From the IMG/VR virus record IMGVR_UViG_2772190763_000002, positions 2,601 to 66,600 of that record: a stretch of 64,000 nucleotides of DNA, one strand, 5' to 3'. How positions within the stretch are numbered: position 1 is the first letter of the stretch; the number at the start of each line of letters is the position of its first letter. The stretch comes from a virus (taxonomy: Duplodnaviria > Caudoviricetes). The translations under genes were made by a program, and so were the position numbers. Under the pieces are notes generated by a model. That model made no database searches and had not been told where the DNA came from. It saw only the letters and a program-made list of their open reading frames with translations. This document shows positions 1 to 64,000 of this stretch, piece by piece.

Positions 1-200
1 CCAGCGCTCAAATATTCGGGAGAGCATGGCTCCCACTCGTCGGGATTGATTACCGTCATCCGGTCGGGTTGGAGGGCGGCGGCCAGCAATTCAGAAACAG
101 CTTCGTCAGACGGCCACGAGTGTCCCCAGTTGCAGCGCTCCGATATCTCGCGGTATTTTGCCTGAAATGCCTCGACTTGAGCGTTACTTGGCCCCATCAC
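1..200 (-). CDS. Hypothetical phage protein (partial, runs off left edge)
   Basis: GTG/ATG overlapping stop of 197..472; frame open to position 1 (MGPSNAQVEAFQAKY...). Confidence 0.55.
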   Translation of the reverse strand, partial: MMGPSNAQVEAFQAKYREISERCNWGHSWPSDEAVSELLAAALQPDRMTVINPDEWEPCSPEYLSA

Positions 201-472
201 GCCGCACTCCTATAGCCAAGCAGCTCGAGCCGCTCCGCAATCATAAACAGATTGCGTGCCTGCCGCTCGCGGCGCTCGCCGCAGTTCATGTTGGCCTCGG
301 CAACCTGCCGCAGCGATCCCGGCATCAGGCCGTCGGCGATTGCGCGCTCGAGAGTGAGCAATGGCGTGTTGACGTTGGCTGCCATGGGCGCGCTGTAGGG
401 CGCTGCTGGCCGTTGAGGCGCGTGCCGTTGCTGTGCTGGCCGTGGTGGTGTGGATCTTCTCTTGTTCTGCAT
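197..472 (-). CDS. Hypothetical phage protein
   Basis: 91-aa ORF, GAGGAG RBS upstream, ends in AA. Confidence 0.65.
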   Translation of the reverse strand: MQNKRRSTPPRPAQQRHAPQRPAAPYSAPMAANVNTPLLTLERAIADGLMPGSLRQVAEANMNCGERRERQARNLFMIAERLELLGYRSAA

Positions 473-502
473 GTTGGTCTCCTCAGTTGATGGTGGTGGT
501 GG

Positions 503-628
503 TCACTGGTGCGCGAAATGGGCGGCATAGCTCGCCCAGATCGTAAAGCTGTAGATGAAGGCGCCGGCGGCGAGGGCGGCGCAGAGATTGTGGAGATGGT
601 CGCCGATCGTGAGCTCGTCGTCGGTCAT
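503..628 (-). CDS. Small hydrophobic hypothetical protein (41 aa)
   Basis: ATG overlaps TGA of 625..906; MTDDELTIGDHLHNLCAALAAGAFIYSFTIWASYAAHFAHQ, translated by hand. Confidence 0.5.
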   Translation of the reverse strand: MTDDELTIGDHLHNLCAALAAGAFIYSFTIWASYAAHFAHQ

Positions 629-906
629 GGCTGGCTGGCCTTGGCGAGGAGGGCCGCCGCGATGCGGCGCATGTCCTGCACCTTGCTCGACCCAAGCTCG
701 CCGTTGTCGGCGCGATCGACGATGGCTTGGAGGCCATCCCTCAACGCCTGCACCTCTGCGGCGAGCGCATGGTGGAGATTGTCAGGCGGCGCCATGTCGA
801 AGGCTGGCCAATTGCCGCCGTAGCGCAGGGCTGTCGACGAACCGTCTTCGCGCTGGACGTAGGTGTACTTGCCGTTGGCAACGGTCACGTTCAGGCGGTC
901 GGTCAT
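625..906 (-). CDS. Hypothetical phage protein
   Basis: 93-aa ORF, ATGA-coupled to neighbours, GGAGG RBS. Confidence 0.7.
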   Translation of the reverse strand: MTDRLNVTVANGKYTYVQREDGSSTALRYGGNWPAFDMAPPDNLHHALAAEVQALRDGLQAIVDRADNGELGSSKVQDMRRIAAALLAKASQP

Positions 907-1133
907 CGGCGTGCCTCCACAGCTACATCGGGCTCGCGATAGAAATCAGCAGGCCACTTGTCATCGTAGAGCCAGATCAAGTCATTTGGCCCTACCGGCA
1001 CCCACTCGCCAGTTTCCTTGTCGAGGACATCAAACTCGCAATCGGACCAATAGTCAGGATTGTCCGTGAGCTGGCGATATTTCTTGCCATCGAAATTGAT
1101 GGTCTTTGCGCCTTCAAGCTTCTCCGCACTCAC
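903..1133 (-). CDS. Hypothetical phage protein
   Basis: 76-aa ORF coupled to neighbours. Confidence 0.65.
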   Translation of the reverse strand: MSAEKLEGAKTINFDGKKYRQLTDNPDYWSDCEFDVLDKETGEWVPVGPNDLIWLYDDKWPADFYREPDVAVEARR

Positions 1134-1333
1134 TCTTCACCGCCAATCTCAGCCAGCACACGGCCCGGCTTGCGACGGCGCAACGCAAAACGACCGCGGC
1201 AATCTACATTGCGCGGTGCGGGGCGGGGATGTTTCTTGGCCTTGTGGTCAGCGCGGCGCATCGGCTCGGCGCTGCAGCATGCCGCCGCGATGGGCGAGTA
1301 GTCGTCTTCTTGCGTGTATCTTCTATCTAGCAT
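1130..1333 (-). CDS. Hypothetical phage protein
   Basis: Start at MLDRRY after GAGGAG RBS. Confidence 0.5.
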   Translation of the reverse strand: MLDRRYTQEDDYSPIAAACCSAEPMRRADHKAKKHPRPAPRNVDCRGRFALRRRKPGRVLAEIGGEE

Positions 1334-1382
1334 TGTCGTCTCCTCGGTGGTGACCGCCATGGTTAGATGCGGCAGTTAGGAG

Positions 1383-1437
1383 ACAATAGGACGGAAAGTA
1401 GCGACGAGTCAAGAGGAAAGTTGCAAAGAAAGTAGCG
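1383..1437 (-). promoter_or_regulatory. Leftward promoter with AAAGTWGC operator half-sites
   Basis: Minus-strand TTGACT (1412-1407) and TATTGT (1388-1383); AAAGTAGCG at 1395 and 1429, AAAGTTGCA at 1417. Confidence 0.6.
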
Positions 1438-1444
1438 GCAAAAT

Positions 1445-2176
1445 TTAGCTCTCGCCGCTACCTACGATTCGATGAACCCTAGCGACCATCTTTAGCGGGA
1501 TCGAAACGGGTTGTGCTGGATTGAATTGGAATAGCTCCAAACTATCATCGTGCCAGGCAATGAATTGCTTTATATACGCGCCCTCTGGATTGTTCTCGTC
1601 TTCTCCGATCTGAACGACACAAAAGTCCTTTTCCTTCAATGGCTTGTATGGATGAACGTAAACCAACTCACCTGGATAGTACCTCGGTATCATCGAGGTG
1701 CCGTGAACATAAACCGCATAGCCTCCCTCGATCGTTCCCAAATCAGGATGAGCCGGCACCCAATCAGTTGTTTCGTTTACCATTATCAGTCGATCCGGGT
1801 CTCCCGCAGCCGCCCAGCCGTGCACAGGCACCATCCCCGCCCGTTCGGTATTTTTTTGACGCACCATAATATTAACTCCACTAGCTGCTTTCGACGCTGT
1901 GGAAGAAGATAGGGCGCGCATCTTGATGCGTCCCTTAATTTTGCTCGGTTTCTTCTCATCGATGGCGTCCAGATCCATCATTGCGTCAGCTTCATTCAAG
2001 GGAATGCCAAATCCGTTGGCGTATACCTCCCAATCATTCGGACGAGTCGTTTCGCCGCGCTCGACCTTGCCAAACGCGGCACGCTCGACGCCAATGTAAT
2101 CGGCGGCCGCCTCTTGCGACATTTGACGCGCCTGACGCTCAACTTTCAACCGATCACCAAATCGAGACATCTTCAT
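1445..2176 (-). CDS. CI-like repressor (XRE HTH + S24 peptidase domain)
   Basis: N-terminal HTH (MSQEAAADYIGVERAAFGKVERG); S24 motif VHGTSMIPRYYPGELVYV and YIKQF; AAGD cleavage-like site. Confidence 0.9.
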   Translation of the reverse strand: MKMSRFGDRLKVERQARQMSQEAAADYIGVERAAFGKVERGETTRPNDWEVYANGFGIPLNEADAMMDLDAIDEKKPSKIKGRIKMRALSSSTASKAASGVNIMVRQKNTERAGMVPVHGWAAAGDPDRLIMVNETTDWVPAHPDLGTIEGGYAVYVHGTSMIPRYYPGELVYVHPYKPLKEKDFCVVQIGEDENNPEGAYIKQFIAWHDDSLELFQFNPAQPVSIPLKMVARVHRIVGSGES

Positions 2177-2198
2177 TCAACCCTTAATGAAATCAATG

Positions 2199-2284
2199 CG
2201 CTACTATATACCATAAAAAAATAGTTGCGTGTTGCTACTTTTTTGTTGACTCAAAAGTAGCGAAAGGCGTATACAAAAGTTGCA
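2199..2284 (+). promoter_or_regulatory. Rightward promoter/operator region driving the RAMP-array module
   Basis: TTGACT 2246-2251, TATACA 2270-2275; CGCTACT 2199, TGCTACTTT 2233, AAAGTAGCG 2254, AAAGTTGCA 2276 (same motif as at 1395-1437). Confidence 0.6.
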
Positions 2285-2502
2285 AGAGTGAACCGAGGCC
2301 ATACAAAAGGCGTAGGGGATTTAGAACCAAAGACTTTTCATTCACGCAATATTAGAACTGCGATTTTTTCAGCGACATTTTATCGAGGCAACCATTTGAG
2401 GAGTTCAAGCATGCGGCGAAATAAAAGGAAAAACCCTCCCAGAAGAGCAGTAGCGCCGAAAGGCGCTGGTCCTCCCAGAAGAACGCCGGGGCGTCATGCC
2501 CC

Positions 2503-2636
2503 GGCTCCTCAGACCAGACGCCTTTCGAGGCGTGCGGTGTGGGGAGCCACAAACACCGTTACGCTCCGCATGGCACCAATTCGCCCCGTTTCGTAACGCA
2601 TGACTACGTTCCGACCCGCAAGACAACGCAACGACC
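2503..2636 (+). ncRNA. Hairpin + pentamer-tract unit 0 (putative guide-type RNA upstream of RAMP gene)
   Basis: Stem GGCTCCTC...ACGCCT-TTCG-AGGCGT...GGGGAGCC (2503-2548), then 17 in-phase pentamers 2552-2636, 10 of which start CGC/CGT. Confidence 0.75.
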
Positions 2637-2661
2637 TTTCATCACCATAGAGGAGACTAAC

Positions 2662-3258
2662 ATGGATTTTTCCGTCGCAACCGTAACTCTCAGAAGTTTT
2701 TCCCCCTACAGCCAGAGCAAGCAACACGACGAGCCGTCGCTCAAGGGCGAAGGCAAGGGGGACTACGACAAGCGCACCTGGAAAGCCAAGGCGCACATCA
2801 CCAAGGACGGCACGCTCGGCATTCCAGCCGCGTCTATGACGCAGGCCATCGCCGAAGCCGCGAAATATTCCAAGAAGCAAATCCCAGGCCAGGGTAAGGC
2901 AACATGGACCGCCAAATTCAAGAGCGGTATCATGCTCGTCGATAGCTTCATCGACACAGGCATCATTCTCAAAGACGCCGACTTCGTCGACATCATGTGC
3001 GACGCTCAGGGCAAGACGGGCTCCGCCGTCAGCAGCCGCGTACCGCGCCGCTTCCCCCAGGTTCCTGAATGGTCCGCCACCTTCCAAGTCTGGATCCTCG
3101 ATCCCATCATCACCGAAGAAATCTTCCGAGAAATGGTCGAGCTTGCCGGCATGTTCATCGGGATCGGCCGCTGGCGTCCAGTCATGAACGGCGGGATGAA
3201 CGGTCGCTTCATCATCGACAAGCTTAAATGGGAAGATAACCGCAAGTTTGCGGCATAG
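2662..3258 (+). CDS. Stand-alone RAMP/Cas7-like protein (Vipr-like), 198 aa
   Basis: GAGGAG RBS then MDFSVATVTLRSFSP (first RRM strand), LGIPAASMTQAIAEAA (RAMP IP-S-helix motif), RRFPQVPEWSATFQV, C-terminal glycine-rich loop GMFIGIGRWRPVMNGGMNGRF. Confidence 0.8.
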   Translation: MDFSVATVTLRSFSPYSQSKQHDEPSLKGEGKGDYDKRTWKAKAHITKDGTLGIPAASMTQAIAEAAKYSKKQIPGQGKATWTAKFKSGIMLVDSFIDTGIILKDADFVDIMCDAQGKTGSAVSSRVPRRFPQVPEWSATFQVWILDPIITEEIFREMVELAGMFIGIGRWRPVMNGGMNGRFIIDKLKWEDNRKFAA

Positions 3259-3279
3259 GACCACCGCCACCACATCGAC

Positions 3280-4150
3280 ATGCCTTACAAGACCGGCTCT
3301 TACGGGAGCCGGTTCATGGAGGGCATTGCTTTCCACAACGCAGCTCTGCGGCCCGCTACACGTCGCTCCGCATTGTGTCGTATCGCCTCTCAACGCAAGG
3401 AATACCAATGACAATCGTTGCCCAACATTATCAGCCAAGAAGACCGATAGTGGTGGGCAACCACCAACGCTGTATTGCAGCGCCACTTAGGGCCACGCGC
3501 CACGCCGTCCCGTTATGCACCTCAACGTTTTCTAGCTTGGTCGGCTCTTTCGAGAGCCGCCTTGTGGTGGGAAACTGCCAAACTTCGCGGCTAGCCGCAT
3601 CGCGCCACCCCGCGTCGCAACGCAATGCAAGTCATCTCAACGAATACCAAACTCAGCAGCAACCGCATTCGTGCGGTTTTTGGTGGGCTTGTCCTGCCGA
3701 CCGCGATCCGCAGCTCCGCGCCGCGCTACACCTGGCTCCGCCGCTTATATCAGCTTCTCGCACCTCAACGAATTACGCTACCCAGCGTCGTCGGCCTTCG
3801 GGCCGAGTGCGGTGGGTATCTCACCAAATGCCGTCCCGCACGGCCGCGTCGCGCGTATTGCCGTTGCGCAACGCCGCGCACCTCTTCACATCTCAACGAA
3901 TACCTGCCAAGCGCCGGTTGCCTTCGGGCAACGTGCGGTTCGCAGGAACCACCAATATCACGCACAGCGACAACACGCTGCGCCGCGCATCGCACCGTCT
4001 CTCAACTCATCTCAACGGCCGCCCTTCGGGGCGGCATCCCCAAGCTTTCATTACGGAAGGTTTCGGGATGCCGTCACTGGTATCATTTCGCTCCATAGCG
4101 CGCTGCTGCACGCCACAGCGAACCGTTACGCGCCACATCTCAACGCACCT
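3280..4150 (+). repeat. Array of 7 non-coding units (stem-loop + 11-13 CGY-NN-type pentamers closing with CTCAACG), period 115-132 nt; putative guide RNAs
   Basis: CTCAACG at 3389, 3521, 3636, 3764, 3892, 4011, 4139; strict 5-nt phase upstream of each; intervening hairpins, four with TTCG loops. Confidence 0.88.
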
Positions 4151-4173
4151 AACCACCACACGAGGAGACAATA

Positions 4174-4707
4174 ATGGCATATGAATCTACGCCAGAAAGA
4201 CTGGCAATAAGAGACAAGCTCGTCGACGCCTTTCTGCAGGTGTCGGTTCAAGGGCTTATCACTCACAACGATATTGCCGGCATCATCGGAAAGAAGACGA
4301 CATCGCCGGAAGCAATCAAGCATTCAGCCTTCCGCATCGCCTCAGATGACCATGGCGTCGTCTTTGAGAATGTGCGCGGCGCTGGCTACCGCCGCATCGC
4401 AGCGGGCGACGTGCACCGTGTCGGCACGCAGACGCGCCACAGCATCCGCGGCAAGGCGAAGCGCGGCAGCAAGAAAATTACCGCCGTCCTGTCCACCAAT
4501 TCCAACAGCATGACGAACAGCGAGCGCATCCGCGCCTACGCAGAAGTCGGCATTCTCGGAATGATCCGAATGGCGGCAGGCCACAACTCGGCAGAGAAGG
4601 CGTACCGCGAAGCCGAGCGCCAGCAGGAGAAGCGTCAGAAGCCGCCGACGCAGGAAGAGATATCGCGTGCCGTGTTGCGCGTCATCGAGGGCGGCAAGGC
4701 CGCTTAA
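4174..4707 (+). CDS. Hypothetical basic protein, possible winged-HTH; candidate accessory gene of RAMP-array module
   Basis: 177 aa, GAGGAG RBS directly after array, ITHNDIAGIIG...FENVRGAGYRRI. Confidence 0.75.
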   Translation: MAYESTPERLAIRDKLVDAFLQVSVQGLITHNDIAGIIGKKTTSPEAIKHSAFRIASDDHGVVFENVRGAGYRRIAAGDVHRVGTQTRHSIRGKAKRGSKKITAVLSTNSNSMTNSERIRAYAEVGILGMIRMAAGHNSAEKAYREAERQQEKRQKPPTQEEISRAVLRVIEGGKAA

Positions 4708-4734
4708 CCACCCACCACAAAAAAGGAGACACGT

Positions 4735-5229
4735 ATGAGACACAATAAATTCGAACGTGAAAAATACGGCATCAGCGTCGAACTGATGTCAAGAATGTGT
4801 GGCCTTAGCACATCCCGCATCAAGACCGTCGAGGACGCATATCTCGATCTTCTAAGCCGCGGAGTTCCAGAGGACAGGCTAAAGGCTACGGCCGACAGTG
4901 AACGAATGCTCGCCGTTGTTGATGAAATTAAGGCGCAACAGGACAAGACAGTTGAGGCGTTGCTTGGAACGCTGGTGGCGCGCGGAATTGATGTTTCGCT
5001 GACCAATATACACCACGCAGGACACGGCAGCGGCTATCAGGCTGAACTGTCGATGGGCGATGCCTTCGGAAAACGCCTCTCATCAATCGGTCGCGGTAGG
5101 GCGCAACTATCTGCGCTGATGTCATCTATTGATGTCATGCGGGGAGTTGTTGGCGTGGTTGCGCCGCTCTTCCCTGCCGTTGAGCCAAATATGGATCCGA
5201 AGACGGCAAAAGAGCGGCCGATCGCTTAG
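4735..5229 (+). CDS. Hypothetical protein with N-terminal HTH-like segment
   Basis: 164 aa, AAGGAG RBS; YGISVELMSRMCGLSTSRIKTVE. Confidence 0.7.
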   Translation: MRHNKFEREKYGISVELMSRMCGLSTSRIKTVEDAYLDLLSRGVPEDRLKATADSERMLAVVDEIKAQQDKTVEALLGTLVARGIDVSLTNIHHAGHGSGYQAELSMGDAFGKRLSSIGRGRAQLSALMSSIDVMRGVVGVVAPLFPAVEPNMDPKTAKERPIA

Positions 5230-5236
5230 CCGGTAG

Positions 5237-5445
5237 CCGGGGGTTCGAAACACGCCGAGAGACGTGCAGCACACTTTTAATGGTTTCCCATCTGGACATA
5301 GCGTGCTCCCCCGGCGATCAAACCAACACACCACATTCGCAAGCCGACCCGAAGGTCGACACCACTCGCTTAGCGGCTTGCGGAATGCAGTTCGTACTAT
5401 CTCGGGGGAGGAGACTTGGCATAGCCACGCCGTTAACCCCGGATT
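5237..5445 (-). ncRNA. Putative structured RNA/leader
   Basis: Nested complementary pairs 5237-5245/5435-5442, 5306-5318/5399-5410, 5334-5346/5374-5387; GACC-UUCG-GGUC loop on minus strand; downstream of minus-strand TTGACA at 5502-5497. Confidence 0.45.
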
Positions 5446-5488
5446 TCCATATCGCCACCACAGCGACGTTGTTTGTCTACCAACAAGC

Positions 5489-5502
5489 AACAAATTTGTC
5501 AA
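5489..5502 (-). promoter_or_regulatory. TTGACAAATTTGT promoter/operator (leftward)
   Basis: Reverse complement of repeated motif. Confidence 0.6.
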
Positions 5503-5529
5503 GAGCCAACTTGGCGACACTCACCAACG

Positions 5530-6138
5530 TTAAGAAGCAACTCTTTCGGCAAGGACGATCACATGCACAGCACGAACATCACGAATCGTCATCGTCTTGC
5601 CGCCGCGCTCGATCTCGGCCGTACCGTCGGCGACAGCCACAAGCCGACCGACCCATGCCAGTCCGCTCTTCGCATGAACCAAAACTTCATTGCCAGGCTG
5701 CGGCCAGACGGTCGTATCGAGCCAAGCCTTGGTGCCAGCCAGCAAAGCAGGCTCCATAATCTTGGTGGCGACGAGGATGGCGTATCGCCCGTGCGGAATG
5801 TTCTTGCCGGCGAACGTCGGAGGCGGGAATTTGTATTTCCCCTCTTTCCGATCGGAAATCTTCCCGTAAACGCTAGCGGTATTGAATGCGGACACTTTGG
5901 GCAGCTTCGCATTTGCGGCACTTTCAGCCGCTTCCCTTACCGCCTCTTCGACTTCGTCTATATCCACGCCAAGAAACGCGGCGATCGACTCATACATATG
6001 CGGTCGCGGCAGCGAGCCCATTTTCCAACGGCTGAATGTCTGCTGCAGCCAGCCGTATTGCTCAGCGACTTCGCGGTCTGTCTGGCTGGACTGCTTGTCG
6101 ATCAGCATTTTGGCGAAGCGTGAACGGGAGGGCGCCAT
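5530..6138 (-). CDS. Second CI-like repressor (HTH + degenerate S24-like domain)
   Basis: HTH TDREVAEQYGWLQQTFSRWKMG; C-terminal MEPALLAGTKAWLD...PQPGNEVLV; flanked by TTGACAAATTTGT sites. Confidence 0.8.
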   Translation of the reverse strand: MAPSRSRFAKMLIDKQSSQTDREVAEQYGWLQQTFSRWKMGSLPRPHMYESIAAFLGVDIDEVEEAVREAAESAANAKLPKVSAFNTASVYGKISDRKEGKYKFPPPTFAGKNIPHGRYAILVATKIMEPALLAGTKAWLDTTVWPQPGNEVLVHAKSGLAWVGRLVAVADGTAEIERGGKTMTIRDVRAVHVIVLAERVAS

Positions 6139-6156
6139 AATCTTTTAATCCAGCCT

Positions 6157-6170
6157 TTGACAAATTTGTA
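6157..6170 (+). promoter_or_regulatory. TTGACAAATTTGTA promoter/operator (early rightward operon)
   Basis: Consensus -35 overlapping palindrome ACAAATTTGT. Confidence 0.7.
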
Positions 6171-6259
6171 AATTGATACCACTGTAGCCGATAGTTGGCA
6201 AGCGCACCGGTTTTGCCACTACTGCGTCGTAAGACGCTACACCACAAGAGGAGATTGAG

Positions 6260-6820
6260 ATGACCAACCTGAACGTAGCAGTTAGCGCCAGCCTTGCTGG
6301 CATTCTCAGCATCAACGAAAACATCGCTAGCCTGCAGGAAGAAGCCAAGGCGGCACGCAAGGCCGCGATTGAGCCGTTCCTTGAAGCGCTTGCCGCATCT
6401 GGCGAAGTGTCGCTGGTCGTTGTTCGCGGCCACACCCCAGGCTTCAACGACGGAGAGCCGTGCGAGCACTCTGCCGAAATGTTCGTCAACATCAAGAAGG
6501 CCAAGGAAGAAGACGTTCTCGATGGCGACTTCGGCATCGATCTGCCAGAAGAACTCGTCGAAGGGCTCGTCGACGAAGTCTCGTATGAGCGCCCCTCCTA
6601 CAAGCGGATTGTCAACGAAGGCGCCCTCGCTGCCAACATCGCACTCTGCCGCGAACATGGCCATGTCTACGGAGAACCCTCCGCCGAGATCCTGAAAGCA
6701 CTCAATGCGGTTATCTTTGACACCGTCGAGGAGGAGAATGAGACCAACTATTACGTCACCTATGTTCTGACGGACGGCAAGTTCGAGGTGAGCACGGGCG
6801 AATACGACTGCGGCTACTGA
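6260..6820 (+). CDS. Hypothetical acidic phage protein
   Basis: 186-aa ORF with GAGGAG RBS. Confidence 0.8.
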   Translation: MTNLNVAVSASLAGILSINENIASLQEEAKAARKAAIEPFLEALAASGEVSLVVVRGHTPGFNDGEPCEHSAEMFVNIKKAKEEDVLDGDFGIDLPEELVEGLVDEVSYERPSYKRIVNEGALAANIALCREHGHVYGEPSAEILKALNAVIFDTVEEENETNYYVTYVLTDGKFEVSTGEYDCGY

Positions 6821-6843
6821 TCGCCCGCCGGCTGGAGCAGGAC

Positions 6844-7437
6844 ATGGAAAACATGATTTTCAATAGTCGGCAGCACACCATTACCAACCTCGAGTTCTCC
6901 GAGGTTGGTGACTGGCCGCTAGCCGATTGGAAATACGCCGACGTCGAGTTTGTCTATCCGCGAACCAGCGATCTGGTTCGGAAAGTCATCGACGCCTCGC
7001 CAATAACTGGAAGGTTCAAGCGGGTGCTGATTGACGTGAAGGTGCAGGATTTGACGCCGGATATCTACTCCTGCATTCCAGGCTGGCACTTGGATGGCGC
7101 ATTTCCGCAAGTGGGCATTGACCCTGACCGCCACCACTTGTTTGTCATGAATGGGCCGCTCACGGAATTCATCAGCGAGCCCGTTTGTTGCAAGGTGGAA
7201 TACCCGGTCAGTATGCCGGATATTCTAAGGCAAATCCCGCTTGACGTAAAGGTTTCCACCTGCGCGCCAAACGCCATAACCACCTTTACCAGCTTTGACT
7301 TTCACCGTGGCGTCATGACCGAGAAGCCGACGCGCCGCCTGCTGGTTAGGTTGACCGAGACCAACACTGTGCTAGCCCACAACAAGCCGAAGGCACCAAG
7401 TCAAGGCGCGCGGGCCAGCATTTCCGCAGTTCTCTAA
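6844..7437 (+). CDS. Putative 2OG-Fe(II) oxygenase-like protein
   Basis: PGWHLDG (HxD), DFHRG (distal His), RRLLVR. Confidence 0.55.
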   Translation: MENMIFNSRQHTITNLEFSEVGDWPLADWKYADVEFVYPRTSDLVRKVIDASPITGRFKRVLIDVKVQDLTPDIYSCIPGWHLDGAFPQVGIDPDRHHLFVMNGPLTEFISEPVCCKVEYPVSMPDILRQIPLDVKVSTCAPNAITTFTSFDFHRGVMTEKPTRRLLVRLTETNTVLAHNKPKAPSQGARASISAVL

Positions 7438-7464
7438 CCACCACCCACCACAAGAGGAGACACA

Positions 7465-7776
7465 ATGACCCAGATTACCAGTGGAATGCTGGCGGATATG
7501 CACGCCCGCAGATTGAGCGGCGAGACGGTAGCGTCAATCGCGGCTGACTATAAGATCAAGCCGATGACAGCATATCAGCGCATGAGACGCACCTACGGTC
7601 TCGAGAACTATTCGGCGCACCCGCTCGTAGCGGCGAACGACAATCACCCCGACCGCATTACTCGCATGATCCCCCACAACGGCGGCTGCTCGACGACATC
7701 TGGATTGATGCCGGTTTCGCTGGCGCGGTCGGCCGACGCGGGCGGCGCAGGCGAAGAAGAGCGGGTGGCGGCATGA
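7465..7776 (+). CDS. Small HTH-like protein
   Basis: GETVASIAADYKIKPMTAYQR; AANDN motif; ends AA. Confidence 0.7.
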   Translation: MTQITSGMLADMHARRLSGETVASIAADYKIKPMTAYQRMRRTYGLENYSAHPLVAANDNHPDRITRMIPHNGGCSTTSGLMPVSLARSADAGGAGEEERVAA

Positions 7777-8087
7777 CCACAACACCAGAAACCACTTGCG
7801 ACTGCACCTTCTTCGACGAGGGCGATTGGGTTGAATCCCGCCTCAATACCGATGTGTTCGGTATCGTGGTCGGCGAGGCTGACTTCGGGCGTTACTACAA
7901 CGTCCAGCTTGCTGGCTCCATGGAGATCAAGCAGTTCTTTGCCGTCACGCTCCGCCACATGGACGTACAGGAGGACGAACCGCCTATGCCAGCCAAGGCC
8001 AAGGAAGACAACGAAAACGTCGTGCGTGTGGATTTCACCAAGGGCGCTCGCTTGCGTCCGGATAGCAAAACGGAAGGAGCAGCGTGA
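7773..8087 (+). CDS. Hypothetical phage protein
   Basis: 104 aa, coupled ATGA. Confidence 0.7.
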   Translation: MTTTPETTCDCTFFDEGDWVESRLNTDVFGIVVGEADFGRYYNVQLAGSMEIKQFFAVTLRHMDVQEDEPPMPAKAKEDNENVVRVDFTKGARLRPDSKTEGAA

Positions 8088-9154
8088 TGGGGAAGTTTAA
8101 AGTTGGGGATAGGGTGAAATCGCTGACTGGCGATAAGGAATATATCGGCGTCATCGGCACCATCATCGATGATGATGGGAGTTTCGTCCAATACAAAATC
8201 CAACTAGACAAACCGGTCGAGCGATGGGGCGACAGGACGATCTGGCGATCCGAAGATGGGCTCGAGCTCGTCACATGGCAGCCGAAGGTTGGCGATCGGG
8301 TTCATTATAAGGACCTTTACGTCGAAGGCGACGGCGTGATCAACTCGAAGAATGGCGATGGCGACAGAAGTCTTCACTGGTTTGTAGAGGTTGATGAAAA
8401 GGATCGGGAGCTTGCCTATTTCATTAGCGACACATGCCGCAAGTTTGCCACCACGTCCCTCTCTCCGCTACCCGTTGCCGCGGAAGCGCAACCGTTAGCC
8501 GCGTGGGTTCCTGCCGTGGGCGATCGGGTGCGGTTCGTCGAGAAATATGCGCACGCCAAGGTCGGTGACGAAGGTATCATTACTGGCCTTTGGGATGACG
8601 GCGTGGAAGTCGAGGCCAACGGGCAGATGTATAGCTGCTTTACGGGGCGGGTTGAGCCTGTCGAAGTTGCTGCACCCCTCACCATCACCGCCGGCAAATT
8701 CTACAAGACGCGCGACGGTCGCAAGGTCGGGCCGGCTGAGCGTGACGTTGATCACTACTATGCCAAAGATGGATTTGTTTGGCGCGTGGGCAATAGCACG
8801 TACAGTGACAGTGGTGCGTGCGGCTGGATTGAAGACGTCAAAGACCTCATCGCCGAATGGGTCGACGAGCCGGTTGTTGCCAACGACAACGGGTCGTTTG
8901 CCAGCCTGATTGGCAAGACCTTCACGGCCAAGGTTCGCATTCCCAATCAGCCTGCCATCGTCGCCCTCATCGAGAACGGCCAGCCCAAGCCATCGGAGCG
9001 GCCCGTTGTTCATGTCGACAAAGCAATGGCCACTACCGAGGCCGCGCGCCTTGCGATCAAGCATCCCGGCCAGCGTTTCGGCGTCTTCGTTCTTGCGGAT
9101 AGCAAGATCGCTGACGAAGTGATCACCAAGACGGCGGTTCTTCGCGCCGCCTAA
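8084..9154 (+). CDS. Modular protein with repeated KVGDRV (KOW/SH3-like) units
   Basis: FKVGDRV, PKVGDRV, AVGDRV modules. Confidence 0.75.
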   Translation: MMGKFKVGDRVKSLTGDKEYIGVIGTIIDDDGSFVQYKIQLDKPVERWGDRTIWRSEDGLELVTWQPKVGDRVHYKDLYVEGDGVINSKNGDGDRSLHWFVEVDEKDRELAYFISDTCRKFATTSLSPLPVAAEAQPLAAWVPAVGDRVRFVEKYAHAKVGDEGIITGLWDDGVEVEANGQMYSCFTGRVEPVEVAAPLTITAGKFYKTRDGRKVGPAERDVDHYYAKDGFVWRVGNSTYSDSGACGWIEDVKDLIAEWVDEPVVANDNGSFASLIGKTFTAKVRIPNQPAIVALIENGQPKPSERPVVHVDKAMATTEAARLAIKHPGQRFGVFVLADSKIADEVITKTAVLRAA

Positions 9155-9239
9155 CGGCTTACGGGCCGTTATCCACCCGCCACCACAGCAACACCAGCGC
9201 CGTGCGCCTACCGAGCGCACGGCTGAGAGGAGACTTATT

Positions 9240-9464
9240 ATGTCCAGACAGACAGAACGCGCGGAAGCGCGCCACCAAGCCAAGGTCGATAAGGCTAACG
9301 GCCGCGTTGCTGCGCGACCAGCGTTGAAGGCCACTGGCTACCCGCCCAACCGCTACTTGCCCGTACAGTCGTTCGGCAAGAAATACCCTTTCAGCAGCGC
9401 GCGCCAGAACGCCAAGTATGCGCGCGTCCATGCCGGCCACCAACTGCTGCAGGCCGCAGCATGA
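9240..9464 (+). CDS. Hypothetical phage protein
   Basis: GAGGAG RBS, 74 aa. Confidence 0.65.
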   Translation: MSRQTERAEARHQAKVDKANGRVAARPALKATGYPPNRYLPVQSFGKKYPFSSARQNAKYARVHAGHQLLQAAA

Positions 9465-9742
9465 CCAGCCGCACCCTACCGCCCATAACCGGCACGCCGC
9501 TAGACTTCGTGCCCATCGACGCGCCAGTACGCGCCACTACCCTAACTGTGTTCACGGCTCCCACAATCAAGCGAGCCGCCATAGCCGCCACCGTAGCGGC
9601 GTCCTGCATCGCATTGTTTGCCTATCCGGTCATCGGCCTAACCGCGCTCGCTCTCGGCGTCGTGGCGGCCTCTGTGTGGGCGGGCGGCAAGCTGGCTGAC
9701 AGGTTGAACGAACATGAGGGCGCCAGAAATGACAACCATTAG
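9461..9742 (+). CDS. Small membrane protein
   Basis: Two hydrophobic segments. Confidence 0.65.
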   Translation: MTSRTLPPITGTPLDFVPIDAPVRATTLTVFTAPTIKRAAIAATVAASCIALFAYPVIGLTALALGVVAASVWAGGKLADRLNEHEGARNDNH

Positions 9743-9842
9743 CGCGCCTCGCACCGCCACCCGTATGTGGCCGCCTAATCCGTTCAGTTGGTGGCCGGTC
9801 GTCATCGCTCTGCTGGTTATAGCAGCGGCGTTTTATTTCTAG
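9729..9842 (+). CDS. Small membrane peptide (37 aa)
   Basis: MTTISAPR...WWPVVIALLVIAAAFYF, translated by hand. Confidence 0.45.
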   Translation: MTTISAPRTATRMWPPNPFSWWPVVIALLVIAAAFYF

Positions 9843-9854
9843 GAAGGAGAAGAA

Positions 9855-10661
9855 ATGTCTGTTTTCGACAGATTGAAATCCAGCAAGCGCGTAAACCCTC
9901 CTGCTATCGCCATCTACGGCACGCCAGGCGTCGGCAAGACTTCGCTGGCCGCAGAATTCCCTAATCCGGTCTACCTCTTCGTTGAGGGCGAAGAGCCGCC
10001 GGATGGCGTCGAATTGCCGTCTGACCAGATCACTTCTTTCGCCGGCCTACTCGATACATTCGCCGATCTGCTTGAGCAGGAACACGAATTCCAAACCGTT
10101 ATCATCGACAGCCTAGATAAGGTTGAGCCGATGGTGTGGGCGGCAACGTGCGCCCGCAACGGATGGGATGTCATCGACAGCAACGACAAGGGCTCTCCGA
10201 CATCCTTCGGAAAGGGCTACCTTGGCGCCGATGTCGAATGGGGCGAATATTTCGAAGCCGTCGGCGCCCTGACGCGCGCCGGGATGTACGTCGTCCAAAT
10301 TCTCCACAGCGAAACGAAGAACTTCAACGACCCGCTCGTCGACTCCTACGATCGCTACCGGCCCAAGCTACAAAAGCGAGCATTGGATCTGGTCATCGAA
10401 AACTGCAAGGCGCTTCTTTTCATCAATCGCCGCACGTCCGTAAAGCAGGTTGAGGCTGCTTTCGGCGGCAAGAAGACCAGCAAGCCGGAAGGCATGTCAG
10501 GCTCTGAGCGCATCATTCACACCGACGAGCGCGCCGGATTCTTGGCGAAGAACCGCTTCAAAGGCGCGCCGGCTCAAATCCCCTACAAGGCGGGCCAGGG
10601 GTTTGCTGAGCTTTCCAAGTACCTGATGACGACGGCTACAGCCGCAAGCGAAGCCGCATGA
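9855..10661 (+). CDS. Sak4-like AAA ATPase (single-strand annealing recombinase)
   Basis: Walker A GTPGVGKT, Walker B VIIDS, FGKGY, AKNRF; next to DUF669 gene. Confidence 0.85.
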   Translation: MSVFDRLKSSKRVNPPAIAIYGTPGVGKTSLAAEFPNPVYLFVEGEEPPDGVELPSDQITSFAGLLDTFADLLEQEHEFQTVIIDSLDKVEPMVWAATCARNGWDVIDSNDKGSPTSFGKGYLGADVEWGEYFEAVGALTRAGMYVVQILHSETKNFNDPLVDSYDRYRPKLQKRALDLVIENCKALLFINRRTSVKQVEAAFGGKKTSKPEGMSGSERIIHTDERAGFLAKNRFKGAPAQIPYKAGQGFAELSKYLMTTATAASEAA

Positions 10662-10852
10662 CCGCCTTCACCTGCAACCCCGTCCAAGGCCGCAAGCACA
10701 AGGTCGCCCTATCCGGCGGCAAGTTCACCCTCGTCGCCGAGGTTGAGCGCGGCTTATGGGCAACCGTCACCAATGACAACAAACCGCTGGAGTTCGCCGA
10801 CAAGCGGCTGGCCTTGGCGAAGGCGAAAGAATTGTCGCGGGAGGCAGCCTAA
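10658..10852 (+). CDS. Hypothetical phage protein
   Basis: 64 aa, coupled. Confidence 0.6.
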   Translation: MTAFTCNPVQGRKHKVALSGGKFTLVAEVERGLWATVTNDNKPLEFADKRLALAKAKELSREAA

Positions 10853-11004
10853 TGTTCCACCAAGAGCAATGGTTCGCTTGGTATCCCGTCATCGTCAAAA
10901 CGCGCAGCGGCAGTCGTTGGGCGTGGCTTGAATACGTGCTGCGCGAATGTGCGCACACCGCATACGGTAGCGGCGCTTGGCGCTACTGCGCCCTCACCAA
11001 CTAA
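10852..11004 (+). CDS. Small Trp-rich hypothetical protein (50 aa)
   Basis: MFHQEQWFAWYPV...RWAWLEYV, GGAGG RBS. Confidence 0.5.
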   Translation: MFHQEQWFAWYPVIVKTRSGSRWAWLEYVLRECAHTAYGSGAWRYCALTN

Positions 11005-11026
11005 CCACCACCACAAGGAGACTAAA

Positions 11027-11608
11027 ATGGCCGCATTGGGCAAAAGCTTTGACGCTACGCAGCATGACACCACGCAGAGAGAATTCGCCGGCGAACTGCC
11101 GAACGGAATCTTTCGCCTCGAGATCGAGGCATCGGAAGTGAAGCCGACCAGCAAGGGCACCGGCACATACTTGGCAACGACGGTCACGGTCGTCGAGCCG
11201 GAAGAATACAAAGGCCGGAAAATCTTCAACAACAACTACAACCTCGAAAATGCAAATCCGCAGGCGCAAGAGATCGGACAGAAGCAGTTTGCCAGCCTTT
11301 GCCGCTCTATCGGCGTAACATCGGTGGAAGATTCCGAAGAGCTCCACTTCATGGCTTTCGTCGCCAAGGTTGGTCGCGGCAAGCCGTCGGTCGGCAAGGA
11401 TGGCAAGGAATATCCAGGCCGCGCGGAGATCAAGCGATACTTCTTCCCGGACGAGGAACTGCCGGAACTCGGCATCGACGCAATCCAGCCTGACGACGAG
11501 AAGCCTGCCGCTGCAAACGATAACAAGCCGGCTGCTCGCGCGCCGGCGAACGACAACAAGGCCGCAGCAGCTGCGCCGACTGGTCGCCGCCCTTGGGGTC
11601 AAAAGTGA
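11027..11608 (+). CDS. DUF669-family ssDNA-binding protein
   Basis: LPNGIFRLEIEASEVKPT...GRKIF..NYNLEN...; C-terminal RRPW; follows Sak4. Confidence 0.8.
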   Translation: MAALGKSFDATQHDTTQREFAGELPNGIFRLEIEASEVKPTSKGTGTYLATTVTVVEPEEYKGRKIFNNNYNLENANPQAQEIGQKQFASLCRSIGVTSVEDSEELHFMAFVAKVGRGKPSVGKDGKEYPGRAEIKRYFFPDEELPELGIDAIQPDDEKPAAANDNKPAARAPANDNKAAAAAPTGRRPWGQK

Positions 11609-11796
11609 TGGCTGCGCAAGACGAAAAGACTCTGAACATAATCCGCGGCAAGAACCTCGTTGGCGCAGCCGACAAGGTGGACGTCTTCAAGCTCTTCGAC
11701 CATATCGACGCGCTTGAGTTCATGTTGGACGAGGCGGACGCGGATGATTTCTTCGGCACGGAAGGATGGCGTCACCATCTCGGCCTAGACGCCTAA
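11608..11796 (+). CDS. Hypothetical phage protein
   Basis: DDFFGTEGWRH small acidic ORF. Confidence 0.6.
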   Translation: MAAQDEKTLNIIRGKNLVGAADKVDVFKLFDHIDALEFMLDEADADDFFGTEGWRHHLGLDA

Positions 11797-11852
11797 CACC
11801 AACCAAGCGGGTCGTACCAGCGGCCCGCCACACCACACAAGAGGAGACCACC

Positions 11853-12908
11853 ATGCGCTTAACCATCCCCAAAAGCGACCTAGCGCGCGTCCTGACCAAC
11901 GTCGGCCGCGTCGTCGAAAGTCGTACGACGATACCGATCCTATCCAGCGTTATGCTGACAGCAACAGCCGACCGCCTGCAGGTCACGGGCACGGACCTTG
12001 ATATCGTTGCCACCGACGCAGCGGTGGCCACTGTCAGCCAAGAGGGAACCCTTTGCGTCGACGCCAAGTTGCTGGCCGATATCGCGAAAAAATCGAGCGG
12101 CGATATTTCACTGTCCGAGGACAACGGACAGTTGATCGTAAAATCAGGCCGCAGCGTGTTTAAGTTGGCCACGCTGCCGGCGGCCGATTTCCCGACGCTC
12201 GGCGCAGACAAATACGACGCCACCTTCGATATCGATCTCGCAAGCCTGTTTGCGCCGGTTGCGTTTGCAATCTCCGATGAGCAGACCAGATACTATCTCG
12301 GCGGCGTTTTCTTCCACATCAAGGACGGCACCGCAACCGCCGTTGCAACAGACGGCCACCGTCTATCTCGGAACAAAGGCCCGTCCATTCCGGAATTTGA
12401 GGGCGTCATCGTGCCCAAGAAGACGGTCGGCCTTCTACCGAAGGGCGTCGTTTCCGTACAGGTAAGCACCGCCAAGATCAAAATTACCGCCGGCGATTTT
12501 GTTCTCACCAGCAAGCTTATTGACGGCACCTTCCCTGATTATCAGCGAGTCATCCCCACCGCGAACGACAAGTTGGTAACCGTCGACCGCGACACATTCA
12601 TGAAGGCTGCCGACCGCGTTGCAACGGTTTCGTCGGAGAAGGCTCGCGCTGTTAAGCTTAGCATTGCGGAGGGGTCTATTGGCTTCTCTGTATCTTCCGG
12701 CGATGCGGCCGCAAACGATGAAGTCGAGGCGGAGTATGATGGCGAGCCGATAGAGATTGGCTTTAACAGCCGCTATGTCACGGAAATCATGGGTGTGCTG
12801 CCCGCCGGCTCTGTCCAGTTGGCGCTTGCTGATGCTGGCTCGCCCGCCGTTATTACGGGCGGCGCGGAGGGGCTGACGCTTATCTTGATGCCTATGAGGG
12901 TGTCGTGA
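11853..12908 (+). CDS. dnaN: DNA polymerase III beta sliding clamp (phage-encoded)
   Basis: RTTIPILS, TDLD, ATDGHRL, SKLIDGTFPDYQRVIP, IGFNSRY, LMPMR. Confidence 0.95.
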   Translation: MRLTIPKSDLARVLTNVGRVVESRTTIPILSSVMLTATADRLQVTGTDLDIVATDAAVATVSQEGTLCVDAKLLADIAKKSSGDISLSEDNGQLIVKSGRSVFKLATLPAADFPTLGADKYDATFDIDLASLFAPVAFAISDEQTRYYLGGVFFHIKDGTATAVATDGHRLSRNKGPSIPEFEGVIVPKKTVGLLPKGVVSVQVSTAKIKITAGDFVLTSKLIDGTFPDYQRVIPTANDKLVTVDRDTFMKAADRVATVSSEKARAVKLSIAEGSIGFSVSSGDAAANDEVEAEYDGEPIEIGFNSRYVTEIMGVLPAGSVQLALADAGSPAVITGGAEGLTLILMPMRVS

Positions 12909-13204
12909 TGGCTAGGTTCATGGTCGATTACACATTCCACGGGCGCGCCAGCCGCACAATCGAAGCGGAATCGATGGAGGCCGCAGAGGCGCTCATCGAG
13001 GCGGAAGTCAATGAAGACGACTTTGAGATTGATGCCGACAGCATCGATGACGTCGACTTCAGCATCCAAGAGATGCACCCCATCACTCGTGATGGGCGTG
13101 AACTATGGACGACGTATGTGCGGAACGGCGACATTCGCGGCCACCAGTCCGCGCTAGCGTCTTCGCCATTGTTTGCGGTTGTGCAGCAAGGGAGCGATGC
13201 CTAA
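12905..13204 (+). CDS. Hypothetical acidic protein
   Basis: 99-aa coupled ORF. Confidence 0.65.
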   Translation: MMARFMVDYTFHGRASRTIEAESMEAAEALIEAEVNEDDFEIDADSIDDVDFSIQEMHPITRDGRELWTTYVRNGDIRGHQSALASSPLFAVVQQGSDA

Positions 13205-14139
13205 TGGCCCCCATTCCACCCACCATCTCAGCAACCCAGCGCGCCGTTCAAGGCGCGCTGGAACAACAAGGCGACGAATGGGAGTCCGTCGGCGTGCCTG
13301 CCGGCGACATCGGCCTAGAGTGCGATCGACAAATCTGGCTTGCCTTCCGGCGTGCGTCTGTTCCGGAAGTAATCACGTGGCGCAAGCGCCGGATCTTCGA
13401 GCGAGGCAACATCGAGGAAGAACGCCTTCTCGACCTGTTGCGACTCGTCGACGTTCAGGTGTGGGGCCAGCAGGACCGCGTTCGCGCGGCTGGCGGACAC
13501 CTTCGCGGGAAGATTGACGGCCGCGCGCTTGGCATCATTGAGGCGCCTACCAAGGAGCATATCGTCGAGTGCAAGAGTGCAAAGGACGACATCTTTAAGA
13601 AGGTCAAGAAGCACGGCGTCAAAGTCGGTAAGCCCGAGCACTACGCAACTTTTCAATTCTATATGTTCGGGACAGGAGTCGACCGCGTCTACTACATGAT
13701 GTCGAACAAGAACGACGAGGATCTACATTTCGAGCGCGTGCCTTACGACGCCGATTTCGCAATCCGCCAGGTCGCCAAGATCGAACGCATCATCAACATG
13801 CCAGAACCGCCAAGCCGTCTGTGCAGCAAGCGTGACGACTTCCGCGGCACGTTCTGCCGACAGGCTGCAGTCTGCTGGGGCGAAACAATGCCAAGGGCGC
13901 ATTGTCGTAGTTGTCTGCATTCGACTCCGCTGATGGATGGTAATGCGGGCTGGGATTGTTCACGTCATAGCAAGCCTTTGTCCCTGAACGAACAAGACGA
14001 GGGCTGCCCTGCCCATTTGTATATCCCTGCGATGCTTGTTGGATATGAGCAAATCGATTGCTCGGAAGCCGACGAGACAATCAGTTATCGCCGTCCTGAC
14101 GGCACACTTTGGATTGACGGCGCAACCAACGCCAACTGA
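13204..14139 (+). CDS. Cas4/YqaJ-like PD-(D/E)xK exonuclease
   Basis: CDRQIW, GKIDG, VECKS, C-terminal Cys cluster (FCRQAAVC, HCRSC). Confidence 0.8.
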   Translation: MAPIPPTISATQRAVQGALEQQGDEWESVGVPAGDIGLECDRQIWLAFRRASVPEVITWRKRRIFERGNIEEERLLDLLRLVDVQVWGQQDRVRAAGGHLRGKIDGRALGIIEAPTKEHIVECKSAKDDIFKKVKKHGVKVGKPEHYATFQFYMFGTGVDRVYYMMSNKNDEDLHFERVPYDADFAIRQVAKIERIINMPEPPSRLCSKRDDFRGTFCRQAAVCWGETMPRAHCRSCLHSTPLMDGNAGWDCSRHSKPLSLNEQDEGCPAHLYIPAMLVGYEQIDCSEADETISYRRPDGTLWIDGATNAN

Positions 14140-14176
14140 CCAGCCTCACCAGCCAACCACCACAAGAGGAGATAAT

Positions 14177-14668
14177 ATGACCACCACCACAGCAAGGCCA
14201 CCCGAATTCGACGCCCGCCTCATGGCCTACTACAGCCATCTTAAGCGGCGCGCTTACAAGCTTACCAACAACAAATCAGAGCAGGAAGAACTGCCGCAGG
14301 ACACGATCGCCTATATTCTCGGCCATTGGGAATCCTTCCGTCCCGACGGCGGCTTTTACAATTGGATCATCTTGTGCATGCGCCACGTTGCGCAGAACAA
14401 GCGCCGACGCGAAGAGGTGCGGTCGCGGTACGCGCCAACCACCAATGACGAGCGCGCCATGCTGAGCCACCCTGTGCCTGCAGATCAGGAGGATTACGCG
14501 GACCTATCGCGCACGCTGGCCGACATGAATAGTCGCAACGGTGGCGCGTTGTTGCGGCGCGCAATGGGCGACACGCTCGACGAGATCGGCGCGCGCCTGG
14601 GAGTTGGTCGCGAAAGAGCGCGCCAGATTACCGAGAAAGAGCGTGCGCGGTTGAGGGCTGCGGCGTGA
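14177..14668 (+). CDS. ECF sigma-like transcription factor
   Basis: Region 2-like AYKLTNNKSEQEELPQDT...FYNWI; region 4 HTH TLDEIGARLGVGRERARQI. Confidence 0.8.
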   Translation: MTTTTARPPEFDARLMAYYSHLKRRAYKLTNNKSEQEELPQDTIAYILGHWESFRPDGGFYNWIILCMRHVAQNKRRREEVRSRYAPTTNDERAMLSHPVPADQEDYADLSRTLADMNSRNGGALLRRAMGDTLDEIGARLGVGRERARQITEKERARLRAAA

Positions 14669-14853
14669 AGGCGCGCGCTGTACTGGCCGCTGTTGCCAAC
14701 GACAACCTCCACCCCCGCGACATCATAACCGTCGAGCAGTTAGCCGCATTGCGTGCCGCCGGCTGGATCGTGGTGCGCAGCGACGCGATTAGGTTGGCAC
14801 AACTTCACGCCGCTGACGAGGTGCGGGAGAAATATGAGCGGGAGTGTGGGTGA
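14665..14853 (+). CDS. Hypothetical phage protein
   Basis: 62 aa, ANDN motif. Confidence 0.55.
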   Translation: MKARAVLAAVANDNLHPRDIITVEQLAALRAAGWIVVRSDAIRLAQLHAADEVREKYERECG

Positions 14854-15086
14854 TGGGCAATGATGGCGAACTGCCTGAATGGGTAAAGCCCGGCGCGTCC
14901 TTTTCGTACGAGTACGGCGAAGGCAACCACAATACGGGTCGGCTATTTCATGTGCGCGGCATTGTTGATGGCCTAGCCGTAATCAGGGAATGGTCGAAAA
15001 CCAAGCGGAGGTGGCGGTATACAACGGAAGACGGCTGCTATTTCGCAATGTTCTCCGCCCACATCGTAATCCGGAGGGCCGCATGA
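14853..15086 (+). CDS. Hypothetical phage protein
   Basis: Coupled ORF ending AA. Confidence 0.6.
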   Translation: MGNDGELPEWVKPGASFSYEYGEGNHNTGRLFHVRGIVDGLAVIREWSKTKRRWRYTTEDGCYFAMFSAHIVIRRAA

Positions 15087-17887
15087 CAGCCTTCATCCCC
15101 AGATACTACCAAAACGAAGCAGTTCAGGCCGTCTTCGACTATTGGCAAGAAGAGCCTGGACACCCGCTTGTCGACATGGCTACGGGCTGCCATGCGGCGG
15201 GCACAAAGATTCTTATGTATGATGGCACCACAAAGCCCGTCGAATTGGTTGCTGCCAATGACAACTTAATGGGGCCGGATAGCCGCCCTCGGCGCGTTAT
15301 CCGCACCGTTTCGGGTCGCGAGATGATGTACCGAGTGACGCCGACCAAGGGCGAACCCTTCGTTGTGAACGAAGGCCATATTCTTTCACTGAAGACGACA
15401 AACGAAGGCAAGAAAGCATTGCGTTATCCAAACTCACACACGGGTGGAGGGCGCATCGAAAATGTGACCGTAAAGGATTACCTCGGTAAGGCGAAAAGTT
15501 GGAAGCATATCCGCAAGCTGTGGCGAACTGGCGTTGATTTCGATTTCCCGGCAAATGATAACCTTCCTGTCCCAGCGTATATCGTCGGCGCAATGCTCGG
15601 CGATGGGAGCCTCGTGCATGCTGCCGGCCTCACCAACATGGATCAAGAGGTTATCGGTGAGGTCTGCGGATACGCTGTCTCGTTAGGGGTGGGTACGCGC
15701 TTCTCGCAGAAGCCAGATAATAGAGCTTGGCAGATATCTTTCCCAGATGAGGAGTCGGACAGATCGCACCGCAACAGATTCGTCGCGAAACTCGAAGAAG
15801 CTGGTCTCTGGGGCATGATCTGCCATGAAAAGGCGATACCGCAACCCTACAAGACCGGGAGCCGAACCACGCGACTAGAGGTGCTAGCCGGGCTGCTGGA
15901 CACCGATGGCCACCTATCAGGTGGCGCCCACTTCGACTTCATTTCAAAGTCCAGGCAGCTTTCCACGGATGTGGTATTTGTCGCAAGAAGCCTTGGCCTC
16001 GCCGCCTACATAAAAGAATGCGAAAAATACTGTCAGACTGGTGGCGGAGGCACATACTGGCGAGTGTCAATATCGGGCGATATCGACATGATCCCCAACA
16101 GAGTCGAGCGTCAAAAGGCTAAACCTCGGCAGCAGATCAAGAATCCTCTTGTGACTGGCTTTAAGGTCGATCCTGTTGGCGTCGGCGATTATTACGGCTT
16201 CGCGCTGGATGGTGACCACCTGTATCTGACCGATGACTTTACCGTACACCACAACACCGGCAAGTCGGGAACGCTGGCCGTGCTCATCAAGCGGTTGCTT
16301 GAGGGCTGGTCAGATCTTAGAATTTTCGTAGTGACGCATGTCGAAGAGCTCGTTGAAGGCAACTTCAAAGAGTTCATCAACATGTGCCCGTTTGCTGATG
16401 TCGGAATCTTTGCGGCAAGCATCGGTCGTCGCGATTCCAGAAGCCAAGTCATTTTCGGCCAACTGCAGACGGTTTGGGATAAGGCCGCCCTGATCGGCCA
16501 CATAGATATTTTGATGATCGACGAGGTGCATCTAGTGCCGTCCGACGGCAACACGATGTACCGCAAGCTCATCGCCGCACTTCTGGGCATCAACCCAGAC
16601 ATGAAGATTGTCGGCTTCACGGCCACCCCGTATCGCCTCGATAGCGGCCGGCTTGACGAAGGCGACGATCGCCTCTTTGATCGTGTCGTTTATACCTATG
16701 GGCTGGCTCAGGGCATAGAAGATGGCTACCTGACTCGCCTCACCAGCAAGCCGTGCGACCTCAAGTACGACATGACTGGCGTGCACCGGCTAGGTGGCGA
16801 TTTCAAGAAATCGGATCTAGCCAAGGCCACAGACAAGGAAGAGCTTACGCGGGCCGCTATTGCCGAGGTGATGGGTTACGTTCGCGAAGAGAACCGCAAG
16901 ACGGCCATCTTCTTCTGCAACGGCATCGAGCACGCCACCCACGTTCGCGATGAAGTCCGCGCGCACGGCAAAACATGCGCCGTATTGAGCGGCAAGACGC
17001 CGAAGGGCGAGCGTCGAAAGATTATCGAGGATCTAAAAAGCGGTCGCTTGTGGGGCTGCACGTCAGATAACGTACTTTCGACTGGCACCAATATTCCGTG
17101 CGTCGATCTGATCGTTGATATGGCGCCGACGGAATCCACGAATCGCTATGTGCAGCGCGCCGGTAGGGGCACCCGCGTCGTTTGGCCGCCAGGATTTAAG
17201 CCCGACAACGCGACGGCTGAAGAACGCAAGGCAGCAATTGCACGCGGGCCGAAGCCGAACTGCAGGTACATCAATCTAGCCGGCAACATCGAGAGACACG
17301 GGCCCGTTGATTGCGTCACACCTAAAGCGCCAGGCAAGGGAACTGGTGAGCCTCCCCTGAAATTGTGCTTGCAGTGCGAGGAGATATGCGCCGCTGGTGC
17401 GCGCGTCTGCCCGAATTGCGGCGTTGAATTTATCTTTGAGGAAAAGCCGAAGTTCACGGCGCGACCGACCGACGTTGCTATTCTGGCTACCGTCGATCCT
17501 GAGCCGCGCACCGTTTCCAGCCGTACGTTTCGCGTTCATCCAGGCAAGGCGGATAAGCCCGACAGCGTGAAGGTGACGTACATGGTCGGCATGACGTCGA
17601 TAAACGAATGGGTCTGCCCTCAACATACTGGCTTCGCCAAAACCAAGGCCGATCGCTACTGGCTTGCGCATGGTGGACAGCGGCCCTTTCCAAAAACGCC
17701 GCTCGAATGGCTTGAGCGTCAGGACGAGCTAGCCGAGACGGTAGAGGTGATGGTGAAACCCCGCGACAAATACTGGGACGTGGTTTCGCATGTGGTGGGC
17801 ACCCACGCACCAGCCAACGACAACACACCTACACCCGCGAATGATAACCTTGCGGATTGGGAGCTTGACGATTCCATACCATTCTAG
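15083..17887 (+). CDS. SF2 (DEAD/DEAH, RadD/YejH-like) helicase with intein and C-terminal Zn ribbon
   Basis: MATG/TGKS Walker A split by intein, IDEVH, FTATPYR, YVQRAGRGTR, CLQC..CPNC. Confidence 0.9.
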   Translation: MTAFIPRYYQNEAVQAVFDYWQEEPGHPLVDMATGCHAAGTKILMYDGTTKPVELVAANDNLMGPDSRPRRVIRTVSGREMMYRVTPTKGEPFVVNEGHILSLKTTNEGKKALRYPNSHTGGGRIENVTVKDYLGKAKSWKHIRKLWRTGVDFDFPANDNLPVPAYIVGAMLGDGSLVHAAGLTNMDQEVIGEVCGYAVSLGVGTRFSQKPDNRAWQISFPDEESDRSHRNRFVAKLEEAGLWGMICHEKAIPQPYKTGSRTTRLEVLAGLLDTDGHLSGGAHFDFISKSRQLSTDVVFVARSLGLAAYIKECEKYCQTGGGGTYWRVSISGDIDMIPNRVERQKAKPRQQIKNPLVTGFKVDPVGVGDYYGFALDGDHLYLTDDFTVHHNTGKSGTLAVLIKRLLEGWSDLRIFVVTHVEELVEGNFKEFINMCPFADVGIFAASIGRRDSRSQVIFGQLQTVWDKAALIGHIDILMIDEVHLVPSDGNTMYRKLIAALLGINPDMKIVGFTATPYRLDSGRLDEGDDRLFDRVVYTYGLAQGIEDGYLTRLTSKPCDLKYDMTGVHRLGGDFKKSDLAKATDKEELTRAAIAEVMGYVREENRKTAIFFCNGIEHATHVRDEVRAHGKTCAVLSGKTPKGERRKIIEDLKSGRLWGCTSDNVLSTGTNIPCVDLIVDMAPTESTNRYVQRAGRGTRVVWPPGFKPDNATAEERKAAIARGPKPNCRYINLAGNIERHGPVDCVTPKAPGKGTGEPPLKLCLQCEEICAAGARVCPNCGVEFIFEEKPKFTARPTDVAILATVDPEPRTVSSRTFRVHPGKADKPDSVKVTYMVGMTSINEWVCPQHTGFAKTKADRYWLAHGGQRPFPKTPLEWLERQDELAETVEVMVKPRDKYWDVVSHVVGTHAPANDNTPTPANDNLADWELDDSIPF
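15188..16255 (+). mobile_element. Intein with LAGLIDADG homing endonuclease (356 aa)
   Basis: Begins CHAAGTKIL, block B NEGHIL, IVGAMLGDG and LAGLLDTDG, ends FTVHHN followed by Thr. Confidence 0.92.
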
Positions 17888-17889
17888 GC

Positions 17890-17903
17890 TTGACAAATTT
17901 GTA
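17890..17903 (+). promoter_or_regulatory. TTGACAAATTTGTA promoter/operator
   Basis: Exact motif copy. Confidence 0.7.
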
Positions 17904-17955
17904 AAGTTACACCAACGTGACGATACCAATGCACCACCACATAGAGGAGACAATT

Positions 17956-18417
17956 ATGGACAGAAGACCGACATTTACGGAATGCGTATTGCTGGCCGAG
18001 CACTATCTAGCTATCGGCCAGAGCGAAATATACATAGACGACAATAGCGATGACGTGCCGTGGCATCTAGCCGCAAGCGTCAAGGAAGGCGGGTCGTACC
18101 GTCTCAATGGACCGGCTTCGGCGCGCGTTACCGCTGCGCACGAAAGCGGCCTGACGTTCACGTGGCATTTTGACTTTGAGGGTCGCGACGCAAACGGCTC
18201 GGGCGTCAACCAGTTCAGCGCAGAAGCCATGCTTGGTGCAGCGCGCAAGTTGCCGGACGCAGCGCGCGAACAGTTCGCACAAATGCTGCATGACAAAGTT
18301 TTGCCGGCCGTTCGCAAGAACACAGACAACCTGCGTGACGCGCTACGCAAGCAGGAAGGCAGCCTTGGTGTGCTGCAAGCCATCATGGTTTCGGTTGGCA
18401 AGCAGGTGGCCGCATGA
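17956..18417 (+). CDS. Hypothetical phage protein
   Basis: GAGGAG RBS, MDRRPTF start. Confidence 0.75.
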   Translation: MDRRPTFTECVLLAEHYLAIGQSEIYIDDNSDDVPWHLAASVKEGGSYRLNGPASARVTAAHESGLTFTWHFDFEGRDANGSGVNQFSAEAMLGAARKLPDAAREQFAQMLHDKVLPAVRKNTDNLRDALRKQEGSLGVLQAIMVSVGKQVAA

Positions 18418-19145
18418 AGCCCGCGCGCGAAGCAGCAATTGGCGATAACGGCGGCCCGCCACTCGACGAGCCATCCGAATTCGACCTCATCAAGACCGAG
18501 ATCGAAGATCTTTTCGCGGAAGCGCGCCACTGGGCCGACGGCGAACCGATCGCCGACCAAGCCACCCACGACGCCATCGAGAAGCTGCGCGACGGAATCC
18601 ATGAAGCCGGCAAGCGTGCCGATGCTTTGCGCGTCGAGGAAAAACGCCCGCTAGATGAACAGGTGAAGGCGATACAAGATCGCTACAACCCATTCATCCA
18701 GCCTAAAAAAGGCAAGGTCGATCTGGCCAAGTCCACGCTAGATACTCTCCTCACGCCATGGCGCACGCGCATAGCCCAAGAGAAGGCCGCAGATGCCGCC
18801 AGGATAGCCGAGGAGGCTGCCGCCGCTACCCGTGCCGCGACTGAGGCAATACGCGCGTCCAGCGGCAATCTGGCGGCGCGCGAGTCTGCCGAAGAGTTGC
18901 TGGCCGATGCGAAGAAGCTGGAGAAGACCGCCACCCGCACCTTCAAGGCGGCAACGACCGGCACCGGACTCAGGACAACATACCGCGCCGATCTCGTCGA
19001 CATCAACTTGGCGCTGGACCACTACTGGAAAACTCACCAGTCATCTTTCGAAGACTTGGTGCGCGAGCTTGCCGCAAGCGACGTGCGGGCCGGTAAGCGG
19101 ACGATTCCGGGGTTTAATGTGGTTGAAGAGAAGAGGGCGGCGTGA
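18414..19145 (+). CDS. Coiled-coil phage protein (Gam/Gp157-like)
   Basis: Long helical Ala/Glu/Lys-rich region, C-terminal KRTIPGFNV. Confidence 0.6.
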   Translation: MKPAREAAIGDNGGPPLDEPSEFDLIKTEIEDLFAEARHWADGEPIADQATHDAIEKLRDGIHEAGKRADALRVEEKRPLDEQVKAIQDRYNPFIQPKKGKVDLAKSTLDTLLTPWRTRIAQEKAADAARIAEEAAAATRAATEAIRASSGNLAARESAEELLADAKKLEKTATRTFKAATTGTGLRTTYRADLVDINLALDHYWKTHQSSFEDLVRELAASDVRAGKRTIPGFNVVEEKRAA

Positions 19146-19396
19146 TGGCGAAGCACCACTACACCTACGCAATCGACGGAATCGACGACACCTTCGACTT
19201 CACGTCCGTCTTCCTGCCTTCCGCAACCGGCTGGCTTGCAGAAGAGGCTGGTAAGGACTTCTTCGACAATCACGACGGATGGGAATGGAAGTGGCCGGCA
19301 AAAGTCACCGTCTATAACGGTGACGTGGCGCTAGGCACGTTCAGCGTCGAGTTGGAGCATGTGGCTTCTTTCTCGGCTTATGAGGTTGCGGCATGA
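19142..19396 (+). CDS. Hypothetical phage protein
   Basis: DGWEWKWP motif, coupled. Confidence 0.65.
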   Translation: MMAKHHYTYAIDGIDDTFDFTSVFLPSATGWLAEEAGKDFFDNHDGWEWKWPAKVTVYNGDVALGTFSVELEHVASFSAYEVAA

Positions 19397-19590
19397 CCTT
19401 CAACCTCATCCAAATCATGAAACTCGTCTCTCCGACAGACGAGCCGCGCCCATACCGCCTCGTCGAGACATACGTCACCAGCGAGGGCATGCGCACGCGC
19501 GTCTGCTCTGGTGCGTTCGCGACGCTTGGCGAGGCGGAATTTCAGCGCGAGACGCTGGAGAAGATTGTTAATGCTGGAGGGCAGAAGTGA
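19393..19590 (+). CDS. Hypothetical phage protein
   Basis: 65 aa coupled ORF. Confidence 0.6.
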   Translation: MTFNLIQIMKLVSPTDEPRPYRLVETYVTSEGMRTRVCSGAFATLGEAEFQRETLEKIVNAGGQK

Positions 19591-19910
19591 TGGCCGGAGC
19601 GTGGGGAGATGACATGATTGACCTTGACCGCGACGACTTCGACACCACAACGCGCCGCCCGATTGCTGCCGAGCAACAAGGCGGCGGGTGGTTGCCGATT
19701 GAAAGTGCGCCGAAGGATGGAACTCGTTTCTTGGCGTGCGGCCCCGACGTGCCGGTTGATTTCTTCCATTGGCAGGACTTCGGTCCAGAGCACGAAGGGT
19801 GCCCCGTGGGATGGCGCGACAGCTTCATTATCGTCTATCGAGAAGAGGCAAACCAAGTCACCCACTGGCAGCCGCTTCCCGCACCACCTAGCCCCACTGC
19901 CGCGCCCTAG
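19587..19910 (+). CDS. DUF551-like protein
   Basis: WLPIESAPKDGT...VTHWQPLP. Confidence 0.75.
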   Translation: MMAGAWGDDMIDLDRDDFDTTTRRPIAAEQQGGGWLPIESAPKDGTRFLACGPDVPVDFFHWQDFGPEHEGCPVGWRDSFIIVYREEANQVTHWQPLPAPPSPTAAP

Positions 19911-20040
19911 CGCGCAGTCTGGCCGTCCTAGGACAACGGACGGCAACTTTCCCGTACCTAAAAACACGCAATAGTTACACCACGCCCGCGCGCCACCAAC
20001 GCGCGGTCTGTAGGGAACACCACAAGAGGAGACACAAAGA

Positions 20041-21399
20041 ATGGAGCCAACAGCTATTGTTGGCGGCGCACGGCTGTTTCACGCCGACTGCCGCGATGTA
20101 CTTAGAAGCCTTCCCGACAATTCCATAGATAGCGTGGTCACAGACCCGCCGTATGCTCTAGTTTCGATTGTCAAGCGGTTCGGCGGAGCAAATTCCAAGC
20201 CAGCCAAGGGCAACGAGGCTTATCAGCGCGTGTCGGCTGGTTTCATGGGCAAGCAGTGGGACACAGGCGAAGTCGCGTTCAGTGACGAATTCTGGGCCGA
20301 AGTGTTGCGCGTTCTCAAGCCTGGCGGGCATGTCGTCGCGTTCTCCGGAACGCGCACCTATCACCGCATGGCTGTTGCTATCGAGGATGCGGGCTTTGAG
20401 ATCAGGGACCAGTTGGGCTGGCTTTATGGCTCAGGATTCCCCAAGTCGCACAATCAGCATGGCGACTGGGAAGGGTGGGGCAGTGCGCTGAAGCCGGCGT
20501 GGGAACCTATCGCGTTGGCGCGCAAGCCGCTTGAAGGCACGATTGCGTCCAACCTAGCCAAGTGGGGCGTTGGCGCGATCAATGTGGATGGGTGTCGGGT
20601 CAATTCTGGCGCGGTCGAAAAACACGTCAGAACGGACAACGTGACGGACGCAAGCTCGATGTCTGGCGTATCGACAGGGTCCACAGGTAGCGGTGAATTC
20701 CTCGCTGGCCGCTGGCCCGCCAACATCATCCACGACGGCAGCGACGAGGTGCTGGCGGCGTTTCCTGATACGGGGCCAAGTAAGGCGGCTAACCGTGGCG
20801 TTACTGGCCGTCATGATCCGGGGCAGGGCGCAGAACACAACCGCATGAAGGGCTATTCGGCCTCAGTGCGCGGCCACGACGACAATGGCGGCTCCGCCGC
20901 CCGCTTTTTCTACTGCGCCAAAGCCAGCCGTGCCGATCGGGACGAGGGGTTGGAGGGGTTTGAGAAGAAACGAACGGGCGGCATGTCAGCGACTGCTGAC
21001 GGCAGCATGCTAACCGGTAGCGGCAACGAGCGCACCACGTCGCGAGCCAACACCCACCCCACGGTCAAGCCCACCAGCCTCATGCAATGGCTCTGCAGAC
21101 TCGTCACGCCACCCGGCGGGACCATCTTGGATCCATTCATGGGCTCTGGCAGCACTGGTAAAGCTGCGCTCCTTGAAGGCTTCCAGTTCATCGGTTGCGA
21201 GCGCGAAGACGAATACATGCCGATTGCGGAGGCGCGCATCCAATGGGCGGTTGATGAGGTACAGCGGCCCGTTGCTGCGCGAGCGCAACCCGCCGCCAAG
21301 ACTACCGCCGCCAAGAAGTCACCAGTCAGTGACAACGACAACCAACCAGCCGACCTTTTCTCGCTATCCACACCCACCACCCTCGCAGGTGCCGCATGA
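20041..21399 (+). CDS. N6A/N4C DNA methyltransferase (beta class)
   Basis: DPPY before HPTVKP and LDPFMGSGSTG. Confidence 0.92.
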   Translation: MEPTAIVGGARLFHADCRDVLRSLPDNSIDSVVTDPPYALVSIVKRFGGANSKPAKGNEAYQRVSAGFMGKQWDTGEVAFSDEFWAEVLRVLKPGGHVVAFSGTRTYHRMAVAIEDAGFEIRDQLGWLYGSGFPKSHNQHGDWEGWGSALKPAWEPIALARKPLEGTIASNLAKWGVGAINVDGCRVNSGAVEKHVRTDNVTDASSMSGVSTGSTGSGEFLAGRWPANIIHDGSDEVLAAFPDTGPSKAANRGVTGRHDPGQGAEHNRMKGYSASVRGHDDNGGSAARFFYCAKASRADRDEGLEGFEKKRTGGMSATADGSMLTGSGNERTTSRANTHPTVKPTSLMQWLCRLVTPPGGTILDPFMGSGSTGKAALLEGFQFIGCEREDEYMPIAEARIQWAVDEVQRPVAARAQPAAKTTAAKKSPVSDNDNQPADLFSLSTPTTLAGAA

Positions 21400-21773
21400 C
21401 CAAACTACCAACCGGGCGCCCGATAGTGCCGTTTACGCCCACGGTGGACGCCATCGGAGACCCAACCACCTGTTTCTGCTGTGGGATGCGTGCCGTAGCG
21501 CTTGGCATCAACCACCAGAAAGCCGACCCCCACTACATCTGCCGGAGGTGCATCGTGGCGATCGACGACTACAAGAAGATTCGCAACCTGGACGCATATG
21601 AACTTGCCGCTCTCGATGGCGGTGTCGATGCTGTCGGCGAATGGATCGCTGAGCGCGGGATCGGCACTGAGTTGTCAGTCTATGACGAGCTTGACCAGCG
21701 GATGTTGGTCAAGGCGGCTTGGGAGGGGTGCGCGCGGAGGCTTCGCGAAGTGTTGAAGGAGGCGCCGTTTTGA
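21396..21773 (+). CDS. Zn-finger hypothetical protein
   Basis: CFCC..CRRC. Confidence 0.7.
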   Translation: MTKLPTGRPIVPFTPTVDAIGDPTTCFCCGMRAVALGINHQKADPHYICRRCIVAIDDYKKIRNLDAYELAALDGGVDAVGEWIAERGIGTELSVYDELDQRMLVKAAWEGCARRLREVLKEAPF

Positions 21774-22021
21774 TGCGTGGCACATGGGAAAAGCAAACAG
21801 GTAAATATCAGCTCGGCGAGAACTACCGCATAGGAAAGATAATCGTCGGATCCGCGTTCTATCGCAGCGGTTCGCGGGATGATCCGGCGAAATATGCTGT
21901 GGAGATAAACCTGCCGGGGATTAAGAACCCTACGGACATCTACACCAACATCGATGACGCAAAGAACCGCCTGGAGCGTGCAGTTGCGGTTTGGTTCAAG
22001 TGGTTGGAGGAGAGGCCATGA
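21773..22021 (+). CDS. Hypothetical phage protein
   Basis: MRGTWEKQ start after GGAGG. Confidence 0.6.
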   Translation: MRGTWEKQTGKYQLGENYRIGKIIVGSAFYRSGSRDDPAKYAVEINLPGIKNPTDIYTNIDDAKNRLERAVAVWFKWLEERP

Positions 22022-23430
22022 TTGCCGCTAATGATAACGGATTGCGCTTCCTCAGTGTGTGCAGCGGCATCGAGGCTGCATCGGTAGCTTGGCGCTCCCT
22101 CAACTGGCAGGCCGTGGCATTCTCTGAAATCGAGAAGTTTCCGTCGGCCGTGCTCAAGCATCATTATCCCGACGTGCCGAACCTTGGCGACTTCACCAAG
22201 ATCGATGTCACCACCTTGGGACGTGTCGATATCATAGCCGGTGGCACACCGTGCCAGGCATTCAGCGTGGCTGGCCTTCGTCAGTCACTTGCCGACGCGC
22301 GCGGCAATCTTTCACTCGAATACGTGAGGTTGGCCCATGAGCTCGCAGCTCACAATGGACTTCGCAATGCCGTCTGGGAAAACGTCGTCGGCGTTCTCAG
22401 CACCAAAGACAACGCCTTCGGATGCTTCCTTGCCGGACTTGTGGGCGCAGATTCCGCCATCGAGCCACCGGCAAGAGGAAAGTGGGGAAGTTCGGGTATG
22501 GTCTCTGGACCGAAAGGACGCGCCGCTTGGCGTATCCAAGACGCTCAATACCATGGACTGGCCCAACGACGCCGTCGTGTGCTCGTTGTCGCAGATTTTG
22601 GAAACGGGGCCGATCCCGCAGAGGTTCTTTTTGAGCGCCAAGGCGTGCAGCGGCATTCTGCGCCGAGCCGAGAAGCGGGGCAAAGTATTACCCATCCAGT
22701 TGCACCAAGCCTTGTTAGCAGCGGCAGAGGCATAGAACGGACGGGCGATACTAGAGGGCAAGATCCGGTCGTGGCGGTGTTCGCGCCTGAAATCGCGCGT
22801 TGCGACGCAACGCGCGAGGGCTCTTCACAGGACTATGAGACCACAACGATGGTTGCCGTCGGCGTCCATGGCGACGTTGCCCACACGCTGAAGGCTGAAG
22901 GCGCCGACGCCAGCGAGGACGGGACGGGCAGGGGGACTCCTATTGTTGCCCAAACCGTTGCCCTCCGCGGCCGAGAAGGTGGCGCAACAGCGGAACTCGG
23001 TGGAGAAGTGGCAACCGCTCTGCGCGCAAGCTCAGGCGGTGGCGACAAGCCGCATGTGTTGGCGGAAGTGCGCCCGATCAACACGCAAGTCGGGTTGCGG
23101 CACCAAGCCCTAGGCGAGCGAACTGGTCTTGGCATTGGTGATGATGGCGACCCATCATTCACCCTGTCAAAATCGCACAGCCACGCGGTTCAGGTGTCAT
23201 CCGCAGTCCGCCGCCTAACACCAAAGGAATGCGAGCGCCTGCAGGGTTTCCCTGACGACTACACCGCCATCCCATGGCGCAGCAAGCCAGCCGACCAGTG
23301 CCCCGATGGCCCACGCTACAAGGCTCTTGGCAACAGTTGGGCCGTGCCGAAGTTCGCGTGGCTGGGCCGCCGCATAGCCGCGCTTATGCCGGCAAACCAG
23401 AACGACGTCGCACACAAGGAAGCAGCATGA
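22018..23430 (+). CDS. C5 cytosine DNA methyltransferase
   Basis: CSGIEA (motif I), GGTPCQAFS (IV), WENV (VI), AQRRRR (VIII), RRLTPKECERLQGFPD (IX), LGNSW (X). Confidence 0.93.
   Translation: MIAANDNGLRFLSVCSGIEAASVAWRSLNWQAVAFSEIEKFPSAVLKHHYPDVPNLGDFTKIDVTTLGRVDIIAGGTPCQAFSVAGLRQSLADARGNLSLEYVRLAHELAAHNGLRNAVWENVVGVLSTKDNAFGCFLAGLVGADSAIEPPARGKWGSSGMVSGPKGRAAWRIQDAQYHGLAQRRRRVLVVADFGNGADPAEVLFERQGVQRHSAPSREAGQSITHPVAPSLVSSGRGIERTGDTRGQDPVVAVFAPEIARCDATREGSSQDYETTTMVAVGVHGDVAHTLKAEGADASEDGTGRGTPIVAQTVALRGREGGATAELGGEVATALRASSGGGDKPHVLAEVRPINTQVGLRHQALGERTGLGIGDDGDPSFTLSKSHSHAVQVSSAVRRLTPKECERLQGFPDDYTAIPWRSKPADQCPDGPRYKALGNSWAVPKFAWLGRRIAALMPANQNDVAHKEAA
22337..22735 (+). CDS. Nested alternative-frame ORF inside C5 MTase (M.EcoHK31I beta-polypeptide-like)
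   Basis: GAGGT RBS; CSLSQILET...FLSAKACSGILRRAEKRGKVLP. Confidence 0.55.
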   Translation: MSSQLTMDFAMPSGKTSSAFSAPKTTPSDASLPDLWAQIPPSSHRQEESGEVRVWSLDRKDAPLGVSKTLNTMDWPNDAVVCSLSQILETGPIPQRFFLSAKACSGILRRAEKRGKVLPIQLHQALLAAAEA

Positions 23431-24077
23431 CCTACACTATCAAAGCCATACCGACCACCTACAATCATGTGCGGTTCAGATCGCGACTTGAGGCGCGATG
23501 GGCTGCATTTTTCGATTTGGCTGGTTGGCAATGGGACTATGAGCCATTCGACTTGGACGGATGGGCGCCGGATTTCATGCTGAAAGGCAAGATAAGAGCT
23601 CTGGTTGAGGTGAAACCAATCAATTTCGCTGACACCGAAGGTGGGGCGATGACGCAGGCCAAGGCGCAGGCTGCAAAGGCTTTCGCTACAGCAGCCAGAG
23701 TGTCACCATCGTTCAAGGATATTACAGAAGAGGAGATCATAAGTTCGCGCAGGCTGCCTCCACAGTACGAGATCATGGTTATCGGCAACGGCCCGTTTGT
23801 GAATGATAGCTGGAACAAGTGGGGTATTGGAGTTATGGCCATTGAGGAGGGGTGCCGCGGCGAGGATTACGCCGATCTATTCTGGGGAGATACCCAGTAT
23901 CTGGATTATGCCGCAAGGTACGGAAACTACAGGTATCGGGTAGGTGGGCAATATGACGGTGACCACCACCTAAATCAAATCCGCGACGATACGCCGGAGC
24001 GCCTTTGGCGAGAAGCAGGCAACATCGTCCAGTGGAATCCAGACAACACCAATTACCGTCGAAGGAAAGCAGCATGA
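23427..24077 (+). CDS. PD-(D/E)xK nuclease-like protein
   Basis: FRSRLEARWA..WDYEP..PDF..VEVKP. Confidence 0.75.
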   Translation: MTYTIKAIPTTYNHVRFRSRLEARWAAFFDLAGWQWDYEPFDLDGWAPDFMLKGKIRALVEVKPINFADTEGGAMTQAKAQAAKAFATAARVSPSFKDITEEEIISSRRLPPQYEIMVIGNGPFVNDSWNKWGIGVMAIEEGCRGEDYADLFWGDTQYLDYAARYGNYRYRVGGQYDGDHHLNQIRDDTPERLWREAGNIVQWNPDNTNYRRRKAA

Positions 24078-26440
24078 CACTGAACATCAGCAAGCCGAAG
24101 GTCGACTCTCCTTATGCTCGCGTCGGGGCAGACCTTGTCGACATGGGATACAGCGCCATTCCCATCATGCCAGGCTCAAAGCGGCCAGGCTCTATTTCGT
24201 TCGGCAAGTGGTATGGCGATATGGAATGGCAGCGATACTGCGACAGGCTGCCGACCGAAATTGAAACGAGCATTTGGTCGCGGTGGCCTGATGCTGGCGT
24301 TTGCGTCGCGATCGACCACACCCTTAAGGTTATCGACATCGACACAGATGACCTGGAACTCCGCGAAGCGATCGAGGCTGTTCTGCCCGAAACAATGGTG
24401 AAGAAGAAGGGCCGCAAGGGCTATAGCGCATTCTTCCGCGGATCCGAAAACATCGTCAACCGCCCGTACAATCTAATCCTCGCCGGCGGCTTCGAAACGC
24501 GCGTCATCGATCTACTTTGCCACGGCAGGCAGACCGTCCTCCCACCGACCATCCACCCAGACAGCGGCGAGCCATACGGGTGGATAACAGAAGACACGTT
24601 GATGGATACCCCCATCGAAAAGCTGCCGCTGCTCCCCGATGATATTGCGGAAAGGCTCGTCGAGGCGCTAAAGCCGTTTGGCACCGTGCAGGAACACAAG
24701 ACACGATCGTCCAGCGGCGAGGACGTATTCGGCGAATCCATCTGGCGTGAGGTGAATAGTTTCGCGCTTGCTAATCTCGATTCGTGGGTGCCGCAACTGT
24801 TCGGCACTGACGCCAAGCGCAGCCGTGACGGCACGTATCGCGCAAGGGCGTTCTGGCGGGGCGTCGATAACCAGAACGTTGGCATTCATCCGGACGGCAT
24901 CACCGATTGGGGCGCCGGCCGCAGTTACACGCCGATTGACTTGGTTATGGCGGCGCACGGAACAGGCTACTTCGAGCCGGCGTATGAGTGGCTTGTGAAG
25001 CAGACTGGATATGCGCCTGCGGAAGACGAGTGGATGGCTCGCGCCGCGGAGAACGCGAAGCGCATCCTGCGTAGCTCAAAGTTGAAGCGAGAAGAGGCGG
25101 AGCGCAAGATTGCCGCCGCCGCAGAGGCGCCGGTTGCTGTAGCAGAACTGCCACCAGTTCGCGCGCCTCGCGCAAGGTTGGATCCTTTCACACCGCAGGC
25201 AGCGGGCGGTCTAATTGGCGCCATCGCGCAATGGTCGCTAGACACGGCCCGCCGACCCGTACAGGAGTTTGCCGTGCTGTCTGCTCTCTCGTTCGTCGCT
25301 ACAATCTTCGGTCGCCAGGCTGTCGGCCCGACTGGCGCGGGTCTCAACCTCTACCTTGTTGGTATTGCGGGGCCGGGGTTTGGTAAGGAGCACGCCTTCA
25401 AGACGCTGCAGACAATCGCACTGGATTCAGGCCAGCAGAACCTTATTGGACCCGGCGAAGTAACCGCCGGCAGCGCAATCGAGAAGGTGGCCCGCCGACG
25501 CCCGGTTTTTGTCATGCCCTGGGATGAAATGGGCGTTGTCCTGCAATCCGTAACCGGCGCAGGCTCGTCTTCGTGGGCAAAGACAATCCGCAAGGTACTG
25601 CTTGAGATATTCTCGAAATCGACAAGCGTATGGTCAGGCAAGGAGCATGCTGACCCGTCAACGGACAGCAGTGCGGATCCCATCTATTGCCCTACCGTTT
25701 CACTGCTCGGCATGTCCACGCCGATAACCTTCTACAAGGGCCTGACAGAGGAGACGCTATCAGATGGTTTCGTTGCCCGTCTTATCGTGGTTGAGGCGAA
25801 GGACAGGCCGGATAGGCACGCCGCCCCGCCGCTGATGGTGACGCCTGCGTCTCTGTCAACGGCGGTGAAGGAAGCGCAGAAGGCATTGCCGGTTGCTCCT
25901 GTTGCCAAGGTTAACTGGAGCAATTCCAAGATGCGGCCGCACCTTTACACAGTACCGTGGGAAGACGAGGCCGCAGAAAAACGTTGGCTGGCGATCGAGG
26001 ATTGGCAATACGAGCAGATCGAGGAGCATGGCGCCCACGATGGCCTAATAGGCCGAACTGCGGAGCACGTCGTCAAGTTGGCCACGGTACGTGCGCTGAG
26101 CCGCCAGCCGGAGTTGCCATCGGTTAGCCTGGAAGACATCGAGTGGGCGTATGCTGTTGTGCAGCGATCCATTGATTGCCTGGAGAGCGGCGCCAAGGAA
26201 CATATGGCCGGAAGCCAGTTCGAGGAGTTGTGCAAGGCCATCCTGCGCGAGCTAAAAAGGGCGGGCGGCGAGATCGCGCAATCTGTTCTCGTGCGCAAGA
26301 AAGGTGTGTCTAAGGCAGACGACAGAATGGTCAAAGCTGCGCTCGATCGCCTTGTGGTCGCAGGCGAAATCTATCAGCCCGAGGCCATCGCCAGAGGCGT
26401 GAAAATACGTCTGAAGAGTCATGAAGGAGAGGCCGCGTAA
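24074..26440 (+). CDS. Bifunctional primase-polymerase with C-terminal P-loop (DUF3987-like) domain
   Basis: VIDID, QTVLPPTIHPDSGEPYGW; GPGFGKE and PWDEMG. Confidence 0.85.
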   Translation: MTLNISKPKVDSPYARVGADLVDMGYSAIPIMPGSKRPGSISFGKWYGDMEWQRYCDRLPTEIETSIWSRWPDAGVCVAIDHTLKVIDIDTDDLELREAIEAVLPETMVKKKGRKGYSAFFRGSENIVNRPYNLILAGGFETRVIDLLCHGRQTVLPPTIHPDSGEPYGWITEDTLMDTPIEKLPLLPDDIAERLVEALKPFGTVQEHKTRSSSGEDVFGESIWREVNSFALANLDSWVPQLFGTDAKRSRDGTYRARAFWRGVDNQNVGIHPDGITDWGAGRSYTPIDLVMAAHGTGYFEPAYEWLVKQTGYAPAEDEWMARAAENAKRILRSSKLKREEAERKIAAAAEAPVAVAELPPVRAPRARLDPFTPQAAGGLIGAIAQWSLDTARRPVQEFAVLSALSFVATIFGRQAVGPTGAGLNLYLVGIAGPGFGKEHAFKTLQTIALDSGQQNLIGPGEVTAGSAIEKVARRRPVFVMPWDEMGVVLQSVTGAGSSSWAKTIRKVLLEIFSKSTSVWSGKEHADPSTDSSADPIYCPTVSLLGMSTPITFYKGLTEETLSDGFVARLIVVEAKDRPDRHAAPPLMVTPASLSTAVKEAQKALPVAPVAKVNWSNSKMRPHLYTVPWEDEAAEKRWLAIEDWQYEQIEEHGAHDGLIGRTAEHVVKLATVRALSRQPELPSVSLEDIEWAYAVVQRSIDCLESGAKEHMAGSQFEELCKAILRELKRAGGEIAQSVLVRKKGVSKADDRMVKAALDRLVVAGEIYQPEAIARGVKIRLKSHEGEAA

Positions 26441-26450
26441 GCGGCCTTTT
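26430..26450 (+). terminator. Intrinsic terminator
   Basis: AGGCCGC-GTAA-GCGGCCT-TTT. Confidence 0.65.
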
Positions 26451-26650
26451 CATTGTTGCAAAAAACGCCTGTTGCAAAATCTAAAAACGCAGAACTTCCT
26501 ATTTTGTACATCTGTTGCAAAATCAAAAACAGTCTAAGCGTATGAATATATAAGGGTAATCGTCTGTTGTTGTAAATGTAAGACTCTATCTCTCCTATCA
26601 TAATGGGATATCTTTGGGGATGACTAATGGGTCTTGCAATAACAACAACA
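26451..26650. other. Putative replication origin (AT-rich with TGTTGCAAAA iterons)
   Basis: TGTTGCAAAA at 26454, 26470, 26513; AT-rich intergenic just downstream of prim-pol. Confidence 0.5.
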
Positions 26651-26688
26651 GGAATTTTCACCCACCACCGCCACCACACAGGAGACAC

Positions 26689-27226
26689 CATGGCCAGCAC
26701 TACGCAAACAACGAAGCTCAATGGCAAGCGCGTTCGCATCGTAACGACGACGTCAGCCAAAGGTACGTCGGTGACCGTAAAGGCCGCGCCTGTTCTCGAA
26801 ATCGATCTGCAGATCGAAGCAGTGAAGCAGCTTAAGCGGATGGCCGAGTACGTCGCCGAAGCCAAGGACGTCCGCCCCGGCACGTTCACCCTGGCCGCAG
26901 ACCAGAACGGCTCCGGCTTTCGTGGCCGCAATGCAGCGGTGAAGCTAAAAGCGGCAGGCATGGCAGCCGGCGAGCCAGACGTTCGCCTGTACTTCGCTGG
27001 TGGCATCCTTCGCTGCATCGAGATGAAGGGCGCAGAAGGCAGCCTTACGGCCAGCCAGGAGAAACGCTTTCCGGTATTGCGCGCCCTTGGCTTCGTGATT
27101 GAGGTTGTCGAGGCGTCGACGCCAGAAGAGGCGGCCGGCAAGTGTGTTGAGGTTGTGCGGGGTTGGTTGGCTGCCGCCGTTCCTGCCAACGATAACAATC
27201 TGCTCCAAATGAAAAATAGGGCTTGA
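26689..27226 (+). CDS. VRR-NUC domain nuclease
   Basis: GMAAGEPDV...IEMKGAEGSLTASQ. Confidence 0.8.
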
Positions 27227-27278
27227 CGTCCTAGGGCGAAATGTCCTATGTGTAAGTCACAAACCAAGGAGCAAGGCA

Positions 27279-27488
27279 ATGACCAACGAAAAAGCACTTA
27301 ACGCATTCATGGCCAAGAAGGCCGAAATCGATGCGATGCTGGCACGCCTTGCCGCACTTAGCGAAGACCATTTCGGCGCCGCCCCTGACAGCATCCATTG
27401 GGGCCACGTTGGCGACCTCGCCCACTACGCCGAGCAGCTTAAGAACATCACCGACTCGGCCTTCCGCGAAGGCGAGTACGCAGCATGA
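27279..27488 (+). CDS. Hypothetical phage protein
   Basis: IHWGHVGDL, own TTGACG promoter upstream. Confidence 0.7.
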   Translation: MTNEKALNAFMAKKAEIDAMLARLAALSEDHFGAAPDSIHWGHVGDLAHYAEQLKNITDSAFREGEYAA

Positions 27489-27850
27489 ACCAGTACGAAT
27501 ACCGCGCCGCGCTTGAGGCAACAGGCTTAAACCAGTCAAGCGCGGCCCGCCTGTTCGGCGTGGATCCCCGCACTAGCCGTCGGTGGGCATCTGGCGAACT
27601 TGAGGTGCCGCGTACGGTGGCGCTTTGCCTTCGCATGATGGCGTCGTACAGCGTGCCGGTCATTGAGGCACAGGTGCTGGCGGATGGCGTAGGCGAGTCC
27701 GGAGAAATCACAGACGAACAACGCGACGCGCTCCTTGATCGGATCGCGCAGGGACGGCGCAATATCGACAAGACGTTAATCGAACGATTTGGCGAGTCTG
27801 GGGTGGCTGGCAGCGGATTACCAACCAGCAACCTTCCAGACGACGAATAA
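27485..27850 (+). CDS. HTH DNA-binding protein
   Basis: GLNQSSAARLFGVDPRTSRRWASG. Confidence 0.8.
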   Translation: MNQYEYRAALEATGLNQSSAARLFGVDPRTSRRWASGELEVPRTVALCLRMMASYSVPVIEAQVLADGVGESGEITDEQRDALLDRIAQGRRNIDKTLIERFGESGVAGSGLPTSNLPDDE

Positions 27851-27954
27851 CAACCACACCGCCACGACGTTGCCCGTCAGCGCGAAAGTACGGTGAGGGT
27901 GGCTCGTGATTGGGGTTTGGCAAATATTAGCCGCTGGTGGGCTTGTGTGTGGAT

Positions 27955-28003
27955 TTGACAAATTTGTAGAGTGGGGCAGAAATGGACGCTTGACAAATTT
28001 GTA
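27955..28003 (+). promoter_or_regulatory. Two tandem TTGACAAATTTGTAGAGT promoter/operator sites
   Basis: Copies at 27955 and 27990. Confidence 0.7.
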
Positions 28004-28057
28004 GAGTTTGTTAGATTCAAAATCACCAAACGGACACCACACTGAGGAGACGCCGGA

Positions 28058-28315
28058 ATGAACGCAGTATTTGACGGCATTGAATATCGCATCAATCGCC
28101 AACCATCCATTTACACAAACCGCAATGGGCGCGAAGACTGCCGCATCATGCGCGAAAGCTCCATCGCAAACGGCGGCGGCAAGTACGGCGACAAGCTCTA
28201 CCGCACCATCGCGGTCTTTGCTGCAGAAGATGGTTCGGTTATTCGTGATTACGAGCGCCTCCCGAAAGAAGTCACAATGGCAGCGTTGTCCCAGTGGGGA
28301 ATGCTCTCCGCCTAA
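28058..28315 (+). CDS. Hypothetical phage protein
   Basis: GAGGAG RBS; followed by hairpin/U-tract ~28324-28355. Confidence 0.7.
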   Translation: MNAVFDGIEYRINRQPSIYTNRNGREDCRIMRESSIANGGGKYGDKLYRTIAVFAAEDGSVIRDYERLPKEVTMAALSQWGMLSA

Positions 28316-28361
28316 CCGACCACGCCCGCTACGAAAGTTGCGGGCTTTTTCTTTTACGCGC

Positions 28362-28375
28362 TTGACAAATTTGTA
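28362..28375 (+). promoter_or_regulatory. TTGACAAATTTGTA promoter/operator
   Basis: Exact motif copy. Confidence 0.7.
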
Positions 28376-28428
28376 GAATGCAGTAAAACCATAATTACCG
28401 AAACGCACCAAACTGAGGAGATGCAGTG

Positions 28429-28593
28429 ATGATTAAGGCAACTTTCAAGACCGAAGAAGAAGCTAACAACGTCATGGTGCAGACAGGCCGCTGTTGGACC
28501 CTTAAGGGCGGCGAAGGCGAATTCTGGGCAAAGATGCACGTAGGCTACGGCTGGAAGGTTGTTGAAGAATCCGACATCGCTAAGCTCAGGTAA
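28429..28593 (+). CDS. Small hypothetical protein (54 aa)
   Basis: GAGGAG RBS; MIKATFKTEEEANN..., translated by hand. Confidence 0.55.
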   Translation: MIKATFKTEEEANNVMVQTGRCWTLKGGEGEFWAKMHVGYGWKVVEESDIAKLR

Positions 28594-28683
28594 TTTACTT
28601 AAATCACCGGCACAAAATAGAAATCCTCTAAGACCCCACACCCCACCAAGGCCGCCACCGTGCGGCCTTTTCCCGTTCCGCCC

Positions 28684-28697
28684 TTGACAAATTTGTA
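28684..28697 (+). promoter_or_regulatory. TTGACAAATTTGTA promoter/operator
   Basis: Exact motif copy. Confidence 0.7.
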
Positions 28698-28765
28698 ACT
28701 TTACAGCAATATCTACGATACCACCACGGCGCTACGCGCCACACCACCACAGTCGAGGGGACGAA

Positions 28766-29176
28766 ATGGAAGCCGACGACGATCTGCCGAAACGAATAGC
28801 AGAATATTCGCACAGAGAGCCGAATGCTGTAATTGCAGGCGTCAGGAGCGTTTTTGCATGGGCCGAAAAGTCGCGCCGTAGAGACAAGCTAGACGTCGCA
28901 AGGTTCGAGATTGAACGCATCATTGTCACCTTAGAAGAGCGTGTGCTTGATCGGTTCAGGGATTTCGCCGGCGGTCCAGATTACATTCACAAAGACAATG
29001 CCTGGATATCAGCCTGTCGTCAGAGGGAATTTGTCAGGGAGGCATGCGCCCGCCTAGCTGAACTTCCGGGTGGAATACCAACGATGCTATCTGAAGAGAT
29101 ACGCGCCATCGACATAGGACCGGACGTCAAGGTCATTCCAGATTACAGCAAAAAGGTGCAGCAAGATGGTTTCTGA
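28766..29176 (+). CDS. Hypothetical phage protein
   Basis: 136-aa ORF, GAGGGG RBS. Confidence 0.65.
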   Translation: MEADDDLPKRIAEYSHREPNAVIAGVRSVFAWAEKSRRRDKLDVARFEIERIIVTLEERVLDRFRDFAGGPDYIHKDNAWISACRQREFVREACARLAELPGGIPTMLSEEIRAIDIGPDVKVIPDYSKKVQQDGF

Positions 29177-30122
29177 AGCCAACAACGATAACGTCGTTTT
29201 GGACGCAACCGGCAGAGTAGCGTACACAGGCGACCAGCCTCACCCATACCGCACAAATACACGCTTCCGCAAAGTAGACGGCAAGTGGGAGCCGATAGCG
29301 GAAACGCCAGACAGCCGAAAGCCACGACGCCAGTCGACGCCAGAAGAACGCGCCGCAGGCCGTGCCGCTGTAGCAACCAAGGCAAAAGAGGAGAGGCGCA
29401 GAATGGGCAAGCTGACCAAAACCATCAACAAGCGTCAGTCTATCGGTGATCCTGCATGCGTGCAAAGCCGTAGTGAAGACTTCCCGCTGCTTGAGGCGCT
29501 GCGCCGCGACGAAAACAAGGAGGCTATAGCCGCCGTTCTTCGCTACCGCAAGCTGGTCGCCCTATGTGAGGCTGAGCCGCTGAAGGGCCTTGACTACAGC
29601 AAGTCGGACGGAGGCGAAGTAGTTCGCGTCAGCAGCTTGCTGACGCCTGAAGCCGATATTGATGAAGCAGCAGCGAGCGGCTGGAAAGAAATACCCGACG
29701 GCGAAATCAAGCAGTCGTCGAAGATCAAGAAGAGCAAGGGCGCTCACGCAACACCGGCCAGAAGAACTGTTGTTGCCGACAACGACAACATTGCCGCCGG
29801 CAGCGTCGTCAAGACGGAAAGCCTGCACGTTAAACTGACCGACGAAGTTCTCAACGCGCATGTCGACGCCAAGCCTATACTTGCTGAACTGCGGTCAACA
29901 CTAGGTCCGCTGGTCGAGCCATTCGAAGATGCCGTACTTGGCGGGAAGTCATACACAGAGATCGGCCGCCAACAGGGCGAGAAAACGCAGCCTGCCGTTG
30001 GTGGTCGCATTCTTGTTGGGATGGCGATCGGAAGCATATCCGTAAAATGGCAAGAGATAGACAAACGAGAGAAGCTTTTAGAATCGATCGCATTGTCTCG
30101 TTTTCGCAGCCGCGCTGCATGA
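29166..30122 (+). CDS. Putative late-gene transcription regulator
   Basis: C-terminal sigma4-like HTH (EDAVLGGKSYTEIGRQ); last gene before packaging genes. Confidence 0.55.
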   Translation: MVSEANNDNVVLDATGRVAYTGDQPHPYRTNTRFRKVDGKWEPIAETPDSRKPRRQSTPEERAAGRAAVATKAKEERRRMGKLTKTINKRQSIGDPACVQSRSEDFPLLEALRRDENKEAIAAVLRYRKLVALCEAEPLKGLDYSKSDGGEVVRVSSLLTPEADIDEAAASGWKEIPDGEIKQSSKIKKSKGAHATPARRTVVADNDNIAAGSVVKTESLHVKLTDEVLNAHVDAKPILAELRSTLGPLVEPFEDAVLGGKSYTEIGRQQGEKTQPAVGGRILVGMAIGSISVKWQEIDKREKLLESIALSRFRSRAA

Positions 30123-30630
30123 CCGTATGCCACGCGCATTCAAGTCACCAAGGGTTGAGAGAACTATTCAATTAGTTCTCGCCCCTTTGCGGTTACGACC
30201 GCCCCGCCGTCATGCTGCATTTAGTGCAGCCGCTGAACGCTGCGGGTAACTATTCGTGGTGTGTCGGCGGACTATAAGCGCACAGCCGATCAGCGCAAAG
30301 GTCCATGGTATGGCGCTGACACCGTTATCCGCCCGAAGGCTAGTAGGGAGTAGGGTGAAAGGATCCAAGCATGATTGCTGCGGCGTTCATGCGCACCACG
30401 ATATCTATCCGCGGAACTGGCGTTGTAAACCAGTTGCAGTCGGGTGCGGATAACAACGGCAGCATGCTTTGTCATGACGGTTGCCGCACCCACTTATTCC
30501 CCATCCCCTGGCGCTAATTCTCCTCCTCTGGCGACGGGTGATCATGCGGCGAGTTGAGTTGGTTATGCCGGCTCCTCGCCGCTTTCGTTTTCACGTATCG
30601 GCGCAAATTCTCGACCTCTTTGCGCTGGTC

Positions 30631-30662
30631 TAAACGGGTGGGCTTCGGCTCACCCGTTTTTC
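30631..30662 (+). terminator. Intrinsic terminator-like hairpin
   Basis: AAACGGGTGGGC-TTCG-GCTCACCCGTTT-TT. Confidence 0.6.
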
Positions 30663-30690
30663 ACATGAGGTCGACAAGGAGGTCGAGACC

Positions 30691-31626
30691 TTGAAGAAGC
30701 TTATTGCAGCAAATGATAACTATGGCGGTTTTTACACCTATGTGTGGCGCAACGCCTCGCGGGTGCCGTTTTACGTCGGCAAAGGCAAGGGGAATCGGGC
30801 TTACGATCTGTATGACAGATCTGGCGACTTCCTGGCCATTCATGCCGAAGGCGGTTGCACGGTCGAGATTGTCGATTGGTTCATCCACGAATCGCAAGCG
30901 CACGCTCACGAAGTCGAGTTAATCGAGTTTTACGGCAGGCGCGAGTTTGGCGGCCTGCTAGTCAATAAAACCGACGGCGGTGAAGGCGCTAGCGGGCACG
31001 TCAAGAGCCCCGAGACTATCGAGAAATGGCGCGCTAAGAATGTGGGCCGCACGCGTAGCGATGAAGTCCGCGCCAGAATGAGCGAGGCCAAGAAGGGCCA
31101 CGTCGTCAGCGAAGAAGCACGCGCAAAACTCAGTGCCGTAAACAAGAAGCGCTTCGAGGATCCGGAAGAGCGCGAACGCCAGCGCCGGATATCCCTTAAT
31201 ATGAGCGCAGAATCTCGTGCAAAGCTGAGTGCGGCCGGTAAGTTGCGAATGAGTGATCCTCTGGTGAGAATCAGGTTGAGCGAGATCGCGACAGGTAAAC
31301 AGCATACGCAGGAAACGCGAGCCAAGATTAGCGCCGCGAGGGCAGGCGTTCCCAAGAGTGAAGAGACAAGAGCCAGCATGCGGGCGGCACAGAGGATGAA
31401 GCCGCCGCGTGGATTGTATAAGGGCGTTAGTGTTGCCGGGAATAAGTGGCGTGCGATTATCTATGTGGATGGACGCACTCAATCCATAGGCACATTCACA
31501 ACGCCAGAGGCGGCGGCCAGAGCTTACGACCAGGCTGCCATAGCCGCTTGGGGTTTGGGCAACTGCTATATCAACATGCCAATCGCAGCCAACGATAACG
31601 GCCAGCTATCTCTATTCGGAACATGA
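30691..31626 (+). CDS. Free-standing GIY-YIG-like homing endonuclease with NUMOD3 repeats and AP2 domain
   Basis: YTYV..FYVGKG, LVNKTDGGEG, repeated SEETRAKISAA-like units, YKGVS..KWRAII..GTFTTPEAAARAYD. Confidence 0.8.
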   Translation: MKKLIAANDNYGGFYTYVWRNASRVPFYVGKGKGNRAYDLYDRSGDFLAIHAEGGCTVEIVDWFIHESQAHAHEVELIEFYGRREFGGLLVNKTDGGEGASGHVKSPETIEKWRAKNVGRTRSDEVRARMSEAKKGHVVSEEARAKLSAVNKKRFEDPEERERQRRISLNMSAESRAKLSAAGKLRMSDPLVRIRLSEIATGKQHTQETRAKISAARAGVPKSEETRASMRAAQRMKPPRGLYKGVSVAGNKWRAIIYVDGRTQSIGTFTTPEAAARAYDQAAIAAWGLGNCYINMPIAANDNGQLSLFGT

Positions 31627-31928
31627 CAGAAGACAGAAGAAGCGAAGAGGCGTCTCGATACAGACGCCTCTATAAGACGGCGCGCTGGGCAAGAATACGG
31701 CAAGCGCAGTTTGCCGTGCAGCCCCTGTGTCAATGGTGCATGGAAAACGAGATCATCGAGGAAGCAACCGAGGTGCACCATGCGACACCGCATCGAGGAA
31801 GCCTCGACCTCTTCTGGTTCGGCCCTTTCATTAGCACATGCAAACCTTGTCACTCATCTCGCGGACAGCGCGAAGACCTAGGGCAGAAGACTGTCCATTT
31901 CGGGGCCGATGGATGGCCGATCGACTGA
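31623..31928 (+). CDS. HNH endonuclease (terminase-associated)
   Basis: PLCQWC..EVHH..CKPCHS, FGADGWP. Confidence 0.88.
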   Translation: MTEDRRSEEASRYRRLYKTARWARIRQAQFAVQPLCQWCMENEIIEEATEVHHATPHRGSLDLFWFGPFISTCKPCHSSRGQREDLGQKTVHFGADGWPID

Positions 31929-32064
31929 CCCCCCTACCGGCCTCCAATGTTCACAGCTTTCGCGCGTCGGGAACCGGCGGTGGGCAACAACACGTGATGC
32001 CGCAGGTTTTGAAATTATTTTTTGGGTGAGGTTCGCTAGGCCGCAACCATAGTGGAATTTGATC

Positions 32065-32523
32065 ATGGGCGCTAGAGGGCCAAGGCCAGAAACGCCGGAA
32101 ATGCAAGCCCTGAAGGGCAACCCCGGCAAGCGGAAGAAACGCGCACCATCGATAAAGCCATCGGGTGAGACGGTAATCCCCAACTATCTTGTTGGTGACG
32201 CGCTGTCCTGTTTCAAAATGATTATGGCAGCTATGCCACCGGGCACCTATGCCTCGACAGACACTGGCGGCGTAGCCGTCTATGCGGCCGCATGGGCCGA
32301 CCACAAGAAGGCGACAGAGGCGCTGGCTACAGAGCCAGCAATCGTGGCCGGCTCAACCGGCAATTTGCAGCCGAATCCCTGGTTTAAAATCAAGAACGAA
32401 GCGGCGCGCATCATGATGTCTATGGGCGACAGGCTTGGGCTCGATCCAAAGTCGAGGGCGAACTTATGTCCACCGGAAGACAAGCCAAAATCGAAGTTCG
32501 CCGGCCTGATTGGGCAAAGGTAG
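32065..32523 (+). CDS. terS: Terminase small subunit (P27 family)
   Basis: LKGNPGKR, PNPW, LGLDPKSR. Confidence 0.9.
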   Translation: MGARGPRPETPEMQALKGNPGKRKKRAPSIKPSGETVIPNYLVGDALSCFKMIMAAMPPGTYASTDTGGVAVYAAAWADHKKATEALATEPAIVAGSTGNLQPNPWFKIKNEAARIMMSMGDRLGLDPKSRANLCPPEDKPKSKFAGLIGQR

Positions 32524-34136
32524 GCGCCGGGGTAGACAAGATCGGCCTTGCGCGAGCCGAAGCTGTCATTCGCTTTATTGAGATGCTGAAGGTGCCGAGC
32601 GGTGAGGGTCAAGGAGATCCTATCCGTCTCCGAGATTGGCAGAAACAGTTCGTGCGAGACGTGTACGCGCCGAATACGGATGGCGTGCGCAGGGTGCGGC
32701 GAGCTATCTTGTCGGTTGGGCGTAAGAACGGCAAGACAGCTTTGATCGCTGCGCTGGTTCTGGCGCACCTTGTTGGTCCGGAGGCTGTCGCCAACGGCGA
32801 AATCTATTCTGCAGCGACAGATCGCGAGCAGGCTGGTCAAGTTTTCAAGTTTGCCAGGCAGATCGTTGAACTGGATCCAGAACTAGACGCCAAGTCCGGC
32901 GGCCTTATTACGGTCGTGCCATCGACGAAAACCCTGATGTGCAAGGGTAATGGCTCATTCTATCGCGCCCTGTCGGCGGAGGCCGGCACGAAGCACGGCC
33001 TGAACCCTTCGGTTTGGATTTACGACGAGTTGGCGCAGGCGCGCGATCGCGAACTATACGACGTCCTTAGAACGTCGCAGGGCGCGCGCAAGGAGCCGCT
33101 TGGCATCGTTATCTCGACGCAATCACCAGATCCAGAGCATCCGCTTTCAAAGCTTATCGACGACGGCCTGCTGGCTAATTCGCCAGATATTGCCGTGCAC
33201 CTGTACGCCGTACCAGATGAAGTAGAAGACATTTACGACGAAGAAGTCTGGTACGGCGCCAACCCGGCGCTGGGCGACTTCAGATCGCTTGAAGACCTTC
33301 GTTCTCTGGCCTCTTCCGCGCAGCGCATGCCAGCCGAAGAGTCTGCCTTCCGCAATCTATATCTGAACCAGCGCGTTGACCAAACGTCGCCGCTTATCCC
33401 GCGGTCTGAATGGAAGGCGTGCCAGACGGGCGACACACTGCGCAAGGGCGAGAAAATCTATCTCGCGCTCGACTTGTCCGGCAAGGTGGACTTGACCGCG
33501 CTTGTGGGTGTGTCTGCTGACCCTGCGGACGATCGTGTTGGCGCGTGGCACTGGAAGCCGAAAGATTATCTCCACGACCACACTCGCCGCGACAACTTCG
33601 ATTACGTCACTGCGGCGTCTGAGGTTGGTGGGTCGTGGCTAGAGACGCCACCAGGCAAGATCATCGACTACGAATACGTCGCCAGGCGGATAGCGGAAAT
33701 AAAAAGCGAGTACGACATTGTCGGGCTGGCCTATGACCGGTGGCGCATGGATCTGCTTCTGGTGGAATTCAGGCGCATTGGCCTTGATGCTTACATCGAG
33801 GGGCAAGACGAACCGTTTGACGGTGCCTTGCGGCTGGTTAAGTGGGGGCAGGGCTACAACGAAATGTCGCCGGCCGTTGAGGCGCTAGAGACTTCTGTGA
33901 TTACGCGGAAATTCAAGCACAACGGCAACCCGCTTCTGGGCTTCTGCTTTGCGAACGCGATTGTAACATTCGATCCTGCAGGCAACCGAAAGCTAGACAA
34001 GTCGGCAACCAGATTTCGCATTGATGGAGCCGTGGCGACGTGCATGTCGATCGGGATGAAGTCGCGCGATTTGGCCGTAGCTGAACCGGTCAAAACATCC
34101 TTCTGGTCCGTTCTGGATCCCACCCAGCAATATTAG
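32466..34136 (+). CDS. terL: Terminase large subunit
   Basis: LRDWQK, GRKNGKT, IYDEL, LDLS..DLTA, IDGAVA. Confidence 0.95.
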   Translation: MSTGRQAKIEVRRPDWAKVGAGVDKIGLARAEAVIRFIEMLKVPSGEGQGDPIRLRDWQKQFVRDVYAPNTDGVRRVRRAILSVGRKNGKTALIAALVLAHLVGPEAVANGEIYSAATDREQAGQVFKFARQIVELDPELDAKSGGLITVVPSTKTLMCKGNGSFYRALSAEAGTKHGLNPSVWIYDELAQARDRELYDVLRTSQGARKEPLGIVISTQSPDPEHPLSKLIDDGLLANSPDIAVHLYAVPDEVEDIYDEEVWYGANPALGDFRSLEDLRSLASSAQRMPAEESAFRNLYLNQRVDQTSPLIPRSEWKACQTGDTLRKGEKIYLALDLSGKVDLTALVGVSADPADDRVGAWHWKPKDYLHDHTRRDNFDYVTAASEVGGSWLETPPGKIIDYEYVARRIAEIKSEYDIVGLAYDRWRMDLLLVEFRRIGLDAYIEGQDEPFDGALRLVKWGQGYNEMSPAVEALETSVITRKFKHNGNPLLGFCFANAIVTFDPAGNRKLDKSATRFRIDGAVATCMSIGMKSRDLAVAEPVKTSFWSVLDPTQQY

Positions 34137-34152
34137 AAACAAGGAATGCCGG

Positions 34153-35400
34153 ATGGGTATCTGGAACAAGATGTTTGGTCGCGAGGCGGCCGAGCAAAAA
34201 TCCGTGTCTTTCGATCCGGTTTGGGAGTCTTTCTTCGGGTATAGGCAGCCAAAATCTGGTGTTCTGGTCAACTGGCAGCGCGCTCTTGATGTCAGCACTG
34301 TATTTGCGTGCCTTCGGGTTATTGCAAACGGTGTTGCGCAGGTGCCGCTGCAGGTGATGAAAGAACTGCCGGACGGCAAAGGCGGCACGCCTGCGCTCGA
34401 CCATCCGCTCTATAAGGTTCTGAATCTCAGGCCAAATAAGTGGATGACTGCGTTTGAACTTCGAGAGGCGATGATATTCCATGTCGGGCTTACCGGAAAC
34501 TTCTTTGCCTACAAAAACATCGTCCGCGGTCAGGTTCGCGAGCTAATTCCGATTGATCCCGGTTGCGTTTCGATCATTCGGAACAACGATTACTCGCTTA
34601 CATACACGATTACGTCGCTTGACGGCACCAGCCGGCAACTTCCGCAGTCGCTAGTCTGGCACGTCAAAGGACCATCGTGGGATACCTGGCGCGGCTTGGA
34701 TGCCGTGCAGCAGGCTCGTGAGGCGATTGGACTTGCGATCGCTACCGAGAGCACGCAAGCAGAGATGCATGCCAATGGCATGCAGACTTCCGGCGTTTAT
34801 TCTACAGATAACAAGATTTCTCCGGACGAATATAAGCAGATTCAGGCGTGGATTGCCGCGCAGACGGGCGGAGCTAACCGTCACAAGCCGTTCGTAATCG
34901 ATTCAGGCTTCAAATGGACGCCGCAGTCAATGACTGGCGTCGACGCGCAACATCTCGAGACGCGTAAGTATCAAGTAGAACAGATTTGCCAAGCATTCGG
35001 CGTCTTCCCGCAAATGATCGGGCACGCCGGCCAGGCAATGACGTTTGCGAGCGCTGAACAGGTGTTTCTGGCCCACGTTGTCCACACTCTCGGCCCTTGG
35101 TGGCGCCGTATCGAGGAATCGATCGACGTCAATCTATTGGACGGCAAAGAGGACGAAGGTTTCTGCGCCAAATTCAATGCCAACGCCCTACTAAAAGGGG
35201 CGGCGAAGGATCGCAGCGAATTCTATTCTAAGGCACTAGGTTCTGGCGGCTCACCCGCGTGGATGACTCCTAACGAGATCCGCGCTCTAGAAGACCTAAA
35301 TCCTATTGCTGGCGGAGACGAACTGCCCAAACCGACAAATGTTGGCGGCGCGGCCGCGCCCAATAAGCCGCAGGACGGCCAACAGGATCCAAAAACATGA
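34153..35400 (+). CDS. Portal protein (HK97 family)
   Basis: VFACLRVIA, RPNKWMT, ICQAFGVFPQMIG, WMTPNEIRALE. Confidence 0.95.
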   Translation: MGIWNKMFGREAAEQKSVSFDPVWESFFGYRQPKSGVLVNWQRALDVSTVFACLRVIANGVAQVPLQVMKELPDGKGGTPALDHPLYKVLNLRPNKWMTAFELREAMIFHVGLTGNFFAYKNIVRGQVRELIPIDPGCVSIIRNNDYSLTYTITSLDGTSRQLPQSLVWHVKGPSWDTWRGLDAVQQAREAIGLAIATESTQAEMHANGMQTSGVYSTDNKISPDEYKQIQAWIAAQTGGANRHKPFVIDSGFKWTPQSMTGVDAQHLETRKYQVEQICQAFGVFPQMIGHAGQAMTFASAEQVFLAHVVHTLGPWWRRIEESIDVNLLDGKEDEGFCAKFNANALLKGAAKDRSEFYSKALGSGGSPAWMTPNEIRALEDLNPIAGGDELPKPTNVGGAAAPNKPQDGQQDPKT

Positions 35401-36137
35401 CGAAAAAGACTGATGGGGGCGCGATAGAGCGCCTCGGTTTTGCGCTTGGCGAGGTAAAGCTAGGCGCGGTCGATGTTTCCGACGACGATATGACATTTTC
35501 TGGCTACGGCGCTGTATTTGGCAATGCCGACTCGTATGATGATGTTATTTTGAAGGGCGCGTTCAAAGAGACGCTAGCAAACGCCAAAAAAACCGGCATT
35601 TGGCCGGCAATGTTGTCTCAGCATGGCAGTTTTGGCACGGAAATGACGCCAATCGGCGTTTGGACTGACATGAAAGAGGACGATGTTGGCCTCTACGTTG
35701 AAGGCAAACTGGCGCCGACAGATCGCGGAAAAGAGGCGTATCAACTCCTCAAAATGACGCCACGACCGGCGATTGGTGGCCTTTCTATCGGTTTTCGGGC
35801 CCTTGATTGGTCGATGCGGTCGGCTCCTGATGAGCCGCGGCGCACGCTAAAGGCCGTCGACCTTATCGAAGTATCGCTCGTGACGTTTCCGGCCAACCCG
35901 AAATCCCGCGTCACCAGCGTGAAATCAGAATTTAACCCGCGAGAAATCGAGGACAGCCTGCGTGAAGCCGGCCTGTCGCGGGCAGACAGCGTGAAGGCTG
36001 TTGCAGTTCTCAAAAGCATGCTGCTTCGCGATGAAGCAGAGCCGAATGCTGATCTTCGTGATGAAGAGGAAGCGGCAATCAAGAGCGAGGCTGAGCTAAC
36101 CAAGCTGGCCGAGCGCATCAAGGCGCTGACTGCCTAG
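35397..36137 (+). CDS. Prohead protease (HK97 family)
   Basis: FSGYGAVF, GLSIGF, EVSLVTFPAN. Confidence 0.93.
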   Translation: MTKKTDGGAIERLGFALGEVKLGAVDVSDDDMTFSGYGAVFGNADSYDDVILKGAFKETLANAKKTGIWPAMLSQHGSFGTEMTPIGVWTDMKEDDVGLYVEGKLAPTDRGKEAYQLLKMTPRPAIGGLSIGFRALDWSMRSAPDEPRRTLKAVDLIEVSLVTFPANPKSRVTSVKSEFNPREIEDSLREAGLSRADSVKAVAVLKSMLLRDEAEPNADLRDEEEAAIKSEAELTKLAERIKALTA

Positions 36138-36183
36138 CCGGCATCACGCTCTTAAACCACCACCACATCACAGGAGACTAAAA

Positions 36184-37461
36184 ATGGCTGATTCCGCCAT
36201 CGAACAGGTCATGACCGCGTTCGAAGAATTCAAGTCCACCAACGACGCCCGCCTCAAGGAAATTGAGAAGAAGGGTGCCGCTGATCCGATCGTAGCCGAA
36301 AAGCTCGGACGCATCGAAACCGACCTTGCCAAGCTTGAAGACATCAACCAGAAGCTGACCGCTGCTGCGCTTGAAGCCAAGAAGGAAAAGGATCACGTCG
36401 ACGAGCTCGAAGAGAAGCTAAACCGCCTCTCTGTCGCCGGTTCGGCCGACCCCGAACAGCGAAAGATCGACCTGAAGACCAAGGTTAATCTCTGGGCTCG
36501 CGCAGTCGTCAACGCCCACACCATCGGCGTTCCGAACCTGCCCGCCGACCAGCAGAAGGCTTTGGCTGACGTCGTTGCCGAATACAAGGCGCTGTCTCTC
36601 GGCAATGACACGACCGGCGGATACCTTGCGCCGTCCGAATATGTACGCGAAATCATCAAGACCGTGACGGAAATCTCTCCGGCTCGCGCTCTTGCTCGCG
36701 TTCGCCAGACTGCATCGAAGTCCATTCAGCTTCCGAAGCGCACCGGCCAGTTTGCGGCTCAGTGGGTTGCTGAACAGGGCACCAAGTCTGAAACCGACGG
36801 CCTGCGCTACGGCATGTGGGAAGTCCCCACCCACGAACTCTTCGCGCTGATCGATATTTCGAACCAGAACCTTGAAGACTCCGCCTTCAATCTGGAATCC
36901 GAGATCTCCTTCGAAGCAACCGAGCAGTTCGCAGTCGCCGAAGGCGCCGCTTTCGTCAACGGCAACGCAGTTGGCAAGCCGGAAGGCTTCCTCGTGGCGG
37001 CTGGCATCACCAGCACCAATTCAGGCTCCGCCACCACGATCGCCGACGTCGACGGCCAGGCAGACGGCCTGCTCAAGATGAAGTACAGCCTGAAGACTGC
37101 GTACACGCGCAACGCTTCGTGGGCTCTGAACCGCACCACGCTCGGCTCTGTTCGCCGCTTGAAGGACGCTCAGAAAAATTACATCTGGATGCCAGGCATT
37201 GCCCTCGGCCGCCCGAACACGATCGACGGCGACCCCTACGTCGAAGTTCCTGACATGCCGAACGAAGGCGCTGGCGCTACTCCGATCGCATACGGCGATT
37301 TCGCCAAGGCATACACGCTCGTCGACCGTATCGCCATGGAAATGCTCCGCGATCCTTACACGCAGGCAACCAGCGGCAACGTTCGCTTCATCTTCCGTCG
37401 CCGCCTCGGCGGCCAGGTTGTCCTGCCGGAAGCCCTGAAGAAGCTGACCTGCTCGGTCTAA
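36184..37461 (+). CDS. Major capsid protein (HK97 fold)
   Basis: Coiled-coil delta domain, GGYLAP, AFVNGN..KPEGF, YGDF, RDPYT. Confidence 0.95.
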   Translation: MADSAIEQVMTAFEEFKSTNDARLKEIEKKGAADPIVAEKLGRIETDLAKLEDINQKLTAAALEAKKEKDHVDELEEKLNRLSVAGSADPEQRKIDLKTKVNLWARAVVNAHTIGVPNLPADQQKALADVVAEYKALSLGNDTTGGYLAPSEYVREIIKTVTEISPARALARVRQTASKSIQLPKRTGQFAAQWVAEQGTKSETDGLRYGMWEVPTHELFALIDISNQNLEDSAFNLESEISFEATEQFAVAEGAAFVNGNAVGKPEGFLVAAGITSTNSGSATTIADVDGQADGLLKMKYSLKTAYTRNASWALNRTTLGSVRRLKDAQKNYIWMPGIALGRPNTIDGDPYVEVPDMPNEGAGATPIAYGDFAKAYTLVDRIAMEMLRDPYTQATSGNVRFIFRRRLGGQVVLPEALKKLTCSV

Positions 37462-37518
37462 GCCAACGGCGGCGCCTCGAAAGGGGCGCCATTTCCAACT
37501 TGAAAAGGAGATAGCCTG

Positions 37519-37908
37519 ATGGCTTCCAGAGACCTTTATGACAATATCGGCGTCGTAACGTCGATTGCTCCCGCCGTTCTTACCGCCACCACGCAGGGTA
37601 CGGGCGTCGACATTGCTGGCTTTGAGTCCGCGACCGTCGTTATCAATACCGGCGCCATCGCTGGTGCGGGCGTTTTTAACGTAACCCTCGAAGAATCCGA
37701 TGTTTCGGGTTCCGGTTACACTGCCGTTTCGGCATCGAAGATCCTCGGCACCCTTCCGACCCCGCTTACTGCGTCGACGGTGTACAAACTCGGATACCTC
37801 GGCAGCAAGCAGTTTATTCGCCCTGTCCTGACGCTGGCATCTGGCACATCGATTGCGGCAGGCGCCGTTGTCGTCAAGTCGCACGCGCGCAACAATCCCG
37901 TCGCTTAA
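37519..37908 (+). CDS. Putative head decoration/virion protein
   Basis: Position after capsid; beta-rich. Confidence 0.65.
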   Translation: MASRDLYDNIGVVTSIAPAVLTATTQGTGVDIAGFESATVVINTGAIAGAGVFNVTLEESDVSGSGYTAVSASKILGTLPTPLTASTVYKLGYLGSKQFIRPVLTLASGTSIAAGAVVVKSHARNNPVA

Positions 37909-38093
37909 TGATGCATCGTGTTGTGAAGCCGTTTTCATTCTCTGAAGATGGCTTCACGCTCGTTGACCTGGAAATCGGGGATGAGCGTGATGATTTTGGC
38001 GCTATGGCCGATGGCCTTGTAGCTGAAGGTTATATCGAGCCCGTCGGCGCCACTAACGACGAGCAGCCCGCAGTCCGCGGACGAAGGAAATAA
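37908..38093 (+). CDS. Small head-region protein
   Basis: 61-aa ORF in head operon. Confidence 0.6.
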   Translation: MMHRVVKPFSFSEDGFTLVDLEIGDERDDFGAMADGLVAEGYIEPVGATNDEQPAVRGRRK

Positions 38094-38095
38094 TC

Positions 38096-38734
38096 ATGAA
38101 CTTGCGCCTTGTGACGCCAGGAACGGAAACGATTGTATCGTTGACCGAAGCCAAGGCGCATCTTCGTGTTTTTCACGACGATGACGATGGCTATATTGAG
38201 GCGCTAGCTGCTGCTGCTCAAGATTGGCTGACCGGAGAAAATAATTGGCTTGGTCGTAGTGTCGTCGAGCAAGGTTGGGAATTAACTCAAGAGCGTTTTC
38301 CGTGGCGCGGATATTGCGAACCGTGGCCGTATTCGCGGCATCATTACCGTAACGACTATCATCCGAACGCGCTGTATCTGCCAAAGCCTCCGCTCAAGGA
38401 GGTAACAGGCCTATTTTACACGCCGTCAAACGGCGGCGCAGAGGTGGAAATAACCGATTTCCGCGCGATCGGCATAGCCGACACCAACGGCGCCTATTTG
38501 CTTCCTGCAAAGGGGCAATCATGGCCAATGACCGATGGCGAGCCGGGATCTGTGCGCGTCGAGTTTACGGCCGGCTACGACTCTGTTCCGCAGTCGATAA
38601 AGCATGCCGCGATGCTGATGGTTGCGCACTGGTACGAAAACCGCGAGGCGGTGACAACCGATTTGAAGGGGCTTGCCAATTTGCCGTTGGCAGTTGACGC
38701 GCTCTTGGCGCCCTACAGGAGCTGGCCGCACTGA
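38096..38734 (+). CDS. Head-tail connector (gp6-like)
   Basis: SLTEAKAHLRV, VAHWYENRE. Confidence 0.88.
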   Translation: MNLRLVTPGTETIVSLTEAKAHLRVFHDDDDGYIEALAAAAQDWLTGENNWLGRSVVEQGWELTQERFPWRGYCEPWPYSRHHYRNDYHPNALYLPKPPLKEVTGLFYTPSNGGAEVEITDFRAIGIADTNGAYLLPAKGQSWPMTDGEPGSVRVEFTAGYDSVPQSIKHAAMLMVAHWYENREAVTTDLKGLANLPLAVDALLAPYRSWPH

Positions 38735-38752
38735 CGGCAGAAGGATTTACCA

Positions 38753-39157
38753 ATGGCAGACATCACAATTACTCCCGCAAACGTCGTGGCCGGCACCAAT
38801 GCCACGCGTGATATCGGCACAGCAGGCGAAACCATAGTCGCAGGCAAGGCCATCTTCCTGAACGCCGCCACCAATCGGTGGATGCTTTCCGACAACAACG
38901 GGACCGGCACGCGTCAGGTTAACGGTATCGCCCTCAATGGCGCCAGCTTGAACCAACCTGTTTCGATCCTGAAGTCTGGCGACATCACGATCGGCGGGAC
39001 GCTCACCCCCGGCGCCGCTCTGTATTTGTCGGCAACGGCGGGCGGTATCTGCCCTGTTGCTGACCTTGCAACCGGCATGGACACAATCCTGATCGGCCTC
39101 GCCAAGAGCGCTACGGTGCTTGCCGTCGACATCCAAGACAGCGGTGTGACGCTCTAA
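38753..39157 (+). CDS. Putative virion structural protein
   Basis: AGETIVAG...LYLSATAGGI. Confidence 0.65.
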   Translation: MADITITPANVVAGTNATRDIGTAGETIVAGKAIFLNAATNRWMLSDNNGTGTRQVNGIALNGASLNQPVSILKSGDITIGGTLTPGAALYLSATAGGICPVADLATGMDTILIGLAKSATVLAVDIQDSGVTL

Positions 39158-39158
39158 C

Positions 39159-39368
39159 ATGTGGGCGCGCTTTACCGAGCGCTTCAACTGGCACGCAACA
39201 CCAGCCGTCACTATCGTTTTTAAACCAGACGGCGGCCCGCTTAAAGATGGCCGCTATCTGGTGACTAGGCGGTGCTATGAGGCGGCTGGCTCAGCGGCGG
39301 TAAAGTGTGAGCGGCCGGAAGGTTTGGGGCGATTGCCGATGGCGAAGGCGACCGTAAGGCGGAGGTGA
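39159..39368 (+). CDS. Hypothetical protein
   Basis: 69-aa ORF in operon. Confidence 0.55.
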   Translation: MWARFTERFNWHATPAVTIVFKPDGGPLKDGRYLVTRRCYEAAGSAAVKCERPEGLGRLPMAKATVRRR

Positions 39369-39371
39369 TTT

Positions 39372-39728
39372 ATGGCTACCAAACCTGGCGCTGGCGGATT
39401 GCGATCGCTGTTGCACTTTCAGGTGCGCGAGCTCGTCGACGATGGCTATGGTAATGAGGTCGCTGGAGATTTCGCTACCGTCTTCACGACTGCCGCAGAA
39501 CTCATCCCGCTTAAGGGCGGCGAGCCGGTAATTGCGGCGAGATTGACCGGAATCCAGCCGTTCGTCCTGCGCATCCGCTCTAGCGTCTCGGCACGCGCCG
39601 TCAACACGGCTTGGCGGGCTGTTGATGCACGCAACCCTACGCGAATTTTCAACATTACCGCGGCAGTAGATCCGACCAACAAGAATGCTTGGCTTGAAAT
39701 CATGGCCACGCAGGGAGTGGCGACATAA
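39372..39728 (+). CDS. Head closure (SPP1 gp16-like) protein
   Basis: DDGYGN, position. Confidence 0.8.
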   Translation: MATKPGAGGLRSLLHFQVRELVDDGYGNEVAGDFATVFTTAAELIPLKGGEPVIAARLTGIQPFVLRIRSSVSARAVNTAWRAVDARNPTRIFNITAAVDPTNKNAWLEIMATQGVAT

Positions 39729-40222
39729 TGGCGTTGAAAGCCAAAATCCTTGGCCGTGAAGCGCTGACTGCGAAGCTTGATCAGTTGGCGCCAGCCGCCA
39801 CCAAATATGCTGCAGAAGCGAAGCTAAAGGCCGCAGAGGAGCTTGCGGAAGCCATAAGGGACAAGGCGCCGGTTGGTGCCTCTCTCGAATATCGCGAAAG
39901 CATCGAAGGCGACTTGTTAAATTCAAGGCCGCATCAAGAGCAAGTTGGCATCCAGAAATCCAAGGATCCTGACGCCACAGGAATTTTCGCTGAATTCATT
40001 TGGCGATTCTTGGAATTTGGGACCGCCCCACACAATACGGCGAAGGGTGGCGGCACTGTCTTGGGAAAGGCCACGCACACCGCTGGTGGTGGAACGCAGC
40101 ACCCCGGCACCAGCGCGCAGCCCCACATCTTCACGACCTACCGCGCCATGAAGCCAGCCATTAAGAAGAAAATCCGCGCGGCCATCAATAAAGGCGTGCG
40201 CGAAGCCATGGGGAAAAAATAA
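39728..40222 (+). CDS. HK97 gp10-like neck protein
   Basis: FLEFGT..HPGTSAQPH. Confidence 0.8.
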   Translation: MALKAKILGREALTAKLDQLAPAATKYAAEAKLKAAEELAEAIRDKAPVGASLEYRESIEGDLLNSRPHQEQVGIQKSKDPDATGIFAEFIWRFLEFGTAPHNTAKGGGTVLGKATHTAGGGTQHPGTSAQPHIFTTYRAMKPAIKKKIRAAINKGVREAMGKK

Positions 40223-40633
40223 ATGGCTTCACCCGATCTAGAGCTTCAGGCCGCCATGGTCGCGCGCCTTAAGGCTGATGCCACGCTAACTACGCTAGTT
40301 CAGGGCCGCGTATACGACCAGCCACCCGATCCGGCGGCATTTCCATACGTTACGCTCGGGGAAGCGCAGTTCATCCGCGACGATGCAACATGCATCTCGG
40401 CAGGCGCCGTTTATCTCACGCTCCACGCATGGTCGCGCGCAGTCGGATTTCCCGAAGCGAAGCGCGTGGCTGATGCTGTGGCGGAGTCGCTTCATCTAGC
40501 GCCACTAACCTTGGCGACCAACAGATTGATTTCCATAAATCACCGCCAGAACCGCGCCTTTCGCGATCCGGACGGACTCACATCGCACGTGGTCATCGAG
40601 CTGGTGGCCTACGTCGAGAAGCCGACTGCTTAG
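40223..40633 (+). CDS. Tail terminator (DUF3168)
   Basis: RVYDQPP..FPYVTLG, RDPDG. Confidence 0.85.
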   Translation: MASPDLELQAAMVARLKADATLTTLVQGRVYDQPPDPAAFPYVTLGEAQFIRDDATCISAGAVYLTLHAWSRAVGFPEAKRVADAVAESLHLAPLTLATNRLISINHRQNRAFRDPDGLTSHVVIELVAYVEKPTA

Positions 40634-40705
40634 CGCGGGCGGCAAGCCCCACCAAGGGCAAACAAGCGCAACCGCGCTAACCACCACCACATCTAGGAGA
40701 CTAAT

Positions 40706-41140
40706 ATGGCACAAGTCGGCCAGGTTCTTGGCAGAACGCTGCTTATCAAAATTGGCGATGGCGCCGATCCGGAAGTTTTCTCGAATCTGTGCGGTCTGAA
40801 GACCCGCAGCTTCGACATGTCGACCAACGAAATCGACACTACGATCCCGTCGTGCACGAATCCCGGCGACGTAGTCCAGAAGACTAGCCGACCGGGCATT
40901 GCAAGCCGCACCTTTACGGGTTCTGGCGCATACGTTGCAGGCGCCAACGCGTCGGCATTCATGACGCACGTGACCAACGCCACTGCATTCAATGCGCAGG
41001 TTGTTGTCCCCGGCCTCGGCACCTTCTCTGGTCCATTCTTCGTTACGAGCTTTAACTTCTCGGGCGATGTCGAGCCGAACATGGATTTCAGCGCCACCTT
41101 CACGGCCGCCGACGTCCTGACGTTCGTTGCTGAGGCATAA
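40706..41140 (+). CDS. Major tail tube protein
   Basis: GRTLLIKIGDG, position. Confidence 0.85.
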   Translation: MAQVGQVLGRTLLIKIGDGADPEVFSNLCGLKTRSFDMSTNEIDTTIPSCTNPGDVVQKTSRPGIASRTFTGSGAYVAGANASAFMTHVTNATAFNAQVVVPGLGTFSGPFFVTSFNFSGDVEPNMDFSATFTAADVLTFVAEA

Positions 41141-41142
41141 TC

Positions 41143-41505
41143 ATGGCTAAAGAGGAGAAGACTGTGGTTGCTTTCAAGCATACCGTCAACGAGGCGCGCG
41201 GTGAAGTGCGCCTCGTCATTGACGACGTAGAGCTCGTCATTGCGGCAACATTGGGCGGCCTGTCTGCTGTTTCCAGCCGCCTACAGTGCAAGTCGCTGAA
41301 CGACCTGTTCACACGCCTTTCCGGCGTCGAAGTCTCCGCGACTGAGGCCGCCATCGCGCTGCTCACAGTCAAGGGCGACGCTATCGAGGCGCTGACCAAG
41401 CTGAGACTGAAACACTTCCTGGCGTGCGCCTCTGCGTTCACGGCGGCTCTTTCGCACCACTTCGACGGTGACGAGGGAAACGATCTGGCCGCTCCGGCGG
41501 CATAG
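41143..41505 (+). CDS. Tail assembly chaperone (G)
   Basis: Between tube and tape measure; GGGAAAC slippery site 41475-41481. Confidence 0.8.
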   Translation: MAKEEKTVVAFKHTVNEARGEVRLVIDDVELVIAATLGGLSAVSSRLQCKSLNDLFTRLSGVEVSATEAAIALLTVKGDAIEALTKLRLKHFLACASAFTAALSHHFDGDEGNDLAAPAA

Positions 41506-41711
41506 AGCCTTCCGACGAAGCATTTCCATGGCGGCAATGGATGAAAACCGGGATCGGCGGCTTAGGCTGGCGACCCGCTGACTTTTGGGAAGCCACGCTG
41601 ACGGAATTCTTCATCGCGATCAAGGGCCACAATGAGGCGCAAGGCGGCGAGGAAGAGACGGCAGGCCCATCACAAGGCGAAATGGCCGCGATTATTGCGA
41701 AATATGGTTAG
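41475..41711 (+). CDS. Tail assembly chaperone -1 frame extension (T)
   Basis: -1 frame open from slippery site to TAG 41709; LGWRPADFWEATLTE motif. Confidence 0.7.
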   Translation, partial: GKRSGRSGGIEPSDEAFPWRQWMKTGIGGLGWRPADFWEATLTEFFIAIKGHNEAQGGEEETAGPSQGEMAAIIAKYG

Positions 41712-41716
41712 GCTGC

Positions 41717-42034
41717 CTACTGCGCACAGTCCGACAAGTTCTGGTCCATCAGCAGATTATTGTACTCAGTATTGAAGCCAAACGGCTTGAAGCCGGTGTA
41801 GGCGCCGAACGAGTTTTTGAGGTTCACTTCGCCGCACACCAGTTCTGGTCGGCTTTTGGCGAACCTCAAATCAATAAATTGGGCTGAAAGCGGGTCTTTC
41901 GCTTCAGACGTTAGCGCCGAGAACATGGCCCTTGTCACCTTCTCGTCGATAGCCTTCCCAGACGCATCAACGACCTGTTGAGCGTGCGCGGAGCCGGCAA
42001 TCAGCGCAGCAATCAAAATCATACCCGTTTTCAT
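41717..42034 (-). CDS. Secreted moron protein
   Basis: Signal peptide ..AGSAHA; VCGEVNLKNSFGAYTGF; opposite strand inside tail operon. Confidence 0.75.
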   Translation of the reverse strand: MKTGMILIAALIAGSAHAQQVVDASGKAIDEKVTRAMFSALTSEAKDPLSAQFIDLRFAKSRPELVCGEVNLKNSFGAYTGFKPFGFNTEYNNLLMDQNLSDCAQ

Positions 42035-42089
42035 CAGACCCTCGGAGAGCCCGCCTAGCGCGGGCTTTTCTATTATAGGATGAGTTTAT

Positions 42090-45000
42090 ATGGCTGATCA
42101 AGACGACCTGATTATTTCGATCAGCACAGACTTAACGACGGTCAAACGCGCCCTTACCAAGCTGGTCGGCGATGTCGGAACGGCGTCGGATCAAATATCG
42201 AAGAAATTCGATAGCGCCGGCAAGAACATGGATCGATCGATGACGACTGCGCTGCAGTCTCGTATCGACGCCATGGTCGGGATTGGCGCCAAGGCCACAA
42301 ACGAATGGAACGGCGCGCTTGCCGATCAGGGCAAGCAGCTTGACGCGCTCCGCGCCAAGTACAACCCGCTATTCTCGACGATCAATCAGTACAAATCGAA
42401 CTTGGCAGACCTGAAGCGCGCTTACGCGATCGGCGCCATTAGTTCGGCAGAATTCACCGCGGCACAGTCGCGCGAACGGCAGGCAACCCTCGCAAGTATT
42501 GCCGCAATCAAGGGGCGCAATGCTGCCGTTGAGCAGGCGGGGCGGCCTGGGCAAAATGAGCGGTCTGCCAGGCCGTGGCAAACGGCTAATATTACGGCGC
42601 AATTTCAGGATACATTTGTATCCGCATTGGGCGGCCAAAAACCATTAACGGTAGGCTTCCAGCAAGGTATGCAGCTTGCTGATTCACTGCAAACGTTCGG
42701 TGGCGGCAAGGATGCGATAAAGGGGATAGCTGCCGGGTTCGCATCGCTGGTTAGCCCGGTTCAGTTGGTAACTGTCGGCTTGGTTGCCGGCGCCGCCGCG
42801 CTTATTCAATATTTCCAGTCGTCCACCAAAACGCTCAAGACGATGGACGACGCGCTAAAGGCGCACACTGACAGCGTTGATCTGCTGAAAGAAGCATATC
42901 ACCAGCTCGGCGATGAAATTAAGGTTTCGCTGAGCCTTGGTGGCAATAGCGGCGTTGATGCGATTCTTCGTACCAACGAAGTCGTTATGCGCGCCGTTGC
43001 GCGCCAGCAGACGGACAAGTTTTCGTCCACTCTGACAGGCAACAACACTTGGGCGTCAACTCTTACCGGCAACACCGGCACGTCGATCAAAAGCCTGATG
43101 AAGTTGCCTGGCGATCAGGCGCAGTTTCAGCCTGCCGTTGATGCCCTTTTGCAGAGCGCTCGCAATGGCGCTCCGGACCTCGACACGTTCAACAAAAGCG
43201 TCGACAAGACGCTGCAAATTCTATCTGGATCTTCGGACAACCCGCAAGCTCTCCAAGCAACCGCAGATGCCGTAAAGGCGCTTGGCGAAAATGCCCTAAC
43301 CGTCAGCAGCACCATCAAGGTTCTCGGCGAGGACGGCAAGGAAACAAGCCAGTCTCTCGCTCCGTTCCAGGCTGCCATCGATCGCCTCAAGGTTGGCATA
43401 GCCGACGGCCACCCCGATCTATCTCAGTTCAACACCGATATCGAGCAGATCGGCAAAAGCAGCGGCCTTGGGAGAGTAGCAGACCAAGTTATTATCCTTG
43501 GCCGCGAACTGCTGAATCTGAATATTCAGTTGAAGGAACTGGACGCTCGCAAGGCGTTGTTGTTCAACAACGTTGGGCCAAACGGCCAACTGCTGTCGCA
43601 AGGCAAGACGAACACCGACGACATGGGCGACTATGCCGCGTTTCAGACGCAGCAGCGCATCGCCGCATCTAGGGCCAACCAAGCGTTCGCAGCACAGCAA
43701 GCGGGCATCAACGCCAGATCTCCATACGAACGCGCCAACGCGGCACGTCAGGCGGCTGCGGCGCAATACAACAACGACGAGACGCCGGATGCGCGCAAGC
43801 AGAGAATTCAGCAAGCCGGTATGCTTGTTGAGATCCAAATCCAGCATGACCTAACTGAGGCGCAGCGCGATCGAGCGGTAGCACTCAACAAGACGGTCGA
43901 AGACCAAAAGCTCGAAGTATCGCTGATCGGCAAGACGGCTGGCGAGACAGCCGCGCTTCGGAAAGAATACGAGCTCACAAGCCAGCTTCGGATTGATGCT
44001 GCGAAGAACGGCACGCAGGTCGACCAAAAAGAACTCGACCTGATCAAGCAGAAGTCGCAGGATCTCGGCCAGCTTACCGACGCTTATAACAAGGCGAACC
44101 TGAAAAAGGATCTGTCTTTCGAGAGAGATCAGTTATTCAGAACGCCGCAAGAGCAGCAAGTTGCGTCTCGCCTTCAGGGCGCGGGGCAGGCGGTAGACCT
44201 CAATTCGCCAGAAGCGAAGAGTATCAGGCAAAATCTGCAGATTGCAGAGATGCAGGATACGGTGAATGGCTTCTTCACGAGCATCCGCGATAACGTCGTC
44301 AGCAATGGCGGCAATATCGGTAAGGCGCTCGGTGATGCTATCAAGACTTCGCTGCTTAGCGCACTCACCAAGGCGAGCGACGCCGCTATCCAGCGGCTGA
44401 CAAACTCACTGGTGAATGCATTCCTGCCTAGCGGCAACGCTGCTGGCGGGGCTGGTGCGGGGATAGGTGTCGGCGTAGCTGCGGTAGGCAAGGCACTGAG
44501 TCCTGGCATCATCAATACGGCTCCCGTCGGCGCCGTGACGCGTGCGTCGTTGCCGAATATTGGTGCTACCACTGATGTTGCGTCTTATATCGCCAAAGCT
44601 GCAGCGGCACGGGGCATCGATCCCAATACGGCGCTTGCGGTTGCGAAGTCTGAGGGCGGCCTATCGTCTTGGAACATGCAGTCCAACTACGTCAAGAACG
44701 GCGTTCAGGAGCCAAGCTTTGGCCCATTCCAGCTTTATAAGGGCGGCGGTCTCGGCAACGAGTTCCAGCGGCAGACTGGCCTAGATCCGGCGCTTGCCGC
44801 AAATGGCCCGGCTGGCGTTGATTTCGCTCTCGACCACGCAGCAAAGAATGGTTGGGGCGCATGGTACGGTGCCAAAAACACCGGCATTAGCAATTGGCAG
44901 GGGATTGGCACGGGCGGCGCTAATAGTTCAGTTGATGCCGTCAATAACATGGCTAAGGCAGCCGACGCGGCAACAAAGAACCTTGATGGGTTCGGCGGTG

Positions 45001-45584
45001 GCCTGGGAAAACTTGGATCTAGCCTTAGCAGCATAAGCCTATCACCCGGCAGCGGTAGCGCGGTAGGCCAATACAGCGGTCTTTGGGGCGGCATCGGAAA
45101 ACTGTTTGGCGGCATCTCTCCGACAAGCCCGCTTTGGGCGCCAAACAGCACTCTTGGCGATGTCATCGGTCTAGCCGACGGCGGCCACGTCTCTGGCCCC
45201 GGTTCAGGCACAAGCGATAGCGTTCCTGCATGGCTTTCCAACGGCGAGTTTGTCGTCAACGCTTCGGCTACGAAAAAGAACAAGAAGCTGCTCGAGGCCA
45301 TCAATGGCGGCAAGGGCGCTCACTTTGCCTCGGGCGGCCTAGTAACGCCTGCATTGGTTTCCGCTCCGCGTGCGCCATCGTTGACGCCACGGATGGCAAC
45401 GACTGGCTCTGGCGGTGGCGAACCGGGAGTCCTGAACGTGCACATCAATGGCGCGAACGGCGATGACCATGTTCGTAGCCTGGTGAAGCAAGGCGTGTCT
45501 GAGGGCCTTGGCCAGTACAACGATTCGCAAGTCCGCGGCGGGTTTGGGTCAAACCAGAACAAGTGGAATGCGAGGAAGAGTTGA
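42090..45584 (+). CDS. Tape measure protein with C-terminal lysozyme-like domain
   Basis: 1164 aa Ala-rich helical; AKSEGG..SFGPFQLY; LADGGHVSGPGSGTSDSVPAWLSNGEFV. Confidence 0.9.
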   Translation: MADQDDLIISISTDLTTVKRALTKLVGDVGTASDQISKKFDSAGKNMDRSMTTALQSRIDAMVGIGAKATNEWNGALADQGKQLDALRAKYNPLFSTINQYKSNLADLKRAYAIGAISSAEFTAAQSRERQATLASIAAIKGRNAAVEQAGRPGQNERSARPWQTANITAQFQDTFVSALGGQKPLTVGFQQGMQLADSLQTFGGGKDAIKGIAAGFASLVSPVQLVTVGLVAGAAALIQYFQSSTKTLKTMDDALKAHTDSVDLLKEAYHQLGDEIKVSLSLGGNSGVDAILRTNEVVMRAVARQQTDKFSSTLTGNNTWASTLTGNTGTSIKSLMKLPGDQAQFQPAVDALLQSARNGAPDLDTFNKSVDKTLQILSGSSDNPQALQATADAVKALGENALTVSSTIKVLGEDGKETSQSLAPFQAAIDRLKVGIADGHPDLSQFNTDIEQIGKSSGLGRVADQVIILGRELLNLNIQLKELDARKALLFNNVGPNGQLLSQGKTNTDDMGDYAAFQTQQRIAASRANQAFAAQQAGINARSPYERANAARQAAAAQYNNDETPDARKQRIQQAGMLVEIQIQHDLTEAQRDRAVALNKTVEDQKLEVSLIGKTAGETAALRKEYELTSQLRIDAAKNGTQVDQKELDLIKQKSQDLGQLTDAYNKANLKKDLSFERDQLFRTPQEQQVASRLQGAGQAVDLNSPEAKSIRQNLQIAEMQDTVNGFFTSIRDNVVSNGGNIGKALGDAIKTSLLSALTKASDAAIQRLTNSLVNAFLPSGNAAGGAGAGIGVGVAAVGKALSPGIINTAPVGAVTRASLPNIGATTDVASYIAKAAAARGIDPNTALAVAKSEGGLSSWNMQSNYVKNGVQEPSFGPFQLYKGGGLGNEFQRQTGLDPALAANGPAGVDFALDHAAKNGWGAWYGAKNTGISNWQGIGTGGANSSVDAVNNMAKAADAATKNLDGFGGGLGKLGSSLSSISLSPGSGSAVGQYSGLWGGIGKLFGGISPTSPLWAPNSTLGDVIGLADGGHVSGPGSGTSDSVPAWLSNGEFVVNASATKKNKKLLEAINGGKGAHFASGGLVTPALVSAPRAPSLTPRMATTGSGGGEPGVLNVHINGANGDDHVRSLVKQGVSEGLGQYNDSQVRGGFGSNQNKWNARKS

Positions 45585-45688
45585 GGGGTGCAGCGAAACC
45601 AAAAAGGTTTACGGCTGCCGAATGGCCGCACCGCTCATCTTCTATCTAGCGTTTCCGCCGACGAAATACAACCGCCCGGAGCATTATT

Positions 45689-46417
45689 TTGGCCAATTAT
45701 ACAAGCCTACCGACGCTGGCCGCAAACTTTCTTGGGCCGGCGAAGACCACGTTTGACGTCGCCGGCTCAAGTATAGACGGCGGGCGCAACGGCACGGGTG
45801 AAAGTCAGACAATCGAAATGAGTGGCGGCGGCCTTGTCACCGCCACTTACGAAGACTGCAAAATTGTCCAGCCGGAACAATACGAATACGTCAATTGGCT
45901 CGGTGCCCGCTTTAACGGCGGTTTCCGCTTTCTGAATGTCCCGATCATCACCGATTGGTTTGGACCGTTTCCGAAGGTCGCCAACATCCCCACGCCAATC
46001 ATGCGGCCAATTCCGCACTCGGACGGATCGTTGTTCTCAGGCGGCGCAGGGTACAGCCAGGCGACCGTCTGGGGCGAGATCACCGAAGCGGCCAACCTGA
46101 ATGCTGGCATCGTCTCGATGCGCGTCTACGGGCTTGCTAGGCCGCTGCGCTGGTCTGATTGGTTTTCGATTTACCACCCGACGAAGGGTTGGCGAGCCTA
46201 TCGCTATTGGGATGTTCTCGGCGTCACCGACGAAGAGAACCCAGTCTATACGCTCGCACTCGCGCCGCCCCTTCGTGAGGCGGTGACCGTCGGTACGCGC
46301 GTCGAGTTCGCTCGCCCTCGCTTCGTCGCCAAGTTCCGCGGCGATTTCACCCTTCCGTCTGTCGTCGAAGCCTTTTTCGTGACGCAGCAGACGATCCAAT
46401 TTTCGGAGGCGTTCTAG
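45689..46417 (+). CDS. Distal tail-like protein
   Basis: Position after tape measure. Confidence 0.65.
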   Translation: MANYTSLPTLAANFLGPAKTTFDVAGSSIDGGRNGTGESQTIEMSGGGLVTATYEDCKIVQPEQYEYVNWLGARFNGGFRFLNVPIITDWFGPFPKVANIPTPIMRPIPHSDGSLFSGGAGYSQATVWGEITEAANLNAGIVSMRVYGLARPLRWSDWFSIYHPTKGWRAYRYWDVLGVTDEENPVYTLALAPPLREAVTVGTRVEFARPRFVAKFRGDFTLPSVVEAFFVTQQTIQFSEAF

Positions 46418-46433
46418 CCCCGGCGGAGAGCGC

Positions 46434-47033
46434 ATGGACTGGATTCCACCCAACATTATCGAGGCGATGCGCGGCAGCCATCAACTCGGCATCTTCCTAC
46501 GCGTCGATACCGACCCGGCGTTGCATCTTTGGTTTGGCGTCAACGACATCCCGGCCGGCTTTGATAGCATCGATCCTGACGGAACGGTCTACTTAGGCGG
46601 CGGCAGGCTTATCGGCGTGCCAACGCTCGAGGTGCTGGTCAACGGCACGGCGGATAGCGTCGACTTCACCGTTTCCGGAGTGGACGCAACGACCGGCGCC
46701 AAGATGCTGGATAGCATTCCAGCCGTCCGCGGCGCGACCGTTCAGATGGGCCTGACGACGCTAGACGACTACTTTCAGCCGATGGGCGCAGTTGTGCCGA
46801 TCTGGGCAGGAACGGCGTCACACGTCAGCGAATCTGGCGAGGCAGCGCAAGGCGAGAATTCGCCAACGCTAACGCTTTCCCTATCCGTCGTAACCGGAGA
46901 GTCAACGCGCTCGCGACCCGCACGCGTGCTGTGGTCCGACGCCATGCAGAAGTCTTTGTCACCGACCGATGACTTCTGCAAGCAAGTCCAACGCCTCGCT
47001 CGAGGCGTGCAGCCGGTATGGCCGAATTACTAA
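46434..47033 (+). CDS. Tail/baseplate protein
   Basis: Position; 199 aa. Confidence 0.7.
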   Translation: MDWIPPNIIEAMRGSHQLGIFLRVDTDPALHLWFGVNDIPAGFDSIDPDGTVYLGGGRLIGVPTLEVLVNGTADSVDFTVSGVDATTGAKMLDSIPAVRGATVQMGLTTLDDYFQPMGAVVPIWAGTASHVSESGEAAQGENSPTLTLSLSVVTGESTRSRPARVLWSDAMQKSLSPTDDFCKQVQRLARGVQPVWPNY

Positions 47034-47054
47034 TCATTTCCGCTGAGGGGCTTC

Positions 47055-47447
47055 ATGACATTGCACGAATTCAAGGCGCTCCCGCACCGCTTTCGGTGGG
47101 GCGGGGTAGGCGGCGACGACTGCACGACATTCTGCGCCTCGTGGATTTCCGAGCAGGTTGGGATCGACCCGGCTGAACGGCTGCGGGGGACATACCGCAC
47201 GGAAGAGGGCGCGCACGCGCTGCTAGATGCGGCGGGCGGCCTCGTTCCGTTCATGGCTGGCCATCTGGAGCCTCTGGGGTTCGTTCGCGCCGACACGCCA
47301 GCCGACGGCGACGTCGGCGCTATCCGCATACCGGACGGGCACGAGGTCGGCGCCATTCGATTTGGCCCGCTTTGGTTGGTGCTCACGCCCGCCGGCGTCG
47401 TCGGCAAGAAATCAGATTTTATCGCTTCTTGGAGGCTGTCTAGGTGA
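47055..47447 (+). CDS. NlpC/P60-like tail protein
   Basis: FRWGG..DDCTTF. Confidence 0.7.
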   Translation: MTLHEFKALPHRFRWGGVGGDDCTTFCASWISEQVGIDPAERLRGTYRTEEGAHALLDAAGGLVPFMAGHLEPLGFVRADTPADGDVGAIRIPDGHEVGAIRFGPLWLVLTPAGVVGKKSDFIASWRLSR

Positions 47448-49672
47448 AAAATGACCGCTTCTACGACCATGCCTACAGCCTACCGTTTCAGCGTCAAGTC
47501 TGGGAAGCGACACTCAAGAATACCACGACGCATTATCCCATAGCGCGCCGCGACCCGATCTTCACGCCGATTTTTACCGCCGTTTTCACGCAGCTAGGCG
47601 TCACAGGCACGATTTTCGGTGTGTCAGCAGCCGCAACGCTCGGCAGCTTGACGACAGCGATTGTCACCACGGCAATCTCTATCGGCATTCAAATGGCGCT
47701 CGCGCCGAAGCCGCCGAAGCCCGAAGACGGCAAGGTGCCAAAATCACAAGGTGTGCCTTACCGCATTTGGACGGTCGGCCGCCTGCGGTTGGCCGGTTCT
47801 TACATGCTTTGGGAGGCAAGCGGCAAGAACCTTTTCGCGGTTCAGGCCATCGCCGGCCATCGCATCAAATCGGTCAACCGCTATTGGCTTCACGACGATG
47901 AAGTCGAGATCGATGCAAACGGCTTCACGACCAACGACGATGGCGGCCGCTACGGCAACAACGTCAGAATTCAATCGCGCATCGGCGCGCCGACCGAGAC
48001 AGCTTACGCGCCGCTCGTAGCCGAACTAGGCGCGTCCGGCATCTGGACCAATAATCACCGCGGCGACGGACAGACGTCCGTCATGATGATCGCGGAGTCG
48101 ACGGAAGCCAAGAACCAGCAGAAGCGCTTCCCATTTGGGCCGCCGTCTCTGTCTGTCGAGGTTGATGGCGCTCTTTGCTGGGATTATCGCGACCCGGCAC
48201 AAGACCCTAACAATCCCGCGACGTGGGGCTGGACGCGCAACAGCGCGCTCATTCTTGCTTGGCACGAGTGCTTCAACGAATTCGGATCCAGACGCGACTA
48301 TCGCAAGGCCATCCTTCCCGTTCTCGATATGTGGATCGAGGAAGCGGACATCTGCGACGAAGACGTGCCGTTGGCCGGCGGCGGCACAGAAAAGCGCTAC
48401 CAGTGCAACGGCTGGGACACGACCGAAAATAGCCCCAAGGTTGGCACCAACGCAATCCTGGCTACCTGCGACGGGTGGATGGCGGAACGTGGCGACGGGG
48501 CGTTATTGCTCACGGTCGGAAAGTTTCGCGAGACGCGAGTCGGCACGCTTACCGACGCCGACATCATCGGCCACCAGATCCAATACGATGTGCTTTTCGA
48601 GGATGAGTGCAACCGCCTCATTCCGAAATTCACCTATCCGGCGACGGACTACTCGACGTGCGATACCGACTTTTTCGAAGACACGGCGGCGCAACTTTCG
48701 GCCGGTCGCGTCCTCGCGCAAGAGGGGGATTACGGCTGGTGCCATCAGTGGCGGCAGGCTCGCCGTCTTGGCAAGCGCGACTGGCTGCGTATTCAGCAGA
48801 AAGTCAAAGGCTCGATTGACGTTCGGCTGTCCGGCATCAATGCCATTTACAGCCGATGGATACGCCTAGACACGCCTATTCGACTGCCGCGACTCAACGG
48901 CAAGCTCATCGAAAACCGTCGCGCGCTGCTCTCCCTGATGAAGGGCGGCTTTTCGATGGAAATCAACCAGCATCCCGAAAATATCGAAGACTGGAATCCA
49001 TCCGTCGACGAAGGGATGCAGCCACCAGTTCCGGCCTCGCCAGATCCCGACGCCATACCAACGCCAGTAATAAATCTGATTCAGGCGCTGACCAGCAATG
49101 GTTCGGTTTATCTGCGCGTGGTTGTTATCGACCCGGCAGATGACAGCCTGACGCCAGTTGTGCGCTATCGCGTGCAGGACATTGGTTCAGGCGTTGCTGG
49201 TGCGTGGGTAGAGCAGCAGTTTCCTGATGCGCCGCCGTCTGGCGGCTATATCAACATGAACACGAGTTCGGTTCCGGCTGACACCACACTTGACGTCGAG
49301 GCTGCTTTTATAGGGTCAAATGATTCCTATGGCGAATGGTCGCCGATCGAAAGCATTGTTTCTACATCTGATCCTACGCCCCCTGGCGTGGTGACCGGGG
49401 CAAGCGCAACTGGCGGCTCTGGGCAGGCAACGTACAATTGGACTGCTCCTAATAGCTCAAACTATGCCGCGTCTCGCCTGTATTGGAACACGGTCAACAA
49501 CTTCGCGACGGCTACTGCAGTAAGCCCGACTGAGCAGGGCGCTCCGGGCTTGCCGGATAGCCATGTCGTTACCGGCCTTAGCGCTGGAGTTAAGTACGGC
49601 TGGATCGTCGCGCTGAACCGCTCCGGTATTGGCGGCACGGAAGTAGCGACAGGCGCATTCACGGTTAGCTGA
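47444..49672 (+). CDS. Tail tip/host specificity protein with FN3-like C-terminus
   Basis: 742 aa, GRLRLAG, WTAP..VTGLSAG. Confidence 0.8.
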   Translation: MKNDRFYDHAYSLPFQRQVWEATLKNTTTHYPIARRDPIFTPIFTAVFTQLGVTGTIFGVSAAATLGSLTTAIVTTAISIGIQMALAPKPPKPEDGKVPKSQGVPYRIWTVGRLRLAGSYMLWEASGKNLFAVQAIAGHRIKSVNRYWLHDDEVEIDANGFTTNDDGGRYGNNVRIQSRIGAPTETAYAPLVAELGASGIWTNNHRGDGQTSVMMIAESTEAKNQQKRFPFGPPSLSVEVDGALCWDYRDPAQDPNNPATWGWTRNSALILAWHECFNEFGSRRDYRKAILPVLDMWIEEADICDEDVPLAGGGTEKRYQCNGWDTTENSPKVGTNAILATCDGWMAERGDGALLLTVGKFRETRVGTLTDADIIGHQIQYDVLFEDECNRLIPKFTYPATDYSTCDTDFFEDTAAQLSAGRVLAQEGDYGWCHQWRQARRLGKRDWLRIQQKVKGSIDVRLSGINAIYSRWIRLDTPIRLPRLNGKLIENRRALLSLMKGGFSMEINQHPENIEDWNPSVDEGMQPPVPASPDPDAIPTPVINLIQALTSNGSVYLRVVVIDPADDSLTPVVRYRVQDIGSGVAGAWVEQQFPDAPPSGGYINMNTSSVPADTTLDVEAAFIGSNDSYGEWSPIESIVSTSDPTPPGVVTGASATGGSGQATYNWTAPNSSNYAASRLYWNTVNNFATATAVSPTEQGAPGLPDSHVVTGLSAGVKYGWIVALNRSGIGGTEVATGAFTVS

Positions 49673-49757
49673 CGACGCCACGCAACGACGCACCGCCCAC
49701 CCCCATAAAAACCACGGCCCGCCTTGTGCTGGCCTCTTCATTTCAAAGAGGAGCCGC

Positions 49758-51977
49758 ATGGTTCAGCTTGCAGCAAATATTTGGGCCGACGGTCCAGCGC
49801 TTGACCCCTACGAGCCACCCAAGTCCGACATTCGTGATTGGGGCACATGGCTGGAAGGAATCGTAAACGCGTTCACATCAAATGGCGGTCTAGTTTACGC
49901 ATCAAGAGCGCTCCTTTATGCGGACCTCGCCCATGTCGCCAACACGTCCGCGTGGGTGATTGGCGACTCGACAGTCGCCTACAACGGCGTTTATACAAAG
50001 GTTGGCGCATCCGGTTCTGGGTCTTGGTTGCGGATCTCCGACCTTCCGTATAGCTTTATAGTCGCAAGCAATTCTGGCGCAGGAACGGGCAATGCGATTA
50101 TTGCCACGACCAGTATACCGGTTAGCGCTTCTGCCCTGGTTGTGCTGAACATCACTGCCACGAATGCATCGAGCCCGGTTACTGTTGCATTCAACGGAGG
50201 AGTGGCGCTCACGCTGAAGACGAACTCCGGCAATGATATTTCAGTCGGCGGTCTTGTCTCGGGTCTTATCCTGTTCGGGTTTATTCAGGGTTCGAATTTT
50301 CGCTGCATTAACGATCAGGTTGCGTCTGCCGTTCAGGCTGCCGCAGAGGCGGCTGCTGCCGCCGCCGAAGCCGCACGCGACGCTGCGCTTGGCGCCGTAC
50401 CTAATTCATTCCCGCCGACACGAACCGCAATGGCGGCGCAGCCGTCCACTGTGACGTATTCGTACCTCACAGAGGCAGGGCGTGAGGGGCTTTTTAAGCT
50501 GACTACGGGTGATTTTTCTACTGCCGGCACAGACGACCCGACGCAGGGTATCATCGTTCCCCTTGTTTCCGACCCCACGACGAAAGCCTATGTCCGCGTC
50601 TCCCCCCCATACTTGACTCCGGGAATGTTCGGTATCCCTGCCGGCAATACGACGGTTGACTACAGCGTTGCATGGCAAGGCATGATCAACATGCTCATTG
50701 CCGGTTACGGTAACAAGCATATTGTGGTTGACCGAGACATCGTTATCAGTGGCGGGCACTTCATAGGAACGTGGCCTGATAATGTGCTGATTGAAGGTAA
50801 GAATGGTTGCGGCTTTGTCGAGATATCTACGGCACCGACTGCATGGCTTCTGCACTTCAATCCAGCCATAACCGGGCTCACGATCCGTAATATCAATTTT
50901 AGGAACCTTAACGCTACCAGCCGACTGACTGCTAACCAAGCGATTGGTTTCGCCACGAGTGGTACAAAGTGTCTGATTGAAAATTGCACGTTTTCAGGCT
51001 TCGCAGAGACAATCTGGCTGAACAACGCCAAGTACACGAATATTCGCAAGAACTATATTAAGCAAGCATGGGGTGATGGTATCCACCTTGCGGGCGGTTC
51101 AGTATTCTGCGAGGTAACGGATAATACAGTGCAGTCGACTGGTGATGATATGATCGCCTGTACAACAGATGCTACGGGAGGTAACACTACTGTACGTACG
51201 AATAATATCATCATAACAGGCAACCTGCTAGATAATGGTGCTGGTACGTGCGGCAATGGGGTAGCCTTGTATAACTCCGATGATGTGCTTGTGGCTGACA
51301 ATATCATGACCAACATCAAAGGTAATGGTGTTTCAATCCATACGTATTCAGCAGGTTGGGGTTCGCGTCCAGCAATATTGCAGCAGTATTGTCAGCGTCT
51401 CAAGGTTACGGGCAACTACATTTCAAATGTTGGCCTAGCATTGGTCGATCCTGATGGTGTCAGCTATGCTACGAACAAAGGCCATGGGCATGGGGTTTAT
51501 CTCGACGGCGGTTCAAACATCGACGTGTCAGATAATACTATCATGGTCAGCAACGTAAGTCCAAACCCGTATCGTTCAGGTCTATTTATGACCTCTGACA
51601 CCGCGGGTTATGGTCTGTCGAATATCCGCATCAGAAATAACTCGATCCAAGACATCGGCGGTGCCGGCATACAAGGGTTCAGTACCGGCTCAGGTAATGG
51701 CTGCGCTAATATTTTAGTGTCCGGCAACTATATATTCAATACGACGTCGTGGGCAATCGATTGGTCTGAATTGTATTTCACCGGTAAGTTGACCGTGCGT
51801 GATAATACTGCGGTGTTGGTGGATACGGACACCAGTTCCAAGGGCATGGCGTTTGCAGCAGGTACTACGAGCATGATCTTCGATACCTCTGGCAACTTCA
51901 TCCCGTCCGGCTACAGTCTATCACTCACAGGTAGCGCTGCGTCGTGGACGAGACGCAACACAACCAATACGTTCTAG
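49758..51977 (+). CDS. Tailspike with right-handed beta-helix (pectin-lyase-like) domain
   Basis: WGDGIH, TGDDMIA, repeated IxxN Asn-ladder turns. Confidence 0.85.
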   Translation: MVQLAANIWADGPALDPYEPPKSDIRDWGTWLEGIVNAFTSNGGLVYASRALLYADLAHVANTSAWVIGDSTVAYNGVYTKVGASGSGSWLRISDLPYSFIVASNSGAGTGNAIIATTSIPVSASALVVLNITATNASSPVTVAFNGGVALTLKTNSGNDISVGGLVSGLILFGFIQGSNFRCINDQVASAVQAAAEAAAAAAEAARDAALGAVPNSFPPTRTAMAAQPSTVTYSYLTEAGREGLFKLTTGDFSTAGTDDPTQGIIVPLVSDPTTKAYVRVSPPYLTPGMFGIPAGNTTVDYSVAWQGMINMLIAGYGNKHIVVDRDIVISGGHFIGTWPDNVLIEGKNGCGFVEISTAPTAWLLHFNPAITGLTIRNINFRNLNATSRLTANQAIGFATSGTKCLIENCTFSGFAETIWLNNAKYTNIRKNYIKQAWGDGIHLAGGSVFCEVTDNTVQSTGDDMIACTTDATGGNTTVRTNNIIITGNLLDNGAGTCGNGVALYNSDDVLVADNIMTNIKGNGVSIHTYSAGWGSRPAILQQYCQRLKVTGNYISNVGLALVDPDGVSYATNKGHGHGVYLDGGSNIDVSDNTIMVSNVSPNPYRSGLFMTSDTAGYGLSNIRIRNNSIQDIGGAGIQGFSTGSGNGCANILVSGNYIFNTTSWAIDWSELYFTGKLTVRDNTAVLVDTDTSSKGMAFAAGTTSMIFDTSGNFIPSGYSLSLTGSAASWTRRNTTNTF

Positions 51978-52058
51978 CGAGCAACAGTCAGCAACGCGGT
52001 GGCGGGTGAATTTGACCGCCACCGCATGTTCAAGTGTGACGCCGCAACCTTTTGTCAG

Positions 52059-53072
52059 TTATTTGTTATATGCCATCCCCACCCACAAAGGCTCGCCTCT
52101 AATGAACGAAACCAATTCGTCGTCGGATCCTATTTTTATGACGTTCGTCAGGCTGGTAAAGTTGCCTGGGGTCGCAACCTTCACCCATTTATAGCCTGCC
52201 TTCTCACAGACATATAAATACAAGCGCTCGATCGCATGAGCTAAGGTTCCATCTACTTGCCCACTTTCGGCAGGGAAGTCATCAAACGAAAGGTCCAGGT
52301 CAAGAATTGGCTTCAGTGCTTTTGGCCTAGCCCAGAACATTGACCCTGTAATAAAGTCAATGGCGTCGGATTCCAAAAGCTTAAGTCCCATTGACCTGAT
52401 TAAAGGGCGAGCCGCAGGGTAGTTCGGCCCCCAATGCACCCAATTGCGAATAAACTCGATGTGTTGAGGACCAGCAATTCCCAATTCTGGATTGGCTCGG
52501 AAGCACTCGATATAGCCGTCGATGATTTCTTTCGAGCCCATCAAGTTGTCATGAAGAAATGTTCCCCAATTCTTTAAGTTCCCCTCATGCGGCGATTTTT
52601 TCGTGTGTACATGAACGACCAAGTCATATTTTGAATATACATCGCGGAAAGCTATCAGTTTAGGCGCTATGTCTCTGCCCTTGTTTGGGGTTATTACGAC
52701 GTAGACGTTGCCTCTTCTCCACGAGGAAAAGGCCCTGCCGATCTCGTCTCTTTTGGCTTCAGTGTCTGTTGATATGTATATGTCCGTGCCTTCTGGGAAA
52801 TCGGCGAAGCGCGACAAAAGATGGTCGATAAAGTTGCAATAGAAGAGGTGGCAAATTATTGCGATCTTCATCCGGTGTGGATGTGGGGTGTATCCAAGGG
52901 GCAATTCAATGGCGATTTGTTTAGCCAAAAGTTGATTGCCTCTGTATGGCCTGCCCTCTGCTTTGCCGTGCGTAAGGTAGTGCCATTTCGGGTCGATGCC
53001 AGCATCGGCAACATCCTTGTTGTGAAGTAGGTAGAGGGCTGGATCAAAATCTTCTGGCAATTCCTCGGTCAT
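52059..53072 (-). CDS. RgpF-family rhamnan synthesis protein (moron)
   Basis: HLFY, NKGRDIAP, HVHTKKSPH, GSMFWARPKAL, DGTLAHAIERL; AT-richer, opposite strand; start may be upstream (53120). Confidence 0.85.
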   Translation of the reverse strand: MTEELPEDFDPALYLLHNKDVADAGIDPKWHYLTHGKAEGRPYRGNQLLAKQIAIELPLGYTPHPHRMKIAIICHLFYCNFIDHLLSRFADFPEGTDIYISTDTEAKRDEIGRAFSSWRRGNVYVVITPNKGRDIAPKLIAFRDVYSKYDLVVHVHTKKSPHEGNLKNWGTFLHDNLMGSKEIIDGYIECFRANPELGIAGPQHIEFIRNWVHWGPNYPAARPLIRSMGLKLLESDAIDFITGSMFWARPKALKPILDLDLSFDDFPAESGQVDGTLAHAIERLYLYVCEKAGYKWVKVATPGNFTSLTNVIKIGSDDELVSFIRGEPLWVGMAYNK

Positions 53073-53267
53073 TTGTATCCCCAACGGTTGTAAAAACCAT
53101 ATAGGTCCATAGCCAGGCAATTTTCAATGCGGAATTTCTTGGCCGCGTCCCCCTGTGGGTGGCGATACGTCACCCACGCCGCATTAATCGACCATATTCT
53201 CAGGATCGATGGCCGTGCATATTGTTGACGGCGCTTCAGCGCGCCATCCATAAGGACACCCAAACTC

Positions 53268-53471
53268 ATGAAACTCGTACCGCACTGGCGGCGCGCTCTC
53301 GCGCGCTCGCATGCGATGAGGCTCGTCTATATCGCGGGCGCGCTCGAAATCATCCCGTACATCATCCCGTACCTGGACGGTTGGCTGCCGCGCTGGCTTT
53401 CGATTGCGGTTCTCCTGCTGTCGCCGATCGGCCGTATCATCGACCAAGGAGGCATTGATGCCGATAAATAA
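53268..53471 (+). CDS. Putative holin
   Basis: 67 aa, two hydrophobic segments, upstream of lysozyme. Confidence 0.6.
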   Translation: MKLVPHWRRALARSHAMRLVYIAGALEIIPYIIPYLDGWLPRWLSIAVLLLSPIGRIIDQGGIDADK

Positions 53472-54060
53472 GATTGTCGCCACCAAGCGCGGCAAGGCTG
53501 CGATTGCGGCCGCCATCATCGCGGCTGCTGCCGGTGGCTGGCATGCGGTTGGCGATACGTCGCCGACGGTTCACCCGCCTGCAGTAGTGCTGGCAACCGA
53601 CAGCCTGATAAAGCCGTGGGAAGGGCTTGCTCTCAAATCGCATTGGGATCCTTACGCCAAGATTTACGACATCTGCTACGGCGAAACTGAAATCAATGGC
53701 AAGCCGGTGGCGGCTGGCATGAGCTTCACTAAGGAGCAATGCGAGGCGATCCTAGAGGCGCGCGTCTACAAGGATTATTACCTGCCTTTGGTGAAGCAGA
53801 TTCCGGGCTTCACGTCGTTCCCTGTTGGCGTGCAGGCTTCAGAACTTTCGGGCGCGTATAATTTCGGCGTTGGCGCGCTTGTTCGCTCTAGCGCCGTGCG
53901 CGAGGCTGGAAAGGGCAACTATCGCCTAGCCTGCGAAATGCAGACGCGCTTTAATCGGGCAGGCGGGCAGGTTGTGTCTGGGTTGGTGAAGCGCCGCGAG
54001 ATGGGCGATGCGCAGCGCATTGGCGAGGCTGAGCTCTGCATTTCGGGGCTGCCGTCATGA
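53458..54060 (+). CDS. Endolysin (GH24 lysozyme, SAR-like N-terminus)
   Basis: WEG..D..ICYGET, YNFG, GLVKRR. Confidence 0.9.
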   Translation: MPINKIVATKRGKAAIAAAIIAAAAGGWHAVGDTSPTVHPPAVVLATDSLIKPWEGLALKSHWDPYAKIYDICYGETEINGKPVAAGMSFTKEQCEAILEARVYKDYYLPLVKQIPGFTSFPVGVQASELSGAYNFGVGALVRSSAVREAGKGNYRLACEMQTRFNRAGGQVVSGLVKRREMGDAQRIGEAELCISGLPS

Positions 54061-54428
54061 TGGCGTTTCTAGCAACTCCTGTTGGCAGGTGGCTGGCTGG
54101 CGCGCTGGCTGTCGTATTGCTGGCGGTAGGCGTCTATGTCTACGCGCACCACTCAGGATATGCACAGGCAGAGCTGCACTACACGGCGCAGATTGCACAG
54201 CTAAAAGCTGACGCAGCTACAGCCCGCGCCAATGAGATCGAGCGCCAGGACGCGGCCAACAACGCCGCAAAGCAGGCAGAGGCCGCACGCATAGCACAGA
54301 TGCAGGCTGACGCCACCACACTTCAAAACCAGATAGAGGAGCTCCAGCGTGAAGCTCATCAAGACCCTGACGCTGGCAAGCCTGCTCTTGGCGCTTCCAG
54401 CGTGCAGCGCATCAACAAGATACGTTAG
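54057..54428 (+). CDS. i-spanin (Rz-like)
   Basis: N-terminal TM + coiled coil. Confidence 0.75.
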   Translation: MMAFLATPVGRWLAGALAVVLLAVGVYVYAHHSGYAQAELHYTAQIAQLKADAATARANEIERQDAANNAAKQAEAARIAQMQADATTLQNQIEELQREAHQDPDAGKPALGASSVQRINKIR

Positions 54429-54642
54429 TCCGCCTCCGGCGCCGCAGTTGGCGCAGCCAGACTCAGCTTTGACGAAGGATTGCGATGCGCCGGTAAACAT
54501 CGGCGACAAGCAGCTTACGCAGGAGCAGACCGAAAACTTCTGGATACCCGATCGTAAGGCGCTGATCGAGTGCCGCCGGCGTCATGCTGCGCTGCGCGAC
54601 TTCTACGCGGATCGCGACAAGAGACTGGCTGGTGGTAAATGA
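54349..54642 (+). CDS. o-spanin (Rz1-like lipoprotein)
   Basis: Overlaps Rz; lipobox LLLALPAC; Pro-rich. Confidence 0.7.
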   Translation: MKLIKTLTLASLLLALPACSASTRYVSPPPAPQLAQPDSALTKDCDAPVNIGDKQLTQEQTENFWIPDRKALIECRRRHAALRDFYADRDKRLAGGK

Positions 54643-54941
54643 GTGGTGCTGATTTGATCGCGGCCGTCGGGCCGATGGTTCCCGTAATCGGCCTAATTCT
54701 CACCATTTGGTGGCGTGTTGAGGGCAAGATTGATGCAGCTCGAGATAAAGCTGAAAAAGCGGAAGCAGACCTTGCCGCCCACAAACTCCACGCCGCGGAA
54801 ACATTCGCCACCAAAGCCGGCATGCAGGAACAGACCGCGCAGCTTCTGCGCGCCATCGAAGGTGTAGGCAACCGAATTGACGGTCTGCACGAGCGCCTTG
54901 ATCGCGCCTTTGAGCGTACGCGCACCACCAGAGCAGGATAA
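54639..54941 (+). CDS. Membrane-anchored coiled-coil protein
   Basis: N-terminal TM, helical C-terminus. Confidence 0.65.
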   Translation: MSGADLIAAVGPMVPVIGLILTIWWRVEGKIDAARDKAEKAEADLAAHKLHAAETFATKAGMQEQTAQLLRAIEGVGNRIDGLHERLDRAFERTRTTRAG

Positions 54942-54944
54942 GAT

Positions 54945-55307
54945 ATGCCGACACGGCCTCGATATGACACCTATCTCATCAAGGGCGACTGCTTCGATTT
55001 CTCGCTAACCTATAAGGCGGCCGGTGTGGTCGTCGACCTTACCGGCTACACGGCAGAAATGGCCATTCAGTACACCTACGAACGCGGTCTTGGCCGCGTG
55101 AAGGTGACGGACGTCCTCGTGCTCGCCGGCACGATTGTAGGCGCAGATGGCACTATTTCCTTTCACGCGACCGCAACACAAACCGACGAGTTGCCGAAGG
55201 TTTCGACCGCTGACTACCAGATCCGCATCACCGACTTGGACGGATGCGTCACCACAATTCTTAGCGGCACCATGACGATTTATAAAAATCAATTTGAGGC
55301 GGCGTAA
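54945..55307 (+). CDS. BppU-N-like virion accessory protein
   Basis: GDCF..VDLTGYTAEM..ILSG. Confidence 0.6.
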   Translation: MPTRPRYDTYLIKGDCFDFSLTYKAAGVVVDLTGYTAEMAIQYTYERGLGRVKVTDVLVLAGTIVGADGTISFHATATQTDELPKVSTADYQIRITDLDGCVTTILSGTMTIYKNQFEAA

Positions 55308-56935
55308 TGGATCAGGTTACAGTTCTGGAAGTGTCCACGAACGTCGTGGAGGTGGCTGTCATTGGCCCGCAGGGTCCAACTGGTCCGCAGGGAATTCAGG
55401 GACCGCCCGGCAGTAATGCATGGGCTGACATAACCGGTAAGCCAACAACGCTGACCGGGTATGGCATTACCGACGCCGAACATTCGGCGAATAAGGGCAT
55501 GGCGAACGGCTATGCCGGCCTTGATAGCGGCGGCAAGGTTCCGGCCGCTCAACTGCCATCATACGTGGATGACGTGCTGGAATACGCCAATCTTGCGGCG
55601 TTCCCTGGCACAGGCAGCACAGGCATAATCTACGTCGCCGACGATACGGGAAAAATCTATCGTTGGTCCGGTAGCTCGTACGTAGAAATTTCGCCGTCTC
55701 CAAGCTCGACGGATTCGGTAACGGAAGGCTCAACGAACCTATATTTCACAGCGGCGCGCGTCCTCGCCACCGTGTTGACAGGGCTTAGTACGGCGACGAA
55801 TGCGGTTATAAGCACGACTGATAATATATTGTCTGCGCTCGGTAAACTGCAAAAGCAGATCACCGATTTAACCACCACGGTTGCCGGAAAGTTGGACAAG
55901 GCCGGCGGGACGATGACCGGCCCGCTAAACATGGGAAGCCAAGCTATTTCGGCGCTGGCGAGCCTTAATGGCGGCCCGCTCGGCGGCATGCGCGATGTGC
56001 TCATTAATGGTGATGGTGCGATCAACACGCGGATCAACGCCGTCGCGTACGGCGGGGACGACGTTTACTGGTGCGACCGGCACTATGCGCTGGTGCAAAC
56101 GGCATCCATCACGCCGACAGTCATCACGGACGTAGCCGATGGGCTGCCATACATGATGCGGTTGACGCAGTCACAGGCCAGCGCGCAGCGCATGGGCAAT
56201 GCACAGATCGTAGAAGCATACGCCGCCAAACGTGTCCGCGGCAAGCCGGTGACGCTAGGCGGGTTTGTGCGTTGCTCAGCAAGCCAGACCATTCGCTACG
56301 CTATCCTTGAGTGGACCGGAACCGCAGATACCGTCACATCGGATGTGGTAAACAACTGGGCGAGCGGCACGTTCACTGCAGGCAACTTCTTCCTTGCGTC
56401 CGGCCTAACGGTGGCCGCAGTTGGCTCCATCACCCCGACAGCGAATACCATAACGCCGTGGTCGCTTCAGGCGACGATCAGCTCTTCATGCAACAACCTC
56501 ATCGTCTTCATGTGGACGGATCAGACGGCGGCTCAGAACGTCATGCTCGATATGGTGTGGGGGTTGGTGCGCGGTGATGCATCGAGTGAGACATGGCCGT
56601 ACGCGCCGCGGCATATCGAGCAGGACCTGGCGCTGTGTGAACGGTATTGCCGAAAAGCCGGTGCGGGCGCTGTCGGCCAAGCCTTCAGTACTACGCAGAT
56701 CACCTTGGCGTATTACACTGGAACGATGCGCGGCACGCCGAATCCAAGTGTGATTCCCTCCTCTGGCAGTAGCGGCATGATCAGGATTGGCGGCGGGTCT
56801 GAAACCGCAGCCACGATCACTCCCACATCAGTCACACCCAATGCAGGCTATATTAATATGGGCGGGACAGGTTTTACTTCAGGATCCATCTACTTCGGCG
56901 TGAAAGACTTCCTCATCCTAGATGTGGAGCTTTAA
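55307..56935 (+). CDS. Putative secondary tail fibre (short collagen repeat)
   Basis: GPQGPTGPQGIQGPPG, KPTTLTGYGITDA, DLALCERY. Confidence 0.7.
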   Translation: MDQVTVLEVSTNVVEVAVIGPQGPTGPQGIQGPPGSNAWADITGKPTTLTGYGITDAEHSANKGMANGYAGLDSGGKVPAAQLPSYVDDVLEYANLAAFPGTGSTGIIYVADDTGKIYRWSGSSYVEISPSPSSTDSVTEGSTNLYFTAARVLATVLTGLSTATNAVISTTDNILSALGKLQKQITDLTTTVAGKLDKAGGTMTGPLNMGSQAISALASLNGGPLGGMRDVLINGDGAINTRINAVAYGGDDVYWCDRHYALVQTASITPTVITDVADGLPYMMRLTQSQASAQRMGNAQIVEAYAAKRVRGKPVTLGGFVRCSASQTIRYAILEWTGTADTVTSDVVNNWASGTFTAGNFFLASGLTVAAVGSITPTANTITPWSLQATISSSCNNLIVFMWTDQTAAQNVMLDMVWGLVRGDASSETWPYAPRHIEQDLALCERYCRKAGAGAVGQAFSTTQITLAYYTGTMRGTPNPSVIPSSGSSGMIRIGGGSETAATITPTSVTPNAGYINMGGTGFTSGSIYFGVKDFLILDVEL

Positions 56936-56962
56936 CGTGACATTCTCAGCAAAATTCACCCA

Positions 56963-57000
56963 GCCGCCTCTCCTTAACCGGGGAGGCGGCATTTTTTGTT
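56963..57000 (+). terminator. Intrinsic terminator
   Basis: GCCGCCTCTCC-TTAACC-GGGGAGGCGGC-ATTTTTTG. Confidence 0.65.
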
Positions 57001-57016
57001 TCTACTCTTGCCATCC

Positions 57017-57030
57017 TTGACAAATTTGTA
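57017..57030 (+). promoter_or_regulatory. TTGACAAATTTGTA promoter/operator
   Basis: Exact motif copy. Confidence 0.7.
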
Positions 57031-57103
57031 AGTTTACAGCAATGTAATAAAACTGGCAACCAACCAGCCTCGACCACCCACCACACCACGAGAGGAGACA
57101 GCC

Positions 57104-57766
57104 ATGAGATACTACAGATATGCCGCAGTCTTTGTTCTAGCGCTTACCGCACTTCTATTCAGCGGCATCACCTATGTCACCACCCCGGCGCAGACGGCGG
57201 CGCCGCGCACCATCTCCGAAGCATCCGTCGTCAAGGTCACCGAGAAAGACGGCCACGGTTCAGGCGTCAATATCGGCAATGGCTACGTCATCACGGCCGG
57301 CCACGTTGCTGATGGCAACGCAAAGGCGAAGCTCAAGACGAGCGACGGGCGCGAGATGGATGCCGACGTGCTCTGGGTAAACAAAGAATACGACATTGCT
57401 TTACTAAGAGCCGTCGGTCTGCCCACCGTCGGAAGCTCGCTCGATTGCCGAACCGCAAAGGCTGGCGAAGAAATTCAGGCCGCAGGCAATCCGATGGACC
57501 TTGAATTCGTTTCTTCCTTCGGTCGCATCGCTGGCGACGTTCGCGAGCTAGGGCCGTGGCGTCAGGTGTTGATTACAGACATTACGATCGTCATGGGGCA
57601 ATCAGGTGGTCCGGTATTTGAGGCTGATGGCCGCGTCGTTGGCATCACGGTAGGCGTTGCGTCTGCAACCCTTCCCGGCGGCATTATCGGCGCCACGCCG
57701 TCGCTTACCGGCTTCGGTATGGTCGTGCCGTCTTCGACTGTTTGTATGCTGATGGGGCGGGCGTGA
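57104..57766 (+). CDS. Trypsin-like serine protease with N-terminal signal/TM
   Basis: ITAGHV, DIALL, GQSGGP. Confidence 0.88.
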   Translation: MRYYRYAAVFVLALTALLFSGITYVTTPAQTAAPRTISEASVVKVTEKDGHGSGVNIGNGYVITAGHVADGNAKAKLKTSDGREMDADVLWVNKEYDIALLRAVGLPTVGSSLDCRTAKAGEEIQAAGNPMDLEFVSSFGRIAGDVRELGPWRQVLITDITIVMGQSGGPVFEADGRVVGITVGVASATLPGGIIGATPSLTGFGMVVPSSTVCMLMGRA

Positions 57767-57987
57767 TGGCTAAGATTGATGACGGCGGCGCGGCGTTTCC
57801 CGTCCCGTATGGCAACAGCGCGTACGGCATGTCGCTGCGTGACTACTTCGCCGGAAAGGCATTGAGTGGTCAACTCTCATTCTCGCCGCACGACTCATTC
57901 GACAAATACCATCAGCCCGATGAAGTCGCTGCGGCTTGCTATCGCTTCGCCGACGCCATGCTCGCCGCAAGAAAGAAGGAATCCTAG
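57766..57987 (+). CDS. Hypothetical phage protein
   Basis: GMSLRDYFA..ADAMLAAR. Confidence 0.75.
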   Translation: MAKIDDGGAAFPVPYGNSAYGMSLRDYFAGKALSGQLSFSPHDSFDKYHQPDEVAAACYRFADAMLAARKKES

Positions 57988-58826
57988 GGTCCGGACTCAC
58001 TACAGCCACCAGATGACGGCTGCGGCGAGAGCGACGGCACCCATGAAGTTTTTGATGTTGCGATCGAAGCGGGTGGAGAGGCGACGCCAATCCTTGAGAC
58101 GGCAGAACATGCGCTCGATGACGTTGCGCTGCTTGTAAACGGCGCGGTCGTACTCGTACTGGACCTTGCGGTTTCGACGTGGCGGGATCACAGCCTCGGT
58201 ACCGCGCTCGTCGAGCCACTCGCGCAGAGCCTGGCTGTCATAGCCCTTGTCCGCGACGAGCTCCGCGGAGGGCGGCAGGGCTTCGATACACAGCCTTGCC
58301 ACCTTGCAGTCATGGACGTTGCCGGGCGTCAGGAGCAGGACGTGAGGGCGACCTTTCGCGTCGCAGACGGCATGGAGCTTGGTGTTCCGTCCGCCTTTCG
58401 TGCGGCCGATACCATGAGCCAAGGCCCCCCTTTTCCGCCGCCTGCGCAGCGGTGGGCCTTGATGCAGCTACTATCGATGAACAATCGCTCCGGCGCATCT
58501 TCGGCGCCGGCGAGTGCGCTGAAGATGCCTTCCCAGATGCCGCGCTCGGACCAGCGAACGAAGCGATTGTAGAGCGTCTTCTTCGGTCCATAGACGTCGG
58601 CGCAGTCCGCCCAGCGGCCACCACATCGCAGGGCATGGACGATTCCGCTCAACACGCGACGATCGTCCACGCGCGGCTTGCCCCGCACATCCGTTGGCAG
58701 CAGCGGTTCGATCCGTTCCCACTGCGCATCGGAAAACCAAAAGAAATCAGACATCTCACCGCCCTTTCGTCGCGGCAATGAATCATGTCTCAGCGCTCAA
58801 GGAAAGCCAATTATGGGTCCGGACCC
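57987..58826 (-). mobile_element. IS5-family insertion sequence (IS427-like subgroup), 840 bp
   Basis: Inverted ends GGGTCCGGACTCA / TGGGTCCGGACCC, TA duplicated (57985-86, 58827-28). Confidence 0.9.
58000..58754 (-). CDS. IS5 transposase in two frames joined by -1 frameshift
   Basis: orfA SDAQWERIEPLLP..IDSS; orfB GGRNTKLH, ADKGYD, YKQRNVIERMF; slippery AAAAGGG near 58425-58434. Confidence 0.88.
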
Positions 58827-58831
58827 TAATC

Positions 58832-60079
58832 TTGCCCACTCGCCCACTATCAGACGAACTAGCCAAGGAAGCCGCCGACGCATTCATCGCGCTTGGCGAG
58901 AAGACGGCTGCAGCCCTGTTGCTCGGCATTCCGCGCCAAACATTTAACAGCCGCTTGAAGGTTGCTGCGGAGCGGGGTCTTTTAGGAACGAAACCAGTGC
59001 TGCCGGGATTCCGGATTGCGCAGGTCAGCAACACGCCGAACGGCGACTATATCAAACAGCGGCGCGAGCATGGCGTTGAATTCGAAGTACCGGCTGGCCA
59101 TACGATTAAGGGCGTCTCCGCCCTCGTCGACGAAGAAGGGCGGGAAGTCCTTAAGTGGGTGAAGACGAGGGAAGAGCCGTCGGCGATCGACATCGCCGAA
59201 ACGTTGAAGGCGGCATTCTCCAACTATGAGCCGGCAGCCATCCCGACGCCCGCGCCGGAACACGTCCAAGAAGAGCTCGTTACGCTCATTCCATGCAATG
59301 ACTGGCACGTCGGAATGTTCGCGTGGAGCCAGGAGACAGACGAAAACTGGGATCTGAAAATAGCGGAACGCGTCATTGGTCGCGGTATTGAGGAGGCTGT
59401 CGCCAGATCACCGGCAAGCGGGGTGGCAATCGTTCTTGGTGGAGGCGACCTAACACACGCAGACAACAACGAGAACAGGACATCGAGATCCAAGAACGTC
59501 CTCGATGTCGACGGCAGGCACACCAAGGTCACGGAGACTGCGGGCAGGCTTCTAGTCCGCACCATTGACGCTGCGCTAAGACGCAATGCTGTCGTTGAGG
59601 TTCGCAATCTCAAGGGCAACCACGACGAGGAGACGGCGCCGGCAATCGCGTGGTTCCTGCACGCTTGGTATCGCAACGAGCCTCGTGTCATCGTAGATCT
59701 CGACAAATCGCTTTTCTTCCATCGTCGCTATGACAAGGTGATGATTTCTGCGACACACGGCCACGAGGCCAAGCTGCAGGACATGCCGGGAATAATGGCG
59801 CACCGCAGAGCCGAGGACTGGGGAGCGTCAAAGTTCAGGTACGCCCACGGATTCCACGTCCACCACAAGTCTAAGCTTGCGACGGAGGGTGGTGGCGTGA
59901 TTATGGAATCACACCAAGCACCGATACCGCAGGATGCTTGGCATTTCGGCTCCGGCTTCCTGTCTGGCCGTTCGCTGCAGACGATCACCTACCACAGGGA
60001 GTACGGCGAGATTTCGCGTGTTCGTGTCGCGATGCTTGATGCAGCAAACGACAACGCTCCATTGAGGGCTGCGGCGTGA
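58832..60079 (+). CDS. HTH + calcineurin-like metallophosphoesterase
   Basis: DWH, GGDLTH, GNHD, HGH, FHVHH; TTG start inferred. Confidence 0.8.
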   Translation: MPTRPLSDELAKEAADAFIALGEKTAAALLLGIPRQTFNSRLKVAAERGLLGTKPVLPGFRIAQVSNTPNGDYIKQRREHGVEFEVPAGHTIKGVSALVDEEGREVLKWVKTREEPSAIDIAETLKAAFSNYEPAAIPTPAPEHVQEELVTLIPCNDWHVGMFAWSQETDENWDLKIAERVIGRGIEEAVARSPASGVAIVLGGGDLTHADNNENRTSRSKNVLDVDGRHTKVTETAGRLLVRTIDAALRRNAVVEVRNLKGNHDEETAPAIAWFLHAWYRNEPRVIVDLDKSLFFHRRYDKVMISATHGHEAKLQDMPGIMAHRRAEDWGASKFRYAHGFHVHHKSKLATEGGGVIMESHQAPIPQDAWHFGSGFLSGRSLQTITYHREYGEISRVRVAMLDAANDNAPLRAAA

Positions 60080-60234
60080 CCGGCAACGAAATAGTTGAAC
60101 TGGCCATTGTTGAATTTGATGCGTGGGTGGCGGCGCAGTCTGATGAGGTTCAGGAGTTGGATGTTATCCGTCAGGCGGAGCTTTACGCAAATGCAAACGA
60201 CAACGTGCCGGCAGAGCAGAGGAGGGCGGCTTGA
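60076..60234 (+). CDS. Small hypothetical protein (52 aa)
   Basis: GTG-coupled; ends ANDNVPAEQERAA; translated by hand. Confidence 0.55.
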   Translation: MTGNEIVELAIVEFDAWVAAQSDEVQELDVIRQAELYANANDNVPAEQRRAA

Positions 60235-60467
60235 AATATTACGCGACAAAATATTGCCTTAGCGACGGCGAGATAGATGAGAAGGAGTGCGAGGGAGACG
60301 ACGATTACGTCTATTGGCGCAGCGGGCACAATTCCATCCAGTATCGCGTCGGCAGGGACGCCTTCGTTGATCACTCCGACGCTGCCAAAGCCGCTTCGGC
60401 GGTGCGTGACAAGAAAGTCGCATCACTCCGCAAGCAGATCGCCAAGCTGGAGAAGATGACGTTCTAA
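60231..60467 (+). CDS. Hypothetical phage protein
   Basis: YATKYCL..KVASLRKQIAKLE. Confidence 0.7.
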   Translation: MKYYATKYCLSDGEIDEKECEGDDDYVYWRSGHNSIQYRVGRDAFVDHSDAAKAASAVRDKKVASLRKQIAKLEKMTF

Positions 60468-60519
60468 CCACCACCCGCCGGCCACCAACCGGCAATCACC
60501 ACAGAAGAGGAGACTGAGA

Positions 60520-60912
60520 ATGGAAGGCTTTCAAGGCCAAGTTGACGACTGGATGGTCAAGTGCTTCAGCCGAGAGATCGCAGAAGACATTCCAGAGCGC
60601 AACCATCGTTTTCTTGAGGAGGCGTTGGAATTTGTGCAGTCTACTGGCGCGACCGCACAAGAGGCGCACATGCTCGTCGACTACGTGTTCAGTCGGGATA
60701 TCGGCGAACCGGCGCAAGAGCTAGGCGGCACGATGCTGACGCTAGCGGCGCTGTCGAATGCCATTGGTTTCTACATGGAGACCGCAGGCATCATCGAGCT
60801 AGATCGCGTCAATCGACCGGAAGTCATCGAGAAGATTCGCGCGAAGCAACTCACCAAACCCGCAAGCTCTCCGCTCCCCGGTGCCGCGCGAGCGTCTACG
60901 TCGACAACATGA
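60520..60912 (+). CDS. MazG-like all-alpha NTP pyrophosphatase-like protein
   Basis: RFLEEALE..QELGG. Confidence 0.55.
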   Translation: MEGFQGQVDDWMVKCFSREIAEDIPERNHRFLEEALEFVQSTGATAQEAHMLVDYVFSRDIGEPAQELGGTMLTLAALSNAIGFYMETAGIIELDRVNRPEVIEKIRAKQLTKPASSPLPGAARASTSTT

Positions 60913-61253
60913 AAGCGCCATTCGGCAATATGGTCATGTGCCATATGTGGGCCGACACGGTCCCGGAGCTGCTGGCGATGGCCGATAGGATCAGTGTCCA
61001 GCGCAAATGGATCCAAGGTCACCAAACCCTGTCTTTCGGCAAGCACAAAAATGCTAGTTGGGTTCATTTCGATATCGCTAAGACGAAGCGTGCGCTTGCC
61101 GTCAAGGCTGGCGCAATCGAAACCGATAGGTACGGGCCACTTGAACATACGGCGCGCCTTTATCTGGCGAAGGGCGAGGAAACGGGGAACCAAGCCATGA
61201 TTGACTACGGCAACAAGCGGCTGGCCATGGTTGCCAGTTGTCGCGAACGCTAA
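60909..61253 (+). CDS. DUF4031-like protein
   Basis: CHMWADT..EL..HFDI..RALAV. Confidence 0.65.
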   Translation: MKAPFGNMVMCHMWADTVPELLAMADRISVQRKWIQGHQTLSFGKHKNASWVHFDIAKTKRALAVKAGAIETDRYGPLEHTARLYLAKGEETGNQAMIDYGNKRLAMVASCRER

Positions 61254-61280
61254 CCACCACACTACAGAAGAGGAGACTTC

Positions 61281-61457
61281 ATGACCACCATTTACGACCC
61301 CCCAGGCGGCTGGCGTCACGGCTTCCCGCGCGCCTACAGGCCCGGACCAGGAGAAACCCTTGAAGACACGCTAGTGCGCGATGGCTACCCCGAAAAGGAA
61401 GTCGGTATCGGCGCCAAGCATTGCCGGTTCTGGGAAGAGAAGGAGGCCGCACAATGA
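61281..61457 (+). CDS. Small hypothetical protein (58 aa)
   Basis: DPPGGWRHGFP; GAGGAG RBS. Confidence 0.6.
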   Translation: MTTIYDPPGGWRHGFPRAYRPGPGETLEDTLVRDGYPEKEVGIGAKHCRFWEEKEAAQ

Positions 61458-62182
61458 CCCTATTCGGCGGAAGAATCCCCAACGAGGACGGCGATGGTTA
61501 TAATGTTTCGCCACAACCTTATAACGAACTGCTTATGATCCCCGGCTACGGCGCGCAACCCGTGCCTGCGAATGATAATTTCATCGCGGACGAATCCGGC
61601 GCGTCGGCTGGCTTTGCGGTTGGCGGGTATATCGGGCTTGCTCGTCGCGCCGGCGATTTCATGCAAACCTTCACCGGCGGCAAATATTGGCCTTGCGATC
61701 CGCGCCCCGAAGAAGTCTTCATCGAGGACATAGCGCACAGTCTCAGCCTGCAATGCCGCTACGCCGGCCATTGCCGCGAATTTTACAGCGTAGCCGAGCA
61801 CAGCGTTCATATCGCCCGCTGGCTGCAACGTAAGTACGGCCCGGTGATGGCGCTGCATGGCTTGCTGCACGACGCCACGGAAGCCTACGTCGTCGACGTG
61901 CCGAGGCCACTGAAGCCGTCCTTGGCAAACTACAAGGAGATTGAGGAGCGCAACTGGCAGGCAATTGCCGCTCGCTTCGGCCTCGCCAAGCAGCTGCCGG
62001 CCGAGGTGCATGACGCCGACAACCGCATCATTGCCGACGAGCTCGTCAACATGCATCCGATGGCTTGGCATGCGCGGCATGCGGATGGATTGGGAGTCAC
62101 TATCGGCTGCTGGTCGCCGAAGGATGCGGAATACGAGTTCCTGACGACGTTTGAGGCGTTGGTGGCGAGGAGGGCGGCGTGA
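61454..62182 (+). CDS. HD-domain phosphohydrolase (YfbR-like 5'-deoxynucleotidase)
   Basis: DIAHSLS..RYAGH, YSVAEHS, LLHDATEAY. Confidence 0.85.
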   Translation: MTLFGGRIPNEDGDGYNVSPQPYNELLMIPGYGAQPVPANDNFIADESGASAGFAVGGYIGLARRAGDFMQTFTGGKYWPCDPRPEEVFIEDIAHSLSLQCRYAGHCREFYSVAEHSVHIARWLQRKYGPVMALHGLLHDATEAYVVDVPRPLKPSLANYKEIEERNWQAIAARFGLAKQLPAEVHDADNRIIADELVNMHPMAWHARHADGLGVTIGCWSPKDAEYEFLTTFEALVARRAA

Positions 62183-62364
62183 CCTGGAGCAACGACATGG
62201 CAGCCGCGCCGAAAGACGCGAAGATCTGGGCCGCGTCGAAGTGCGGCAAGGTGATTATTTCCTCCTGGTCGAAAGACCGGGAGGCATGGGCAGGCTTCGG
62301 CACGAACGAGCAGCCGTTGTGCTGGCAGCCCTACGTCATTCCCAAGCATCCGGAGGCAGCATGA
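62179..62364 (+). CDS. DUF551-like small protein
   Basis: APKD..CWQP. Confidence 0.6.
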   Translation: MTWSNDMAAAPKDAKIWAASKCGKVIISSWSKDREAWAGFGTNEQPLCWQPYVIPKHPEAA

Positions 62365-62588
62365 CCACCACAATGGACTGGACCGCGCACAACGGCGGTG
62401 ACTGCCCGGTCGACGAGAAGGCAATCGTCGATCTTCAACTGCGGAGCGGCCGCGTCATAGAGCGCACTGTCGCAGGCAGATGGCTCTGGAATCGGCCCTG
62501 CCGCGAGGCGTCTGGCTTGTACGTGCCAAGCACATACGAGAATGGCGGCATGGTTGTCGCTTATCGTGAACTAGGGGAGGCGGCATGA
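62361..62588 (+). CDS. Hypothetical phage protein
   Basis: WTAHNGGDCPV..VVAYR. Confidence 0.65.
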   Translation: MTTTMDWTAHNGGDCPVDEKAIVDLQLRSGRVIERTVAGRWLWNRPCREASGLYVPSTYENGGMVVAYRELGEAA

Positions 62589-62797
62589 CCGACAACCAGC
62601 CTCGGTACACAACGGCGCGCCTTCACGCCGAAATCGCCAAGGCCAAGGCATACGCACACCGAGAGGCACTGAAGGAGGCAATCGCCGGATATGACGGCAC
62701 CTACTACGAAGACCATCGCGGCGTCAGGCAATGGCGCCTGCCGTCTCGCCACGACTTCGTTGACGTCATCCGCGCACTCAAAGAGGAGACCAAATGA
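62585..62797 (+). CDS. Hypothetical phage protein
   Basis: 70-aa coupled ORF. Confidence 0.6.
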   Translation: MTDNQPRYTTARLHAEIAKAKAYAHREALKEAIAGYDGTYYEDHRGVRQWRLPSRHDFVDVIRALKEETK

Positions 62798-63294
62798 ACA
62801 ACGCACTTTTCACCATCGACGGCGACCTGACCGCCGTGCCAGCCAATGACAACCAGTTGCGCGCGCTCGGCGCGGCTATTGGGAAGCACGAAAGTAGTGC
62901 GCCGATCCAGCAGGACTCTAGTGCGGTGCATCTGCCATCAACCAATCCGAAACGTGCGTTCGGCGTCAAGAAGCCGTCGGCGCAGTTCATCCCGCCAGTT
63001 GCTCTCATTGAAGAGAGCGCCGTCATGGCGCTGGGAGCGGCCAAATACGGCGCATTCAACTGGCAAGACGATCCGGTTGATGCATCGACCTACTACAGCG
63101 CCGCGATTCGCCACCTTCTCCAATGGTTCTCTGGCGAGGATGTCGACCAGGAGAGCGGCGCATCTCACCTTGCACATGTGCGGGCCTGCATGGCTATTCT
63201 GATCGATGCGAAGGTAAGCGGCAAGCTTATCGACGATCGACCGAAGTGCGCGCCTGCTAGCGAGGCAATCGACCGGCTGAGGTTGGCAGCGTGA
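62794..63294 (+). CDS. dATP/dGTP diphosphohydrolase-like (DUF5664)
   Basis: GAAKYGAFNW, AAIRHL..GEDVDQESGASHLAH. Confidence 0.8.
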   Translation: MNNALFTIDGDLTAVPANDNQLRALGAAIGKHESSAPIQQDSSAVHLPSTNPKRAFGVKKPSAQFIPPVALIEESAVMALGAAKYGAFNWQDDPVDASTYYSAAIRHLLQWFSGEDVDQESGASHLAHVRACMAILIDAKVSGKLIDDRPKCAPASEAIDRLRLAA

Positions 63295-63477
63295 GTGACT
63301 GGTATAATCCGGACGCTTGGGCGACCCCGTCAAGAAGCGTCAGCGATATATGGGAGCCAAAAGTCTCGCGCATATTAGGACCAGACGGGCAGCCGATCCC
63401 GTACAAGCCGCAGCAGCAGCCAATAGGGTTCTACAAGCTGGGCGAACGAGTGAAGCAACAGTAACTAGCAAAAAATC

Positions 63478-63503
63478 AGGCCCGCCTCGCGCGGGCCTTT
63501 TTA
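63478..63503 (+). terminator. Intrinsic (possibly bidirectional) terminator
   Basis: AGGCCCGC-CTCGC-GCGGGCCT-TTTT with A-run upstream. Confidence 0.65.
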
Positions 63504-63773
63504 ATTCCGAAACATAGTATCTAGAGAAACATCCACCGATACGGTCGGCCGTGCGCCTCGCCCGAAACCCAGACGTTGTAAAGCTGTCTTCCCATCGCCG
63601 TCCTGGATCGCGACAGGACAATCACTATTATGTCACCCGACTGCACCGACATTCCAATTTCGAACTTCCAACCTGCATAATAAACGCATCTCCCTCTCTT
63701 TTCGGTATTCTCCCCTGCCTCATGCAATAACATTTCTTTTTTATCCCCCTGTGCGGCTGACGGCGCCGAGCCG

Positions 63774-63971
63774 GGGGTTGAACACTGGCCATCACGACCA
63801 GCCAATGCGCCTTTAGGCGTGCCTTGGACATCGGGGCGCGCATGGAAACCCATACGCGCGACGCATTGCCCCCGGCCCGTGAAGGCCAGGTGAATGCGCC
63901 AGCCGCTAAGCTGCGCAGTGGTCGGCTCGCATGCTTGCGCGAGCCTAGTGATGGTCAGGGTGTTCAAGCCC
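63774..63971. other. Highly structured inverted-repeat element (ncRNA or MITE-like)
   Basis: 63774-63795 pairs with 63948-63971, enclosing several internal hairpins. Confidence 0.45.
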
Positions 63972-64000
63972 AAGTTGATTAATAACGGAAACTGATTGTC

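What the first reader, a model, noticed from the sequence alone, without database searches (positions are those of the whole stretch)
2503..4150. Candidate RNA-guided system: lone RAMP/Cas7-like gene flanked by an array of hairpin + pentamer-code RNAs
Seen: a 198-aa gene (2662-3258) with RAMP/Cas7-like hallmarks lies between one upstream and seven downstream non-coding units. Each unit is a ~40-55 nt stem-loop followed by an in-phase run of pentamers with a semi-constant triplet (mostly CGC/CGT, also CAC, CTC, TGC) and a freely variable dinucleotide. TTCG loops include TCGGCC-TTCG-GGCCGA, GTTGCC-TTCG-GGCAAC and GCCGCCC-TTCG-GGGCGGC. Downstream tracts close with CTCAACG (3389, 3521, 3636, 3764, 3892, 4011, 4139). 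No cas1/cas2/cas3/cas6 and no identical direct repeats are present. Known: Cas7-family RAMPs polymerise along a guide RNA with a fixed nucleotide step. Inference: one protomer binds each 5-nt step, gripping the triplet and presenting NN for pairing, giving a non-contiguous guide; hairpins delimit individual RNAs. From memory (unverified here) this matches the recently reported phage VIPR architecture (RAMP protein + GGY/NN RNAs), but the constant triplet here is CGY, so it would be a distinct variant.
Basis: partly seen in the sequence, partly recalled or inferred. Interest (0 to 1): 0.96.

Follow-up and report, generated by a model that had tools for sequence, protein, structure and literature searches.

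The report
Rhizobium provirus VIPR guide-RNA locus
A temperate phage of rhizobia carries a copy of the recently published VIPR system (a small Cas7-like protein plus eight guide RNAs built of five-letter repeats), and one guide appears aimed at the immunity repressor gene of rival phages.

Summary
It is already in print: VIPR, three 2026 bioRxiv preprints.

- **Protein.** Gene 2662-3258 encodes a RAMP/Cas7-fold protein. It is homologous to the solved SUSP1 Vipr (PDB 36pp) and falls in the same PHROG family.
- **RNA units.** One upstream and seven downstream units flank the gene. Each has a leader hairpin, an in-phase C-[G/T/A]-Y-NN pentamer tract and a CTCAACG end. They lie on the gene's strand, as in SUSP1.
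- **Relatives.** The same gene-plus-array layout occurs in 9 of 9 genome loci and 72 of 72 IMG/VR loci. The NN pairs are scrambled even next to a 97%-identical protein.
- **Accessory gene.** The next gene (4174-4707) is a distant Vap1 relative.
- **Element.** It is a complete provirus, and the locus sits beside its cI-type repressor.
- **Predicted target (new here).** Under the published 1-nt-skip rule, the upstream guide matches 20-22 of 24 read bases in the C-repressor genes of phage 16-3 and three relatives. Every skipped base falls on a codon's third position. The other seven guides have no target found.
- **Weaker lead.** The constant triplet tracks Vipr G-loop and thumb residues (D: GG-; R: mostly CGC; Q: CAC). 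This is not statistically secure.

This scan has already seen CGY-type VIPR in three other genomes.

The parts
1445..2176 (-). cI-type repressor of the provirus (HTH + S24 peptidase), transcribed divergently from the VIPR operon. Context only. It lacks the motif that guide 0 reads.
   Evidence: Pfam Peptidase_S24 2.3e-9, HTH_31 1.6e-8. phrog_4 8.8e-25. Best guide-0 match anywhere in the 66.6-kb record is 16 of 26.
2503..2548 (+). Leader: extended hairpin ahead of guide 0.
   Evidence: MFE fold of 2503-2640 pairs 2503-2548; z -3.1; 0 of 200 shuffles fold as well. The same structure appears in 6 units, 15 pairs, 12 of them with a compensatory change.
2557..2636 (+). vrRNA 0: 12 variable C-G-Y-NN units (2557-2616), then four conserved units (2617-2636) that resemble the tail and run up to the vipr ribosome-binding site.
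   Evidence: The unit before the tail is the same in L001. Predicted target is the C-repressor genes of 16-3-type phages.
2662..3258 (+). vipr: 198-aa RAMP/Cas7-fold protein, G-loop GIGRWRP, thumb motif RVPRRFP.
   Evidence: AF2 pLDDT 85, pTM 0.82. Foldseek and VIA-align to Cas7/Csm3. Homology to SUSP1 Vipr. phrog_4652.
3259..3395 (+). vrRNA unit 1: hairpin 3294-3311, tract 3339-3388 (10 units), end motif at 3389.
3396..3527 (+). vrRNA unit 2: long hairpin 3417-3461, tract 3471-3520, end motif at 3521.
3528..3642 (+). vrRNA unit 3: hairpin 3542-3559, tract 3586-3635, end motif at 3636.
3643..3770 (+). vrRNA unit 4: hairpin about 3661-3678, tract 3694-3763 (14 units), end motif at 3764.
3771..3898 (+). 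vrRNA unit 5: extended TTCG hairpin 3779-3818, tract 3832-3891 (12 units), end motif at 3892.
3899..4017 (+). vrRNA unit 6: extended TTCG hairpin 3903-3946, tract 3956-4000, doubled end motif at 4001 and 4011.
4018..4145 (+). vrRNA unit 7: two hairpins (4018-4036, 4032-4073), tract 4089-4138, end motif at 4139, then the ribosome-binding site of the next gene.
4174..4707 (+). vap1-like accessory gene, 177 aa. The model shows an N-terminal helix-strand-helix-helix-strand-strand unit (winged-helix-like, with a GxGYRR wing) followed by long helices.
   Evidence: Conserved after the array in 8 genome loci. An ORF matching its profile is found in 61 of 72 IMG/VR loci. hhalign to SUSP1 Vap1: probability 64%, E 6.6e-5. 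phrog_5926 E 0.046, against 1.1e-75 for SUSP1 Vap1. AF2 pLDDT 82. Foldseek: no hit at E<=1e-3.

Best explanation
This is a VIPR locus (Viral Interference Programmable Repeat) of a complete temperate Rhizobium provirus.

**Proposed mechanism**
1. The operon leaves the divergent promoter region opposite the phage's cI-type repressor. It reads vrRNA0, vipr, vrRNA1-7, then a vap1-like gene, all on the + strand.
2. Each vrRNA consists of a leader hairpin, 9-14 pentamers C-[G/T/A]-Y-N-N, and a short conserved CTCAACG end.
3. By homology with the solved SUSP1 complex, Vipr protomers polymerise one per pentamer. They bury the constant triplet and present the NN pairs.
4. The NN pairs read double-stranded DNA with one target base skipped between pairs. 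The complex silences transcription of the bound gene.
5. The first guide is predicted to bind the codons for the conserved motif GEYIFNG..(L/V)DY in the C (immunity) repressor gene of 16-3-type rhizobiophages and prophages. The phage's own repressor lacks this motif. The phage would thereby interfere with a rival's lysogeny switch.

**Shown here:** the fold, the homology, the array anatomy, its conservation and NN hypervariability, and the target match.

**Inferred:** transcription and processing, filament formation, DNA binding and silencing, and the biological outcome.
For: **Protein**
- The best PDB sequence hit is 'SUSP1 Vipr protein' 36pp_D: E 0.046 for the single sequence and 4.4e-4 for the profile.
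- The profile finds the vipr genes in the SUSP1 record (E 3e-6) and in Pseudomonas phage LESphi2 (E 4.8e-13). hhalign to SUSP1 Vipr gives 93% probability.
- All three proteins hit phrog_4652: 5.9e-11 (window), 1.4e-96 (SUSP1), 8.5e-66 (LESphi2).

**Strand**
- In SUSP1 and LESphi2 the GGY-NN tracts lie on the vipr coding strand. In SUSP1 each tract is preceded by a hairpin.
- Read on the + strand, position 3 here is a pyrimidine, as the solved Y3 pocket requires, and R172 aligns with the pocket residue R179.

**Arrays in relatives**
- 9 of 9 genome loci and 72 of 72 IMG/VR loci carry pentamer tracts next to the gene.
- Flagged 40-nt windows make up 8.6% of windows near the gene (13,708 of 160,005). 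Far from the gene they make up 0.016% (36 of 229,273), and inside it 0 of 38,115.

**NN hypervariability**
- In 5 homologous unit pairs of the window and L001, leaders are 73% identical, constant triplets 58% and NN 30%.
- In L028, whose Vipr is 97% identical, blastn aligns the gene and the region from the array's last units into the next gene, but none of the earlier tracts.

**Accessory gene:**

**Viral context**
- IMG/VR classes the record as a provirus, and CheckV estimates it 100% complete.
- PHROG hits include terminase, portal, major head, tape measure and tail fiber proteins.

**Target of guide 0 under the 1-nt-skip rule**
- 21 of 26 positions match in each of two Rhizobium prophage repressor genes. 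None of 100 shuffled guides reaches this.
- In 173 Rhizobium genomes there are 2 hits at <=3 mismatches in 24, both in that gene family, and 0 for the reversed control.
- Real DNA of named phages: RHph_X2_25 22/24, phage 16-3 21/24, NV1.1.1 21/24, RHph_TM3_3_14B 20/24. All skipped bases fall on codon position 3.
- Of 128 repressor homologs, 90 allow >=20 of 24. The best of 200 shuffled guides reaches 19.
- Skip lengths 0 and 2 give nothing above shuffles, and skip 3 finds only the guides themselves.
Against: - There are no expression data. No RNA run holding this DNA was listed.
- Seven of the eight guides have no target above shuffled controls in anything searched.
- For guide 0, the genus-wide count alone is weak: 2 hits against my own estimate of roughly 0.5 expected by chance. 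The two hits are homologous genes, so they are not independent.
- Two SUSP1 residues whose alanine mutants abolish silencing are not conserved. D177 aligns with R170 and R138 with F131. Triplet recognition must therefore differ in detail.
- The first constant letter is C, not G.
- There is no long pseudoknot tail as in SUSP1, only a 7-12-nt conserved end.
- The Vap1 relationship is weak: hhalign probability 64%, phrog_5926 E 0.046, and no Foldseek match at E<=1e-3.
- The Foldseek library did not return a Vipr structure, so no direct fold-to-fold comparison with 36pp was made.
- No sigma-70-like promoter or terminator separates the units, so how single vrRNAs arise is unknown.
Confidence: 0.87

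Rival explanations
1. A VIPR-derived locus that no longer works as a programmable DNA silencer, or never did. For example, the protein could bind its own polycistronic transcript, whose tracts run into the ribosome-binding sites of vipr and vap, to autoregulate the operon. Or the guides could act on RNA rather than DNA.
For: Guide 0 and unit 7 end 13-30 nt before the next gene's ribosome-binding site. Seven of eight guides have no target found. The key SUSP1 contact residues D177 and R138 are replaced. The close relative L001 has a frameshifted vipr yet keeps its array.
Against: The NN pairs are fully scrambled between near-identical loci while leaders and triplets are kept. This fits guides under diversifying selection, not a fixed autoregulatory site. 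Guide 0 matches a rival repressor gene family in codon register. The family is large and intact: 2497 representative clusters at E<=1e-3.
Confidence: 0.07
2. The RNAs are made from the minus strand. Units would then read 5'-CGTTGAG, NN-R-[C/A/T]-G pentamers, 3' hairpins, antisense to the operon.
For: On the minus strand the hairpins would lie 3' of each tract, like the structured 3' tail of SUSP1 vrRNAs. The target search cannot tell the strands apart, because the NN-x pattern is symmetric under reverse complement.
Against: In SUSP1 and LESphi2 the tracts are on the vipr coding strand, and in SUSP1 a hairpin precedes each tract there too. A minus-strand reading would put a purine in the conserved pyrimidine pocket. 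Relatives with single guides have no hairpins at all, and their tracts abut the ribosome-binding sites of + strand genes (L009 and L025). The two minus-strand unit folds tested are no better than shuffles (z -0.55 and 0.05).
Confidence: 0.04
3. The 915-bp stretch is not RNA genes. It would be either a protein-coding region (ORF 3375-4184, 269 aa) or a DNA-level repeat such as iterons or operator arrays.
For: A 269-aa ORF spans the region. C-rich pentamers carry few stop codons.
Against: Periodicity is 5, not 3. The ORF is not kept in L001 or L028, where the tracts differ entirely. The leader hairpins show compensatory changes. The adjacent protein is homologous to an RNA-binding protein solved with exactly this kind of RNA.
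Confidence: 0.01

Closest known systems
Type II VIPR of Escherichia phage SUSP1 (Vipr, Vap1, four vrRNAs; PDB 36pp; bioRxiv 10.64898/2026.04.26.720920, 10.64898/2026.04.26.720927 and 10.64898/2026.10.15.759431)
   Same: - Small single-RRM RAMP protein of about 195-200 aa in the same PHROG family (phrog_4652).
- Homologous thumb-to-G-loop region.
- One guide upstream and an array downstream, on the gene's strand.
- Hairpin ahead of each tract; 9-14 pentamers with a constant triplet and free NN.
- Distant Vap1 homolog present.
- (Pro)viral location.
- A predicted target inside a rival element's coding gene, with skipped bases on wobble positions.
   Different: - The constant triplet is C-[G/T/A]-Y rather than G-G-Y.
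- The G-loop has R where SUSP1 has D177, and the thumb has F where SUSP1 has R138.
- The array lies between vipr and vap rather than after vap.
- There are seven downstream guides instead of three.
- The end is a short CTCAACG instead of a roughly 40-nt pseudoknot tail.
- The host phage is temperate and infects an alphaproteobacterium.
- Which of the paper's seven types this clade belongs to could not be checked, because the supplements were not seen.
VIPR of Pseudomonas prophages (the paper's P. fulva clade; here Pseudomonas phage LESphi2, OQ594955)
   Same: - Closer in sequence than SUSP1 (profile E 4.8e-13).
- Sits next to cI/cro in a temperate phage.
- The paper reports that this clade's guides mainly target regulators of the lysis-lysogeny switch in resident prophages. 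Guide 0 is predicted to target the same class.
   Different: LESphi2 uses GGY-NN with a D-type G-loop (GLCDYRP). Its vap follows vipr directly.
CRISPR Cas7-family backbone subunits (type VII Cas7, Csm3, Cmr4)
   Different: There is no repeat-spacer array, no Cas1 and no other effector subunits. The step is 5 nt with three buried bases, not 6 nt with one. The guide is non-contiguous.

Membership tests
VIPR system | Sequence homology to an experimentally validated Vipr. | tested here: met
   PDB 36pp_D 'SUSP1 Vipr protein', profile E 4.4e-4. hhalign probability 93.4%, E 2.4e-7, 60 columns. phrog_4652 is shared with SUSP1 and LESphi2 Vipr.
VIPR system | Flanking non-coding tandem pentamers: at least 4 units of conserved triplet plus hypervariable NN. 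| tested here: met
   Eight tracts of 9-14 units. Logo. NN identity is 30% between homologous units of two loci, against 73% for leaders. 81 of 81 related loci have tracts.
VIPR system | The triplet is GGY (YNNGG). | tested here: not met
   Position 1 is C in 79% of pentamers and G in 9%. The paper allows 'a related consensus' and lists YNNNG, NNNGG and NNNNG. Y-NN-C-G fits YNNNG. Relatives with CTC or CAC fit none of the three.
VIPR system | Invariant 3' tail after the tract (a pseudoknot in the SUSP1 clade). | tested here: inconclusive
   A conserved short end, CTCAACG(C/A), closes 7 of 8 tracts here and the tracts of relatives. No long structured tail was seen. A pseudoknot was not tested.
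VIPR system | Accessory vap gene in the operon. | tested here: met
   4174-4707 is conserved after the array. The relation to SUSP1 Vap1 is distant: hhalign E 6.6e-5, probability 64%, shared GxGYR motif; phrog_5926 E 0.046. Weak but consistent.
VIPR system | Minimal locus outside CRISPR-cas, mostly in (pro)viruses. | tested here: met
   Provirus, CheckV 100%, no Cas1. Phage structural and replication genes. No identical direct repeats. Other cas families were not searched.
VIPR system | Guides match natural dsDNA targets under the 1-nt-skip rule (at least 80% of NN positions). | tested here: met
   Guide 0 matches 20-22 of 24 positions in four named phage C-repressor genes, with wobble-aligned skips. 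Shuffled guides reach at most 19. Skips 0 and 2 give no hits. Met for 1 of 8 guides only.
VIPR system | vrRNAs are expressed, co-purify with Vipr, and silence their targets. | not testable with these tools
   No RNA run holding the stretch was listed. This needs bench work.
CRISPR-Cas class 1 | Repeat-spacer array with adaptation or other effector cas genes. | tested here: not met
   No identical repeats. No Cas1. The protein shares only the Cas7 fold.

The most novel reading that the evidence does not exclude
Two linked ideas.

**(1) The constant triplet as a protein-set identity code.**
- Among 64 distinct Viprs, a D-type G-loop with an R-type thumb goes with GG- (3 of 3).
- A Q-type G-loop goes with C-A-C (8 of 8).
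- An R-type G-loop goes mostly with C-G-C (40 of 53).
- The only two ingroup loci whose triplet starts with G have Y in place of the otherwise invariant H22.
- If a few residues set the triplet, VIPR lineages would be mutually orthogonal. That would stop rivals from loading decoy 'solo' guides onto a phage's Vipr, the hijack shown for SUSP1 satellites. It would also give engineers several non-cross-talking VIPR scaffolds.

**(2) Attack on rival immunity repressors.** This provirus would use its promoter-proximal guide to silence the C repressor of 16-3-type prophages, forcing resident rivals out of lysogeny or blocking their establishment. Its relative L001 carries a short guide that reads the GELVYVH motif of this phage's own repressor. 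That suggests reciprocal attack between heteroimmune relatives.
Probability: 0.3. Interest if true: 0.7.

Novelty: new member of a known kind. Interest (0 to 1): 0.42.

Why it matters
VIPR was described only in 2026, and its experiments rest on coliphage SUSP1 and a Pseudomonas prophage.

- **A tractable example.** This locus is a clean, complete example in a temperate phage of nitrogen-fixing rhizobia. It has eight guides and a concrete, testable predicted target: the well-studied C repressor of phage 16-3.
- **A natural panel.** With its roughly 80 relatives it offers closely related Vipr proteins that use different constant triplets (CGC, CTC, CAC, CTT, GGC). That is the material needed to work out how the protein recognises the scaffold letters, and whether orthogonal VIPR variants can be built.

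Tried and rejected
**Family and expression searches**
- Pfam gave no family for the Vipr protein or for 4735-5229, and only a sub-threshold hit for 4174-4707 (ADP_ribosyl_GH, E 0.1).
- Rfam at the E-value threshold over 2200-4400 gave only a sub-threshold SorX hit at 2432-2511 (24.7 bits against a gathering score of 46.6). I treat it as chance.
- RNA evidence: no RNA holder was listed. One DNA run held a small share (0.06) of the sampled words.

**Targets of guides 1-7**
- Nothing rose above shuffled guides in the 66.6-kb record plus the then-stored loci, in 153 kb around two Rhizobium prophages, or in 687 kb of 72 IMG/VR loci.
- Exact IMG/VR scans of guides 0, 4 (an 11-unit part), 5, 1 and 7 gave 0 matches each.
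- Guide 4 at <=3 mismatches gave 0 hits in 173 Rhizobium genomes and 0 in 2.
- Guides 2, 3 and 6 were not scanned in public collections.

**Is this phage targeted by relatives?**
- For 270 distinct guides from the IMG/VR loci, best hits on this phage have the same mismatch distribution as shuffled guides. Several hits pile up near window 553-559; I suspect a composition effect but did not check it.
- Of 33 guides from L001-L009, 3 exceeded their shuffles by one base, which is no more than marginal.
- The L001 upstream guide matches this phage's repressor at 13 of 16 positions and the G023 repressor at 14 of 16. The guide has only 7-8 units, and its score equals the best shuffle. It is suggestive only.

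**Triplet and residue covariation**
- The tree gives only 1 well-supported independent contrast (4 on any branch), so no significance can be claimed.
- L027's GAC call rests on short, scattered tracts.

**Other steps**
- The Vap model had no Foldseek match at E<=1e-3. Winged-helix proteins appear only among the weak rows.
- The lag-5 signal at 1176-1226 lies in an ORF, and I see no C-x-Y tract there; taken as chance. The three minus-strand C-x-Y runs (22633, 45556, 62160) have no leader hairpin or exact end motif nearby; likewise taken as chance.
Their type tables and logos (fig. S17, data S4) may already show this clade and its triplet.
Full report
**What is there.** Window 2503-4173 holds a 198-aa gene (2662-3258, + strand) flanked by non-coding DNA with a strict 5-nt rhythm.
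- Identity at lags 5, 10 and 15 is 0.35-0.37 in 3259-4173, against 0.22-0.24 at lags 4 and 6. Inside the gene the lag-5 value is 0.22.
- Of the 40 most 5-periodic 100-nt windows in the 64 kb, 25 fall in 2501-4200.
- Counted back from each of them, the pentamers stay in phase. They read C (79%), G (59%), C/T (81%), then two near-uniform positions.
- There are eight units, one upstream and seven downstream. Each has an extended leader hairpin, a short linker, 9-14 pentamers and the conserved end.
- Six leaders share a 15-pair structure, and 12 of those pairs show a compensatory change.
- Runs of C-x-Y-NN pentamers on the + strand occur only in 3324-4163 of the whole 66.6-kb record.

**The protein.**
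- Pfam finds nothing. PHROGs places the protein in phrog_4652 at E 5.9e-11.
- An AlphaFold2 model built from 40 homologs (pLDDT 85, pTM 0.82) matches CRISPR Cas7-family subunits along its full length.
  - Foldseek: 147 chains at E<=1e-3, led by type VII Cas7 and Csm3.
- The best sequence match in the PDB is 36pp_D, 'SUSP1 Vipr protein': E 0.046 for the single sequence and 4.4e-4 for the profile.
- I fetched phage SUSP1 (KT454805.2; the accession was recalled and the record confirmed it). The family profile finds its vipr gene at E 3e-6, and the vipr gene of Pseudomonas phage LESphi2 at 4.8e-13.
- hhalign gives 93% probability over the thumb-to-G-loop region.
- SUSP1 and LESphi2 Vipr fall in the same phrog_4652 (1.4e-96 and 8.5e-66).
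- The family is large: 697 proteins at E<=1e-3 in the word-indexed search, and 2497 representative clusters in the exhaustive one.

**What is in print.** VIPR is described in three 2026 bioRxiv preprints.
- For 10.64898/2026.04.26.720920 I read the outline, the whole Results, part 1 of 4 of the Methods, and found passages.
- For 10.64898/2026.04.26.720927 I read the outline, two Results sections and found passages.
- For 10.64898/2026.10.15.759431 I read the outline with the abstract and found passages.
- A full-text search for 'vrRNA' reports eight papers and lists six. Beyond these three, one preprint mentions it once (seen in the listing only), and two older papers use the string once or five times, judged unrelated from their titles and abstract openings.
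- The published picture:
  - A minimal RAMP protein (Vipr) polymerises one protomer per YNNGG repeat of a vrRNA. It buries GGY and presents NN.
  - The NN pairs read dsDNA with one target base skipped.
  - The complex silences transcription.
  - Loci are mostly proviral or viral and usually carry a vap accessory gene.
  - Seven types exist, using 'GGY/NN motifs, or a related consensus'. The methods name NNNGG, YNNNG and NNNNG as alternatives.

**Strand and anatomy compared with SUSP1.**
- In SUSP1 the tracts lie on the vipr coding strand. Each is preceded by a hairpin and followed by a tail. LESphi2 has GGY-NN tracts upstream of vipr on the same strand.
- The + strand reading here gives the same order of parts. 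It also places a pyrimidine where the solved structure has a purine-excluding pocket.
- Differences from SUSP1:
  - The first constant letter is C.
  - The end is a short CTCAACG rather than a 40-nt pseudoknot.
  - The array sits between vipr and the next gene.

**The accessory gene.**
- Gene 4174-4707 is conserved after the array in eight genome loci.
- A matching ORF occurs in 61 of 72 IMG/VR loci. Among the 62 loci with at least 1500 nt of downstream DNA, 45 have it downstream on the same strand.
- It is distantly related to SUSP1 Vap1:
  - hhalign gives E 6.6e-5 and 64% probability, with a shared GxGYR motif.
  - It scores phrog_5926 at E 0.046, whereas SUSP1 Vap1 scores 1.1e-75 in that family.
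- Its model (pLDDT 82) has a winged-helix-like topology followed by long helices. Foldseek gives no match at E<=1e-3.

**Relatives.**
- All 9 loci from species-representative genomes carry the same arrays next to the gene. They are Rhizobium ruizarguesonis, Ancylobacter, and MAGs labelled Hyphomicrobiales, Alphaproteobacteria, Geminicoccaceae, Roseomonas (two), Massilia and Peribacteria. All 72 IMG/VR loci do so too.
- As a control, the tract detector flags 8.6% of windows near the gene, 0.016% far from it and none inside it.
- The NN pairs are hypervariable.
  - In five homologous unit pairs of the window and L001 (Vipr 84% identical in the best tblastn segment), leaders are 73% identical, triplets 58% and NN 30%.
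  - In L028, whose Vipr is 97% identical, the leaders are recognisable but the tracts differ. blastn aligns only the gene and the last part of the region.

**Context.** The record is an IMG/VR provirus that CheckV rates 100% complete. PHROG hits cover helicase, methyltransferase, primase, terminase, portal, major head, tape measure and tail fiber proteins. The VIPR operon starts in the divergent region opposite the cI-type repressor gene at 1445-2176. By analogy with lambdoid phages this suggests early lytic expression. That is an inference.

**Targets.** I applied the published rule (NN, one skipped base) with shuffled-guide controls.
- Only guide 0 gives a signal. It matches 21 of 26 positions inside the repressor genes of two Rhizobium prophages, and none of 100 shuffles reaches this.
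- In 173 Rhizobium genomes, the only two sites with <=3 mismatches in 24 are in that gene family, and the reversed control finds none.
- By my own estimate about 0.5 such sites are expected by chance, so the count alone is weak.
- Read as codons, the guide spells G-E-Y-I-F-N-G-(K/N)-V-(I/M)-(D/E)-Y. Among 128 homologs of these repressors, the 'repressor protein C' family of phage 16-3, the motif GEYIFNG(Q/S)V(L/V)DY is conserved.
  - 29 homologs allow 22 of 24, 28 allow 21 and 33 allow 20.
  - The best of 200 shuffled guides reaches 19.
- On the real DNA of named phages the match is 22/24 (RHph_X2_25), 21/24 (16-3 and NV1.1.1) and 20/24 (RHph_TM3_3_14B). Every skipped base falls on codon position 3.
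- The provirus's own repressor lacks the motif.
- This is the target class reported for the Pseudomonas clade, and the codon-register logic reported for SUSP1.
- The upstream guide of L001 conversely reads G-E-L-V-Y-V-H and matches this phage's repressor at 13 of 16 positions. With 7-8 units this is only suggestive.
- Guides 1-7 have no target in anything I could search.

**A lead on triplet recognition.**
- In SUSP1, G1 is read by H17 and D177, G2 by R138 and W178, and Y3 by a pocket that includes R179. Alanine at D177 or R138 abolishes silencing.
- Here D177 aligns with R170 and R138 with F131, while W171 and R172 are kept.
- Counts across 64 distinct Viprs:

| G-loop residue | Triplet | Count |
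|---|---|---|
| D (with R in the thumb) | GG- | 3 of 3 |
| Q | CAC | 8 of 8 |
| R | CGC | 40 |
| R | CnC | 4 |
| R | CAC | 3 |
| R | CTC | 2 |
| R | CGA, CTT, GGC | 1 each |

- The two ingroup loci whose triplet starts with G (L087 and L027) have Y for the otherwise invariant H22.
- Only one R/Q contrast sits on well-supported branches, so this is a hypothesis and not a result.
- The words 'covar' and 'types' do not occur in the main text of the structure preprint. Its supplements were not seen.

**Verdict.** This is a genuine, intact-looking VIPR locus, so a new member of a published kind. This scan had already noted CGY-type VIPR in three other genomes. It is of moderate interest for two reasons: the concrete 16-3 C-repressor target prediction, and the natural panel of scaffold-letter variants among its relatives.

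Noticed in passing
window 2411-2511: The operon leader holds a 12-nt direct repeat (CCTCCCAGAAGA, at 2435 and 2471). Each copy is followed by a GC-rich hairpin, the first with a GAAA loop. The leader overlaps a small arginine-rich ORF that starts at 2411 and has its own GAGGAG site. The arrangement is also present in L001. Its layout recalls boxA/boxB nut sites and an N-like peptide; this is my own association and was not tested. Rfam gives only a sub-threshold SorX hit (E 0.004).
   Followed up: no
L001 (Rhizobium ruizarguesonis CP171853.1), locus 4001-4593: The vipr gene of this close relative is split by a frameshift near codon 42, giving 58 aa and then a second frame. The array and the vap gene look intact. 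It could be a decaying locus, a phage living off guides alone, or a sequencing error.
   Followed up: partly
It had no PHROG hit at E<=1e-5.
   Followed up: no
L066 and L073 (IMG/VR loci): Some relatives carry much larger arrays. The detector flags about 1.1-1.5 kb of tract sequence: up to 12 tracts downstream in L066, and 7 upstream plus 7 downstream in L073.
   Followed up: no
L087, L027, L026, L032 (IMG/VR loci): Odd triplets occur inside the R/Q-type clade: GGC (L087), GAC (L027, weak call), CTT (L026) and CGA (L032). L087 and L027 both have Y in place of the otherwise invariant H22 of the first beta strand region.
   Followed up: partly
window 3375-4184: A 269-aa open frame runs through the array. 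It is a by-product of stop-poor C-rich pentamers and would mislead gene callers. Similar spurious frames appear over the arrays of L001, L003 and L007.
   Followed up: partly
window 553-600: Five different guides from unrelated IMG/VR relatives have their best hit on this phage at about 553-559. I suspect a composition effect, because shuffled guides score equally overall, but I did not examine it.
   Followed up: no
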